Shown one piece after another: positions 1 to 64,000 of a stretch of DNA of 64,000 bases. Below the pieces are notes generated by a model that saw only the letters and a list, made by a program, of their open reading frames with translations, was not told the DNA's origin and did not search any database. Both the position numbers and the translations under genes were made by a program. Numbering within the stretch: position 1 is the stretch's first letter; each line of letters begins with the position of its first letter. This DNA comes from Gekko japonicus. Its lineage: Eukaryota. Location: contig NW_015172035.1 of NCBI RefSeq assembly GCF_001447785.1, positions 436,818 to 500,817 of the forward strand, given 5' to 3'.

Positions 1-2287
1 TATATTTCAACTACTCTTTCATTTCTTTTGAATTTCATGATTAAGATCTCTATAAAAAATGATAACGGAACCACATACCGAACCATGTCCCCATACTAAT
101 CAGGAGGCTGGTTTGTGAACCAACCCAGTTTGTATTGGTTCATGAGCCATTCAAAGTTTAAACCTCTGCTTTCTGCTCCCCATGAAAAGCCATGAAAAGC
201 AGAAAGCAGAGGGCCATTTAAACCAAACAGCTGAGCAGCAGCCCCACTGTGGTTTTTCACAGGGAGCAGAAAGCAGGGATTTAAATGGCCCCCTGCTTTC
301 TGCTCCCAGCCATTTCATCCCCTGCTTTTTGTTCATGGCAATGGCAAGCAGAATGCAGGGAGTGAAATGGTTGGGAACTTTCTACTGCTTTTTGTGTGGA
401 GCAGAAAGCAGGGGTTTCATGGCAGATGGTATTAGCCCTGCATAGGATTGAGCTGTGCATGCATGCTTACAAAGAATAACGACGAGTAAAGATATCAGGT
501 AGCAGAAGTGGATCAATGTCTTTTTTTAGCAAAGAGAAAGAAGGATGGCCTGCAAACATTCATTCTGGATTTTGAAGGAAGGCTCAGCTTGTAATAGACT
601 TGCAGTTAGATTAAAGTAGAGATGCTCAAACACCCAATGGGTTCAGCTCAGTGTCTGTTTGCTGTTCACGAAGAGGGAGCTGTTTTGCAATTAGTTCAGC
701 AGTTCATGAACTGTCCAAACCTGTCCACTGCATTGCTTTTCACATACTCAAATAGTATAGCAGGATCCCATCCAATCTGTAGTGATTCTTGCATGAGGAT
801 TCTGATACAGCCCAATGGGAATCCAACTTTCCTTCTTCCCCACAGACCTGTTGTCACTTTATGCATCTTGGCAGGCAGCCAATCACATATAAAAATAATA
901 GGCAAATCAATCAATCAGCCAGCAATTATAAAGTCCCCCCCCCAAGTCTCACCATTTGGTGTTCATTTAAGTCTGTGTTGTCAGTTTTATTTCAGAGATG
1001 CACATTTTTGCACAGCCTTATGGGAGATGTAGTTCTCTGTTCATGTCTGTTAATTACCTGACTTGACCCTGGATAGAATCACCTCACTTTCTACACAGAT
1101 GCCTCACAAGGCAAGGAAATGAAACTCCACAACCACAAGGAACCACAAGGAAATGAAACTCCACTGCCACAGCTACTGTACATCTACAAAGCTATTTGAC
1201 ATCTGGAGGATGACAGATAGGTGAACATAGTATGTTTGCTATTGAACATGTTCGCTGTGAAGTTCATGGTGTCCCTAGATGAAAAGAGTGGAAGTTCCTA
1301 TTAAGGACAGGAATCTGAAGCAATGCAAGATAATGTCAGGCCATTGTCTAGTCTTGGAAGTAGGAAGGTTTTGGTTTTTTTAACACCTCAGAGAAACGAA
1401 TACATCTTAATCAGTTAAAAACAGATGTCTTCAACCAGATGGCTAAAAAAAAAGGTGGCATTAAAAAGAAGCATAAAGCTAATGAAGTACTGGCATAGAT
1501 ATATTTTTTTAAAAAATCCAGAGAGGGAAGAAGCACAGCTACCCAAACATTAATGAACCATACAAGGATTACAGATGTATATGTATCCCTATTTCTCATA
1601 TCCATTCATTGAATCCTTTATCACTGTACAAATCTCATTATTAGGGGACTGGGGCAAAACGAAGGCCTCACAGCAAAGACTTAAACCAAGAATCCTAGGT
1701 CTGTAGGTATCCAGGTACCCAGAATATTAATTTTCTAAAACATGTTGATTAAGGAAGTATGGAATTACCAAAACCAAAGACTGGGCCTGTAATTTTGTGT
1801 TTCTCTTGATAAAGGAAATGTGTAATACTGTGGAGGACTGGAAGAATCACTACTTCCCCTCCTCTCTTTTAGTAGTTGAGCGCCTCCCCCCCACGATCCA
1901 CAGTTTGTAAGCACTGATTAGCCTCTTCGGTGACATTCCTTGAGCCCAACACCATTGATAGAGTGACCCATAATTGAATGTGTCAACCTGAATTAAAGAA
2001 ATGGAGATCCAGGGTATCATATCTAAATTAATTTCGTGACTTCGCATTTAGCCTTTTCTGCACTACCAATTAGGAAAATGAAAGATAATGCTTTGGAAAA
2101 CTGAAAGGGACACACTCAAGGCTGAATGTCCTGTAAATTAAACAGACCTTGACAGTTGTTCCATTTCATTGCACTTCCCTGTGAGTAGGACTTTGCAAAA
2201 TGGCTCTCAGTTGAATGCAAACACTAACCATACTTATTGCATTTTCATGGGATGAAGGTGTCCTTACTGCATTGTCCCCCTGAATTC

Positions 2288-2541
2288 NNNNNNNNNNNNN
2301 NNNNNNNNNNNNNNNNNNNNNNNNNNNNNNNNNNNNNNNNNNNNNNNNNNNNNNNNNNNNNNNNNNNNNNNNNNNNNNNNNNNNNNNNNNNNNNNNNNNN
2401 NNNNNNNNNNNNNNNNNNNNNNNNNNNNNNNNNNNNNNNNNNNNNNNNNNNNNNNNNNNNNNNNNNNNNNNNNNNNNNNNNNNNNNNNNNNNNNNNNNNN
2501 NNNNNNNNNNNNNNNNNNNNNNNNNNNNNNNNNNNNNNNNN
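2288..2541. other. Assembly gap (N run)
   Basis: Run of N bases; ORFs crossing it are artefacts. Confidence 0.99.
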
Positions 2542-3306
2542 AACATATTTACTTTTAGAGTATTCACAAGAATCAACTTTCAACAGAGGACCTTCTATTT
2601 TTATGGGTATTATGTTCTATGTGAATGACTGATTTCAGTGCCTCTTAGGGTGGGTCTTTTTTGGAGGTGCAACAGCCTCCTCTGGAGATGGGTAACATGG
2701 AGACACAATAGATTGGAAAGAGACAAGGTTAGTTCATTCAGACATGCAGAGACACAACATGAAACCTCTTCTGTAAGGAAATACTTTGGGCTCATGTGAA
2801 TTTTTAATTAATTTATTTATTTCCTGTGGCACACTCGCGTTTCTTTCATGGCAAATGAGCATGCTATACATGCAGGTTTGGGAATTACCTCCTTAATAGA
2901 ATTCTCCCAACATGAAAGTATTTGGGAGCCAAAAGCAACCTTATCAAGGTCTTTTCAAACACAGATATGGTATGGGAGACATTATACTCTTTTTCCAACA
3001 ACACTACCAGAATTCACATAAACGACTGATTATGGGGGCTAAACTGCACATCATGGGATCTGATCTTAAATCCCCTATGTTTTATACTGTTTGGCTCCTA
3101 GTGTGTCCTTTGCATTACTGCTCCTGCACCTCTGCAGCCCGATGCCTGAAAGTAAGCCAACCTCCCTGACCCTGCAAACACATGGAGCCAGGAGCAGTTT
3201 ACTGAAGAGAAACCTTGCTCTGCAAAGGGAACCAGGACATTCCTTCACAAATGCCATAAGAAGCTCTCTTCTCCATCATGCAGGCACCTTCCCCCCATTT
3301 GCATAT

Positions 3307-4440
3307 TGACATATCCAGGTGAAGCACGTAGGCAACTTCAACCTCAACAAAAGAATTCCTTTCATGATAGGATTAGTGAGCAGTCACTCTTCCAGCTAAC
3401 ACAGGTGTTTACCACCTGATTTAACAGAAACTACCAGCAATGGAGTTGGGACATTACTTTTGTTTTCTATCTCTTGTCTCTCCCCTTCCACCATAAGAGG
3501 AGTCACTATTAGTCTAAAACTATTTCAATTGCCTAACAATTAATCCCTTTTCCCTGGCCCATTAACAGTAGTTATAGTTCATGGGGACTACGTGACTAAA
3601 GGAGCATCAGCTCCCGGTCATTTTAGGGTATAAAAAGAGAGCATCATCTTATTGTTCTCTCATTTCTATCCTCCTAACCCCACCCTATCTTGCTGGTTCC
3701 ATTCCTTGCACAGTTTGGAGCCTTCCCACATGTGTTGCTGGCAACTCACAATTTCCCTCCTCTAATTATTTCCTTTTTCGCTGCAGATTCAACTTGCCAT
3801 GTCGGACAGGTAAAGTATTGCCTACCAAAGATATTTCCTGCTAATGTAAACGTCTCTGTACCTTTCTATCTCATTTCCTAGATCTGTATTATGTGTGTAT
3901 GTTTGATTTTATATTGTGTGTTTGAGAATCCTTTCAGTAAAAGAAATCACTGCTTTTTAAGATCTAGTCTCAGTGTCTATTTCTGGGATCTGGCTAAGTT
4001 GGACTTCCATAAACATAGGTTATTGATCCCATAAAACGTAAAGGTAAAGGTTCCCTTGCTCGAAAGCCAGTCGAATCTGACTCTAGGGTCATCTCCATTT
4101 CAAAGCCCAAGAGCCAGCACTGTCCAAAGACGTTTTCGTAGTCATGTGGCCGGCATGACTAAACACCAAGGCACACGGAATGCTGTTACCTTCCCAACGA
4201 AGTGGTACCTATTTATCTACTTGCAATTTCTTGCTTTCAAACTGCTAGGTTGGCAGGAGCTGGAACTAGAGACGGGAGCTCATTCCGTCATGCGGCACCC
4301 GGGTCTCGAACTGCTGAACTACCGACCTTCCACAGCTTGCAGTTCTGCGTCTTAACCACTTGAGCCACCGCAGCTCCTCTATTGATCCCATAGTTAATGC
4401 CTATTGCCAATTAATATTCATAATTCCCCATTTTTATTAA
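3307..4440 (+). mobile_element. ERV-like solo LTR (approximate ends), interrupted by a Sauria SINE
   Basis: TATA (ggtataaaaag ~3627), splice-donor-like caggtaaagt ~3808, AGTAAA ~3936; same layout as the LTR at 39862-40651. Termini and TSD not resolved. Confidence 0.5.
4034..4379 (-). mobile_element. Sauria (Squam1) SINE, full length
   Basis: On minus: tRNA-like head (ggtggctcaagtggttaag...gttcgagacc), Sauria body (agtagataaataggtaccac), (acctttt)-type tail; 13 bp TSD tattgatcccata at 4021-4033 and 4380-4392. Confidence 0.9.
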
Positions 4441-4446
4441 GATATA

Positions 4447-4748
4447 GAAGAAGAAGAAGAAAAGAAGAAGAAGAGATTGGATTTATACCCCGCCCTTCAC
4501 TACCCAAAGGTGTCTCAGAGCGGCTTACAAACTCCTTTCCCTTCCCCTCCCCACAACAGACACCCTGTGAGGTAGGTGGGGCTGAGAGAGCGCTTGACAG
4601 AAACTGCTCTTTTTCAAGAACAGCTCTTATCAGAGCAACGGCTTGCCCAAGGTCATCCAGCCAGGCGCAAGTGGAGGAGGGGGGAATCAGACCCGGTTCT
4701 CCCAGATTAGAGTCCGCACACTTAACCAGTACACCAAACTGGCTCTCT
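4447..4748 (-). mobile_element. Squam3 (tRNA/CORE) SINE
   Basis: On minus: gagccagtttggtgta-type head, CORE-like ctcagccccacctacctcacagggtgtctgttgtgggg, (ctt)n tail. Confidence 0.88.
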
Positions 4749-5847
4749 GCCAGGAAATTTGGCTAACAGAAATAAAAACAGCAAGCCGGTACAATATGTG
4801 AGGTTTTAGATGTGAGCTTCCAAGGATAAACATAAGTCTGGAACACTGTGGTGGGAAGCATAGCTTATGAGATGACATTTGGAATTGAGAGAACATTTAT
4901 AAGGGCTGCCATGCCCTCTTCTTCCCCCTTTAATCCTGCAAATGAAAATTATCCTCCCCACCTCAGCTGCCTTTCAATTTAAACAGTTTGAGGCTATGTT
5001 ACATTTATTTGTGTGTAATGTGTATTTGCGTTCTAAGTATCTTATTAACAAATCCATTTCATTAATATACTTCTTTGGCTCTGGTATGGCAACATTGTTT
5101 CTTTCTTTCTAAACAATTTTCTTCCTTCCACAAGATGTGAAGATAAATTTGAAAGTTGCAGCTTTGTTTTTTTGCCACGTCAAGTATTTATGAGGACAAT
5201 AACTCTGCTGAAGGATCATATTTTTTTATCAAGGCCCTGATTATTATTATTTTTGTCTCACCAATTACTTTCCTGGTGATGGAAACCTGGGAAGCAAAAC
5301 AGCAGTTCCGTTCAAGAAGGGGTTGAGTCTTTGTTAGCCACCTGGAAAGGATTTTTGTAAATAATTTAGGGAGTGGGGATGGTAACATCACCAATGTTCT
5401 ACAGACACTTCATGTAAGCCAGAAAATATTATCCTCCCATTTGTTTTAATCATGCTGCTTGGTCTCCTTTGCAGTTAAAAAGTGCTTAGGGAAATGTACA
5501 AACCTTAACCACCAGAATAATTTAAAAACAAAGTAAATTCATTCAATTAAATATCAAACCAACCAAGGCCATGTCTACACAGGTTATTTGCCCTGGATTC
5601 AGTGCTGTTGGGGAATCCAACAGCCATATTCTCTCCTGCCACTGGGGGGGCCCTTTTCTTTTTTTAAAAAAATATAGGCCCTAGAATACCATTATATCAA
5701 TACACCATTATATTGTTACAATATATATCAGTATAACAATATTCAAGTGCAGGTTTTTTTGTTTTAAAAAATAATAATACAAAAGCTCTGGTGGCCATGG
5801 AGGGGAGGGGGGCACTGTTTGGGGACTGGGGCAGGGAAACCTGTGAT

Positions 5848-6188
5848 CAGGGGTCATTTCGTAGAAAAAGAGCTAGGGGAACTCATTAGCATAACTCATT
5901 AGCATATGCCACACCCCCTGACATCAGGGGCCCGGCGGTGGACCTGCAAGGCCAGCAGGAGTGCGAGGAAGCCCCGCCAAGGCCCTCCCTGGCCCCAGGC
6001 AGGCAGGGGTGGGGAGAGGCGGGGAGGAAGCAACTTACCCTCCCTCTTCTCCTGCCTCCTCCTGGCTGAATGAGGGCTGGAAGCGGGGCAGCCGGAAGCA
6101 GGGGGAGGGGCTTCGTCATGTGCCCCGCCCCCTGCACCTCACCCAGGGGAACTGCGTTCCCCCACGTTCCCCCCCAAAATTACCTCTG
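5848..6188. mobile_element. Non-autonomous hAT MITE
   Basis: Imperfect TIRs caggggtcattt / aaattacctctg; exact 8 bp TSD cctgtgat at 5840-5847 and 6189-6196. Confidence 0.85.
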
Positions 6189-6426
6189 CCTGTGATGCAG
6201 TCGCCAAGTTGCCACTGTACTTTTTTTGCAACTGCACTAGCAACAGAGAAACCACACAAGCCCCTCCCCATGTGGAAACTTCCCAATTCAAAAAGCAGCA
6301 TAAATCCCAGCCTGCAGCAGTAGCTAACCCAAACCAGCAAAAGCTTAAGAGAACAGAACAGTTTCACTTAGCAGTGAAATCCATATGGGGGGAACTGTCT
6401 TGAGCTCTCTAGGAAGAGGACTGCAA

Positions 6427-6494
6427 AGAAGAAGAGTTTATTTTCATATCCCACCTTTCTCTACCCTAGAGAGTCTGAAAGTGGCTTATAATCG
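6427..6494 (-). mobile_element. Squam3 SINE, 3' part (split by the copia element)
   Basis: (gaa)n tail and Squam3 3' sequence; continues at 11491. Confidence 0.75.
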
Positions 6495-6866
6495 TGTTGG
6501 GTATTTAGCAGAGTGATTAAAGCACACTGGAATTATGCATCACAGACATGTGTGTTTACCTTCCGAGAAAAAGTTTACTATAAAAATTAGGGAAAGGGTT
6601 ACCCAAAGAACAAAGAACTGAAAGTTTCCCTCAAGGGCTCCACACCTTGAGTACGTGCAGAAAGACACAAACAATCTCCAATGTATTGATTAGCCAATAG
6701 TCAATCTTAAAGTCACCTCAGTAAGAACAAAACCTCCCCTTCTTTGGTGGGAAGATTCTACTCAACAACACCTAATTGGCTCTGTGCTAACTTGCTATCA
6801 TTAGCTTACAGAAATTTCAGCTTAACCCCTTTACGACTGAAGGGATGACACTTGCAAAGTCCAACA
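6495..6866 (-). repeat. Copia 3' LTR
   Basis: tgttg...ccaaca, aligns with 10599-10709 plus 11225-11490. Confidence 0.9.
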
Positions 6867-6879
6867 CCTCTTCTCAAGT

Positions 6880-9800
6880 GTCATATACTGAAATTGTGAA
6901 GGTCCAGTCTCTTGTGCAGGTACTCGAACTTCCCTCTAGCAAGTAGCTTGGTGTGTATGTCAGGAACCATCTCCTCTGAAGGACAATGTTTGAGATCAAT
7001 CAGCCTTCTTGCTGCATCTCTCTCACAGAATTATATTTGACAGCAATATGCTTGTTTCTTGTTTTTATGCTTTCACTCTTGGATAGAGCTATGCATGCCT
7101 GATTGTCTTCAAATAAGGTTATTAGCTTAGGCCCATCTACACTAAAGTCTTTCAGTAGATAGTTAATCCACTCAAGTTCACTGCATGTATTTGAAGCAGA
7201 TACATATTCAGCCTCAGTAGCTGATTTGGCAACTAATGTTTGCTTTTGTTTAGTCCAACTGATCAGGCTCTCTCCACAGAAAAAACAGGTAGTCGCTCAT
7301 TGACCTATAGTCAGTTTTGTTTTCACCCCAGTCAGGCTTCATGTATCCAACTAGTCTTGTAAACAGAAAATGTTCTGCCTTTCCTTGTTAGACTTTTGAT
7401 TTTATAGCAGCATAGATAATTTTTCATTCCGCTCTGGCCATTTGTTCAAGTCCAGAAATGCTCTTTTAAAGTTTGCACACAAGATTCTCTTTACCTTTCT
7501 CTTAAAAATCATCTGGTTGTTCCATGTAGATCTCTTCAGACAAGACTCCATTGAAGAATGCCATTTAATGTCTAGGTGTTCAATGTGCATGCCTCTTGAT
7601 GCTGCTATACTTAGAAGAGTCCTGATGGAGGTGTACTTGACAACAGGTGCAAAAAGTTTCAGAAAAGTCAGTCCCGGATCTTTGTGTAAATCCTTTTGCC
7701 ACCAAATGTGCTTTTTCCCCCTCTCTCCACACTTCCATCAGTATTGTGCTTCACTTTGAATACCTATTTGTATCCAATTGCTTTTCTTCCAGGGGGTAAT
7801 TCAGTAAGTGTCTGTTTGATTCCTTTGCAAGGATTCAAAGTCTTCATCTGCTGCCTCTACCCATCTGTGTATTCCATGTGCAGGCAATTCAATCATTTAT
7901 TTCCAGCTTGAGGATTCATTCATAGGTTGCATATTTGCACAAAAAGAAAACCTCTGTGGTGGTACCCCTTTATTACTTCTTTGTGACTGTCTCACAGTAG
8001 TCTCTGCCTTCTTTGGCCCAGCTTCCCTTGCCTCCCTAAGAGGTTGATGAGCTTGTTATGGTCTAAGTTGTCTATACTGTCACATTATTGTATTCTTTTT
8101 CCCTCCTGAGTACTCTTGCCTCCCCTTCTGATTGTGGGGTCTCTTTTTGACCTTCCTGTTGATTGGCAGTCCTGGCATGTAGCCATTTGACCACATCAAT
8201 GAAAGAGACTTCTTCAGTTTCCTGGCTGGTTTGCACTGTGGACGCTATTTGTTAGAAGCTTGGAATACATTGCTCTCATCAATATGCACCACATTGCATA
8301 CTTTAACCAAAAGCATCTTAGGATTCATAACTCTATATCCTTTTCCACCTTGATCATATCCAACAAGGATTCCCACTTCAGCTCTGGGGTCCAACTTTCC
8401 CCTTCTTTCCTTGGGTATATGGGCATATGCTTTAGAGCCAAATACCTTAAAATGCTTTAAGCCTGGTTTCCTTTCAAATCACAGTTCAAATGGTGTTTGC
8501 CCTGTAACTTAAGAAGGAATTCTGTTGTGCAGGTAAACTGCTGTATTTATTGCTTCTGCTCAGCAAGGGTCAGGCAGACCAGCTTGTAAGAGTAGGCAAC
8601 ACACCATCTCTTGGAGGCTTCTATTAAGGTGCTCAGCTGAGCTATTTTGCTGAGGAGAATAAGCCACACTTGCATTATGTTCTATTCCCTCCTCCTCCAG
8701 GAATCTTTGGAACTCACTGCTAGAATATTCCTTCCCCCATTGTCTGTAAACAGGACCTCTGGACCTTTATTGAACTTATTTTTCACAGCAACATAATTCT
8801 TGAATTTCTCTAGCACCTTATCTTATCAGATAGACATAAATAAAATGAGTTCCAGCATCCACGAAAGTCAAAATGCATTTATTCCCACCAACTGAAGGAT
8901 GAAATCTGAGTAGACTTTATGTAACAGCTTCTCATTGTGCACAGCCTGTTACCCTTTATAACTCAGAGCAGTCCCCTTAGCCTTCAAGCATATTTCACAA
9001 CAAACTTGCATTTGATCACATTCAGTTATTTCAGTATCACACTCCTGCAACAGCTTCTGCACAGACTAAAGATTTCTGTGTCCCAGTCTCTTGTGCCATG
9101 CTAGGATGCAGTTAGAATGGGAGCATTTATTTGCCCTTGCATGATATACTGATTTATCAACATGCTTCAAGTAGTAACTCAGGATGAAAAATGATACACA
9201 CATCCTCTTTGATCAAAAACTGATTTTCCTTCCTCACAATCCTTTCAACAGACAACAAATTTTGATTAGCTTGTGGAGCAAAACACAGTCCTTTAAAATA
9301 ATTTAAATAATCTCTCCAGTAGCATTGAAGACTCTCAGTTTAACTGTCACAGTTCCTTCTACAGGCAATGGACTTCCATCTGCTTGAATCAAATCCTGCC
9401 CACTCTCTTAATTCAATTCCGCAAAGCAACTTTTATCATGGCAAAGGTGAAAGAAAGATCCAAAATCTAAATGCCAAAAATGCTTCACATTTGAGTCTTT
9501 ATCAGAAACAACATATATAAACTGCTGGGCACTGGTTCTTTCTTGTTTACATTTGGCTCTCTCTTTGCTTGGAACTACATTGTGTGTGAGAAGCATGTGC
9601 ATTCCTTTCCCCCTTGCTGCTCCATGCTTTCTTTATTTTACAAAATTTTGAATGTGCCCCTTCTGCTGGCAATTATAGCACACAACACTGACATTTCCAT
9701 GCTTCAGTCTTAAAACAGACATAGCTCCTGTTGCCTCTGTAACTGATCTCTTTGTACCCTCATCTCAGAGGTAACTCATAGTATAGTCAATATCTATTTG

Positions 9801-10330
9801 ATCGCTTGACTCCAAGACTGCAATCTGAATAGGAGTTTGGGAAACAGTTCAGAATTGTAGCATTGATTTCTCCTAGCATGAGCTCCACTCCTGCAGCCTG
9901 GAGTTTCGTTACTTGCTCTATTATGGTATCTGAATGTGCAGAAACTTCCCGTCCCTCAAGCAGCTTAAAATTATACAGTTTCCATCTTAAAAATTGCACA
10001 TACTTGTCCAATTTTCTTGAGTATTTCCCCGCCGGTTTAAACCAAAGCTCTTTAGCAGAATTACAGCTAGCCACAAGAGTCTTTATCAGTTATGGAGGTT
10101 AGTATTACAAAGCGTGCTTTTACATCAGCTTCTCGGAATTTATCCCTTTTTCTTGGATCCAGAGGGGGATCATGTTTAATAGCATGCAATGCTCTCTGAT
10201 GCTCCAGTGCACACAGAACTCTTGATTTCCACATTAGGTAGTTCTGGTCACTTAACTTTGGAATGTAGAGGGAGGGGGTATTTTCACTTACAGCTTGATC
10301 AGCTGTGTTGCTTTCATGATCAGTAGACAT
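6880..10330 (-). pseudogene. Copia gag-pol remnant (frameshifted, RT core deleted)
   Basis: Gag N-terminus PKLSDQNYLMWKSR (ORF 10067-10378), zinc knuckle CYNCQQKGH ~9650-9690, protease-like WHLDFGSFFHLCHD (ORF 9408-9602), RT IEHLDIK; only a short stretch separates ..NEKL from the RNase H start near 7350, so the YVDD region appears deleted. Confidence 0.85.
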
Positions 10331-10441
10331 CTCTCTGGCAGGCACGCAGTTTAAATTCTCCTTTCTCTGCTGACGCACTCATTTCCTTCTCCTTGACATA
10401 AGTCAAACAAAAGAAATATCTTCCTGCTATCTCACTTCAGA

Positions 10442-10490
10442 NNNNNNNNNNNNNNNNNNNNNNNNNNNNNNNNNNNNNNNNNNNNNNNNN
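10442..10490. other. Assembly gap (N run)
   Basis: Run of N bases in the copia leader. Confidence 0.99.
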
Positions 10491-10598
10491 AAGGCATCCA
10501 AGAAAAACAAAAGGTTGATTCCTCTCAAAAACAGTCTGCTTGCTGTTGCTTGCAAGCTAAAACACACATGACTGTATTCTGGTACTCATAACCTTACA

Positions 10599-11490
10599 TG
10601 TTGAATATTTGGCAGAGTGAATAAAGCACTGTGGAATAATGCATCACAGTCACGTGTGTGTTGAGCTTCTAAGAAAAAGTTTACTATAAAAAATTAGGCA
10701 AAGGGTTACATTGGAAAGAAAAAAACCAACAGCCTAACAAAGGCCCCAGTCACACGAGCGGGAAAAGCCGTGGCAGAAGTGTGGCTTTTTAGAGCCGGAA
10801 CAAACAGAAGCATGGCAGTGGGATCAGACAGGTCCCCCGAGGCTCTACGCTTCTGCCGGCAGCCACGATCACATGCTGCAGGGAAAGTGACTCTAAGAAG
10901 GGCGAGGAGGGCCAGCCACAGCAGTTGTGCACATGCACAGTTTGCCATTACTACTACAGGATAACCGTGCGGCGGCGATCCCACGGCCACTGTTGCTGCA
11001 TGTCATCTCTTTCACTACTCTCTTTTCGATCCGCATCTTTAGCTGGAAGGGACGGGTTGGTGGTGGGGGTGCAACGCTTGCCAGATGTTGGCATCTGATC
11101 ACACCAGTTTAATCCGCCCTCAACCTTTCTGTTTTGCGGGGCTTATCCTCCCGTGTGACCAGAGCCTAACTCATCTTTCTGGTTCTAATCTCAATTTTTG
11201 TTTTCTCTGTTTCTCACACATACTTACCCTAAGAACAAAAAAGTGGAAGTTTCCCCCAAAAGGCTCCACCCCCTGTCTCTGAGTGCATGCAGAATGGCAC
11301 AAATTATCCCCAATATATTGATCAGCCAATAGTCAATCTTAAAGTCACCTCATTAAGAATAAAACCTCTCCTTCTTTGCCAGGAAGATTCTACTTGACAC
11401 CTAATTGGATCTATGCTAACTTGCTATCATTAATTTACAGAAACTTCAGTTTAACTCTTTCATGACTGAAAGGATGACACTTGTAAAACA
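10599..11490 (-). repeat. Copia 5' LTR with ~515 bp insertion (10710-11224)
   Basis: Matches the 3' LTR on both sides of the insert; adjacent to the PBS. Confidence 0.88.
10742..11166. mobile_element. PIF/Harbinger-like MITE
   Basis: ~28 bp imperfect TIRs ggccccagtcacacgagcgggaaaagcc / ggcttatcctcccgtgtgaccagagcc; taa at right flank. Confidence 0.65.
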
Positions 11491-11670
11491 TATTGCCTTC
11501 CTTCCTCTCCCCACAACAGGCATTTTGTGAAGTAGGTGGGGCAGAGAAAGTTCTGAGAGAACTTTGACTGGCCCAAGGTCACCCAGCAGACTTCTTGGAG
11601 AAGAGTGGGGCATCAAACCTGGTTCTCCAGAATAGAATCCACTGCTCTTAACCACTATACCACATGCTGG
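11491..11670 (-). mobile_element. Squam3 SINE, 5' part
   Basis: Continues the SINE begun at 6427; CORE segment and tRNA-like head. Confidence 0.8.
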
Positions 11671-12474
11671 TACCGCAAGCAAGGAAGACCTGCTGTATGG
11701 TCTCTGTGTTCCAGACTAGAGAAAAATCAAATAAATAACTATTGGAGGATACACTCCTTGTGTTATGCAGAACTAAAGCTGTTAAGGGGTTGAAAGATCA
11801 AAACAAACATCTTTCACTCAGTAGTGATTACTTGAAATTTCTCATATCTACAGTTTCAACCATACAGTTCCTGTCTCAATTTTGCCTCTTCCTTGTACAA
11901 ACCAAACTTGTGTTACTTTACCTTTCTACCACTTTCTTTTCTCTCTGTCTTTCTGAATCTTTCTGGTAAGATGTACATTATTTGCCAGTGTTAGTTGTGC
12001 ACTAATAAAGCAGAGCTACACATATGCATGACACCCAATGAGTGCAGAGATACCATCTAAAAATGCACACAGTGCATACACAGTACAATTAAAGCTACAG
12101 GACCAACAGTGAAAAGTATAAAAATGAAATAGTTGACAGAAACATAATTGTGTGTAAAATATATGTAAAATAGGAAACATTTATTCATTCATAGAGTGAA
12201 GCGATTGGTGCAAATGGAGAGGAGTAGAGTGATCAGCTGTCCCCGTTAACCAACAGATGGGCCACCACATTCTGCAGCAGCTGCAGTTTATGGAACTGTT
12301 TGGCTAATATCAGTACAATAAGATAAACAAGACTGGTTTTGCTTTTCTACGAATAAGAAGCTCTTTCAGTCCAGTAACCTGAAGAGTGGGCCAGGGAATG
12401 AAGGTCAGTTAAAGCAGATGTTATGTCACATTTGACAAAATGGGCTCTGGTTCGTGAAAGCTCATGTCACAATA

Positions 12475-12535
12475 CATAGAATCATAGGGTTGGAAGGGGT
12501 CACGGGACCACACAGGCCATCTAGTCCAACCCCCT
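12475..12535 (-). mobile_element. CR1 LINE 3' terminus fragment
   Basis: catagaatcatag tail plus ccatctagtccaacccc, the CR1 3' stem-loop and (attctatg) repeat on minus. Confidence 0.7.
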
Positions 12536-13743
12536 AGGGTGGTCCTACACATCATTATATATTTCCCTATAATTGTCCTAGAGTAACCATTCACTTCTGG
12601 ATTTTGTATGATTAAGACAATCCTGGAAGTGAATAATTATGATAGCACAATGATAGTGCAATGTTCAGCAATGTGTAAGTCCATCTGGTGTCTTTCAGGT
12701 GCCATGAGACTCTTTGTCATTTCATCAATTTAATATCATCTTACTCTTCCACCTTTAGTGAGATCTCTCATGGTTCTAGGTTTCTAAATAGGACTTTTAC
12801 CTTGAAATAGCCATTATAGCTCACAGATGATGATAGCAATTTAATCATATTTTCTGGTTGGTCCCAATCTGACAGTGTTCATCAGATGGTCAAGTGGACA
12901 TGGGCAAGGATAAGGCATATATGGCCTGAATGAGGGGTTTTCAGTCTTGTTGAGCCTATGAGGACTTTTGGAATTTTGAGAACCTGGATCCTCTACCACC
13001 ACAAAAAAGGCTTCTATGAGGGCTGGGGGCCATGACATGTGCCATGTGCAACAACCCACTCTGACGGCATAGCCTGGTCTTCAGCACCAACTCTTGGAGG
13101 AGTTGCCATGACTGAGGGAAAGGGCCCACACCAGTACTCTTTGACCTCCCCTTGCTACCTCCCTGTCTTCAGGATTGATTAATATTATCGCCACTAAGGC
13201 TTTGACTTTACTGAAGGGGAATACCTTGGATTTCCTCACTCATGGTTTAGTAAAAGAGGGTCTCAGGTTATTTTGGCTCTTTTTCAGTATGATGTGCCAA
13301 GATGTGGATACCTAGATCAGTCACAGGTAAGACAAACTCAACCACCCTAAGTTTGTCCCCCAAAACCGCTGTGCAAACTAACTCCACACCATAAGCCACA
13401 TGTCTCACTGTTAGAAATCCAGTTCCCAGGTATGTGGTGCCTCAATTGGGACTGGGACCATGGTGGTGGTGGGGAGCCTTAACTTTCCTCTGCACTATTT
13501 TTCTGAGACAAAATGGCCTCTAGAGGGCACTGTTTGACCTATTGGGGATGCAGTAGTGTCTATTGTAAAAAAATAGTTTGTCTAGTTTTGTCTTAAACAC
13601 TTGGCTTAAGCAGTAAACTCAAGCTTCCATGTTTACAAAGGAGCTATCAAAATAACACATAAAAATAATACAGCTAGCTGGCCTTCCCTTAACACAGCTA
13701 CTTGGTATTCTTTGCTTGGTATTCTTTGCTTGGTATTCTTTGC

Positions 13744-14015
13744 GCCAGTTTGGTGTAGTGGTTAAGTGTGCAGACTCCAATCTGTGAGAACCGGGTTTGA
13801 TTCCCCACTCCTCCACTTACAGCTGCTGGATGACCTTGGGCAAGCCATAGTTCTGTCAGAGCTGTTCTCTCAAGGACAGTTCTGGAAAGAGCTCTCTCAG
13901 CCCCACCTACCTCACAGGGTGTCTGTTGTGGGGAGGGAAAGGGAAAGAAGATTGTAAGCCGCTCTGAGACTCCGAGTGAAGGGCAGGGCATAAATCCAAT
14001 CTCCTCCTCCTCCTC
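13744..14015 (+). mobile_element. Squam3 SINE
   Basis: gccagtttggtgtagtggttaag head, B box ggtttgattcc, CORE segment, (cct)n tail. Confidence 0.9.
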
Positions 14016-15337
14016 GCTGGAAACCACAGCCACCCTGGCTGTTCGAATCAAGCCTCCAGTAACTTACATAAAAAAGAGATTTCCCCCCAACTGTCACCCG
14101 TGACCCCTGGCAATGCTCTCTTCACTGGCTGTCTTACCTAGTCATGACACAGGAATCTGGACCATGGGGAGGTTGCAAGCCAAGCATCCTCCAGTGATGC
14201 AGGCAGCTGTTCCTGAATGGATGCTCCCAGCAGGCACAAAGGTGATGCCTCCTGGGTTATTCTGAAGCCACTCCTGTTCCAGGATGAAAGGTGGAGGAAG
14301 AAGGAAAGAGGGAGGAAAGCCAGGACCTGGCTATCTATTTTGAGGATGAAGCAAATGGATGTCAGGAAAGTCATTGATGGGTGTCAGAGCACCCATGATC
14401 CCCAGAATGGGGATCACTGTCTTGAGTCGTGTTGTAGGCATGGTGGACTGTGTGAGAGCCTTTGTACATACTCTCCTATCATGCTCACAGAGGAGCATTC
14501 TGTTAATTTTAACTTCTAATCGCGTGTTGAAAGACTCTGCTAGGTTAGATCCCAGAAATTCTGGGTATTGTGGGAATGTATGCCAGAAGCAGAAAGTAGG
14601 GGCTCAGACCTGAAAAACAAAAACAACCTGGCTCTTCTTGAAAGATCTCTGAATTCCCTGCTCCCTTTCAATATCCCTCTGTGTCATTAAGAAATGACAT
14701 TTCTATTTACCTGCTTTAGAAAAGTAAATCATTTTTTTTACAATTGAAATCAAGTATACAAATAATAAAAAGCTCTGTTCAACATGATAGTTCTGTACAT
14801 TAGAAATGTCATGTTCAAAATGATTCAAATAAAAACAGGAAGCCTTCCGTTTTGTGTCACCAAGACAATTCTGTTTATCGGCTCCATTAATTTAATGGTC
14901 AAATAACACCGCCCTCCCCTCCCCTCTCCAGCAGCACCCTCGCACCACTCACAAACTCCTGTTAATGTGAAGAGATGTTATCAGCATTATTTTATGTCCC
15001 CTTTATTGTTCCCCATAAAATCCTGTCACTAGGGATTAAAACGAATAGGTTTGTGTGTTTGGCCTAGACACTTTGAAATGATATTTAAAAAATAATAATG
15101 CCTGTTTCTTTTTTCCATTAGTTGATAGTGTTTGTTATACGGTTCTTGAAAAGACAAAACAGGAAGACCTGAATATGATGTTTTCCAATACCATTTGCAG
15201 CATTTGCAAGCTGAAGTAAATATCAAAAACTGACAAATGTGCCCTTTCAGGAACATTCCTGTCAACACGAAGCAATCACACAAGCATGTCTGCTGTCAAA
15301 TCACAACCAGCTTATGGCAAGTGTAGCAAGGGGCTTT

Positions 15338-15476
15338 CAAGGCAAGTGAGAAGCGCAGGTGGCTTTGCCATTGCCTCCCTCAGCAGAGTCTTCCTTGGCG
15401 GTCTCCCATCCAAGTATGACCCAGCGGACAAGAGCTGAGCTTCTGAGAGATGAGACTGGGCTATACCACGCTATTC
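15338..15476 (-). mobile_element. 5S rRNA-derived SINE fragment (5S-Sauria type)
   Basis: Minus strand tacttggatgggagaccgcc matches the 5S internal control region, followed by the BovB-like ggcaatggcaaagccac. Confidence 0.7.
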
Positions 15477-15643
15477 CACATCCAATGGCAAATGATGACC
15501 TCAAAACAAACATTATTTCAGCAGTCCCCTGCTGTGCTGTAGTGTCCACCTGTTTCCTGGTGCCCACTGTTCTGTAGAACTGGCCCCAACTGTTCTGTAG
15601 AACTGCCTGTCAGCAGCGCTTTATTTAGAGAAGGAAAAGCAAG

Positions 15644-16215
15644 ATGAAGGTTCATTTTACCATATGTGGTGGACTTGTGCGAAAGCTGTGGATTTTTGGA
15701 CAAAAATTCATAGCGAAATGCAAAATTTTTTAAAAAGTACATTTAAAAAAGAACTAGAAATTCTACTCTTAGGATTTAAAATGGAAGAAGTAAATGTAAC
15801 AAAAAAGACTATGCTTTGGTACTTGATAATGACGGCAAGAATGGTATATACACAATGTTGGAAGCAAGAGAGAATACCAGAAATAGATGAAGGGATACGT
15901 AAAGTACTGTTCATGGCAGAGATGGATAAAATCACAAGAAAATTGAACAACAAAGAAGATCAAGAATTTTTTGAAGAATGGAACGACTTTAAAGACTATT
16001 TGGAGAAAAACTGGGATGTAAAACAAAATGTGTTATGTTTAGAGCAATATTGAGATAAATTAATGTTATCTGGAAATATACTGGTGGGACAAAGGGAGAA
16101 GCATTGCGGGAAGCCAACGCGAGGGGCAGGGAGGAGTGGGAATATGGATATGGATTAATTGAAATAATACTGAACATGTTGTTATATCCAAAAATAAAAC
16201 TTTTTAACAAAAAAA
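15644..16215 (+). mobile_element. 5'-truncated L1-clade LINE (ORF2 C-terminus plus 3' UTR)
   Basis: ORF 15664-16053 preceded by H giving HMWWTC..FW, typical L1 ORF2 cysteine-rich tail; aataaa and A tail; 17 bp TSD agagaaggaaaagcaag at 15627-15643 and 16216-16232. Confidence 0.88.
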
Positions 16216-16576
16216 AGAGAAGGAAAAGCAAGCTCATTCATGGTACAGCGAAAGTGTTACATTTATGAAGCTTCTGTGTTAGGAATACAGAACGTTCTTC
16301 TCACAGAAGATTATCTTTGAATGTTGCAAAGCTTTTGTGCTTCTCAGCAATTCATTGTACTCTTCAGTAAAACAACAGACTTATGCAGATTCAGCAAAGA
16401 ATATGTCCTGCTTGCCAATTCTCCCGTTGCCACCTCCCTGTGAAAACAGGAGCCTCTCCCTGTAAGGACAGGAGCTTCTCCGGGTGTGCCCTGCAGAAAT
16501 TTTCCTGTTCCCAGCAGAGATTTTCCTATCCCCACAGTTAGGTTGATGACTGGCAACTGACTGCATTACAAGGTGC

Positions 16577-17891
16577 TAGAGCGCCCATTCCCCAGGTCTG
16601 GGTGGGGGTTCTTTTGGTTTTCAGGGCTTCTGTCCACTGCCAGCCAGCTGGCCAGTGGGGGAAACCCCACTCCCAAACACCAATGTGTTGGGTTGACTGT
16701 GGGCTGCTCTCTTACCCACATGGCGACCCGTCTTCTCTCTAAGCTGAGTTAGTGTGAGCTAGCTCACTATTTTTTAGCCTCCAGCTCACACATTTTTGTC
16801 TTAGCTCAGGGAGGAGGGCTCCAGAGGAAACTGATTTATGCCAGTGGCTCACAAAGGAGATTTGTCTGCTCACAAGACTCCACGGCCTAGAGGGAGCATT
16901 GATTGGTGACTCCGGGACAAAGGCTGGGAAGGTGGACGCACAGAGGGTGAGGCACACAGGAATCCTTCCACCTCCCGTACTGATCACCGCACCAGGAAGG
17001 CCAGCTGGGACACACAACAACACTGCAATGGAGGGAGGGATCCTCACTCTTGTCACTCCCCCGCACACCCTTGGTCAGCCATTGTGAGCAGTCAGCTGAT
17101 CAGATGGAGGGAAGGAGCCTTGCCCCTGATCTTGCCCCTGGCGTTTCCCCTCCCCCTTTGTGGCTTGCTAGTGTAACCTGAAGATGAGCTGCATCACAGG
17201 CTCAGGTGTCCAGCGGCTGGGAAGCCAGACTCAGTTATGACCAGCCCTGCCTTTACAGCCACTGCCTTTGTTGCTGGGGCAACCGAAGGGCTGCTCGCCC
17301 TGTGACCCTGTCCCACCTTCTCTTGGGCACAGCCCCCCTCACTGCACCAGCACCTTCGGTGCCAGTGGCAGCACCAGCAGCTGGCCTGCTCGCTCAGTGG
17401 CTCTGCAGCTCACGATGAGGCTTTCTGCACTGTGCCACTTGGCTTGGAGACTGGCCACAGCAGCAGTGAGGTGGGCTGTGAGGAAAAGTGGTGGCACTCA
17501 AAAGCTCCTCAGCCCTGGCAAGGTCTGCCTCACATTCTTGCCCCACCAGGGGATATGCAGCACATGGGACTGCCTGGTGAAGCAGATAGGTGCCCAAGAT
17601 ACTGGGTGGTTGCAAGGCTCACTGGCCTGGTAAGTGCATGCCCTGGGCATCGGGGGGGTGGGGGTGAACTGCCTGCTACTGCTGCTGCCCCACCCCATTC
17701 CTTTGTGCTTCCCTGCTCTGGTCCTCTTGCTCACCTTTGCACATGGGTTGGTTGGGTGACGCCAGCGATGAGCAGCATTGCCAACATGATGTAACCTCTG
17801 GGTGACATCATCACATCGGGGACATCCTGCCCACTCCCGGAACACCCCCCAAATTCCCCTGCCGGCATGACAAGGGGACCTGGCAACCCTA
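16577..17891. mobile_element. Long non-autonomous hAT element (TAGGGTTGCCA-type TIR) with internal cargo
   Basis: Right TIR tggcaacccta, degenerate left TIR tagagcgccca; exact 8 bp TSD caaggtgc at 16569-16576 and 17892-17899. Confidence 0.75.
16736..16901. mobile_element. hAT-type MITE (cagtgttccctctaag family), left end clipped
   Basis: Homologous to 25673-25859; ends tagagggagcattg. Confidence 0.7.
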
Positions 17892-19120
17892 CAAGGTGCT
17901 GAGCTCATCTCAGGCACACGAGTCACATCTGTTTTCCTAGGCTGACCATAGACACAGAGCCATTGCAGCTACATAACAAACTGAGCATCCTGACTACAGA
18001 CTAAAATCCCTTGTCGTGTAATCATTCAGATATGTCTCTGTCGATCCCATATCTCTGACTGCAAAAAGACATAATGGGAATCTGTAAAGCTGCACACTAC
18101 CGGTATGTCTTCTGTGACAACTGAATTGTTTGCAGATTATTGTGAAGACGATGGATTTTCCTCCCATTCCCTCAAATAATTTACCTTGCTTTTCATATGA
18201 AACTATCTCTGTCAATGAGCTCATCAATAACTCATCATCTTTGGGTCCTTTCCTCTTTCTTTGTATATCAGTTTATAAATACAGGTACTGTCTTTTGATT
18301 GCTTTGTAATGAATTCATCACAGTTTTCTGGATGTTTTATAAAATCCTCCCATGATGAGGCACATTTGAATCAAATGCTTCAATTAGATTGTATGTGATA
18401 GTTTTGGCTATGAATAAAAACAACACACTTAAAGATAACTCACAGTCAAACTCACTATTCTGCACCACCGAGAAAAACACATTCTGCAAGTTTATCACAA
18501 GCAGAATACATTGTGTCAACAGTGCATAGCCGACTCACCATGTATTGATTGGCTGATGCCAGTAGAAATTATTTCAAATGTCTTATCCCGACTGTTTCAA
18601 TCTGCTTTGTTTTCCCTTTGTCAGAATCAAGCCTGTGATTCTTTATTTTCTACGATTTTCTGTTTCTTTGCACCAAATTTTCCTCCTACAGTGTACATAT
18701 TCCAGAATGTTATTTTTATATATTATGCAGATATTATATATAAAAATTATGTACATTGTAAGTATACAGTATAAATTGCATAAATACCCATAGGACACAG
18801 TACAAATAAATGTATGAAACCAGCTCTGACAGGCAAAGAACTGAAACCATTGCCAAAAACATAAATGGACATTAAAAGAAATATATGGGTGCATTTGCTT
18901 AATGTAGCAACAGGACTATAATTTCGAGACATTCCTTTGTATTTGACAGTACTAAAGAACTGGTAATTTGAGGACCTGCCCTAAGATCACATGACCTTAG
19001 TTCTAGAACAAGGCTTAGAGACTGCAGTTTTAGTTGCTGTTAAAATTAAATATATTGTAAGCCATTCCTTATTCAGTCTCTTTGTAGACCCAGAAAAATT
19101 ACAGCTAGAGTCTGGAAAAC

Positions 19121-19203
19121 AAAGTTTGAGTCCAGTGGCACCTTTAAGACTAACAAAGTTTTATTCAAGGTATAAGCTTTTGTGTGCACGCACATTTCTT
19201 CAG
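19121..19203 (-). mobile_element. Penelope-like terminal repeat fragment with decayed hammerhead core
   Basis: Minus strand ctgaagaa-tgtgc-gt-gcacac-aaaagc, then aataaa and ttagtcttaaaggtgccactggactc, similar to the PLE end at 46847-46912/47209-47241. Confidence 0.65.
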
Positions 19204-19282
19204 TTCAGTTCCCTAGTCCCCCACACGAAGCCAGCTGGGTGACCTTGGGCCCATCCCAGTTCTTTCAGAGTGCTCTCAGCCC

Positions 19283-20708
19283 TTAAAAACAAGTCTAGCT
19301 CCCCACTAGCTCCCCACAATGCTAGGATCTAGAACTTACAGCTGCCAGACAATCCTAGGATCTCCTGCCTATTCTACACACAATGCCATAAGATAATTAA
19401 TTAATTAAGCCCTTTTAGATTAAATGTCAAACGGAAGAGATGAATGTCGATCATAAAAAAACCCTGATTGAGAGTAGGGAGACGTAGGCTACATGCTGGG
19501 TGACCTGATTGGAAGAGTTTGGGGTATCTCCCATAAGGAACAGGCTTCCTAACTGTGGATTGGAGGGAGGTGTTCATCAAAGCAGGCAAAAAGGTTTAAA
19601 AGGTGGATTTTCCCTTTGTTCTTTGTTCCAATATTTTGCCCAGATGCTGTGATCTATGCTAGGATCCAGACTCCTCTGCAAAGGGGCAGTAGGGAGTTTG
19701 GGGGGTGGAGGTGTTTGCTCCATCTAAGGTAACTGGCTTGTACTGTAACATAGCTAGATTCAATTTTTCTTGTATTCTTTTGCTCAGATCTAACCTCTAC
19801 ACATGACTGCTATTTTCTATATATGTGCTCTAGTTTAATCTTTAGTAATAAAACTTATTTCCTGTTTAAGAAAGTAGACTGTGATTTGGATCCTTCCCAC
19901 TGTCCCGATCCGGAGGTCGCGGGACAGACAGACCAGGAACCGGGCCCCTCAACAGACTCCTCAGGACCCCCCACACATAACCTACCAGATGGAACAAACG
20001 CCGAGGATCCTTGGAGAGGGTCGGGAGCAGCTGACACCCCCCAGTCCCGCCGTGTTGGCCAGGCCCGGAGGCAAAGCCGGGACCCGCGGGAAGATGCCAT
20101 GAAAGAAGAGGAAGGCGGCGGCGGCTTCACTGGCGAGACGAGACTGGGCACAGAGTAGAGGGAATGGCTGCAAATCGGTGCCAGCAGTCACCCCTGAGAT
20201 GCCCCGTCGATGTCCAGGCTGATAAAGGAGGGCGGGGCCAGAGTCGGGGAGAGGATGGGAGGTGCTGGGAGCGGGGCGGGGAGATAAAAGGCAGAGCTGG
20301 GAAAGGGGCCAGGGAGGAGGCATGTGCTACGGAGCTGACTGGGGCTGTGGTACAGAGAGAAGGAAAACGGCTGAGAGAGAAAGAGAATCCAGTAGCGCAC
20401 TGGCAGAGGGACTCTTGGAGTGATGTTAGCCCTGTCCCCTGCCTGTCTGAGGCCCCGCACTCCCTCTCCCTTTTTGAGCACCCAACACTCCTAGGACCGT
20501 CTCCTTGATCTGAGGTGGATCACGGACACTGACGCCACGGACACCGGGGGCGCCATTCAGGAGCAGCAGGGAGAGCCTGACACCCACATGCCAAGATCAT
20601 TCTTACATGCTAAGAGCATGCATGTGTGGGGGGAAGTAAACAGAAAGCTCTGCCCTTTGTACTTACTCAGAGGCAGGCTTACTGGGGTTCCCCAAGGTAC
20701 TGGTTACA
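19283..20708 (+). mobile_element. ERV-like LTR (5' end uncertain), interrupted by a second solo LTR
   Basis: TATA-like ggtttaaaagg ~19592, donor-like aaggtaact ~19726, aataaa ~19847, ends ggttaca at 20708. Confidence 0.55.
19901..20582. mobile_element. GC-rich solo LTR
   Basis: tgtc...gaca termini; exact 5 bp TSD cccac at 19896-19900 and 20583-20587; many intact CpGs. Confidence 0.85.
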
Positions 20709-21026
20709 TGATAGGCCAAGTATTATATCTTGGGGTGGTAGCATGAAGAGAAACATGCTTTCACATGCAGGCAACTATGCAACACACATGTAAGAACACA
20801 CAGACCCAGAGCTGGTTTGTGACGGTATTTATATGACACTCAATCTGCCTTTGCCCTCCCAGTATATCTGAAGCTTGGCTCATCATGCCACCGTTGACTG
20901 ACTACCTTGACCAGCATTGTACAACATGATTCACAAAGTTATCCTTAGATAGATTACTAGGGACTGTGGTCTATACTATTGTGTATAGCTTGCTGAAACT
21001 AGGATTATGCTACATTATTTTTGCAT

Positions 21027-21372
21027 CAGTGGTGGCTCAAGTGGTTAAGATGCTGAACTGCAGGCTGTGGAAGGTCGGTAGTTCAGCAGTTCAAGACCCG
21101 AGTGTGCTGCATGATGGAGTGAGCTCCCATCTCTAGTTCAAGCTCCTGCCAACCTAGCAGTTCGAAAGCACGAAATTGCAAGTAGATAAATAGGTACCAC
21201 TTCAGTGGGAAAGTAACAGTGTTCTGTGCGCCTTGGTGTTTAGTCATGCTCACCACATGACCACGGAAATGTCTTCGGACAGTGCTGGCTCCTTGGCTTT
21301 GAAACGGAAATGAGCACCGCAACCCTAGAGTCGGACTCAACTGGCTTTCGAGCAAGGGAACATTTACCTTTA
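21027..21372 (+). mobile_element. Sauria SINE, full length
   Basis: Homologous to 4034-4379; tRNA-like A/B boxes and tttaccttt tail. Confidence 0.9.
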
Positions 21373-21389
21373 TTTAATGTGTCATGTTA

Positions 21390-21566
21390 AAACTTTCACT
21401 TTGCTTCAGTTCTGTTGTTGAGACTTCTGGTTGGTTCTACAACCCTCATCATAATGCATTGTTTATTGAATGTACCATCCCGTTGATCGTATTGACTCAC
21501 TCTGTGTAATCCCCCATGAGTCCAAGCTGAGAAATGTGGACTATAATAACATTGATAAAAATAAAG
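21390..21566 (+). mobile_element. L2-type LINE 3' end
   Basis: tgtaatcccccatgagtcc...gtggactata plus A-rich tail resembling the L2 3' stem-loop terminus. Confidence 0.5.
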
Positions 21567-21971
21567 GATCAAAAGCATAAACAGAATGAGTTAATCCAAG
21601 TTCACAGCTTGATTGGTTCAAGCATGGACTATCAACCTTTATTCATAACTTCAACCTTCTGCTGTATTTCTGACTCTGAACATGCAATTGAGAGGCGGGG
21701 TCTACGGTGCAACGATGGCGGACGCCTTTCCCGAGGCTCGGGGAGGGCGCTCCGCACAGCAGCGGAAGGGAGGGGTGCCGCTGGATCAGTGCTTCCACGG
21801 GGGGTCAGGGAGGCTCCCCAGGCCATAGGGCTTTTGAGGGTGATTCTAAATGGATACTTGGAAGCAAAAAGCTGTGGGAGATATCCATGAGTATTTAAGC
21901 GACTAAACAGCATGTAAGCGATTTTCAGAGCTGGGGAGAAAACAATTTTATATTGGAATTAAAGTGTAAAA

Positions 21972-22361
21972 ATGGTGGACACTCCAAAAAAATCAGCGAA
22001 AACAACTGCGAGAAGAAGGGAAGTGAAAGTTATAGAACTCATAGCAGAAGCCACCAAGCCGATTATTGAGCAACTTGTTGGTATTAACCATCAGCTTGCC
22101 AAGATAAATCAACAACTCGTGTCCCGGCAGCTGCAGTTGGCAACAATAGCTGAAAAGATGGAACAGAGGGCTGTCAAAGCAAAAGAGATGGACACTAAAA
22201 CTAACAGCGATCTCAAAGAGACAAGGAGGGAAAGCATGAGAGAAACAGAAAAGATTTACAAGGACTTAACTCCTTCCCGGCAGATGTTTTTAGAAAGTGT
22301 TGTCTTAAATTCGGCTGATAGAAAAGAGCTTGAACCTGACCTAAAGATCAAGAAGCTGTGA
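21972..22361 (+). CDS. 129 aa basic N-terminus plus coiled-coil protein, resembling an L1 ORF1p N-terminal region
   Basis: ATG in good context (aaaATGG); heptad-like IEQLVGINHQLAKINQQLVSRQLQLATIAEKMEQ; lies inside the TSD-bounded element. Confidence 0.5.
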   Translation: MVDTPKKSAKTTARRREVKVIELIAEATKPIIEQLVGINHQLAKINQQLVSRQLQLATIAEKMEQRAVKAKEMDTKTNSDLKETRRESMRETEKIYKDLTPSRQMFLESVVLNSADRKELEPDLKIKKL

Positions 22362-22517
22362 GATGCCACTGGGCCCCGAGGATAAGGCCAAGAAGGAAGA
22401 TGCTTAAGATTGGTGGTGTTATCCCTTTGGAGATGGAGGAGGGTTGCAGAATTTCGAGTGAACGTCTAAGAAGCCATCAAGACTTTAGAGAGAATTAGCA
22501 TAGATGTAAAGGCGGAA

Positions 22518-22743
22518 CCTGCCATCCTAGCAGTTCCAAAGCAAGAAATTGCAAGTAGATAAATAGGTACCACTTCGGTGGGAAGGTAACAGCATTCCGT
22601 ACGCCTTGGTGTTTAGTTATGCCGGCCACATGATCACGGAAACGTCTTCGGACAGCGCTGGCTCTTCGGCTTTGAAATGGAGATGAGCACTGAAACCCTA
22701 GAGTCGGACTCGACTGGCTTTCGAGCAAGGGAACCTTTACCTT
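22518..22743 (+). mobile_element. 5'-truncated Sauria SINE
   Basis: Sauria body and tail; TSD taaaggcggaa / taaatgcggaa at 22507-22517 and 22744-22754. Confidence 0.88.
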
Positions 22744-24261
22744 TAAATGCGGAAGGACTCTGAAAATTGCCCTTACGAAGACAGCTGGAGGAGATGCTCT
22801 GGAAATCTTCTCATAACAAGTGATAAACTAACACATAAGCTTAGAAAGACAGGATCTCACAAAGTATATTGTTTATTAACAGTTTTTTTCCCCAGTACTA
22901 ACTGCAGTCTTACAGGGTAGTGATCTCCTACTCTTGGGTTTTTAGTTTAGTGTGGGTTACTTTTCTTTCTCCTTAGTTGTAGTTCCCCTTCCCTTCTTTT
23001 CTTTGTAGTTTATGTAGTATTATAAAAAATAAAACAATCCCCTCCGGGGGTCTTAAAAAAAACCATGCAATTGAGATGCCATCATCGAAATTCAGGCTTC
23101 TCTTCAGACAAAACTTTTGCAGACATCTTTGGGGAAGGTAAAAAAAAGAAGACAGGTGACATTTCCATAAGAGGGTTTTTTTTACACAATGACAGTAGCT
23201 AGAAACCCACAATGATATTCGGGGCTATCGTCCCACCTTCATTGTTCCACGATACCATTACGCTTGCTGAACTTTTGACTTCTGAGCTGCCAAGCTCAGT
23301 GTAAATACGACACATCATTTTTCAGCTAAACACTCAGTCATCAGAAAGGAAGGCTCATTAATTCTCGGCTTCTTGCTGACATGCCGTTCTGTGAGAAAAG
23401 CAACACAAAGTAAGCCTAGTGTCGGTACAGTTCACAGGACAAGTGTGATGCTCCAAGCTCCCAGGGATTCTTATCTTTCTGCGACATCGAAGGCAGAGCA
23501 ACCATCCAGCTCCACTCGATTAATAATTAATATAAGGTCGTTATTTCAATTTATCTGAGAATTGCTTTAAGGAAATAGTTTCTAGAATAACCTTTTTTTG
23601 TGCTTCGGAGTGCTGCCATCCACAGCCTGTTAAAAGTAATTATTAATATTCTAGTTCAGCCTAGACAATGTTCTTTTGTCATTAAAAGTGTTGAAAGGGG
23701 GCGATCAATAAGCCATGGCTTTTTTTTTGGGGGGGGGGGCAGCAATGAAGAATCCCAAGGGCCAAGTCAGGAACCGCTTGGAATCTGGGAAGATATTCAC
23801 ATGGGGACAGTATATCCAACACAATTAGTTACTCAAATACAGTAAAATGTGTCGAGCATTGCTCCGAAATAAATTATGTATGTATTACTCCAAAGAACAT
23901 TGGTAATTTATGAATTTCTATTAAGCCTGTTTCACTCCATTTTTATTAAACTTGAGAGCTGTGACCTATCTAGAGATTCCAGTTAAATTAAGCTAATTAA
24001 AAATTAGAAACAGTGAGGGTGGAGAAGTAGGACGCGCAGCTAATGCACATTTAAATTAAGGAATAAAAAAAGAAATGGGCAGCAGTGTTTTTCTGTGGTA
24101 TAGCTAAAGTCTTGTCACCAGTCACACTGCATAACCCTTTGTTCTGCAGAAGTGTGGGACCCCCTCTGAGAAATTTTGCTAGTTTAGCCTCAGATGGTTT
24201 ATCCAAACAGGAATCTCAAAAGTCACCCTGAGCATCATTTTACAGATAGCTTAGTGTCATC

Positions 24262-24531
24262 AAGGATTGCTGTATGCCCACTCGGGGGTGGAAGTTCTCT
24301 TTCCCCTGGTGGGCCTTGCCCGTTGATACTCCAGTGACCAGCAGGATATTAAAAAAAAAATCACTATTGGTAAAACCATAGAGATTTCAGTGATTCCTAA
24401 AGAGGCAAGATATCACTTCTGGGGTTTCCTGGAAGTGAAATCATGCCATCACTGATGGCCTCCCCCATATCCTTGCTCCCTGGTCTCCAGACCTGGTCTC
24501 CAGTGCTGCCAGACTGGGCCTGGCAACCCTA
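24262..24531. mobile_element. hAT MITE (TAGGGTTGCCA type)
   Basis: Right TIR tggcaacccta; exact 8 bp TSD gtgtcatc at 24254-24261 and 24532-24539. Confidence 0.8.
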
Positions 24532-25540
24532 GTGTCATCTTAGGGGTGCAGAGAACACCCATGCCCACTTTGTTTCTGTTACCCTTTCCAAAATTCTTAG
24601 CTTCACTTGAAATCCCTCATTTGTTTTGTCCAAGCAGACACTTCTACATCCATCACATTTCATTTGAGGCACTATTTGGTAGCAGCTCTCAATTGCTGGC
24701 AAACTAAACATTTATTTGGCCCCAGTCACACAGAGAATTTGCTATGTGAAGAGCACAAATGTTGGGTGGATTTTCGGGGCGCAATCACACCGCAACATCT
24801 GGGAAGCATAGCGCACCCGTGGCCATCCCGTGGTGTCCCGCTGAAGATGTGGAGTTTAAAAGTACCAAGGAAAGGGCACTAGTATTCGGAAAATGTGCGG
24901 CACAAGCGGGCGTCTGATCGCAGGAGCACTAGTATCCCGTGGCATCCGGCGCCCGTCCACGTCCCGCCGCAAACTGGATGTTTTTCGTAAGCGCGTGCGC
25001 ACAAACACAAAACTGAAAGCAGTGCTGCTTTGCAGACCTGCGCATGCGCACAAATGCGAAACATTCTGCAGAAACAGTCAGTATCCCAAAGTAGGTGTAG
25101 GCAATTCCCAGTGCACATCCTGAAAGCAACATACCAGACTACATTGCTTGGCTGCCCAAGCAACTGAGGCACTGGTGACGCTACTGGGGCCTGAACTGGA
25201 GGAGAGGCAACAGGAGTGGCTTTTGCCTGTCATTGCCTCCCAGACCGGCATAGCCACCAAGTCCAAGGTAGTGCCACTGTGCTTGGATTGTCCAAGTACA
25301 CCCACCCACCCCCATTTTTGTTTGGTAGCACACTAACATTTTTGCAGGTAGATGCTGCTTTTCGGTTTCCCACTTAGGCCAAAAAAGATGTTGTCCCTGT
25401 ACAACAGCATCAGATGTGCAGAAATCAGTCTTTGACTGTATCTCATAGCTGACATTTTGAGTTTGCCTTTGGTAGCTTTTGCCTTGTGAGACATGATGAA
25501 AAGGAAGGTATCTAACAGTGCAATCCTTACACCCTTCCAA

Positions 25541-26340
25541 CAGGATTGTCAACCTCCAAGTGGGGCCTGGAGATCTCCTAGAATTACAACTGATCTCCAG
25601 ACAACAGAGATCACCCCCCCCCCGGAAAAAATGGCTACTTTGGAGGTAGGGTTACCAGGTACCTCCTGACACTAGTGTTCCCTCTAAGCTGAGTTAGTGT
25701 GAGCTAGCTCACAGATTTTTAGCCTCCAGCTCACAGATTTTTTGTCTTAGCTCAGGAAGGATGGCTCCAGAACAAACTCGCTCGCTCACAACTTTAATGC
25801 CAGTAGCTCACAAAGTAGAATTTTTGCTCACAAGACTCCACAGCTTAGAGGGAGCATTGCCTAGCACCCAGTGGGGTATGGGGGAGTCTTACCAGGAGCG
25901 GGAGGAAGGCCCAGGCTACACCGTTGGCAATACAGTGACATCACTTCCAGCATGGCACCAGAAGTGATTTCATCATGTTGCAACATCACGGTGATTCTTT
26001 GATATTTGGGCAAAAACTCTATGGTAAAAGCGGCTTCTATCATAGAGGTTTTGGCCAAATACCAGAGTATTGCTGCAATGTCACCGATGTGATGATATCA
26101 CTTTCGGTGCATGCTGGAAGTGACATCACCATGTTGTGGTGACATAGCCTGAGTTGCTCTCCCTGTCCTGGTAAGTCCCCCCACTAGCAAGCTGATTGGC
26201 GACAGGGCCTGGTGAGGGCGCCTACCCTGCCTTCACTGGGGGGGGGGTTTGGCAACTCTATTTTGAGGGTGGACTCTATGGAATTATGGTCATTCCCCTC
26301 CCCAAACCCAGACTCCACTTCCAAATTTCCAGGTATGTCT
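25541..26340. mobile_element. Three nested hAT MITEs (outer ~25541-26340, middle 25647-26260, inner 25673-25859)
   Basis: Middle: tagggttacca..tggcaactcta, TSD tttggagg/ttttgagg. Inner: tagtgttccctctaag..ttagagggagcattg, TSD cctgacac/cctagcac. Outer resembles 34219-34425 in reverse. Confidence 0.7.
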
Positions 26341-26434
26341 GAAAGAGAAGCTGGACTGAAAGGGTTTACTTACTTTGACTTAGGCCTGCACTGCAAGTTG
26401 TTTTCATTCTTTATTGTTGACTAGAGTGCAAGAT

Positions 26435-27512
26435 ATAATGGTCTTCTGAGTTAAATTTGCCCGTCCACTTTAGTTCACTGATTCTCAAGATGTTGATGTT
26501 CAGTCTTGCCATCTCATTTTTGACCACATTCAACATACCTTGATTCATACATTCCAGGTTCCTTTGCAGAATCGGACTTTCCTTTCACCATCAGACACAT
26601 CCACAACTGAGCATCCTTTCAGCTTTGGCCCAGCTGCTTCATTCTTTCTGGGGTTACTTGTACTTGCCCTCTGCTCTTCCCCAGTAGCATATTGGACACC
26701 TTCTGACCTGAGGGGCTCATCTTCCAGTGTCATATCTTTTGGTCTTTTGTTACTGTCCATGGCAGAAAATGAAGAGGACCTAAAGAGCCTCTTGTTGAGG
26801 GTGAAAGCGGAGAATGCAAAAGCTGGCTTGAAACTCAACATCAAAAAAACTTAGATCATTGCATCCGACCCCATCACTCCTTGGAAAATAGAAGGGGAAG
26901 TCATGGAAGCAGTGTGAGAATTCACATTCCTGGGATCCAAGATCACTGCAGATGGTGACTGCAGCCATGAAATTAAGACACCTGTTCCTTGGGAGGAAAG
27001 CTATGGCAAACCTAGGCAGCATAATAAAGACATCACCCTGCCAACAAAAGTCTGTATGATCCAAGCAATGGTATTCCCAGTAGTAATGTATGGCTGCGAG
27101 AGCTGGACCATAAGGAAGGCCGAGCGCCAAAGAATAGATGCTTTCGAATTATGGTGCTAGAGAAGACTCTTGAGAGTCCCCTGGACTGCAAGGAGATCAA
27201 TCAATCCTAAAAGAAATCAACCCTGCCCTGGAAGGCCAGATACTGAAGCTAAAGCTCAGATACTTTGGCCACCAAATGAGAAGGGAGCACTCACTGGAGA
27301 AGACCCTGATACTGGGAAAGATTGAAGGTCAAAGAAGAAGGGGATGGCAGAGGATACGATGGTTAGACAGTGTTATCGATGCAACAAACATGAGGTTAAG
27401 CAAACTCTGGAGGACGATGGAAGACAGGAGGACCTGGCATGATGTGGTCCATGGAGTTGCAAAGAGTTGGGCTCAACTGTGCGACTGAACAACAAAAACA
27501 GAAAACAACAAA
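26435..27512 (+). mobile_element. RTE-BovB insertion with inverted 5' segment
   Basis: 26435-26762 is BovB 5'/endonuclease start on minus (..FCKGTWNV); 26757-27512 is the RT tail and 3' end on plus with (aac)n tail; 12 bp TSD agagtgcaagat at 26423-26434 and 27513-27524. Confidence 0.88.
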
Positions 27513-27970
27513 AGAGTGCAAGATTCCTATTATAACTTTTGCTTTTCTGAGAGACAAAAATGAGGCGACTACCAAGGACATCAGGAAGTTGAGATATGAT
27601 TCAATAGCAAAAGTTGTATATTTGGAAAACAGGCAGAGATGAATAGGAAGAATGACACAGGAAAGGTGGGCTATTGGATTTGAGGAGAGGAGTGTGTTTT
27701 ATTTATTTTTTTGATTAACTCAATTATTTTCCATTATATACATGTACTCATGTTTTGTAATTAAGTGATTAAACTAATCACAAAGCAAGTTTTTCTCTTC
27801 CTAGAAATGTGGTATAATAGATACAATAGATAAGATACTTGTAGTTCAGTCCTGAATACGAGTTACACCTTCTAAGCCCACTGACTTCCAATTTTTCTGT
27901 GGTCTACACCCCCTGTGTGAGACAGACTTGCAACAGAATGTAGTCAATTTTATATTAATTTAATAAATTC

Positions 27971-28634
27971 TTTTCTCTCATGGATCGCTGCCTTGATGTA
28001 GTAAGGGGACTTGTGTGGTTTGATGCAGCTGTGGCCTATGCTGTAGACTGGCCACAGTGGAGAACTCAGACAAAATGTGATCCAGTGGAAAAGAAAATGA
28101 CAACCCACTCCAGTATCTTTGCTAAGAAAACCCCATGGACAGTAACAAAAGGCTAAAAGATATGATGCCGGAGAGCCCCTCAGGTCGGAAGGTGCCCAAT
28201 ATGCTACTGGGGAAGAGCAGAGGGCAAGTACAAGTAACCCCAGAAAGAGTGAAGTGGCTGGGCCAAAGCTGAAAAGATGCTCAGTTGTGGATGTGTCTGA
28301 TGGTGAAAGGGAACGCCAATACTGCAAAGAACAATAAATCAACCCTGACTGTTCCCTGGATGGCCAGATACTGAAGCTGAAGCTCAAATACTTTGGCCAC
28401 CAAATGAGAAGGGAGCACCCACTGGAGAAGACCCTGATGCTGGAAAAGATTGAAGGTAAAAGAAGAAGGGGACGGCAAAGGATGAGATGGTTAGACAGTG
28501 TTATCAATGCAACGGACATGAAGTTAAGCAAACTCCGGAGGACGATGGAGGACGGGAGGGTCTGGTGTAATGTTGTCCATGGGGTCGCGAAGAGTCGGAC
28601 TCGATTGTCCAACTGAACAATGACAACAACAACA
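27971..28634 (+). mobile_element. Internally deleted (bipartite) RTE-BovB
   Basis: 5' UTR/ORF start joined at ~28336 to the 3' terminal ~300 bp (REHPLEKTLMLEKIEGKRRRGRQRMRWLD); (aac)n tail; TSD aataaattc at 27962-27970 and 28635-28643. Confidence 0.85.
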
Positions 28635-30047
28635 AATAAATTCATTGAGCCCATCAAAAAAAGACAAACTAAGATATGGAAGGCCATATTTTGATTTCAG
28701 CTTTCAAATGTCTCCTGTAACTTTGCCACAATGTTACATTAGTGGGAATATTTAGGGTCAAATGCAGGGGTCCCCTACCATTTTGATCCTGTGGATCAAA
28801 ACCTTTGGAATTTTGCTGCATTGTGGTGACAGCAGCCACAAAATAGTTATGACAAAATGGCTACAAAATAGAGGTGGAGCCACCCACAAAATGGCCAGTA
28901 CTGATTACCTACAGCCACGCACTGAAGATCCTTGTGCTGTGGTGGCAGCTGCTATCAAAGCAACGCAATTAAAAATCTGCACAGCTACTCAAATCCGCAA
29001 TACTCAAGCAGAAGCATTCCGGAGCAAATGCCCCACCTGGCCCTGCCCACCTTCTAAAATCCCTTGGCAGGCACCCCTGGCCTAATGCAAGTCTGCAGAT
29101 TATCAGTGCCATCCCAAACCCAGTTATACCCTTCTATTGTTTGGCTTCCATTCAACAGGGCAAGCACAGAATAGTGGAGGCTGCCTGCACTTAGCTCTTT
29201 AAAAAACTGCCATCCTGTCAAGGATCAGTTGATAAGGGAGAAACATGAGTGGGAGACTGAATCCAAGACATGTCTCTCCTCCTGGACAGCTGATAGGTGA
29301 AGTTTCAGCTTTTTTTTTTTTTTTTAAGGCTATTAGGAACCTATTTCACAGTATTGATTGTGGGAGTTAATGAAATAGTTTTACATCATGGTAGGTAATT
29401 TTTATGCATTAAAATATCAATATGCAGTGTCACTTACAATATCACTGTATGGATCCTTTCATCGCTGGGAACCTTCTAGCTGAAAAATAAACTTCAAAAA
29501 GAATTGATTTGTCAGTTTTCCACTTGGATTCTGTTCTCCACAAACTGTATTTCTAATGAAATTGAAATCAATAAAATGGTTTACTTCTTCATTTGTAGTC
29601 AAGCTTTCAGTACTGTCACAGACTACAAACTTGAGAAGACTCACCAAAGCTTTAATATATATATATATATTAAAAAAACCTGAAAACTCTTGGAACTACA
29701 TGGAGTGAGTTTGTGAAGTCCTTTTCCGTTCATGCTCCTCTTCCATCCTAGGCAATCAAATGTCAAGTGGCAGGTTGCCGTATCAAATTGCTGTGGTGGT
29801 GTGTATGTGTGTGCCATCCCCAACTTAAAGTTTATACTGTGTGGTAGGGGATAATAAGAAAAGAACAAATATTGCTAGTATCAGATTGAGAGTGTCTTGA
29901 GAAATACTGTCAAGCACATGAGGATAAAAGAGTTCATTAAGAGAAAGAATTCATCCAATTCTGTTCACTCATATGAACTGTTTCTGCCTTTTATAAGTGT
30001 CTCTTTGCAGATATGCATTGCATTGGAGCCATGATTTTATTAGTCCT

Positions 30048-30114
30048 TCATTCATTCATTCGTTCGTTCATTCATTCATTCATTCATTCATTCATTCATT
30101 CATTCATTCATTCA
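30048..30114. repeat. (TTCA)n microsatellite
   Basis: Direct observation. Confidence 0.97.
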
Positions 30115-31509
30115 GTGGCTCATGCCCTACGAATGGGTTGTCTTTCATCCAAAAGTAAGTGGCATCAAGAATACCAGAGGAGAAATATAGATACAGCAAG
30201 AACAAGGAGTAATAGAGAATTGCATTTGGACTGTGGAATTAATGATTCAAATCTACCGCTCACTTGTGAAGCTCATTGGTGACAATGGGCCAATAATTAT
30301 TTCTTAGCATAACCTATTTCATAGGACTGTTGAGGATCCAGTTGGATAACCTTGCTGCCTTGAGCTTCTTAGAGGAAAGCAGAGATAGAAAGTATGCATA
30401 GATGGATCGGTCTTTTGCAGCTTGTGACTTGCCAAGCAGAACACAGTCAACCAACTAGATATAGCAACCCTCTAGATGCTCAGATAGGTCTCCTGAGCTT
30501 GGGGCTGCAAAAACAGGTGGCTGTCAAAAATCTGTCAGGCGAGGGCATGTAGCTACTATGTGGCATTTGGCTTGGTAGATCTCAAGTAGTACTGCAATAA
30601 AACATTTTATGTGAATTCAAAGTTAAAGGTGAATTCTCAGCACAGATTTAGACTGTCATCTAATTGCCATTCCAGAATAAACAGAGACTCATAAAATGTC
30701 CTGCCAAATACTGGGAAATGCAATGATAAGTATATCTTATATGCCCTGGAAACTGTATTACCTAAGGCCCCTGGTAATGCTGCCATTTCAGTGTTCCAGA
30801 TACCAAAGCAAATAGAGGCCACACGTATAAGCTTCCCCTATTTTTGAAACTAACATTCTTATTTGTAGAAAGTTGTATGGGCATTTAAAATGTAAGCCAC
30901 TGAGGGCTCTGACCTGCCTTTTATTAATGTAAAATGGCACATGCACTCATGGTGTAGATAGATCAGTCGTCTCAAATGTGGCACCCATTGCCACCATGGT
31001 ACCCATTGGAGTATTTTCCCAAATCACCTCTTCCTCAAAGCTTTACTATAATGAATCCATTCTTATAGCCCAGTGGGTTTGAATGGCTCACACTGATAGG
31101 CCAGATAAATCAAAATCAACTAAATATCAACTCTCCTATTTTTGTTAAATAACAATATATTAACATTGCTATATTGTGTATAAAAGGGGAGATCCAGCAC
31201 CATCTCATTGAAATGAACAGGGCACATTCAAATAAACAATGTTCTAGAATGCCAGTCTTTCCTGTTGCACAGTTGCAAAGCTTGTCTGAGAAGGGAATCT
31301 TCCCTTGATGGCCTATAATTTCTTCCAAAGGGACAGCATTCAGTCGAACCAACATAAATAGTCTCCTACATTTGAGTATTATCAAAAAATCAAAACATAA
31401 TGGCAAGGAGTCTGACAGGGAAAGACCCAAATATAATGTAGATCATACTCTACAGGATCTCCTACTGGTACTTAGGAAATCCAATCCGTACAGGCTCCCT
31501 ATGATGAGA

Positions 31510-31510
<1 letters not shown>

Positions 31511-31559
<49 letters not shown>

Positions 31560-31583
31560 ATAATAATAATAATAATAATAATA
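31511..31583. repeat. Compound (TAC)n(TAA)n microsatellite
   Basis: Direct observation; source of the poly-Tyr ORF. Confidence 0.97.
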
Positions 31584-31834
31584 AAACAAAAGAAGCAGTC
31601 CTGGCTTTTCTCCACCTTAGCAGAAGAGGAGGTACTTTGGCAGATCCCAGAAGGCCTTTGAGGCTTCAGGGAGTGCCTATCAGGAAATCATAGCCCCCAT
31701 CATAGGAAAATGCTTGGTTTGGAATGTCCTGACATTATGTAAGTACACTTCCTATGATGTTATGTTGTGATGGGCCTTGCCTCCCATGAAATCCATTTTG
31801 TGATGGTCTTTCTCCAAATTCTGAATGTATTTAT

Positions 31835-32102
31835 ATTGGTCGTCAAAGGCTTTCACGGCCAGAGTTCATTAGTTGCTGTAGATTTTCCAGGTTGTGTGGC
31901 CATGGTCTTGGCATTGTAGAACCTGATGTTTTGCCAGTAGCTGTGACTGGCATCCTCAGAGGTATAACACAGAAAGATGGAGTACTCTTTGTGTCAAGGT
32001 CTTGTTATACCTCTAAGCATGCCAGTCACAGCTACTGGTGGAATGTCAGGTTCTACAATGCCCAGACCAAGGTCACACAACTCAGAAAATCTACAGTAAC
32101 TA
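31835..32102. mobile_element. Inverted pair of Penelope-like terminal repeats (palindrome)
   Basis: Arms 31870-31969 and 32003-32102 are reverse complements; each carries a hammerhead-like ctgNNga-tgccagt..actggc-Naaac core; left extension ggccgtgaaagcctttgac on minus. Confidence 0.75.
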
Positions 32103-33189
32103 TTTACATTGGCTTAATATGATTGGGGACTCCTAAACCGCAGCTGCCAGCACAGCTGCCAGCACAGCATATTCCTAGTGGGGGGAAAACCCTTATTTGG
32201 AAATGTCTATATTCTGGCTCTGCCTTGAAACCGTGGAAAATCTGGATTAATTTTGACCTTGAACCTCTATGGAGTTGCCACCTGGCTTCAACTTTGGTAT
32301 AGCTTTGTATGCTCTAGTCTTCATTCTCCGTCTATGGTGAAATTGCAGTGAAGATCTGCTTGAGCAAGTTAAAGGAAAAACTCTCTCTTGTGTATGAACA
32401 GCACTCGTCGCCTTCCACGGGCTTTTCAGAAACTTGATTTTTAATGCTGTTTATTGATGTAGCTGCGTAATCTCCTTTGGAAAGGATTTATGCAATGCCT
32501 CATCAAAAATTCACAGCCAAGTACACCATCAGCTTGACATCCTTTTGACGGCGGTAGGAGCCCATGTATCTTGAATTGCCATGAATAATTTGCAATGCTA
32601 TACACACCAAACGTCTTGCAGGAAGATGAGGTTGTGTCACTGATTTTGATGAAAAGAAATCTCTGTTTTATGTGTTCTGCTCCTGATGCTGGCTTTGTCC
32701 TAAGAATTACACTCATTCATTTATATTTAAACACTATTCATTCGTTATCTCTAAGAGGCATTTATGACATGCACATAATCAAGCAGAGGCTTATGCTGGT
32801 ACAGAGACTGCCTCTATGGGCAAACGTAGCATTCAAGTCAATCCATGCTTTATCTTCATCTGTCTGCATGGCTAAGGATATGTTCTGGACCAAGCAGTAG
32901 GATAACTAAATGTAATAGCATATTATCTGGCACATCTGGTACACTGGCCTTCAACCAGTAGGTAGGCTGTCATTTTTGACCGCCATTATTCTCCTTTTTA
33001 TCGTAGGTTTCTGTCAAAAGCCAGGAACCCATTTTTAAAAAGGTTTCTTCTGTTATAGTATTAAAGCCAATGCCTGGTTTTGCAGACCCCAGATGAAATG
33101 GTAACTATGTATCCAGGCTATACCACAGGTTAGGGTTCATATGAAAGGTATTTATTTAAAACATTATCTCAGGCCCAAGGCAATATATG

Positions 33190-33790
33190 AACTGAGCCAT
33201 CCTTCTGAAAATGGAGGTGACATTGCAATGAGCTCTATACGGGGCTGCACTTGAAGATAACTTGGAAGCTGCAGATGGTACAAAAATAAGGTGGTACAAA
33301 AATAAGGTGGCTCACCTGTTGGTTAGGACTCAGAGGTGAGATCATTATACCCATTCTCACCTAGCTACACTAGTCACCCATTTGCTTTGGGTCCAATACA
33401 AAATGCTGATTTTGACTCTTAAATAGGGCTGCCAAGTGGGGGTGGGTGGCGGAATTGGGCCCCGGGGGGAACTCCGTCCCCCGAAGCGCAGCGTGGCTGC
33501 ATCACTGGAGGTGATGCAAACACATCGATCACGTTGGGGGCATGGCCCCGATCATCGGAGGGAAAACTCTATGGTTTTCCCTCCGACAATCATTGCCACG
33601 CCCCCAACGTGATTGGCGTCGCGCATCTGAGGAGAGCTCCCGGAGCCCAGCGACGCTCCCCCACCGGTAAGGAGATTCGACTTGGCAACCCTACTCTTAA
33701 AGTCCTATATAACTTGAGGCCTGCCTGTTTGAAGGACCACTTCTCGTACTATGAACCTGTACACAGTCCCAGAGTCTCCTCCTATTGGAT
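33190..33790 (+). mobile_element. Old L2 LINE ORF2 3' fragment
   Basis: Degenerate translation resembling KLQMVQ..VQYKMLILTLKVLYNLRPACLKDH, typical of the L2 RT tail; interrupted by a hAT MITE. Confidence 0.65.
33424..33693. mobile_element. Young hAT MITE
   Basis: TIRs tagggctgccaag / cttggcaacccta; exact 8 bp TSD ctcttaaa at 33416-33423 and 33694-33701; CpG-rich. Confidence 0.9.
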
Positions 33791-33807
33791 TTGATCAACA
33801 AGTAGTC

Positions 33808-33990
33808 AGAGTGTCAGATGTGAATTCTGGGGACATGGGCTCAAATTCCCACTTGCCATAAAACATACGGAGTGACCTTGGGCCAGTCATTTTCATTAAG
33901 CCTAATCTACCTCACAATGTTGTTGTAAGGACAAAGTGGAAGGGGAAGACACAAATTTCCCACTCTGAACTTCTGGAAGGGACTGTGGGA
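33808..33990 (+). mobile_element. Old CORE/MIR-like SINE
   Basis: gtgaccttgggccagtca...agcctaatctacctcacaatgttgttgtaagga; a similar fragment lies at ~30230-30370. Confidence 0.55.
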
Positions 33991-34218
33991 ACAATGCACT
34001 AAATAAATGATTGAGTACACCTTCAAGTTCCAAGCTCACAAAATGGTAACGTGCAGGGGAGAAAATAAGGCTCAAACATATCTTCCTAACATCTAGTTTT
34101 CTCTATTTATGGACTGCTGTCTTTATATAGAGATGTGTGTGTGTGTGTTTACATATATACTGGCCATCCCTCGCCAGTAGTCAGGAGAGACCTGGCATCG
34201 ATGCCAGGTCTCGCCTGG

Positions 34219-34425
34219 CTACTGGCAAGGGATGGGGCTAGGGTTCCCAGATCATGGTTGGGAATCTCCTGGAGATTTGGAGATGGAGCCTGGGGAGGAC
34301 AGGGACCTGGCATAGAGTCCATCCTCCAAATCATCCATGTTCTCCAGGGGAAGTGATCTTTATAGTCTGGAGTTGAGCTGTAAGTCTGGGGATTCCTCAG
34401 GTCCCACCTGGAGGCTGGCATACCT
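34219..34425. mobile_element. hAT-type MITE (TAGGGTTGCCA family)
   Basis: tagggttccca ... tggcataccta; homologous to 38059-38230 and 53260-53400; TSD not preserved. Confidence 0.65.
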
Positions 34426-35245
34426 AGTGACTAGGATTGCCAGGTTTTCTGAGGCTGAGGTCTTGGGGTGAAAACTGGGAGCTTTAAGGTAGGCAGAATG
34501 GGAAAGAGATAGAGCCTAATATCACATGATGTTTCAAAAATCAGACTAGGTAGGTATTTTCTTTAATTTAGGTACATATATATGTGTGTATGTGTGTAGA
34601 TATATATACACAGAGAGAGAGGGCGGGGATGCCCCTTCTCCACTCCACTCACACAGAGTGTCCACCAATCTCTTTAATATCTTGCTTAAGTTATGGGTTA
34701 TACGTAGGTCAGGACATCACAAACTACCCTCCTTGTCTGTTTGAAAATATACAGAGAGCCATTTCACATCTCGGGTCCTCTCTTTTATTCCTAGAAGCAT
34801 CCACAGACAGGGTAGCCCAGTCCCCTTTAATAAAAGGCCCTCACTCACATAGAGCTATTGGGGTTGGGACTCACACACTGTTCTAATATTACATTGTGTA
34901 TGTGTGTGCTTCTTTCCCTTAGACCTGCAGCCCACTGAGTTAATCAACACAAGTAAATGTTTATTTATGGTATGATCTTTTGAGGGAAGTAAGGTATAAG
35001 CAACAATGTTTCACTTACATTGAACTTATTCCTCCAACTGGGATCTTTGAGTTACTGTTTTCAGCCTGCTCTAAGCAGCTCTTCTGCACAGTTCTACTCT
35101 GTCAGACATCCTCATTTTCCTCCTCAGTCCCTAAGCTGTCAACTCCTCTGCTATTAACACCAAACTGTAATTTTTTTTTCCAAAGGCTTTTTGCAAGTTT
35201 CCATCTCTCAACCTTTTGTTGGCTTTCACTGGTTGCTCTTAGATA

Positions 35246-35490
35246 AGCATATGGAGCAGAGGTCCATCAGTGGCTATTAGCCACAAGGTATAGATAGGGG
35301 CTCTGGGGCAAGTGATGCTCTGTCTTCTTGGTGCTTGGGGGGGGGGTCAACAGTGGGAGGGCTTCTAATGTCCTGGCCCCACTGGTGGACCTCCTGATGG
35401 CACTGGTATTTCTGGCCACTGTGTGACACAGAGTGTTGGACTGGATGGGCCTTTGGCCTGATCCAAAATTGGCATCTCTTATGTTCTTAT
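35246..35490 (+). mobile_element. CR1-type LINE 3' end
   Basis: gttggactggatgggcc..tgatcc stem and cttatgttcttatg tail; homologous to 49467-49678 on minus. Confidence 0.75.
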
Positions 35491-35577
35491 GAGAGAGATG
35501 GAACCTAGCCCGTACATCACAATAGGAATATGAATATTATTATTATTATTGCAATCATAGTTGAATACTACCTGTAT

Positions 35578-35795
35578 GCCCTGACCTGGATAGCCCAGGC
35601 AAGTTTGATCTCATCCAGTTCTTGCAAGCTAAGCTGGGTCAGCCCTGGCTAGTGTTTGGATGGGAGCCCACCAAGGAAAATCAGGGTCATGATGACAAGG
35701 AGGCAGGCAATGGCAAACCCACTCTGAATGTCCCTTGCCTCGAAAACCCTATGGGGTCACCCAAATTCAGCTGTGACTTGTCCACCACCACCACC
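35578..35795 (+). mobile_element. 5S-Sauria-type SINE
   Basis: 5S-like gatctcat..aagctaagctgggtcagccctggctagtgtttggatgggag, followed by BovB-like ggcaatggcaaaccc..gaaaaccctatggggtcac. Confidence 0.8.
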
Positions 35796-36646
35796 ACTTG
35801 CATTTATTTTGTATATATTTGTGTGTACTTTGAATATATTCATAAATGAAATAAAAATTTAAAAATCAGGGACATTTAATGACGGTTGCCAGCTTTTGTA
35901 CGTATTTTGCATTTAATTTGTCTTCCTTCATGCCACATGACGGTTGCCAGCTTTTGTACGTATTTTCAAAAATGTGTTTTTAATGCCTGCTTGATGGCTG
36001 CCATTCAATCATCCATTCTGAGTTAAGAAAAAGACCTTGAGACTGGGAGAACAGGCAAAGAAAAGGTCTGGTTTAGTACTCAGCGATGGGGTGAAGGCTT
36101 GAAAAAGCTCACTCCCTGGATCTAGGATCGCACTCTGTGGTTGACCTGCTGGCTCCAAGAACAATACCCAGAACAGACCCTAAGACCTGGCAACCCAATA
36201 AACCACAGTAAAGGCCTTTGCTAGGAGGTGTTTGAAAAGATGATCAGCAGGGGTTTCTTACAAAACTTTCCAAAGCAGGAGCCTCTGTGAAACAAGGAAG
36301 AGCTGCAACATTTTAACTGCATTGATGGAGTGTGGGGAAATATCTCAATTCAGAGTGGGGGGAAATGAGGATAAAGTGCCCTGTTTTGTGGGACTAGATG
36401 AAAGAAAGAGCCAGGACCACTTTACCAAATGAAACATACATCTTCCGTTCAGTTCTTCGATCCCTCCCAGAGGCCCTTCGTAAGACAAAGCAATTAAATC
36501 CGGTAACTTCCATGTTAAACCAGCCATCACTTTTTCTTCTTTTTTCTTTAAGAACCAAACTACTATGATGTTAGGATTTCGGCAGAAATATTTCTGGATA
36601 CTGAAGAACACAAGATTTTGATTACTTAATTTTGAGAACAGCATTT

Positions 36647-36890
36647 AGAAGAAGAGTTGTTCTTTATACTGTTTTTTTCTCTACCCTAAGGAGTCTCAAA
36701 GCAGCTTATAATCATCTTCCCTTCCTCTCCCTGCAACAGGCACCTTGTGAGGTAGGTGGGGCTGAGAGAATTAGAACATTGTGACTGGCCCAAGGACACC
36801 GAACAGCCTTTATGTCAAGGAGTGGGGGATCAAACCCAGTTCTCCAGATTAGAGTCCACTGCTTTTTAACCACTACACCATGCCGGCTCT
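36647..36890 (-). mobile_element. Squam3 SINE
   Basis: Same head, CORE and tail as the other Squam3 copies (shorter variant). Confidence 0.85.
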
Positions 36891-36968
36891 CAGACATTGA
36901 TTTCAGCATGTAAAGCAACAATGAACCTACATCACATATTTTTATATACCTCTCTTAATCATTACACC

Positions 36969-37433
36969 CAGGGCTTTTTTTGTAGAAAAAGCCCAGCAGG
37001 AACTCATTAGCATAATAGGCCACACCCAACAGCAGAAACTCATTAGCATATTAGGCCACACCCCTGACAGTACAGCTCATTAGCATAATAGGCCACACCC
37101 AACAGCAGAAACTCATTAGCATATTAGGCCACACCCCTGACAGTGCAGCTCATTAGCATAATAGGCCACACCCCATGTATTCCCTTGGCTTGCCTGGGCA
37201 AGCCCCTCCTTGAAGGGAAGGGAAGGCAGTTTAAATTGCCTTCCCTTGGCTTTCCCGGGCGCCCCCTGGGTGAGAGGGAGCCCGGGCATTGATTTCAGCA
37301 TGTAAAGCAACAATGAACCTACATCACATATTTTTATATACTGCCTTCCCTTGGCTTTGTTGTGGTGGGTGTGGCCAACTCTGAAGCCAGCCGGAACTTC
37401 GTCCCTGTGCGTTCCTGCCCCAAAATAGCCCTG
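36969..37433. mobile_element. hAT MITE with amplified subterminal repeats and a copy of its flank
   Basis: TIRs cagggcttttt / aaatagccctg; exact 8 bp TSD attacacc at 36961-36968 and 37434-37441; related to 5848-6188. Confidence 0.88.
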
Positions 37434-38235
37434 ATTACACCATGTTGGCTAGAGAGCAATCCTAGGCTGGTATATTCAGAATCCTACTTGCGATTTGTTC
37501 AGTGGGCCTTAGTCCCTGAGAAGTGTTCTTAGGATTTCACCATTAGTGTTGTGAACAGGATAGTTTTAAGAATAGACATTTAGGGCTTTGGCATGAAAGC
37601 CTGGAGTCAAATTTCTTATATGTGCTGCTGACTTGTTCACTGTTGATTGTTATTACAAATGCCAAACCTGGACATCTGTAATTTGGCTATATATTTTTTC
37701 AGCATTCAAAGTAACACGCACTTAAAAATACTTAGTCAAATATCTCTAAGGACCACACCTGATGCACATCCTGTGTCACAAGCTGTTTTCTGCAGACCCA
37801 GTCTCTGAGGCCCTGCAGTTGGGTCAAAGCTTTCTGTAGTCCCACCCCAATTGGCACCAGTAAATTGGATGCAGTGGCCCTTGATCTTGCAAAGACATGA
37901 GTGCCTGCTTAGTGCTACAGTATTTGCTGAGCCTCATTGGTTTCAATAAGGAAGCTGTTGTTGTGTGCAAAAGCAACATTGCAGATGTTACCATCTGGGC
38001 TTGCATGCAGGCTGCTTGGTGGGAGTTATTAAAACTACGCATGGAACAGTGTTAGAAATAGGGTTGCCAACTCTGGCTTGGGGAATTCCCAGAGACTTAA
38101 GGGGACAGTGCTTGGGGATAGCAGAAAGCTCAGCAGGGATGTGATACCATAGAGTCCACCCTCCAGAGCTGCCATTTCTTCCAAGAGAAATCAGTGGCAA
38201 TTCTGGGAGAACTCCAGGCCCCACCTGGACATCTT

Positions 38236-38400
38236 TTAGAGCTGTTCTCTCAGGAGCAGTTCTCAAAAGAGCTCTCTCAGCCCCAGCTGCCTCACAGGGT
38301 GTCTGTTGTGGGGAGGGGAAGGGAAAGGAGATTTGTATGCCGCTCTGAGACACCTTTGGGTAGTGAAGGGTGGGGTATAAATTTAATCTCCTCTTCTCTT
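38236..38400 (+). mobile_element. 5'-truncated Squam3 SINE
   Basis: Squam3 3' half and tail; abuts a truncated hAT MITE at 38059-38230. Confidence 0.8.
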
Positions 38401-38509
38401 CAGTGGGAACTGTACTGCCATAATGGAAGAAACCCTTGAGGATATGTTAGGGAATGGTGTCGTCAGGGAACTTTACCTGTGTTAAGTATGCAACTCAACA
38501 ACGAACTTA

Positions 38510-39861
38510 TGTGTGTCTCTAGCATGAATACCTATGCATTGTGTATTCAGGGATTGCTGTATGTTGTGTGTTGCTTTGTTCTGCATCTCATGCTTGCCTA
38601 GAAATAGGCTGGCCTGGGCCTGCCGTTGCACATACGGACCATGTGCGTCCCTGGAATGTATCCCATGACTCTTTGGGATGGAGAAGACACCGCGCCATTG
38701 CACCCACTTGGAGAGCTATGGAAAATCCCCAGCGAACCCCGGCATTCTTGGAATGGAAAGAGCAAGTGACCCTACTCCCTTAATCTGGTTTGGAGATCTA
38801 AAGACAATAGCGTTTATGGCTTTGGAGCAGGAACCAGATCTGCAAATCAAGAGGTGTCCATGGGAACGGAAGATTCACACCTTGCCAAAAGGCACCTTTG
38901 ATGTAGGAGTAGGATCTGCATATTGCCACCACCCCTCAGGAGAGCGTCATCCCCTCGTCACCCCCTCTTCATCCAGTAGTGATAGTTTAGAGGACGGGTT
39001 TGATAGTTTATGGCTGGATAGCACATGCCCCAAAAAGAGTTTATTTAAGGAGAAACTCTCCTTTGTCTCTCTGGTTAACCCACCCTCCCCATAGCAGTGC
39101 ACTAAGGTGCTACAAGTGACTCTACTACTTAAGTTCTCCGGGAGTCGCGACCCAGAGAGCTCACACGTGGTTTGGCTGGTCCTACCTGTGTGCCTTGGAG
39201 TTCACAAGCTGCTGCATTTCGGCTGCCCAGCGTTCCAAGGAGGAGAGTTCTTCCTCAGCTGGACCTCAGATGAGTATAGCCGTGCCCCATTGTGTCATCC
39301 CCATTTTGATGCTTTTGTTATTTTCTATGCTGTAATTGTTCTAATGTACTATTGTAACTAAGGAGCTTGTATGAATTTGTATGATTCCGATTTTGTATGC
39401 CTGATGAAAAACCTTTAGTAAAGACAACATTTATTTAAGGACTAGCGTGTTGTCTCACTTCCTGGGATATAGCCGAGCGTCTCATTCGCCATCCGACCTC
39501 TGTATAGACTGGTATAGAACTTACGCACAGCCACAAACACCCAATTTTCCTTGGTAGATAACTTGGATTGGGTCTCCAGGAATTTCCTGGAGAAGTTGGC
39601 ATAACAGATCTGGTGCCCCGTGTGAGGCGACCTTTGGACCCCTCGGAACCAGTACCCAACCATTTGGTTCCGAAGGACCCAAAACGTGGAGAAACGATCT
39701 GGTCGTTTGGACGCTCTAGCGTAGGGAAGTGTGAGAGGTTTCCGTCTGCGTGCTTGGCCTTTAGTGGCATCTGTACTGCGGGAGGGATTTCTACCCCTTT
39801 CCCTCTAAACCCAGGAGCATCCTCGGTTTCGCGCTCCGATCCTATCGTTGTGGTGCAAACA
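38510..39861 (+). mobile_element. ERV-like 5' LTR (to 39606) plus tRNA-Met PBS and leader
   Basis: LTR ends ..gcataaca at 39606; tggtgccccgtgtgagg (39611-39627) is complementary to the 3' end of vertebrate elongator tRNA-Met; TATA-like ~39040, AGTAAA ~39417. Confidence 0.75.
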
Positions 39862-40651
39862 TGAAGTTCACAGCAAACACAGAAACTGATTAGTTAGCCC
39901 AGACACCTTGTCTCCAGCTAAAATGGCTTATGCCGGAGTTCCCCTCTGCCAGACAACAATAGAGGATCCATTCCACAAGACTCGGGATGAGTCAACAACA
40001 CGAGGTCTCCAGCACGTACCTCCTGCCCCCGCCCAGGTTCCTCCCATCAGTTAATCAATAGATTGAATATTGACCCCATAGCCAATCCTTGACCTTCAGG
40101 GCAGGGCCATCTGGTAATCTGCTTGGGCCCACCCCTCGCCCCCTCGAAAGAGGGTTTAAAACATAGCGCACAGAGCAACCAAGAGAGCCTTCCCTTTTAC
40201 CAACGACCTCCCTACTTCTGCTGACCCTCTCTTGTCCAGCTCCCTGTACCAACTCCGTCACTCGCTTTGTCTTAGTCTGCAGCTAAGACCACTACACGTG
40301 TTATCAGTTGGTCTGTTACACGTGCTTCCACCATTTCCTCCCCTTCCTCCCCACCTCCCAACTGGAAGTTTTAGGAGCTGCACCTCGCCAAAGGTAAATA
40401 TAATTCCCTACCAACGACCACCTGCTAATGCAACCGTGCTGTCCCAAATCTTTCTATTTTACTTAGTTCTTGTATGCCTGTATGTTATTGTGTGTTTTGA
40501 ATGAATCTCCAGTAAACTAAAGTTAATTTTACTTCAGTCTCTGTTTCTTCGTTGAAGCGTATCGGCACAGCCCATCCTTCGTAGACATAGACCTGAATCC
40601 CGATTAATAAACTGTTCCAATTGTCTCTCCTAAAGAGCAATTCGGCTAACA
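39862..40651 (+). mobile_element. ERV-like solo LTR with non-matching flanks
   Basis: tgaag...ctaaca; tttaaaa ~40154, aaggtaaat ~40391, AGTAAA ~40511; flanks aaaca vs agagc; right side abuts Gypsy pol mid-ORF. Confidence 0.7.
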
Positions 40652-43600
40652 AGAGCTTCCAGGACACACTCTCGCAGATTGGGAGGCACCACCACCCGGT
40701 TCCCCCATAACAAGCAGCCTTTTGTCACTGAAAGTTCAGTTTGCCTTGTATGGTACGGCTTAAACTCCTGGTCCACTCTACCTGCCGGCCACCCCCTCCA
40801 AACCCAGTTAAGGACACTGGAGAGGGTAGAGTCCTTAGCTGACGCAGCAGCAATGTCTGAAAAGTGGACCGGAGGTTGAGGCAGTTCGTCAATTGCCAGC
40901 ACTTCAAATGCTGGCACCGGATCGATGTCCATTTGTGGCAGACGGCAGCATCTAAGAGCGTCTGCATGTCCAATTGCCTTGCCAGGACGGTGCTCGAGGT
41001 CAAAGTCATAGGATGCCAGAAAAACAGCCCACCAGAATATGTGGGCTGAAATAACTGTCGACGTTTGGCAGACTGGCCCAGCAGCGGTTTGTGGTCCGTG
41101 ACAAGGAGGAACCGGCAGCCATAAACAAAGTCATGGAATTTTTAAATTCCCGCCACCAAAGCCAGGCCCTCCTTGTCGATCCGGGCATAGTTCTCTGCAG
41201 CTGTTAAAGACCGCGAGTAGTAGGCGATTGGAGCCTCTCGCCCATCCGCCATGACGTGTCTCAAAACTGCGCCAACCCCGCACGGGGAACTGTTGGCCGC
41301 CAAAACCAACAGTTTGTCCTCATCAAAATGCGTTAATACAGTATTTGAGGACAACAGCTCTTTTACAGCACAGAATGCCTTTTCTTGTCTTGGCCCCCAT
41401 GTCCATTCCACCCCTTTGTGCAGCAGGGCATGCAATGGTTCGGCTATGGAGGCTTTGTGAGGCAAAAACGAGTGATAGAAATTCACAATGCCTAGGAATG
41501 ACTGCAGCTCTTTTTTGGAAGTAGGCCGGGGGGCGTTTTGGATAGCCGAGAACTTATCCGCCGTGGGGTGCACACCCTGTTCATCAATCAGGTCAGGAAA
41601 TGAAGAAATTCAACCTCAGATACCCCGATACGACACTTTGACTTTTTTACTCTGAGGCCTGCCTCTTTAAAACACTCCAGTACAGACCTGAGGCGATTAA
41701 GTAACTCTGACTCATTTGACCCTGCAATGAGCACATCATCGAAGTGCAGGACGACACCTGGCAACCCTCGTAGGAGACCTTCCATAAGACCCTGGAATAT
41801 ACCAGGGGCGACATTTACCCCAAACTGTAAACGTTTTACTCGGAATGCACCCCTATGAGTAACAATCGTTTGGGCTTCAGCAGCTTGAGCGTCCACAGGC
41901 AACTGCTGATAAACCTGTGCTAGATCCAGTTTCACGAATACCTTCCTCCCCCAAGGGAAGCCAACAGGTGACTGATTACAGGTACCAGGTAAGAATGTTA
42001 TTGCAGAGCCTTATTGATCGTACACTTGTAATCAGCACATATACGTACAGTTCCATCAGATTTTACAGGATTTACAATCGGGGTCTCCCATTTACCGTAT
42101 GGCACAGGTTCAAGAATACCTTGGATTATGAGTTTATCCAGTTCCGCCTCTATTTTAGCCTTCATGGCTATTGGAACCTTCCTATACCTTAGGCAGATAG
42201 GCAACACAGAGGAATCCAGGTCGAACCTCACAGGCAGACCTGTATACTGACCCAGACCTTCCCCCCAAACCTCTAGGAACTCGTCATAAATGCAATTCCC
42301 TTTATTTGCACACACCTTGTTAACACCGGTTACAGCAATACCCAGAGGTTGGAAGCAATCCAAGCCCAGCAAACTGGCCCAGTTACCCTCAGCAACCAAG
42401 AGGGACAACTGTACCTTCATTTGGGGAACCTTGAACTCCACCTCAAAACTGGCCTGGCCAGCTAATGGAATGTGCTGACCCTGGAAATCGGAGAGGTGCG
42501 CCGTGGACGGGGTCAAGCGTTGGCGGCTCCATCGTGGGAACAAACGTTGCCAAGTCTGCAATGAAATGATGGTCAGCGCGGAACCAGAGTTGACCTCCAT
42601 GTCGCAGGGGACTCCGTCTAGGCAAACGGTGACCAGGATCTTTTTGTTGATGCTTGCTCCAGTGTTCAGGACGGTAGCAGTACAGCTGCAGGAGTCAGTC
42701 TGGTGGCAGTCGGTGGACCGTGTGCCCTCTGTGCCTTAAACCTTAGGCCTTGCAGTAGGAGATGACGGTGGTGATTTCTTCTTGGCCCGGCAGACCCCGG
42801 CCAGATAACCTCGCTTCCCACAGGCACAACAGACGAAATCTCACGACAAACAGAGGTCTCGCTCATGACTGCCGCAGCAGCCAGTGCAAGTGTGCCATGG
42901 TGCAGGTTTCAGTAGGGTCTGCTTCTGATGTGTCGCTTGTGTGTGATGGATGTCCTCTGTCTCTCCCGCAAAACTGCTGGTCGATTGGTGGTGTACAGCC
43001 TGGTCCTTCCCAGCCTGGACATGGTGCTGATGGACCTCTCACATCAAACTCTTGGCCGCTTTGGCGGTGACAGCCTCCATGTAAGCCACTTCGTAGGTGA
43101 TCGCAGTTTTTGCGAACAGTCGTTGTTGAAGCCTCTCATCATGAAGGCCGCATAAGAGACGGTTGAGTAATGCTTCTTCAAGGTTGGCGAAGTTGCAGGG
43201 CCGGGCTGCCTTCTGAAGGGCGGTCACGTACTCAGCGATGGACTCTGTTGGAGCTGATTACAGGTACCGGGTAAGAATGTTATTGCAAAGCCTTATTTAT
43301 CGTACACTTGTAATCAGCACATATACGTACAGTTCCATCAGATTTTACAGGATTTACAATCGGGGTCTCCCATTTACCGTATGGCACAGGTTCAAGAATA
43401 CCTTGGATTATGAGTTTATCCAGTTCCGCCTCTATTTTAGCCTTCATGGCTATTGGAACCTTCCTATACCTTAGGCAGATAGGCAACACAGAGGAATCCA
43501 GGTCGAACCTCACAGGCAGACCTGTATACTGACCCAGACCTTCCCCCCAAACCTCTAGGAACTCGTCATAAATGCAATTCCCTTTATTTGCACACACCTT

Positions 43601-44840
43601 GTTAACACCGGTTACAGCAATACCCAGAGGTTGGAAGCAATCCAAGCCCAGCAAACTGGCCCAGTTACCCTCAGCAACCAAGAGGGACAACTGTACCTTG
43701 CGACCCTTGAACTCCACCTCAAAACTGGCCTGGCCAGCTAATGGAATGTGCCGACCCTGGAAATCGGAGAGGTGCGCCGTGGACAGGGTCAAGCGTTGGC
43801 GGCTCCGTCGTGGGAACAAATGTTGCCAAGTCTGCAATGAAATGATGGTCAGCGCGGAACCAGAGTTGACCTCCATGTCACAGAGGACTCTGTCTAGGTG
43901 AACAGTGACCAGGATCTTTTTGTTGATGCTTGTTCCAGTGTTCAGGACGGTAGTGGTACAGCTGCAGGAGTCGGTCTGGTGGCAGTCGGCAGACTGTGTG
44001 CCCTCTGTGCCTTAAACCTTAGGCCTTGCAGTAGGAGATGACGGTGGTGATTCTTGGCCCGGCAGACCCTGGCCAGATGACCTCGCTTCCCGCAGGCATG
44101 ACAGACGAAATCTTGCGCCAAACAGAGGTCTCACTCATGACTGCCGCAGCAGCCAGCGCAAGTGTGCCATGGAGCAGGTTTCAGTAGGGACCGCTTCTGA
44201 CGTGTTGCTTGTGTGCATGGATGTCCTCTGTCTCTCCCTCAGAACTGCTGGTCAATTGGTGGTGTACAGCCTGGTCCTTCCCAGCCTGGACATGGTGCTG
44301 ACGGACCTCTCGCGTCAACCTCTCGGCCACTTCGGTGGTGACAGCCTCCACGTAAGCCACTTTGTAGGTGATCGCAGTTTTTGCGAACAGTCATTGTTGA
44401 AGCCTCTCATCATGAAGGCTGCATACAAGATGGTTGAGTAATGCTTCTTCAAGGTTGGCGAAGTTGCAGGGCTGGGCTGCCTTCCGCAGGGCAGTCACAT
44501 ACTCAGCGATGGACTCGGTTGGGCCCTGGCTTCGCTTGTAGAATGTTTGTCGACAAGCTATTTGGGATGGCTGTGGCGAGAAGTGAGCCTTCAGCTTGTC
44601 TGTGATGACCTTCAAGGTCGCCATCTGGATGCTGGTCAGTGCAACCAGGGACCGGCCGACGTCGAAGATAGTTTTGCCACATGAGCTGAGCAGCGTTGCC
44701 TTCTTCCGTGCCTCATCTATGATCTGGTTGCCTTGCAAATGGAACTCAAACCTGGACAGGTACAAGTCCCAGTCTTCCATTTCTGGTTCGAATGCCTCGA
44801 ATGCCGGGTTGACGGCCATCTCAGTGGTTGGTGCAGCCAC
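40652..44840 (-). pseudogene. Gypsy A gag-protease-RT-RNase H remnant; integrase core missing
   Basis: Gag FEAFEPEMEDWDLYLSRFEFHL; protease MEVNSGSALTII; RT KLDLAQVYQQL, RLQFGVNVAPGIFQ, HFDDVLI; RNase H LAANSSPCGVGAVL; stops at GCLLWGNRVVVP..VLEAL. Confidence 0.9.
41972..44522. repeat. ~1.28 kb tandem duplication inside Gypsy A (41972-43253, 43254-44522)
   Basis: Near-identical ORFs 41998-42600 and 43280-43876; both units begin ctgattacaggtacc. Confidence 0.93.
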
Positions 44841-46239
44841 AACGACTAGTGGTGACTCAGCTGGCTCGGCCGGGTGTGTGTCTCCATTCTCGCATCGGTT
44901 CAGTGGGGCTGCCTACCCGCTCTTGGATCCCATCCTTGTCGCCAGTTGTTAAGTATGCAACTCAACAATGAAGTAAGTAACAAAGTGAATCAGCTTTTAT
45001 TGAGAACGAGAACTTCCAAAGATCACACAGCATCAGATGACACAACAACAATAGTGGAGCATAGCTCCTTTTAAACTCTCCTGGGCTGGGGTAGCCACGC
45101 CCTCACACAGTTAACATCCAATCGCATTATATGGATAACGACCAATCATTTGTCTTCCCCCCAGCACAGACTCTTACATTTCATTGGTTGCTGTACATGC
45201 TTCAGCCAATGGTGTTGTCCCAGATTAGAATCCAGCTGAGGTTTCAAGCTTAACATTACAAGTTAATGGCAAGACACAACAACCTGAGCTTAAGGTATCC
45301 AAGGAGCTGCAGATTCAATTCCCTTCCTACTAAGGGGATGTCAAGAGCAGGCATTGGAACCTGACTCAGCATGCCTGTCAGGTGATGCTTATACTAGGAG
45401 GCTGTGCCTAAGCAGGCTATAAAAACAGGAAGAGGAAACAGCAGTTGTCGGGCTTCACTGGGGCTGCTGGATTTGACGTTGCTGGAAGCTGTGGTTCCTA
45501 GGAAGCCCCTAGCAACTGAAGGGATGTGAGGATCTTTACATTGCTGTTTTGTGTTCTGCAATTAAAGTATGTCTGTACCACAGTGCCTTGCCTCGCTGAG
45601 CATTCTTTGTCTGCCCAAATCCTCCAGAAAGAACCTTTTCCTCAGGCAAGAAAATGGCCTCTGGCACAACAGTAACCCTAGCTAGAAGACATGGATGGCA
45701 ATGTGTCAAGTGAGGCGGTGCATTTGGGAAGGGCTTTGTCACTTTTAAATTAAGTGGAAAAAAAGACCACAATCCCAGGCATCCCATTTACAAATGGACA
45801 GCTCGCTTTTCATGATATGTCAGAGTTGGCCAGCTTCACAGAATCGATTCCCACTGAACTTATTCTGAGTAAGCATACTTTTGTTTGGGTTGTAAGAAGT
45901 AAGTCTTACTGATTTTGTCTGAAAATGTCAGATCTGTTCCCGTCCCCTAGACAAAGATTCTTACGTGCAGGAATTATAACAAACATATTTGGAATTACAA
46001 TACTTACCTATATAATAAAGAAATGAATCAACAAAGCCAGAACAATACCAAGGTATAACTTGTTACATGACAGATGCAAACAAAAGACAGAACACCATTG
46101 GTGGTCACATACACCTCTTAGCTCAAACTGGTTCAACACATAATTTAAAATCTATGACATATGATGGACAATGATACTTCTCTCACACAGTATTGGGAGG
46201 CCCACAGAGAGCCTCCTAACCTTAAATGACTTCTCATCC

Positions 46240-47241
46240 ACAACAATGCCCTTCCTGACATGGACTCTAGGACCAGGGCTTGCAACAATCCATGATGCCA
46301 ACTCTGTCACCGTATCTGACAACACAATCACCGGACCTAATGGCACCAGCCATACCATCTCAGGCTCATTCACTTGCTCATCTTCCAACAATATGTATGT
46401 TATCAAATGCCAGCTTTGCCTTTCTACTCTCTTCATCAGACAAGTAGGTTAGTCCCTATGTAAAAGAATAAATGGACATACGTCTGACATAAAAACCTAC
46501 AACACTCAAAAACCAGTGGGGGAACATTTTAATCTTCCAAGTCATTCCACTGTTGACCAAAGAGTCCTCAAACAGAGAAGCTTCAAGGGGAGATCCCAAT
46601 GTGAGATTGCTGAACTTGAGTTCATTCATAAGTTCAGAACAATGGACCCCCAGGACTGAACAGGAACATAAGATTCTTATCTCACTACCTATGCTAATTT
46701 TCTGCCCCCAAGCATTCTTCCTCTGCTGTAATCAAGCTGATTACAGTGTGCATGGTAGCTCTACATCCTGAGTTTCCTCTTTGCAACACTCCTTGCACCT
46801 TTTGATTGGGATATAAGGACTCACGGGTCTCCATTTTGACTCTTATCTGATGAAGGGAGCTTTGATTCTTGAATGATCCTACCCTGAAAATCTCGTTGGT
46901 CTCTAAGGTGCTTTGTTGTGGTTGTTGTTCAGTCGCACAGTCGAGTCCAACTCTTCGCGACCTCATGGACCAGATCACGCCAGGCCCTCCTGTCTTCCGC
47001 TATCCTCTGAAGTTTGCTCAATTTCATGTTCGTTGCATCTATGACACTGTCTAACCATCTCATCCTTTGCCGTCCCCGTCTTCTTTGACCTTCAATCTTT
47101 CCCAGCATCAGGGTCTTCTCCAGTGAGTGCTCCCTTCTCATTTGGTGGCCAAAGTATTTGAGCTTCAGTTTCATTATCTGGCCTTCCAGGGAACAGTCAG
47201 GGTTGATTTCTATAAGGTACTACTGGACTCAAATCTAGCTG
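46240..47241 (+). mobile_element. Penelope-like element 3' fragment (GIY-YIG endonuclease plus terminal repeat)
   Basis: ISGSFTCSSSNNMYVIKCQLC..IRQVG..KRINGH..KPVGEHFNLP; decayed ctgatga core ~46847; interrupted by BovB. Confidence 0.85.
46913..47208 (-). mobile_element. RTE-BovB 3' fragment
   Basis: ORF 46929-47174 KLKYFGHQMRREHSLEKTLMLGKIEG; (aac)n tail; TSD tctctaaggtgct / tctataaggtact. Confidence 0.9.
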
Positions 47242-48214
47242 ATCCACCCCAAGAAATCTTCTCCCTAGGAAACTATACACTGAGAAATGGTGCTAATTTT
47301 TAATGATGTTCTAGAGCCAATATTTTTTTAAGTGTGATTACAGCAGCTGTTACAGCACTTCCCAGAGGTACATGTAAGATGGTTGATTATAAAATATTAT
47401 TGCAAGGAGCATCTACACACCACAGAATTTGCACTGCTGTTCTGTTCCAACAGAAATAAATCATAACAAATTAGTTCCTGGACAAACTAGGAGTGTAATG
47501 AAAAAGAATGGGAGAACAACAGATTGTTGTAGCTGTTGTCAGGAACGACTGTTATGATTCTATGATTCTGTTAGTAAGTGATGGCAACTGAGGGGGAACT
47601 ACCCCATTTTCAATCTCAGCTCCTTTTTTTTTTGCATTACTATATTCCAGAACCAATCCTATATAGGCTTACTGAAAAGTAAGTCTCACAAAGATCAGAT
47701 CAGTATGGATGGGTTTGCAATACAAGGAGCCCCTTTTGCGGGCACAGTGCCTATTCATTCATGTGTGTAATTACTGTTGAGGAAGTAGCTTACCTGGCCG
47801 GCATCCCTGCCTTTTTGGCTGGCACAATTTCTTCCAGCTGATTTGGAAACAGCTGCAGTCACATGCCCTGGCTTTAAAAATGCTAAACATTCCTGTCTGA
47901 GGAATGAAAGGCACTGTGATAATAAAAATGTACTGATTTATAATGACTAAATGCAAAGGCATGTCTGGTGAGAAGGGCACCAATAATAAACAGACATTTC
48001 TGAGTGCTTAACTAGGACTTAGAATATGCAAAGGACCCAAACAAAACACTTCTCTGTTTCCATGTTTGTCTCGAGGCCTCACTCACGTTTGAAAGCTTGA
48101 TCTGAACCTGCAGTTGGCTGTTGACTCCCACTGCTGCAACAGTGCTGTAGATCTGCTATAAAGCATGCTGCTAGAAAATTCATTAAGACACTACAGTAGG
48201 GTAATGTACCACTG

Positions 48215-48355
48215 GGCTGTGGTCACACACACTAAATAATCCACTTTCAATCCACTTTCAGTGCACTTTCCAACTGGATTTTGCCAGTTCACACAGTAAA
48301 AATCCAGTTGGAAAGTGCACTGAAAGTGGATTACTTAGTATGTGTGACCATAGCC
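48215..48355. mobile_element. Palindromic Harbinger-like MITE
   Basis: ggctgtggtcacaca ... tgtgtgaccatagcc; almost the whole element folds back. Confidence 0.75.
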
Positions 48356-48398
48356 TTGAAGAGTGTTGTAGTGCAATTCTAACCAGACTCCACTTTCG

Positions 48399-48705
48399 CA
48401 ACAGAGCAATCATAAGCAAAGTCAGACTCTTCTTCATTGACTTTAATGAACTTAGAAGACTGTAACTCACTTCAGCACTGTCATTTTTGTCATTCATTTG
48501 TCATTGTTTCAGGGTCCCCCCCCCCATGTGTTTTGTTCTCTCTAGTAGTCCTAGAGGGAGCAAAACACATGTGGAAAAGGGGGGGAACCCAAAATAATAG
48601 GGACACATGAGTGACAAAAATGACAGTGCTGAAGTGAGTTACAATCTTCTAAGTTCATTAAAGTCAATGAAGAAGAGTCTGACTTTGCTTACGATTGCTC
48701 TGTTG
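48399..48705. repeat. ~307 bp palindrome
   Basis: Outer arms of ~100 bp nearly perfect reverse complements; central hairpin atgtgttttg..ctag tagtc ctag..caaaacacat. Confidence 0.92.
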
Positions 48706-49466
48706 ATTTTTCATTAAACAAGCTGTGGGCAAATACAGCACAGGCACAAACTCCTGTCATGTTCACCCACTTCCTTCCCATCATTATGGTCATCCTTTTT
48801 ATCCTGTGGTCCCTTATGCATTCTGATCTGCCGTATTCTTGGCAAAATTCTCACCATCGTGTGGCAGGCAGAGAGACACATTGAGGACCTGGTGAGGAGC
48901 AGGTAAATGACAAGTTGTGCATGCCTGACAGGAGGTAACCAAATGATATGATTCTTGCAGGTTTGATAGATACACAGAAGAGGGACTTTTGGCAGGTACA
49001 ACTCTCACCCAAGGGCAAGAAGAGCTGCACATGCTTAACTACCCTGTTCTATTGACAGTAAAAGTCCTGGGTCCCAATGAGGTGTTCACAATTTAACTGT
49101 TCACTTGGAGGCAGTGAGAGTTTTAAGACAACTTTCTTATGCCATGGCCAAAAAATCCTTCGTAACTACAAAGTTACAAAGCACTCTTCTGAACTCCTGC
49201 TCCATTGCATCTTACATTTCTACTCTGTTTTATGTCACAGTAACATTGCGTCATCTCCCACCAATTACATAATCTAGTACCAAAATACAGCCAATCGTCT
49301 GCTGAAGCGTGTTTGCATAGCTAATAGCATACTGTGTATGTCTAAGACTTATTTTCCCACATACTTGGAGTCTGATCTACTTATTAGCAGCTGTACCCAG
49401 CCATTTAGAACTGTTCCTGCAGTTTCCTGTTGTTAAGTCAGCTCCTCGGTGACCAAAGTTCATTAC

Positions 49467-49678
49467 ATAAGAACATAAGAGATGCCAGTGTTGGATCAGG
49501 CCAAAGGCCCATCCAGTCCAACACCCTGTATCACACAGTGGCCAGAAATACCAGTGCCATCAGGAGGTCCATCAGTGGGGCCAGGACATTAGAAACCCTC
49601 CCACTGTTGACCCCCCCAAGCACCAAGATGACAGAGCATCACTTGCCCCAGAGTCCCTATCTATACCTTGTGGCTAAC
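49467..49678 (-). mobile_element. CR1-type LINE 3' end
   Basis: cataagaacataag tail; reverse complement of 35246-35490. Confidence 0.75.
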
Positions 49679-50002
49679 TGAGCAGCCTTAAAATGGTGTT
49701 AGGCATTTTTTCCCCTTCACTACCAATAGGGAAGGATAGGGGAGGATCTGAAGGCACATGATGGTGTTTTTTATTAAGCTAAGTTTCTCTGGCCCTAAGC
49801 ACTTCCTGGAGAAAGCTGCTGGGGACCACAAACTTTCATGGGCTTTCTTTAAGCAGAAAGAAAAACTAAAGCTTAATAGGAGATTTCAGTTTGTCAAATT
49901 CAGTCTCTGGCACTTTCGGGTGCATGATATTTGGTGGCACGCAAACAATGCTAACCTAAACAAAGCTGGGGGAAATAGGAAAGTGTCATCAAGCTGCAGC
50001 TG

Positions 50003-50164
50003 CCTTATGGTGATTCTGTGGGGTTTTCAAGGGTGCTTCACCTCTGCATAGCAACCCTGGGCTTCCTAGGTGGTCTCCCATCCAAGTACTTAACCAGGGC
50101 CAACCCTGCTTAGCTTCCGAGATCTAACAAGATTGAGCTAGTCTGGACCATGCGGGTCAGGGCT
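50003..50164 (-). mobile_element. 5S-Sauria-type SINE
   Basis: Minus strand gatctcggaagctaagcagggttggccctggttaagtacttggatgggagacc is a strong 5S match, followed by BovB-like cttgaaaacccc. Confidence 0.8.
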
Positions 50165-50249
50165 AAACAAGGTTATACACTTCTAAACCCACTGATTCCC
50201 TGTCCCCAGACCAGAGAAATACATTCCAATTTCTACTATTCATTAAGAG

Positions 50250-50530
50250 AGAAGAAGAAGAAGAAGAAGAGATTGGATTTATACCCCACCCTTCACTACC
50301 CAAAGGAGTCTCAGAGTGGCTTACAAGCTCCTTTCCCTTCCCCTCCCCACAACAGACACCCTGTGAAGTAGGTGGGGCTGAGAGAGCTCTGACAGAAACT
50401 GCTCTTTTTTCAAGAACAGCTGTGCCAGAACTATGGCTTGTCCATGGTCATCCAGCAGATGCAAGTGGAGAAGTGGGGAATCAAACCTGGTTCTCCCAGA
50501 TTAGAGTCTGCACACTTAACCACTACACAA
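50250..50530 (-). mobile_element. Squam3 SINE
   Basis: Close homolog of 4447-4748. Confidence 0.9.
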
Positions 50531-50649
50531 AATTTCCATTACATTATAATCTACTATTCTAATCTATTATTCCAAATAAGAGGTAAAATAAAATGGCCTT
50601 TCTGGGGGATTGGTGAGAATGCAGCAGTAAGGGCTGAACGAGGTTAGCA

Positions 50650-52280
50650 TATGTACTGAGATAAGAAACCAATATCCCTTTTAAGTCCTTGGGATTCCAT
50701 TCTTCTGGGCGTTGCAGTAACTTGCAACTCAGCAATTTCCCTTTCTAGTCTGTTCCTGAAGTTTCTGTGCAACAAAACAGCTACCTTAAGGTCACCCATT
50801 GAATGTCCTGGAAGGCTGACATGCTCTCCTACAGGTTTCTTAGTCTTGTGATTCTTGGTGTCAAATTTGTGTCCATTTATCCTCTGGCGTAGGGTTTGAC
50901 CTCTTTAATCTATGTAGAGAACCAAAAAGGCATTGTTAACATTTAATGGCATGTACAATGTTAGAAGATGAGCATGTGAATAAGACTGAGATGATGTAGT
51001 TAATGTTGTTAGGTCCAGTGATCGTGTTGTCTGGGTGTATGTTAGCATCTGGGTTCATTGCAAGCTCTGATACCAGTGCCTATGTTCAAATTAGATGTTG
51101 CATTATTGTGGGTGAGGAGTTGTTTGAGATTGGGGGGCTGTCTGTGCATAAGAAAAGGTTTGCCCCCCCCATACTTGTGAAAGAGGACTGTCATCCAGTA
51201 GAGATTTAAGTCACTGATAATGCATTGAACTGTTTTGAGTTGAGAGCTGTATGTGTCAACTGGTGGTGTTCTGTTGTTGTCTCTTTGGGGCTTGTCTTGC
51301 AACAGGTTTTCTCTGGGTACCATTCTGGCTTTTTTAATCTGTTTCTTGACTTCATCAGGTGGATACCTTAGTTCCAAAAAGGTATGTTGTATATCCCTTA
51401 AGTGAGAATCTCTGTCTGCAGGATTGGAGCAGGTGTAGTTGTAGTGTACAACCTGGCTGTATATGATAGATCATTTTGTATGCTTAGAATGGTAGCTGGA
51501 GGCATGTAGATATGTTTGTCAGTTAGTAGGTTTCTGATATGAGGTGGTATTTATGCGCCCATTGTGTATTTTTACAGTAGTGTCCAGAAAATGTATTTCT
51601 TGCATAAATTGGTTCATTGTCAGGTTGATGGTGGGGTGAAAGTCGTTGAATGCCTGGTGGAATATGTCCAGAGCTTCTTTGCCATGTGTCCACACAATAA
51701 AATGTCATTAATATATTGCAGGTATAAGAGAGGTATGAGTGGGTGGGAGTTTAGGAAGCATTGCTCCAAGTCATCCCTAGAGAAGTTAGCATAGTGTGGG
51801 GCCATGTGGGTGCCCATGGCTGCACCATTGATCTGAAGGAACAAGTTATCAGCAGATCGGAAGTGGTTATGGGTGAGAACAAAATGGCACAGTTTGGTGG
51901 CAAAGTCAGCTGTGGTGTTGTCAGAAATCATATTCCTTATGGCTTGTAATCCATCTTTGTGTGGGGTATTGGTATACAAAGATTCCACATCCATGGTGGT
52001 TAAAATAGTATTCTCTGGAAGGTTGTTCGAAGATTTATTTTCATCAGAAAGTCTGTGGTGTTCCAAACATAACTAGGAATGTTGGTGGCATAGGGTCTTA
52101 GAACAGAGGTCATATATCCAGATACCCCCATGGTGATAGTGCCTATGTCTGAGACAATGGGGGCATCCTGGGTTTCTGGGTTTGTATATTTTGGGTAGAA
52201 GATAAAAGATACCTGGTTGATGTTCCTGTGGTGTGTCTGAAAGGATTTGGTCCTGAATGTGCAGGGGTAATTCCTTTCAC
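50650..52280 (-). mobile_element. Degenerate Penelope-like element (RT plus GIY-YIG)
   Basis: TMDVESLYTNTPH, QINGAAMGTHMAPHYAN, LQYINDI (ORF 51620-52066); YPPDEVKKQI..RACNEPRC (51042-51377); nuclease region ~50760-50990. Confidence 0.9.
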
Positions 52281-52308
52281 AAACACTCTTTGGTTCCTCA
52301 TCTTCTTG

Positions 52309-52460
52309 GAGAGGAGTGACAAGTGGAATGCCTCAAGGATCTGTCCTGGGACCTGTTTTGCTCAACATCTTTATCAATGATTTGGATGACGGGGTAGAGG
52401 GAATGCTTATTAAATTTGCAGATGATACTAAATTGGGAGGGGTAGCAAATATGGTAGAGT
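52309..52460 (+). mobile_element. CR1 RT fragment
   Basis: [44 protein letters not shown]. Confidence 0.9.
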
Positions 52461-53401
52461 CTTCAGAAGAAGACATACTTTGCATATGTATGTTAGATAA
52501 CTCAGTGTTCACCAGCAGGAGGGTTGAGTGTTTGACATGGGGGGGGGCATCTGATATCAGTGATGTTGCTGACGTGACTACATCACTTTCAAGTATAACT
52601 CAGGAGTGACAATGGATAGTTCTAGGAATTACTGAAAAATCCTAGAGCTAACCATTTTAACTTCCTGGAAGTGACATACCGGCACAGAGGCTGGCAGCTT
52701 TTCCCCCTCCCTACTTTTCTTTTTCTACTTTTTTTTTACTTTTTAAAACTTTTCTCTCACTGCCTTTTGGAGCAGCAGTGGACAACAGCAGCAATTGGCG
52801 GGAGGCCTCCCTGTATAGTGAGGGACCCAGCAACCTTAAATGTTCATCAGGTCTTGATAATATAGACTTCTGCATGGCTGTCTCGCTTCCCCATACATTA
52901 ATGTCAGCAGTGCTGTTAGATGCTTCTGTTTGCTGAATGCACTCTGCAGAGCAAAAAATTCAGATTATAAAATCTGTTCTGCAGCAATTAGAAGGCAATA
53001 ATGCTTAACTCTGCACCAGGAAAAGCTTCATCTGACTGTTTCTGCTGCACACCAAGCCTTTGCTAAAGGGTTATCAGCAGAGCAAGCCAATTTTTTTTTT
53101 TTTAACTTGATGGCAACTTAAGTTCAAAAGTACGCTCATGACAGGTGATGAGGAAGCTGGGCCAGCATCCCACATAAATCACTTACACCTCCGAACATGC
53201 TCCAGAATCCTTTGCAGAGAACAGGGATTCTGAGCCAAGGGTTCCCTTACACACTAGATATAAGATTGCCAACTCCAGCTTGGGAAATTCATGGAGATTT
53301 GAGGGCAGAGCCTGGGGAGAGTGGAGTTTGGGGAGAGGAGGAAGCTCAGTATGGACGTGATGCCATAAAATCTGCCCTCTGAAGCTGCTGCTTTCTCCAG
53401 C

Positions 53402-55471
53402 TGCCAGATGTTTCCAAACACACTTGGAAGGATGGCATCCTCTGCCATATTTGGGACTGGGTGGGGAGGGGCTGGCCCACAGGGCATGTGGGCCCGGATT
53501 TCGCAGCATTCTCTTCCTGCTGGGAGGAACTGTCCACCCACAAAGGCTACATCTTGTGGGGCAGCCAGGTAGTCATCTCTAGCCCCCTGCGTGGATGCAT
53601 ACTTGCAGCGCTGTACAAAACCCACCCGGGAATCATGCAAATTAAAGCCTTGGCACGCAGCTACGTATGGTGTATGGGCATGGACGAGGAGATAGAGGAC
53701 CTGGTCAAACACTGCCAAACATGCCAGGAAACCCAAACGGCCCCTCCCAGGGCTCCAGTGCAACAGTGGGAATCCATGCACAAGCCATGGGACCGTCTCC
53801 ACCTGGACTTTGTGGGCCCGTTCCAGGGACAGACTTCCTTTATTCTGGTGGATTCCTATTCTAAGTGGCTAGCGGTGGTCCCTGTCTCCTCTATGTCATC
53901 TAGAGCCGCGATCAAAGCCATGTGGAAGATCTTCAGCACCCATGGCATCCCTGACACCCTGCTGTCAGACAATGGAACTGCATGTACATCAGTGGAATTC
54001 CTGAAGTTTGTGCAGTATTATGGGATTAGACTTGTCTGCTCCGCTCCTTTCCACCCAGCAACCAATGGACAGGTGGAGCAGATGGTACGAACTACCAAGG
54101 AAGCACTGCGCCAGATTGTCCAGGGGGACTGGGACTACTGGCTAGCTGCCTTCTTGTTCAGCCAACAGACAACCCTGTACACCACCACAGGACGCTGCCT
54201 TGCTGAACTATTAATGGGCTGGTGACTGACGACCAGGATGGACCGGCTTCACGCGGACCAGGCACCCGACCACAACCCACACCCGGTAAACCAGGAGGCA
54301 CCCTGGGGGTTATATCTGGAAGATCCAATGCATGCCCGAAACTACGCCCAGGGCAAACCCTGGATCCCTGCCCAAGTGGTTAGAGTAATGGGACCACTCT
54401 CATACAAGGTCTCGACGGAAGAGAGCCAGCTCATCCGGAGGCACATAGATCAACTGTGCTGGCGTTTGCTGTCCATTGACGACCGAGATGTATGAGACAC
54501 CGAGGACAGCAAGGAAGAGCCAGACCTGGAAGAACCCGTGCTGAGGCCAGTAGAGCCTGACACCACTCCAGCACCTGCTCCAAGTTCTGCTCCAGGGCTC
54601 AGCACCGGTCTGGCCCAAGAACTCAGGACCACACCAACCGCCGCCTCCGAGCTACCACACCCTGGGCCAACCGCACCGACCTCACCTCATTGGAACCACG
54701 CCACTCCACGAGAGTGTCAGCATATTGGAAGTGCCAATAATAACACAATCCAGAGTTGGCTAGTGCTGAACTATTTACAGTGATTTATTTACAGCAACTA
54801 TATACATACAGTCCTTTAGCACTTGTAGCACCCAATTCACCAGGCTTACTGACAAAGTGCTTCGCATAGCATTCAATCCACAAGAGTGAACAATAGCATA
54901 CAGACTGTACTCCATATATACATCTGAGCACCAATCAGAACGAAGTGCTGACTCATGGTGACAGTAGTCAGGATGATACAATCTTAAGACCTGGTGACAT
55001 GTCACATGACACACTAACTATCACCTCAGATCAAGATGATCTAATAGACTACTTCTTACTTGGCTGTCATCTTGCCTGTCATACCTTATAGTATGCCGTC
55101 AGAGAGAACGGTGGTGCCCTGAGTACTTGCGGGACTTTGTATGCTAGTACTTCGGAACTAAGGGGGGAGGGGTGTTATGTATTAAGATGGCTGCGACTGC
55201 ATGCGCTCGGCCATGCAGTCTACCAGACTCATGGACCTTCGGGTCTAGAACAATAGCCCCCGCGGATCCTTGTGAGAACCAATGGGAGTGCTAGGATCCT
55301 GAAGAGAACCTATCATTACCGGGGCCATGTATATAGAACATATCACGGGAATTGGGTTTGTGTTGGGTGTGAGTGTGTGCACCAATATAAGCCAGCCTCG
55401 CACTGGCTAAGTTGTTTTTTGTTGTTCCGATGTAATTAATTATGCTACGCCTGGAACTCCACTACTTTTCA
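53402..55471 (+). mobile_element. Gypsy B, inverted 3' half (integrase, PPT, 3' LTR 55173-55471)
   Basis: ORF 53461-54225 with HHCC remnant, PWDRLHLDFVGP, SDNG, PFHPATNGQVE; PPT aaggggggagggg 55160-55172; LTR tgtt..ttca followed by gtctt. Confidence 0.92.
54715..55101 (-). mobile_element. Solo LTR inserted into the Gypsy B pol C-terminus
   Basis: tgtca...gtca termini; exact 5 bp TSD gagag at 54710-54714 and 55102-55106; aataaa on minus. Confidence 0.8.
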
Positions 55472-55845
55472 GTCTTCCAGAAGACCAACAATGGAAGGAG
55501 GCAGAGTTGATGGGTTCTCGTGGGACAAGGAATTTCAAAATGTGGGAACTGCAGCTGGAAAAAAGCCAGCACCCAAGACCAGCAATCAGAGAAGAGCAGT
55601 GCCTGTTAATTTTAGCATATGGGCAGTGCCCTGGTCCATGGCCAGTTAGGGCTTCCGTATATCAGGGATATACTACAATCACAATTTGTTACTTCTTGCT
55701 CCCAGGAAGTCAGGGGTGCAACCCAATGCCAGCCCCATTTTAAAGGGCATTAAGCACAGAATGTTGGCATTAATAAGTCTTAAGATCATGGCCTGAGGTC
55801 TGTTCTTCCCCACACACACTTTTATTTTTTTAAAAAAAACGACCC

Positions 55846-55940
55846 ATCCTGATGAAAAGTTCAGAAGAACAGAAAAGCTTGCACACAACATTGTGTCATT
55901 TGGGTTGTTCCTAATAAAAAGGGATTGTGTTGATTGTGGT
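55846..55940 (+). mobile_element. Penelope-like terminal repeat fragment
   Basis: cctgatga-aaagttc..gaac-agaaaagctt, then aataaa; decayed hammerhead-like layout. Confidence 0.45.
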
Positions 55941-57344
55941 CTAAGAGACTGAGTAAGATCGAACCCATTCTACGGAGTCCCAGGCTTAACCTCCACAGTG
56001 TTGCTGGATCCACTCAGGTCAATATAAATCACATCTGAAAGCCCCGGATAAAGTCACTTTGCCGACAACTTTGTGCTAATCACTTTATCGCCATAGAGCT
56101 CTGCTCTTCATTCCAAATGGGAAATTAGATTTACCCTTTTGAAGTTTATTAATATCTTTAATCAAAGTCGGTTGGAGTTGTTATAAAGAGACAAATGTTT
56201 TCATTATTGCCAAGGCTAAATTAAACTAAAACGGTTGTGCTGCCTTGGAGAGAACAACTTCCTGTCTCACGCCAGGCACAATATTGTAGGGTGTCAGCAT
56301 GGGATTTTAATGCAGGATTGGTTTACTGTGAAAGTGGAATGATCTGAGCAAATGAACAAAAAAAGAGATCTTTGTTCCTTGCCAGGAAATATTACATTTA
56401 TAGCAGAAGAACTGAACATGATAATGCTATGCAAATTGTGAGCTCCTGTATTGTTAAGAACTCTGCAGGGGAGGGGGATTTCCTGAGCCAGTTCATGGCA
56501 TTTTATTAAACCATGAAAGATAACCCATCATCTTCCCCTGTGTCACCCTTAGCTAGGTCCAAATTGAGCCCCTATGATGCATCAATGTCATTTTCATTGC
56601 CCCACACCAAATTGCATGGGTGGCTTGACTAGAGAACTGACCCTAGGTTTTTTTCTTCTTCTCACCTTTGCAGGGCAAGCCACCAACCATCCCTCTTGTA
56701 AATTTTTAAAGGTAGACGAGCCACATCCCCTGTTGCATCTGTTCACTTTAAACACTTTTAGTCATACCAACTTTGGCATGCTAGGAATAGATGACCTTTC
56801 AACATTTAACAGACGTGCAGGCAAGGAAATTTTGGCAGGCTTGGCTTTGTAAACCCCTACAGCACTATGACATGACAAGGTGAAATTCCCTCTTTTGCGG
56901 AGCTATTAAAGGCCAGGTGCTCTAATAATGGCAGGCTGACATCTTTGCTTGATATGGAATATGTTTTAAGATGAAGTTGAAACACCTCTACTGTTAAATC
57001 CAGACACTTTATTTCAACATATTTTTTTTAAAGTCGGTAGATTTCAAACTTTTATTTCGCCAGGTGAACAGTTCAACTTATCTATTACATTTTATCGTGT
57101 TATTAAGGACTGATTTTACAATTGACATTACAGCAATGGTATGGCACAATTTCTGGGCCAAACCCAGAAGTGATGTCATACTGCTTTATGGTAACCACAG
57201 AGTTTTCATTGAATCCTAGAGTGGCATGAGATCACTTTCAGGTTCAGGACAGAAAAGGTGTTAAAATGGTGCCACAATGACATCCTCCATGTGCCTGTTT
57301 CCCAAACAAACGTAGGTTACCATTGGCTGGCAACCCTACTGTGA

Positions 57345-57648
57345 AAAAGAAGAAGACGGCGAAGAGGAGGGGGGATTGGATTTATACCCCACCCTTCACT
57401 ACCTGAATGAGTCTCAGAGTGGTTTACAATGCCTTTCCCTTCCCCTCCCCACAACAGACACCCTGTGACTGTGAGGTAGGTAGGGCTGAGAGCTCTCTCT
57501 CAAGAACTGTCCTTGAGAGAACAGCTCTGAAAGAACTTATGACTGACCCAAGGTCACACAAGCAGCTGCATCTGGAAGAGTGGGGAATCAAACTTGGTTC
57601 TCCCAGATTAGAGTCCACAGTCTTAACCACTACACCGAACTGGCTCTC
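57345..57648 (-). mobile_element. Squam3 SINE
   Basis: Homolog of 13744-14015 in reverse. Confidence 0.9.
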
Positions 57649-57954
57649 AGAGAAAGAATGATTGTTCAAAGGTCACCTACAGAGCAATCCTATCTATTCA
57701 AAAGCCTACTCAGATCTGTTCAATAGGGCTTATTTTCAGGAATGTGTTCATAGGATTTCACTACCATTGCAGTGTTGGGTCTCCCAGTCCCATTCCAACC
57801 ACTACATCATACTGGTTCAAAAAACAAAAATAAGGTATTTTGCTGCCTACATAAAAACTAGTCATTTGTTTACAAAAAAACACCTGTCTGGAACACGAAA
57901 GCATGAACAAATTACAGAGCATTTGTTTATTTCCATTTTAGGCATATGGGGGCC

Positions 57955-60900
57955 TAATACTGCACAAACTTCAGGAATTCCACTGATGTAAATGCAGTTC
58001 CATTTTCTGATACCAAGATGTCAGGGATGCCATGGGTGCTGAAGATCTTCCACATGGCTTTGATCGCGGCTCTAGATGACATAGAGGAGACAGGGATCAC
58101 CTCTAGCCACTTAGAGTAGGAATCCACCAGAATAAAGGAAATCTGTCCCTGGAATGGGCCCGCAAAGTCCAGGTGGAGACGGTCCCATGGCTTGTGCATG
58201 GATTCCCACTGTTGCACTGGAGCCCTGGGAGGGGCCGCCTGGGTTTCCTGACATGTTTGGCAGTGTTTGACCAGGTCTTCTATCTCCTCGTAGCTGTGTG
58301 CCAAGGCTTTCATACGCATGATTCTCGGGTGGGTTTTGTACAGCGCGGCAAGTATGTGTCCATGCAGGGGGCTAGAGATGACTACCTGGCTGCCCCACAA
58401 GATGTAGCCTTTGTGGGTGGACAAAGGCTACACCTCCCGGCAGGAAGAGAATGCTGCAAACTCTGGGCCCACATGTCCTGTGGGCCAGCCCATCCCCACC
58501 CAGTCCCAAACATGGCAGAGGATGCCATCCTTTCCGGTGTGTTTGGAAATGTCCGGCACCTGTACCGGCCAGTTGGGCAGGTATTCCAGCAGTAGGATCC
58601 GGTGTGCAGGGGCCGGGTCACAGATGGGCAGCGGAAGGCAGCTGAGGGCATTGGCATGTCCCATCCCCTTGCTCGGCCAGTGCAGCAGGGTGTACTGGTA
58701 GCTGGCGAGAAAGATAGACCACTGCAGCACCCTGGGAGACAATATCTGGGACATCTGGTGGTCTGGGGCCAGGACGCCTATCAGCGGTTTGTGATCCATG
58801 AGGACCGTGAAGGGGCAGCCATACAGGTAGTCGTGGAACTTGCGCACCCCTGCCACAATCGCCAGGGCTTCCTTGTCTATCTGAGCGTAGTTTCACTCCA
58901 CTACCGACAAGGTGCATGAGTAATACGTTACCGGGACCTCACAGTCACCAGCCAGTCTGTGACCCAGGACCGCCCCCACCCCATAGGGCAAGGCATCGCA
59001 GGTGAGCACCATGGAAAGGGACTCATCAAAATGGGCCAGGACAGCATTGGAAGTCAGTAAGTCTTTCATGGCCCGGAACACCACGGCCTGAGGTTTCCCC
59101 CAGTTCCACTGTGCATGTTTGTCCAAGAGATAGTGTAGGGGCTCGGCCACAGCTGCTTTGTGGGGGAGGAACGAGTGGTAGAAGTTGAGCAGGCTGAGGA
59201 AAGACTGTAGCTCTGGTTTTGAGGAGGGTGTAGGTGCATTGATGATGGCCGCTATTTTGTCCGGTGTGGGGTGGATTCCACGGGCGTCAACTTGGAATCC
59301 CAGGAACTTGATGCTGGGGACCCCAAAGAGACACTTTTCCCTCTTTACTTTAAGGCCGGCTACATTGAAGCACTGTAGGATGGCTCTAAGACAGTCGAAG
59401 AAGGCTTCGGGAGATGGTGCCGCAATCAACATGTCATTGAAGAAGGGTTGTACTCCAGGGATTCCTTTCAGCAAACAGTCTATTAAATTCTGGAAAATCC
59501 CCGGAGCTACACTAACCCCAAACTGCAGACGTTTGACCTTAAATGCTCCCTGGTGTGTTACGATTGTCTGGGCGTATGCTGTGGCATCATCTACTGACAG
59601 CTGCTGGTAGGCTTATGCCAAGTCCAGTTTGCCAAATATTTTAGCCCCAGCCAGGGATTCTAGGACATTGCTCACCACTGGAATGGGATATGTGTGATCT
59701 TGGAGGGCCTTATTGATAGTGTATTTGTAGTCTGCACAGATACTGACGTCCCTATTGGGTTTGACTGGGGTTACGAGAGGGGTCTCCCATTTTACATGGG
59801 GCACTGGCTCCAGTACTCCCTGGCTGATTAGACGGTTGAGTTCTGCCTTGATCTTGGGCCGGAGTGCAAACGGGGACCACCAGGCTTTCAGGCATAGGGG
59901 ATGCACAGCCGGATCAAGGTCTAGGGTGACTGGTGGCTCCGTATAGTGGCCAAGTGATCTGTCAAATACAGCTGGGAACTCATCGCACATGTTACTAAAG
60001 TTGCCCGATGATATATTTTGTATTCTGGTGATGGCAAGGCCCAATGCATCAAACCAGGCTAATCCCAGTAAGCTAGTGAGGCGGTCCTTAACTATGACCA
60101 GTTCCAAGGGCCCTTTGAAGTCTTTGTATTTTACACAGAACTGGCCCACCCCTTTAATGGTGACCAGGTTCTTTTGGAAGTCCTTTAGTGTGAGCCCAGT
60201 GTCTTCCAGTGGGGGTCCCCCCTTAGGGCAAAGCATGCAAAGGGTTTCCTCCGAGATTATCGAGAGGGAGGACCCAGTGTCCAGTTCCATCATGCATGGG
60301 GATCCCTCTATTAAGACAGTCACTTTAATCTTATTGGGGGACCCCCGGTGCAAGAAATGTACCTGGTTTCTATGTACCGAGGTGTTGTGGAGTTCCACTG
60401 TTTCTTGATGGGTGGTGCCATGGCGTTGTTGTCTCTTGGAGCAGCAGGCCTGGGCAATGTGGTCCTGTTTTCCTCAGGCACGGCAGTCAGCATCCCGAAA
60501 ATGGCAGGATCTCCTTTCATGTATCTTCCCACAGCTTGCGCAGGTCGCTGGGGTGCTGGAGGACGCCGCAGACAGTGATGGGCGAGATTCACGGTGAGGG
60601 GCCCGACGGACCTGGAGCACCTCATCTTTATCCAAGGAGGCAGGGGTACCTCCTGGCGATACCTGGTGGGTCATGGACGATGGTGGACAATCCCGATGTG
60701 ACCTCTCGAATGTGTTGGCGGTCTGGAGCACTGTCTTGAGTTTCAGGTCGCTAGTGCCCAGGAGCTTTTGGCGCAGCTTGGGATTGTGGATTCCCCAGAC
60801 AAACTGTGTGGGGATTATCTCTTCGACCCCCGGCAGCTCGCAGTCTATGGCGAGCTGGCGTAGCTCAGCCATGTAGATGGTGGGCCCTTCACCTCCTTTT

Positions 60901-61674
60901 TGTGTTCGCACACATAAATCCATTTGTCTCGCCATTTATGTGGGCTTTGGGGTGAAGTACTCGTTCAGGACCTTGAGGAGGTTCTCATATGTTGTTTCTT
61001 CCAATTTGGCCAGTGCTATGAGGCACTTGGCTAGCCGGATGGTGGCTACCCCACACGAGCTTATGAGCAGGGCCCGTTTCTTACCGGCATCGGTGATGTC
61101 GTGAAATGTGAGGTAGTTCATCAGCTGGTCTACCCATGCTTCCCAGAACTCTGGATGCATGTAGTCAAACACCGTGATGATTCCCGGAGCTGCAGCCATG
61201 ACTCGAGGGTGGTGTGGGGAGCAATGATCGGAGGAATGGGGCGCAGTGCGGTGCTGCTGGGGACTGATGTGAGGCATGGTGTCTTATTGATCGGTGCTCG
61301 GTGCCAGTCCTGGGTTGGAGTCAGGCTTGCTCATCAGGATCCCATCCTCGTCGCCAGTGAAAAGTAGTGGAGTGCCAGGCGTAGCATAGTGAAATCAACT
61401 CTCATTTATTAATTACATTGGAATGATAAAAAACAACTTAGCCGGTGCGAGGCCGGCTTATATTGGTGCACACACTCACACCCAACACACCCCCAATTCC
61501 CATGATAGGTTCTATATACATGGCCCCGGTAACGATAGGTTCTCTTCAGGATCCTAGCACTCCCATTGGTTCTCGCAAGGATCTGTGGGGGCTATTGTTC
61601 AGACCCTAAGGTCCATGAGTCTGGTAGACTGCATGGCCGGCCGCACGTGGTCGCAGCCATCTTAATACATAACA
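57955..61674 (-). mobile_element. Gypsy B, 5' part (5' LTR 61358-61674, PBS, gag, PR, RT, RH, partial IN)
   Basis: 18 nt PBS exactly complementary to tRNA-Ser(GCT) 3' end at 61339-61356; gag WEAWVDQLMNYL; protease MELDTGSSLSII; RT KLDLA, FFNDMLI; RH LTCDALPYGVGAVL; flank aagac is the reverse complement of gtctt. Confidence 0.93.
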
Positions 61675-61901
61675 AAGACAGTGAGAAACAGTTGTTTTCA
61701 AGAGTTCCTTGGGGTGGGGTGAACCCAGTTCTAATCATTTTAGTGCCACCCTCTTGGGTTTGTTTCTCCTTTTGCTGCAGTTTTGGGTTTTATGAAATTG
61801 TTAAAACAATGACTGAACTAGTAGTTCTTTTATTAGCTTTGTTTTTACTGCTGTTTATGAGAATTTCAAATGGGGTGAAATTCACTAATTTTAGGATGCA
61901 C

Positions 61902-61952
61902 AGGGTTGGACTAGATGACACTGGAGGTCCCTTCTAATTCTAGGATTCTATT
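61902..61952 (+). mobile_element. CR1 3' terminus fragment
   Basis: gggttggactagatgac..ggtcccttc..attctaggattctatt. Confidence 0.7.
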
Positions 61953-62204
61953 ATTTTAATTGTTTGAAACTGATTTTAATGTTGAGCTTTTATTAATTTT
62001 GTCAATTTTTATATAATGTTGTACTTTCATTAACTTTTATAAGCCACCCAGGAAAACTCAGTAGAAGGGTTGGGTGTATCTATACTGAATCAATAAGCCA
62101 TATTTAAAAAATAGACATGGATGGCTGACTCATTCATTTACTCAGGTATCAAAACTGATAAAGAGTATTTCTACAACCGACACAAAACTAGAGTTACTAT
62201 TTGT

Positions 62205-62807
62205 ATAATAATAATAATAATAATAATATTAATAATAATTTTCAATTTATTGATCGCTCAATCCGGCAGAGCTGCTGGCTCTGAGCGATTTACAGTTACA
62301 TGGTTTCACACAAGGGACTAATAATTTCATAGGGGTAAGGGAGGACAACATATAATTCTTTTAAATCGCACACATTTTGCAGCCGACAGGGATTTTTGTT
62401 CAGCTGTAGGCTTCAGACATGTTCCGGAGGCATTCACTTCCGGCTTGGCTTGATGACATTGGTTCTTCCTGGGCTGCTTTGAATCGTAGCTCCACACTGC
62501 CACCGCCTGGCCGGATTGGCCCATTACAGGCTTCTTAATGCCGAAGAGGTCTTTTTATCAGGTTTCCAAGCTTACGAGCTGGACATTCCATTCGCCGGCT
62601 TACACCTCCTCTACCGGGGTTTAGTGTGCCCACCCTCTCTAAGGAGTGGTACCCATTTTATCTACTCGCCGAAGCTTTCAAACCGCTGGGTGGACAGCGA
62701 GCTGGGGGCAAGGCTGGTAGCTCACACCAGCGTGGGCTAGAACTGACAGCAACTCTGTTCAGTTCAGATGTTAACCAGAGGATAAATCCTCTGTGCCACC
62801 GCTCCCC
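62205..62807 (-). mobile_element. ~600 bp tRNA-headed SINE with Sauria-like body and L2-type tail
   Basis: A-box-like tggcacagagg, B-box-like gttctagccc; 62646-62707 aligns with Sauria SINE 4202-4263; 3' stem atcgctca..tgagcgat, aataaa, (tta)n. Confidence 0.7.
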
Positions 62808-64000
62808 TTCTATATATATATATGTATAGTCCAATCATAGACTAGAACTGTCTGAAAATTGCCTCTGAGCCAAAACCTGCAATGTGAGGTATCTCATTAC
62901 AAAATCTATCACTGTCCAGCACATTTCTATCTAACATTTCCTTGAAGAAAATGAGGTGGCATATAATGTTCTCACCTCCACCCCTTTATCCTCACAACAA
63001 CTCTATGACACAAGTTAGACTGAAAGAGAGAGGCTGGAGCAAGGACACCCACACACTAGTCCAAAAGTACAATCCTATGCCAAGCTGAAACCAATGGCCT
63101 TCACCTGGAGTAACTCTGCATACAAAGTAACCCTATAACCACTACACAACACTTTCATTCTTGAAAGCTTACATTATTTATGCATTGTGGGAATCTTGGC
63201 CCAGGGCAAGAGGTTGGCCATCACGAATTCCACTAAAGGACGAGATTGTGTCGGAGACTGAAAGAGACAGGAAACCTGTGTAGAGATTTAAGGAGGGATG
63301 TCACATCATCTGATATATGAGAGGAGAATGGTTTCAGAGGTGGAATTCTGGGTGGAAAAGAGAAGACAAAAGGCACAGAGAAAAGGAATTATTCAAAGTG
63401 GGAGGTGAAGATCAGAGATTGAACCTGAGTCTTAGCTGACAGGAGAGAAGGGCTATCAACATTGTACAGATTGAAGTGATATGACTTAGAGCCAGACTGG
63501 ATATACGAAGCAAAGGAGGAGGAGGAATTGGACATAAATCCAATGCTTCATGTCTGGATGAGGGGGAAGTGTAATATGGAGAGTAATCAAAAAGGGGATA
63601 GGATGGGAGGACAGACGAGAGAGTCAGTCTTGGGCATATTGATTTTAGCTATGTCCTTGTTTATCTTTCTTCTCTGAGGAGATCCTTGATGGTTTCATTA
63701 CTATATTTGATGTTTCTTCAGAAGAGTAGAAAAATTTAGGCATCTCAGCCATGAAATTTAGGCAAAGAACCAGAGCTGAAATTTAGGCAAAGATTTTTTT
63801 AATTATTTGATTCTCCAGAGCTATGTATTTCTACATGCTGATTAGGAAAACAATAGAGGCTTTATTAATAACTCAATGGTGCTGCTTTTTGTGAAAAAAA
63901 CATGCCAAACAAAGACTGTTTGTCTCAAAAGCATGCAAAATGCACTTCACATCCCCCCCATCCAGAAATTATTCCCTGGCAAAGAAGCTCTGAGTAACCA

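Follow-up and report, generated by a model that had tools for sequence, protein, structure and literature searches.

Structure of the split element

The window analyzed here is a 64,000-nucleotide stretch comprising positions 436,818 to 500,817 of contig NW_015172035.1 in the Gekko japonicus assembly GCF_001447785.1. The assembly contains 2.49 Gb in 191,500 contigs and, judging from this fragmentation, is presumably of short-read origin; its repeat content appears reptilian. The window is free of N from 10.5 kb to its end, so none occurs at either of the two joins described below. Self-comparison revealed two inverted pairs, one between 53398-54020 and 58562-57955 and the other between 55173-55471 and 61674-61358. 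The features of this region are listed in Table 1. The coordinates of the LTRs, of the two copies of a duplicated stretch (D+ and D-) and of the joins, as proposed by an earlier reading made from the letters alone (hereafter, the sequence-only reading), agreed with the sequence.

Table 1. Features of the split element and of the adjoining DNA, in window coordinates
Feature	Coordinates	Strand	Description
MITE fragment	53261-53400	+	first ~140 bp only
Left join	53398-53401		3-4 bp microhomology, MITE versus element
D+	53402-54020	+	duplicated 0.6-kb stretch: integrase start (zinc finger, part of core)
Remaining integrase and 3' untranslated region	54021-55159	+	one in-frame stop
Nested solo LTR	54716-55101		386 bp, younger other family; own 5-bp TSD at 54711-54715 and 55102-55106
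Polypurine tract	55160-55172	+	directly before 3' LTR
3' LTR	55173-55471	+	19-bp deletion relative to 5' LTR
TSD copy 1	55472-55476	+	
Host DNA between the halves	55477-57954		2.5 kb (2478 bp)
Old repeats in host segment	near 55680-55940, 57120-57280, 57680-57770		
SINE in host segment	57343-57648		
D-	57955-58558	-	second duplicate copy; abrupt end at right join 57954/57955
5' half	58559-61357	-	gag, protease, RT, RNase H in one frame
5' LTR	61358-61674	-	
TSD copy 2	61675-61679	-	

On the minus half, one gag-pol frame extends from 61283 to 57955 and is interrupted by five in-frame stops, counting D-; Pfam detected RT and RNase H there, as well as the beginning of the integrase core. The plus half, beginning at 53402, carries the integrase zinc finger and core, one in-frame stop, the polypurine tract and the 3' LTR. 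Read in element-strand order, the Pfam matches were RVT_1, RT_RNaseH, rve and Integrase_H2C2, corresponding to RT-RNase H-integrase. Gag and protease gave no Pfam match and were assigned from motif and position, no env was seen in the split element, and a motif following the 5' LTR in the 5' half resembles a primer-binding site. With its LTR ends (TG...CA), polypurine tract, 5-bp target-site duplication (TSD) and pol order, the element has the features of a Ty3/Gypsy LTR retrotransposon, albeit one that is dead and split. Family copies were colinear over the same parts, and no piece of the split element was present in the two 10-kb flanks of the window.

The presumed inverted block measures 4553 bp, and the spacer between the D copies 3934 bp. 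D+ and D- differed at 39 of 598 aligned sites, and D- has a 21-bp deletion and six extra bases; the deletion, which the sequence-only reading had described as private to the minus copy, was present on alignment with D+. The nested solo LTR, for whose family genome copies were 96-97% alike, had been overlooked by that reading. It is a later insertion than the element and may have preceded or followed the rearrangement.

Host segment, neighboring elements and family copies

Approximately 55945-57115 of the host segment matched nothing else when searched against the genome, and the end of the segment had no ortholog in datasets X4, X5 and X18 at 85%. Rfam returned no matches in 52000-64000, the host segment included. 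The sequence-only reading placed a candidate enhancer in this segment; the observations bearing on it are the single-copy status and the absence of an Rfam match. Of the ORFs in the window, 105 were analyzed with Pfam: five from the second element described below and, from the 283 lying outside the Gypsy elements, the 100 longest. They gave transposon domains only and no host exon, although short exons would escape this screen. Word shares of 0.08-0.20 of the host segment in organisms B-G, which possibly stem from the SINE, were rejected as evidence of conservation. The locus is likely without function.

Several other mobile elements surround the locus. A second Gypsy element, distantly related to the split one (66-71% alike in pol), occupies 40630-44910 on the minus strand and contains a 1.28-kb tandem duplication (41972-43251 / 43254-44522, 94% identity), of whose 62 differences 45 lie in CpG context. 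Copia-type gag and RT fragments and two other RT fragments were located by Pfam at 7405-10089, 51045-52072 and 52271-52606; these last two, which matched Pfam RVT_1 only, we take to be Penelope-like and CR1-like. An inverted 66% match links 45949-46697 to 50644-51417.

The family of the split element is large, with 1721 first-look candidates in the genome, and truncated or internally deleted copies are frequent. Other rearranged copies also occur. L018:3672-5254 is a 0.8-kb tandem duplication of nearly the same integrase stretch as D (93% alike, with a 190-bp identical run). Short inverted pieces were found in L020:3291-3421 (113 bp, at the truncated end) and L009:3988-4040 (a 53-bp internal inversion). 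Internal deletions in L008:4427-4550, L015:2180-1962, L007 and L010 joined pol directly to an LTR or 5' region, and L007 additionally has a 3' LTR with a new 5' region behind it, the arrangement of a tandem element.

Probable common origin of the two halves

The 5-mer at 55472-55476 is identical to the element-strand 5-mer at 61675-61679, a match with a chance of 0.001. Seven further full-length copies could be read at both outer flanks; each had its own 5-bp TSD, and all of these differed (in two copies the TSD was read by eye, 2-3 nt beyond the point where the BLAST match stopped, and L010 was unreadable). The LTR pair of the element was monophyletic with UFBoot values of 96 among 25 sequences and 97 among 48; the margin in distance was thin, with 7.0% within the pair versus 8.0-8.5% to the nearest others. 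Given the shared TSD and the sister LTRs, the halves likely derive from one insertion.

The D copies gave the same picture of close kinship. In a tree of 23 sequences drawn from the 20 best-scoring loci, they paired with a UFBoot value of 100; a 90% coverage filter kept the partly deleted copy L033 out of this tree. In this set the K2P distance between them was 0.073, compared with at least 0.114 to the other 21 sequences. D+ and D- were mutually best genome matches among the best 40 candidates per search, and a 20-mer common to both occurred only at these two places in 2.49 Gb. Over 208 sites, L033 was nearer to D+ (4.3%) than D- is (5.8%); nevertheless, at 15 of the 429 sites covered by L033, D+ and D- share the rarer letter, and in terms of shared changes they are therefore still sisters. 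Two peptides singled out as unusual by the sequence-only reading, LAALYKTHP and WESMHKPW, were absent from the 20 other loci, whereas a third, KAMWKIF, was found in 12 of them and is not unusual. The proposal that both halves represent one Gypsy insertion was supported by the TSD match, the sister LTRs and the sister D copies. Within the assembly, the duplication lies at both ends of the inverted block as a pair of sisters with shared derived changes, and the two halves, the duplicate and the cut MITE were confirmed as real.

Breakpoints

The MITE agreed with its family copies up to 53400, and complete copies run about 80 bp further, in accordance with the truncation near 53400 proposed by the sequence-only reading. 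Searches with three real copies recovered no MITE remainder in 52-64 kb, the far side of the host segment included; the left join lacks at least about 80 bp. Because DNA was lost at this break, the structure is best read as a duplication-inversion-deletion, and this deletion at the second break had gone unnoticed in the sequence-only reading. The left join falls on CAG(G), of which CAG is common to MITE and element; most copies of both read CAGG, and the window reads CAGC. The right join adjoins single-copy DNA, its ancestral partner is absent, and microhomology is unreadable there.

Complete MITE copies have terminal inverted repeats, and a 7-of-8 match was seen by eye in the flanks of one of three printed copies, which hints at the hAT type named by the sequence-only reading. 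A 26-bp stretch at 57315-57340 looks like the two termini of this MITE family set nearly side by side. A breakpoint hotspot, considered on the grounds of an apparent common end point of L008 and D-, was rejected, since L008 extends about eight bases further.

Timing of the duplication

Raw divergence, which the sequence-only reading had proposed as an age check, ended in a tie without information on order. The K2P distances of 0.069 ± 0.011 for D and 0.075 ± 0.017 for the LTRs were equal within error. At CpG sites D looked younger (14/82 sites differing versus 14/48 in the LTRs), and at non-CpG sites it looked older (27/516 versus 7/250, p=0.14), neither difference being significant.

CpG decay was more informative. 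CpG-prone sites decayed in both copies were compared with those decayed in one copy, and the LTR pair served as the baseline because its members were identical at insertion and decayed independently afterwards. The D pair showed 20 sites decayed in both copies and 10 in one, versus three and 13 in the element's own LTR pair (Fisher p=0.0045); with a stricter site cut-off, the D pair showed 13 and seven (p=0.03 versus its own LTRs). Eight other LTR pairs, when pooled, had 29 sites decayed in both and 116 in one, and none of 171 unrelated D pairs reached the ratio of D. The tandem duplicate of L018, used as a positive control, gave 20 and five. The LTR pair of L012 had more shared decay than other pairs (11 in both, 11 in one), which may reflect LTR-LTR gene conversion.

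Because shared CpG decay in D exceeds that in the element's own LTRs, these data support a duplication younger than the insertion, consistent with the earlier claim that the element had begun to decay by then. The shared CpG decays were scattered along D, with 13 of 20 at codon positions 1-2, as were eight of the 10 shared rare non-CpG changes, and together they have the pattern of neutral decay in common after insertion. The rare non-CpG changes were discarded as timing evidence, being uninformative alone (10/516 in D versus 3/250 in the LTRs, p=0.56). A two-epoch fit placed the duplication at about 0.44 of the element age, that is, very roughly half, although the non-CpG sites point to an older event. 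Some of the shared decay in D could have arisen by gene conversion, and two alleles of one element would likewise be expected to share post-insertion decay.

Orientation of the spacer and independent reads

D+ and D- are inverted repeats flanking the 3.9-kb spacer at 54021-57954. With the spacer turned around, the locus would consist of a dead but colinear element and, at the far break, a stray D, while both outer joins would be unchanged, an ambiguity that the sequence-only reading had overlooked. Since the outer joins are independent of orientation, the inversion is tested only by reads spanning a whole D copy, and phase across D is all that separates a one-step inversion from a capture of D with a subsequent flip or from an assembler phase switch inside the identical runs of 75-78 bp. 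The longest of the identical runs between D+ and D- (78, 75 and 60 bp) was unremarkable (p=0.24), and the second and third were slightly more clumped than expected (p about 0.02).

The region 52400-62600 was checked against X1 contigs and against raw-read runs X22-X24, which were sampled at about 0.7x each and swamped by a high-copy SINE; among the SINE-swamped matches listed for this region, neither break was bridged. In X1, D- was joined to the 5' half over 246 bp and the 3' LTR to its flank over 55444-56300, both with no differences, the latter with only 28 bases inside the LTR. The 5' LTR-to-flank stretch 61609-61931 had 13 differences in a 325-bp contig, some letters of which also occurred in X22 reads. 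The joins supported by X1 are expected under either arrangement of the spacer.

In X2 (57655-58030), two versions of 57770-57950 had zero and 12 differences (12/181 sites), and a D- piece at 57975-58030 (56 bp) had none. No X2 contig crossed 57951-57954, though both haplotypes reach 57950, and the depth in bin 57941-57953 reflects coverage to 57950 only. Contig builders may prune short links into deep repeats, and such a gap alone is no proof; the X2 pattern leans slightly against the right join. Relative raw-read depth was 1.34 for D+, 1.03 for D- and 1.03 for the rest of the element, values that rest on few reads per bin with possible double counting.

Haplotypes at the locus are 4-7% apart, and the X2 pair is as divergent as D+ and D-. 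Versions from other individuals departed from the window by ~7% (X2, 57770-57950) and ~4% (X1, 61609-61931) beside stretches with zero differences. These divergent versions may represent deep haplotypes or introgression, or else a duplicate that the assembly lacks.

Origin of the rearrangement

The explanation that we favor, and regard as reasonably probable, is a single Ty3/Gypsy insertion later split by one repair event that produced the inversion, the 0.6-kb duplication and the deletion. The inserted element would have decayed for very roughly half of its age before a break or a stalled fork occurred. Synthesis would then have proceeded to the end of D, changed strands by a switch to the far end of the host segment and returned from there along the 3' LTR and integrase until it reached the start of D, with rejoining within the MITE at 3-4 shared bases. 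Staggered cuts followed by fill-in and end joining would give the same product. Thereafter, D+ and D- would have decayed independently. The proposed order of events is suggested by the TSD, the sisterhood of the LTRs and of D, the shared CpG decay and the MITE cut at microhomology, and the ancestral orientation of the segment is what the TSD and the colinear family copies would imply. The inversion by staggered breaks or template switching put forward in the sequence-only reading stands as the best reading of the locus, but its mechanism is an interpretation, since the same product is expected from capture followed by a flip or from an assembler error.

Foremost among the alternatives, though unlikely, is a two-step history in which a 0.6-kb copy of the nearby integrase filled a break in the MITE, and the inverted repeats so formed later recombined and turned the 3.9-kb spacer around, perhaps repeatedly. 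The two states would differ only in the orientation of 54021-57954 with identical outer joins, the identical runs are slightly clumped as gene conversion would leave them, and inversions between inverted repeats are described as recurrent in humans in the available part of one study (PMC3961182). This history, however, requires two rare events, the shared decays were not enriched in the identical runs (6/19 sites inside, 14/52 outside), and the longest run is not unusual. An assembly artefact ranks next and is also doubtful: D+ and D- would be alleles of a colinear element joined head to head, or a phase switch within an identical run would have flipped the spacer. Consistent with such an error are the fragmentation into 191,500 contigs, the X2 versions that differ about as much as D+ and D- with neither crossing the join, the 13 differences in X1 with letters partly found in X22, the decay that alleles would also have in common and the runs of 75-78 bp available for a switch. 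Against it stand the absence of N at both joins, the microhomology at the left join, and the finding of no second version of the host segment, the segment end or the 5' LTR in the assembly. False duplications derived from alleles are, moreover, usually tandem rather than inverted, and the depths of D+ and D- are not half of that of the element, a weak argument with few reads per bin.

We consider it very improbable that the rearrangement dates from integration itself, for example through two cDNA ends of two molecules at one site joined to a second break. The equal raw divergence of D and the LTRs would fit such an origin, but D+ and D- share CpG decay and rare first- and second-position changes, the LTR pair shows no excess of shared CpG decay, and the idea could be rescued only by later gene conversion along all of D. 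Least credible is the chance meeting, face to face, of two independent sister insertions that were each truncated later. The size of the family and the frequency of truncated and internally deleted copies would supply the material, yet this scenario demands a 1-in-1000 TSD coincidence as well as mutually closest copies 4 kb apart with complementary truncations and shared decay.

Relation to known rearrangements

Under the favored one-step repair explanation, the locus is a new instance of a small rearrangement of a well-described class. In the portion of a human survey available to us, CNV-flanked inversions made up 77.2% of complex variants, with MMBIR/FoSTeS or repair of simultaneous breaks named as the mechanism (Collins et al., 2017; PMC5338099). 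As the locus is read here, it resembles the dupINVdel variants described in that portion: an inverted segment of which one break carries a duplication while the other has lost DNA. As presented there, those variants are human and resolved at about 5 kb and above, whereas the present case is old, spans 4.5 kb and lies in a reptile-like genome; unlike the cases described there, one of its breaks falls in a decayed retrotransposon whose TSD preserves the former order.

According to the available part of a Drosophila study, inverted duplicates occur at the breakpoints of 17 of 29 inversions, frequently with the sequence of one breakpoint alone duplicated, and have a mean identity of about 88% (Ranz et al., 2007; PMC1885836). 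This locus likewise carries inverted duplicates at its two breakpoints, as do the staggered-break inversions described in that text. The inversions covered there are chromosome-scale with polarity set by outgroups and mostly non-repetitive duplicates, whereas here the duplicate is transposon sequence and the order comes from the TSD. Recurrence of inversions between inverted repeats in humans is reported in the available part of Aguado et al. (2014; PMC3961182), and this locus shares with the cases treated there a segment between inverted repeats whose orientation is untypable by simple junction tests. In comparison with them, the D repeats are 0.6 kb long and about 93% alike, and toggling of the present segment is hypothetical. 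It is quite improbable that the integrase-derived 0.6-kb inverted repeat makes the 3.9 kb an invertible cassette, toggling or segregating, that is tied to the haplotypes 4-7% apart; if true, the 3.9 kb might include a conserved non-coding element.

As one small, old rearrangement with no host exon found nearby, the locus carries little biological weight. Its value for method is modest: a split TSD reveals the former order of sequences where no outgroup is at hand, and shared CpG decay, with the element's own LTRs as the yardstick, places a duplication after the insertion where raw divergence fails. The locus would gain importance should the two orientations be found to segregate or the flipped host DNA turn out to be regulatory.
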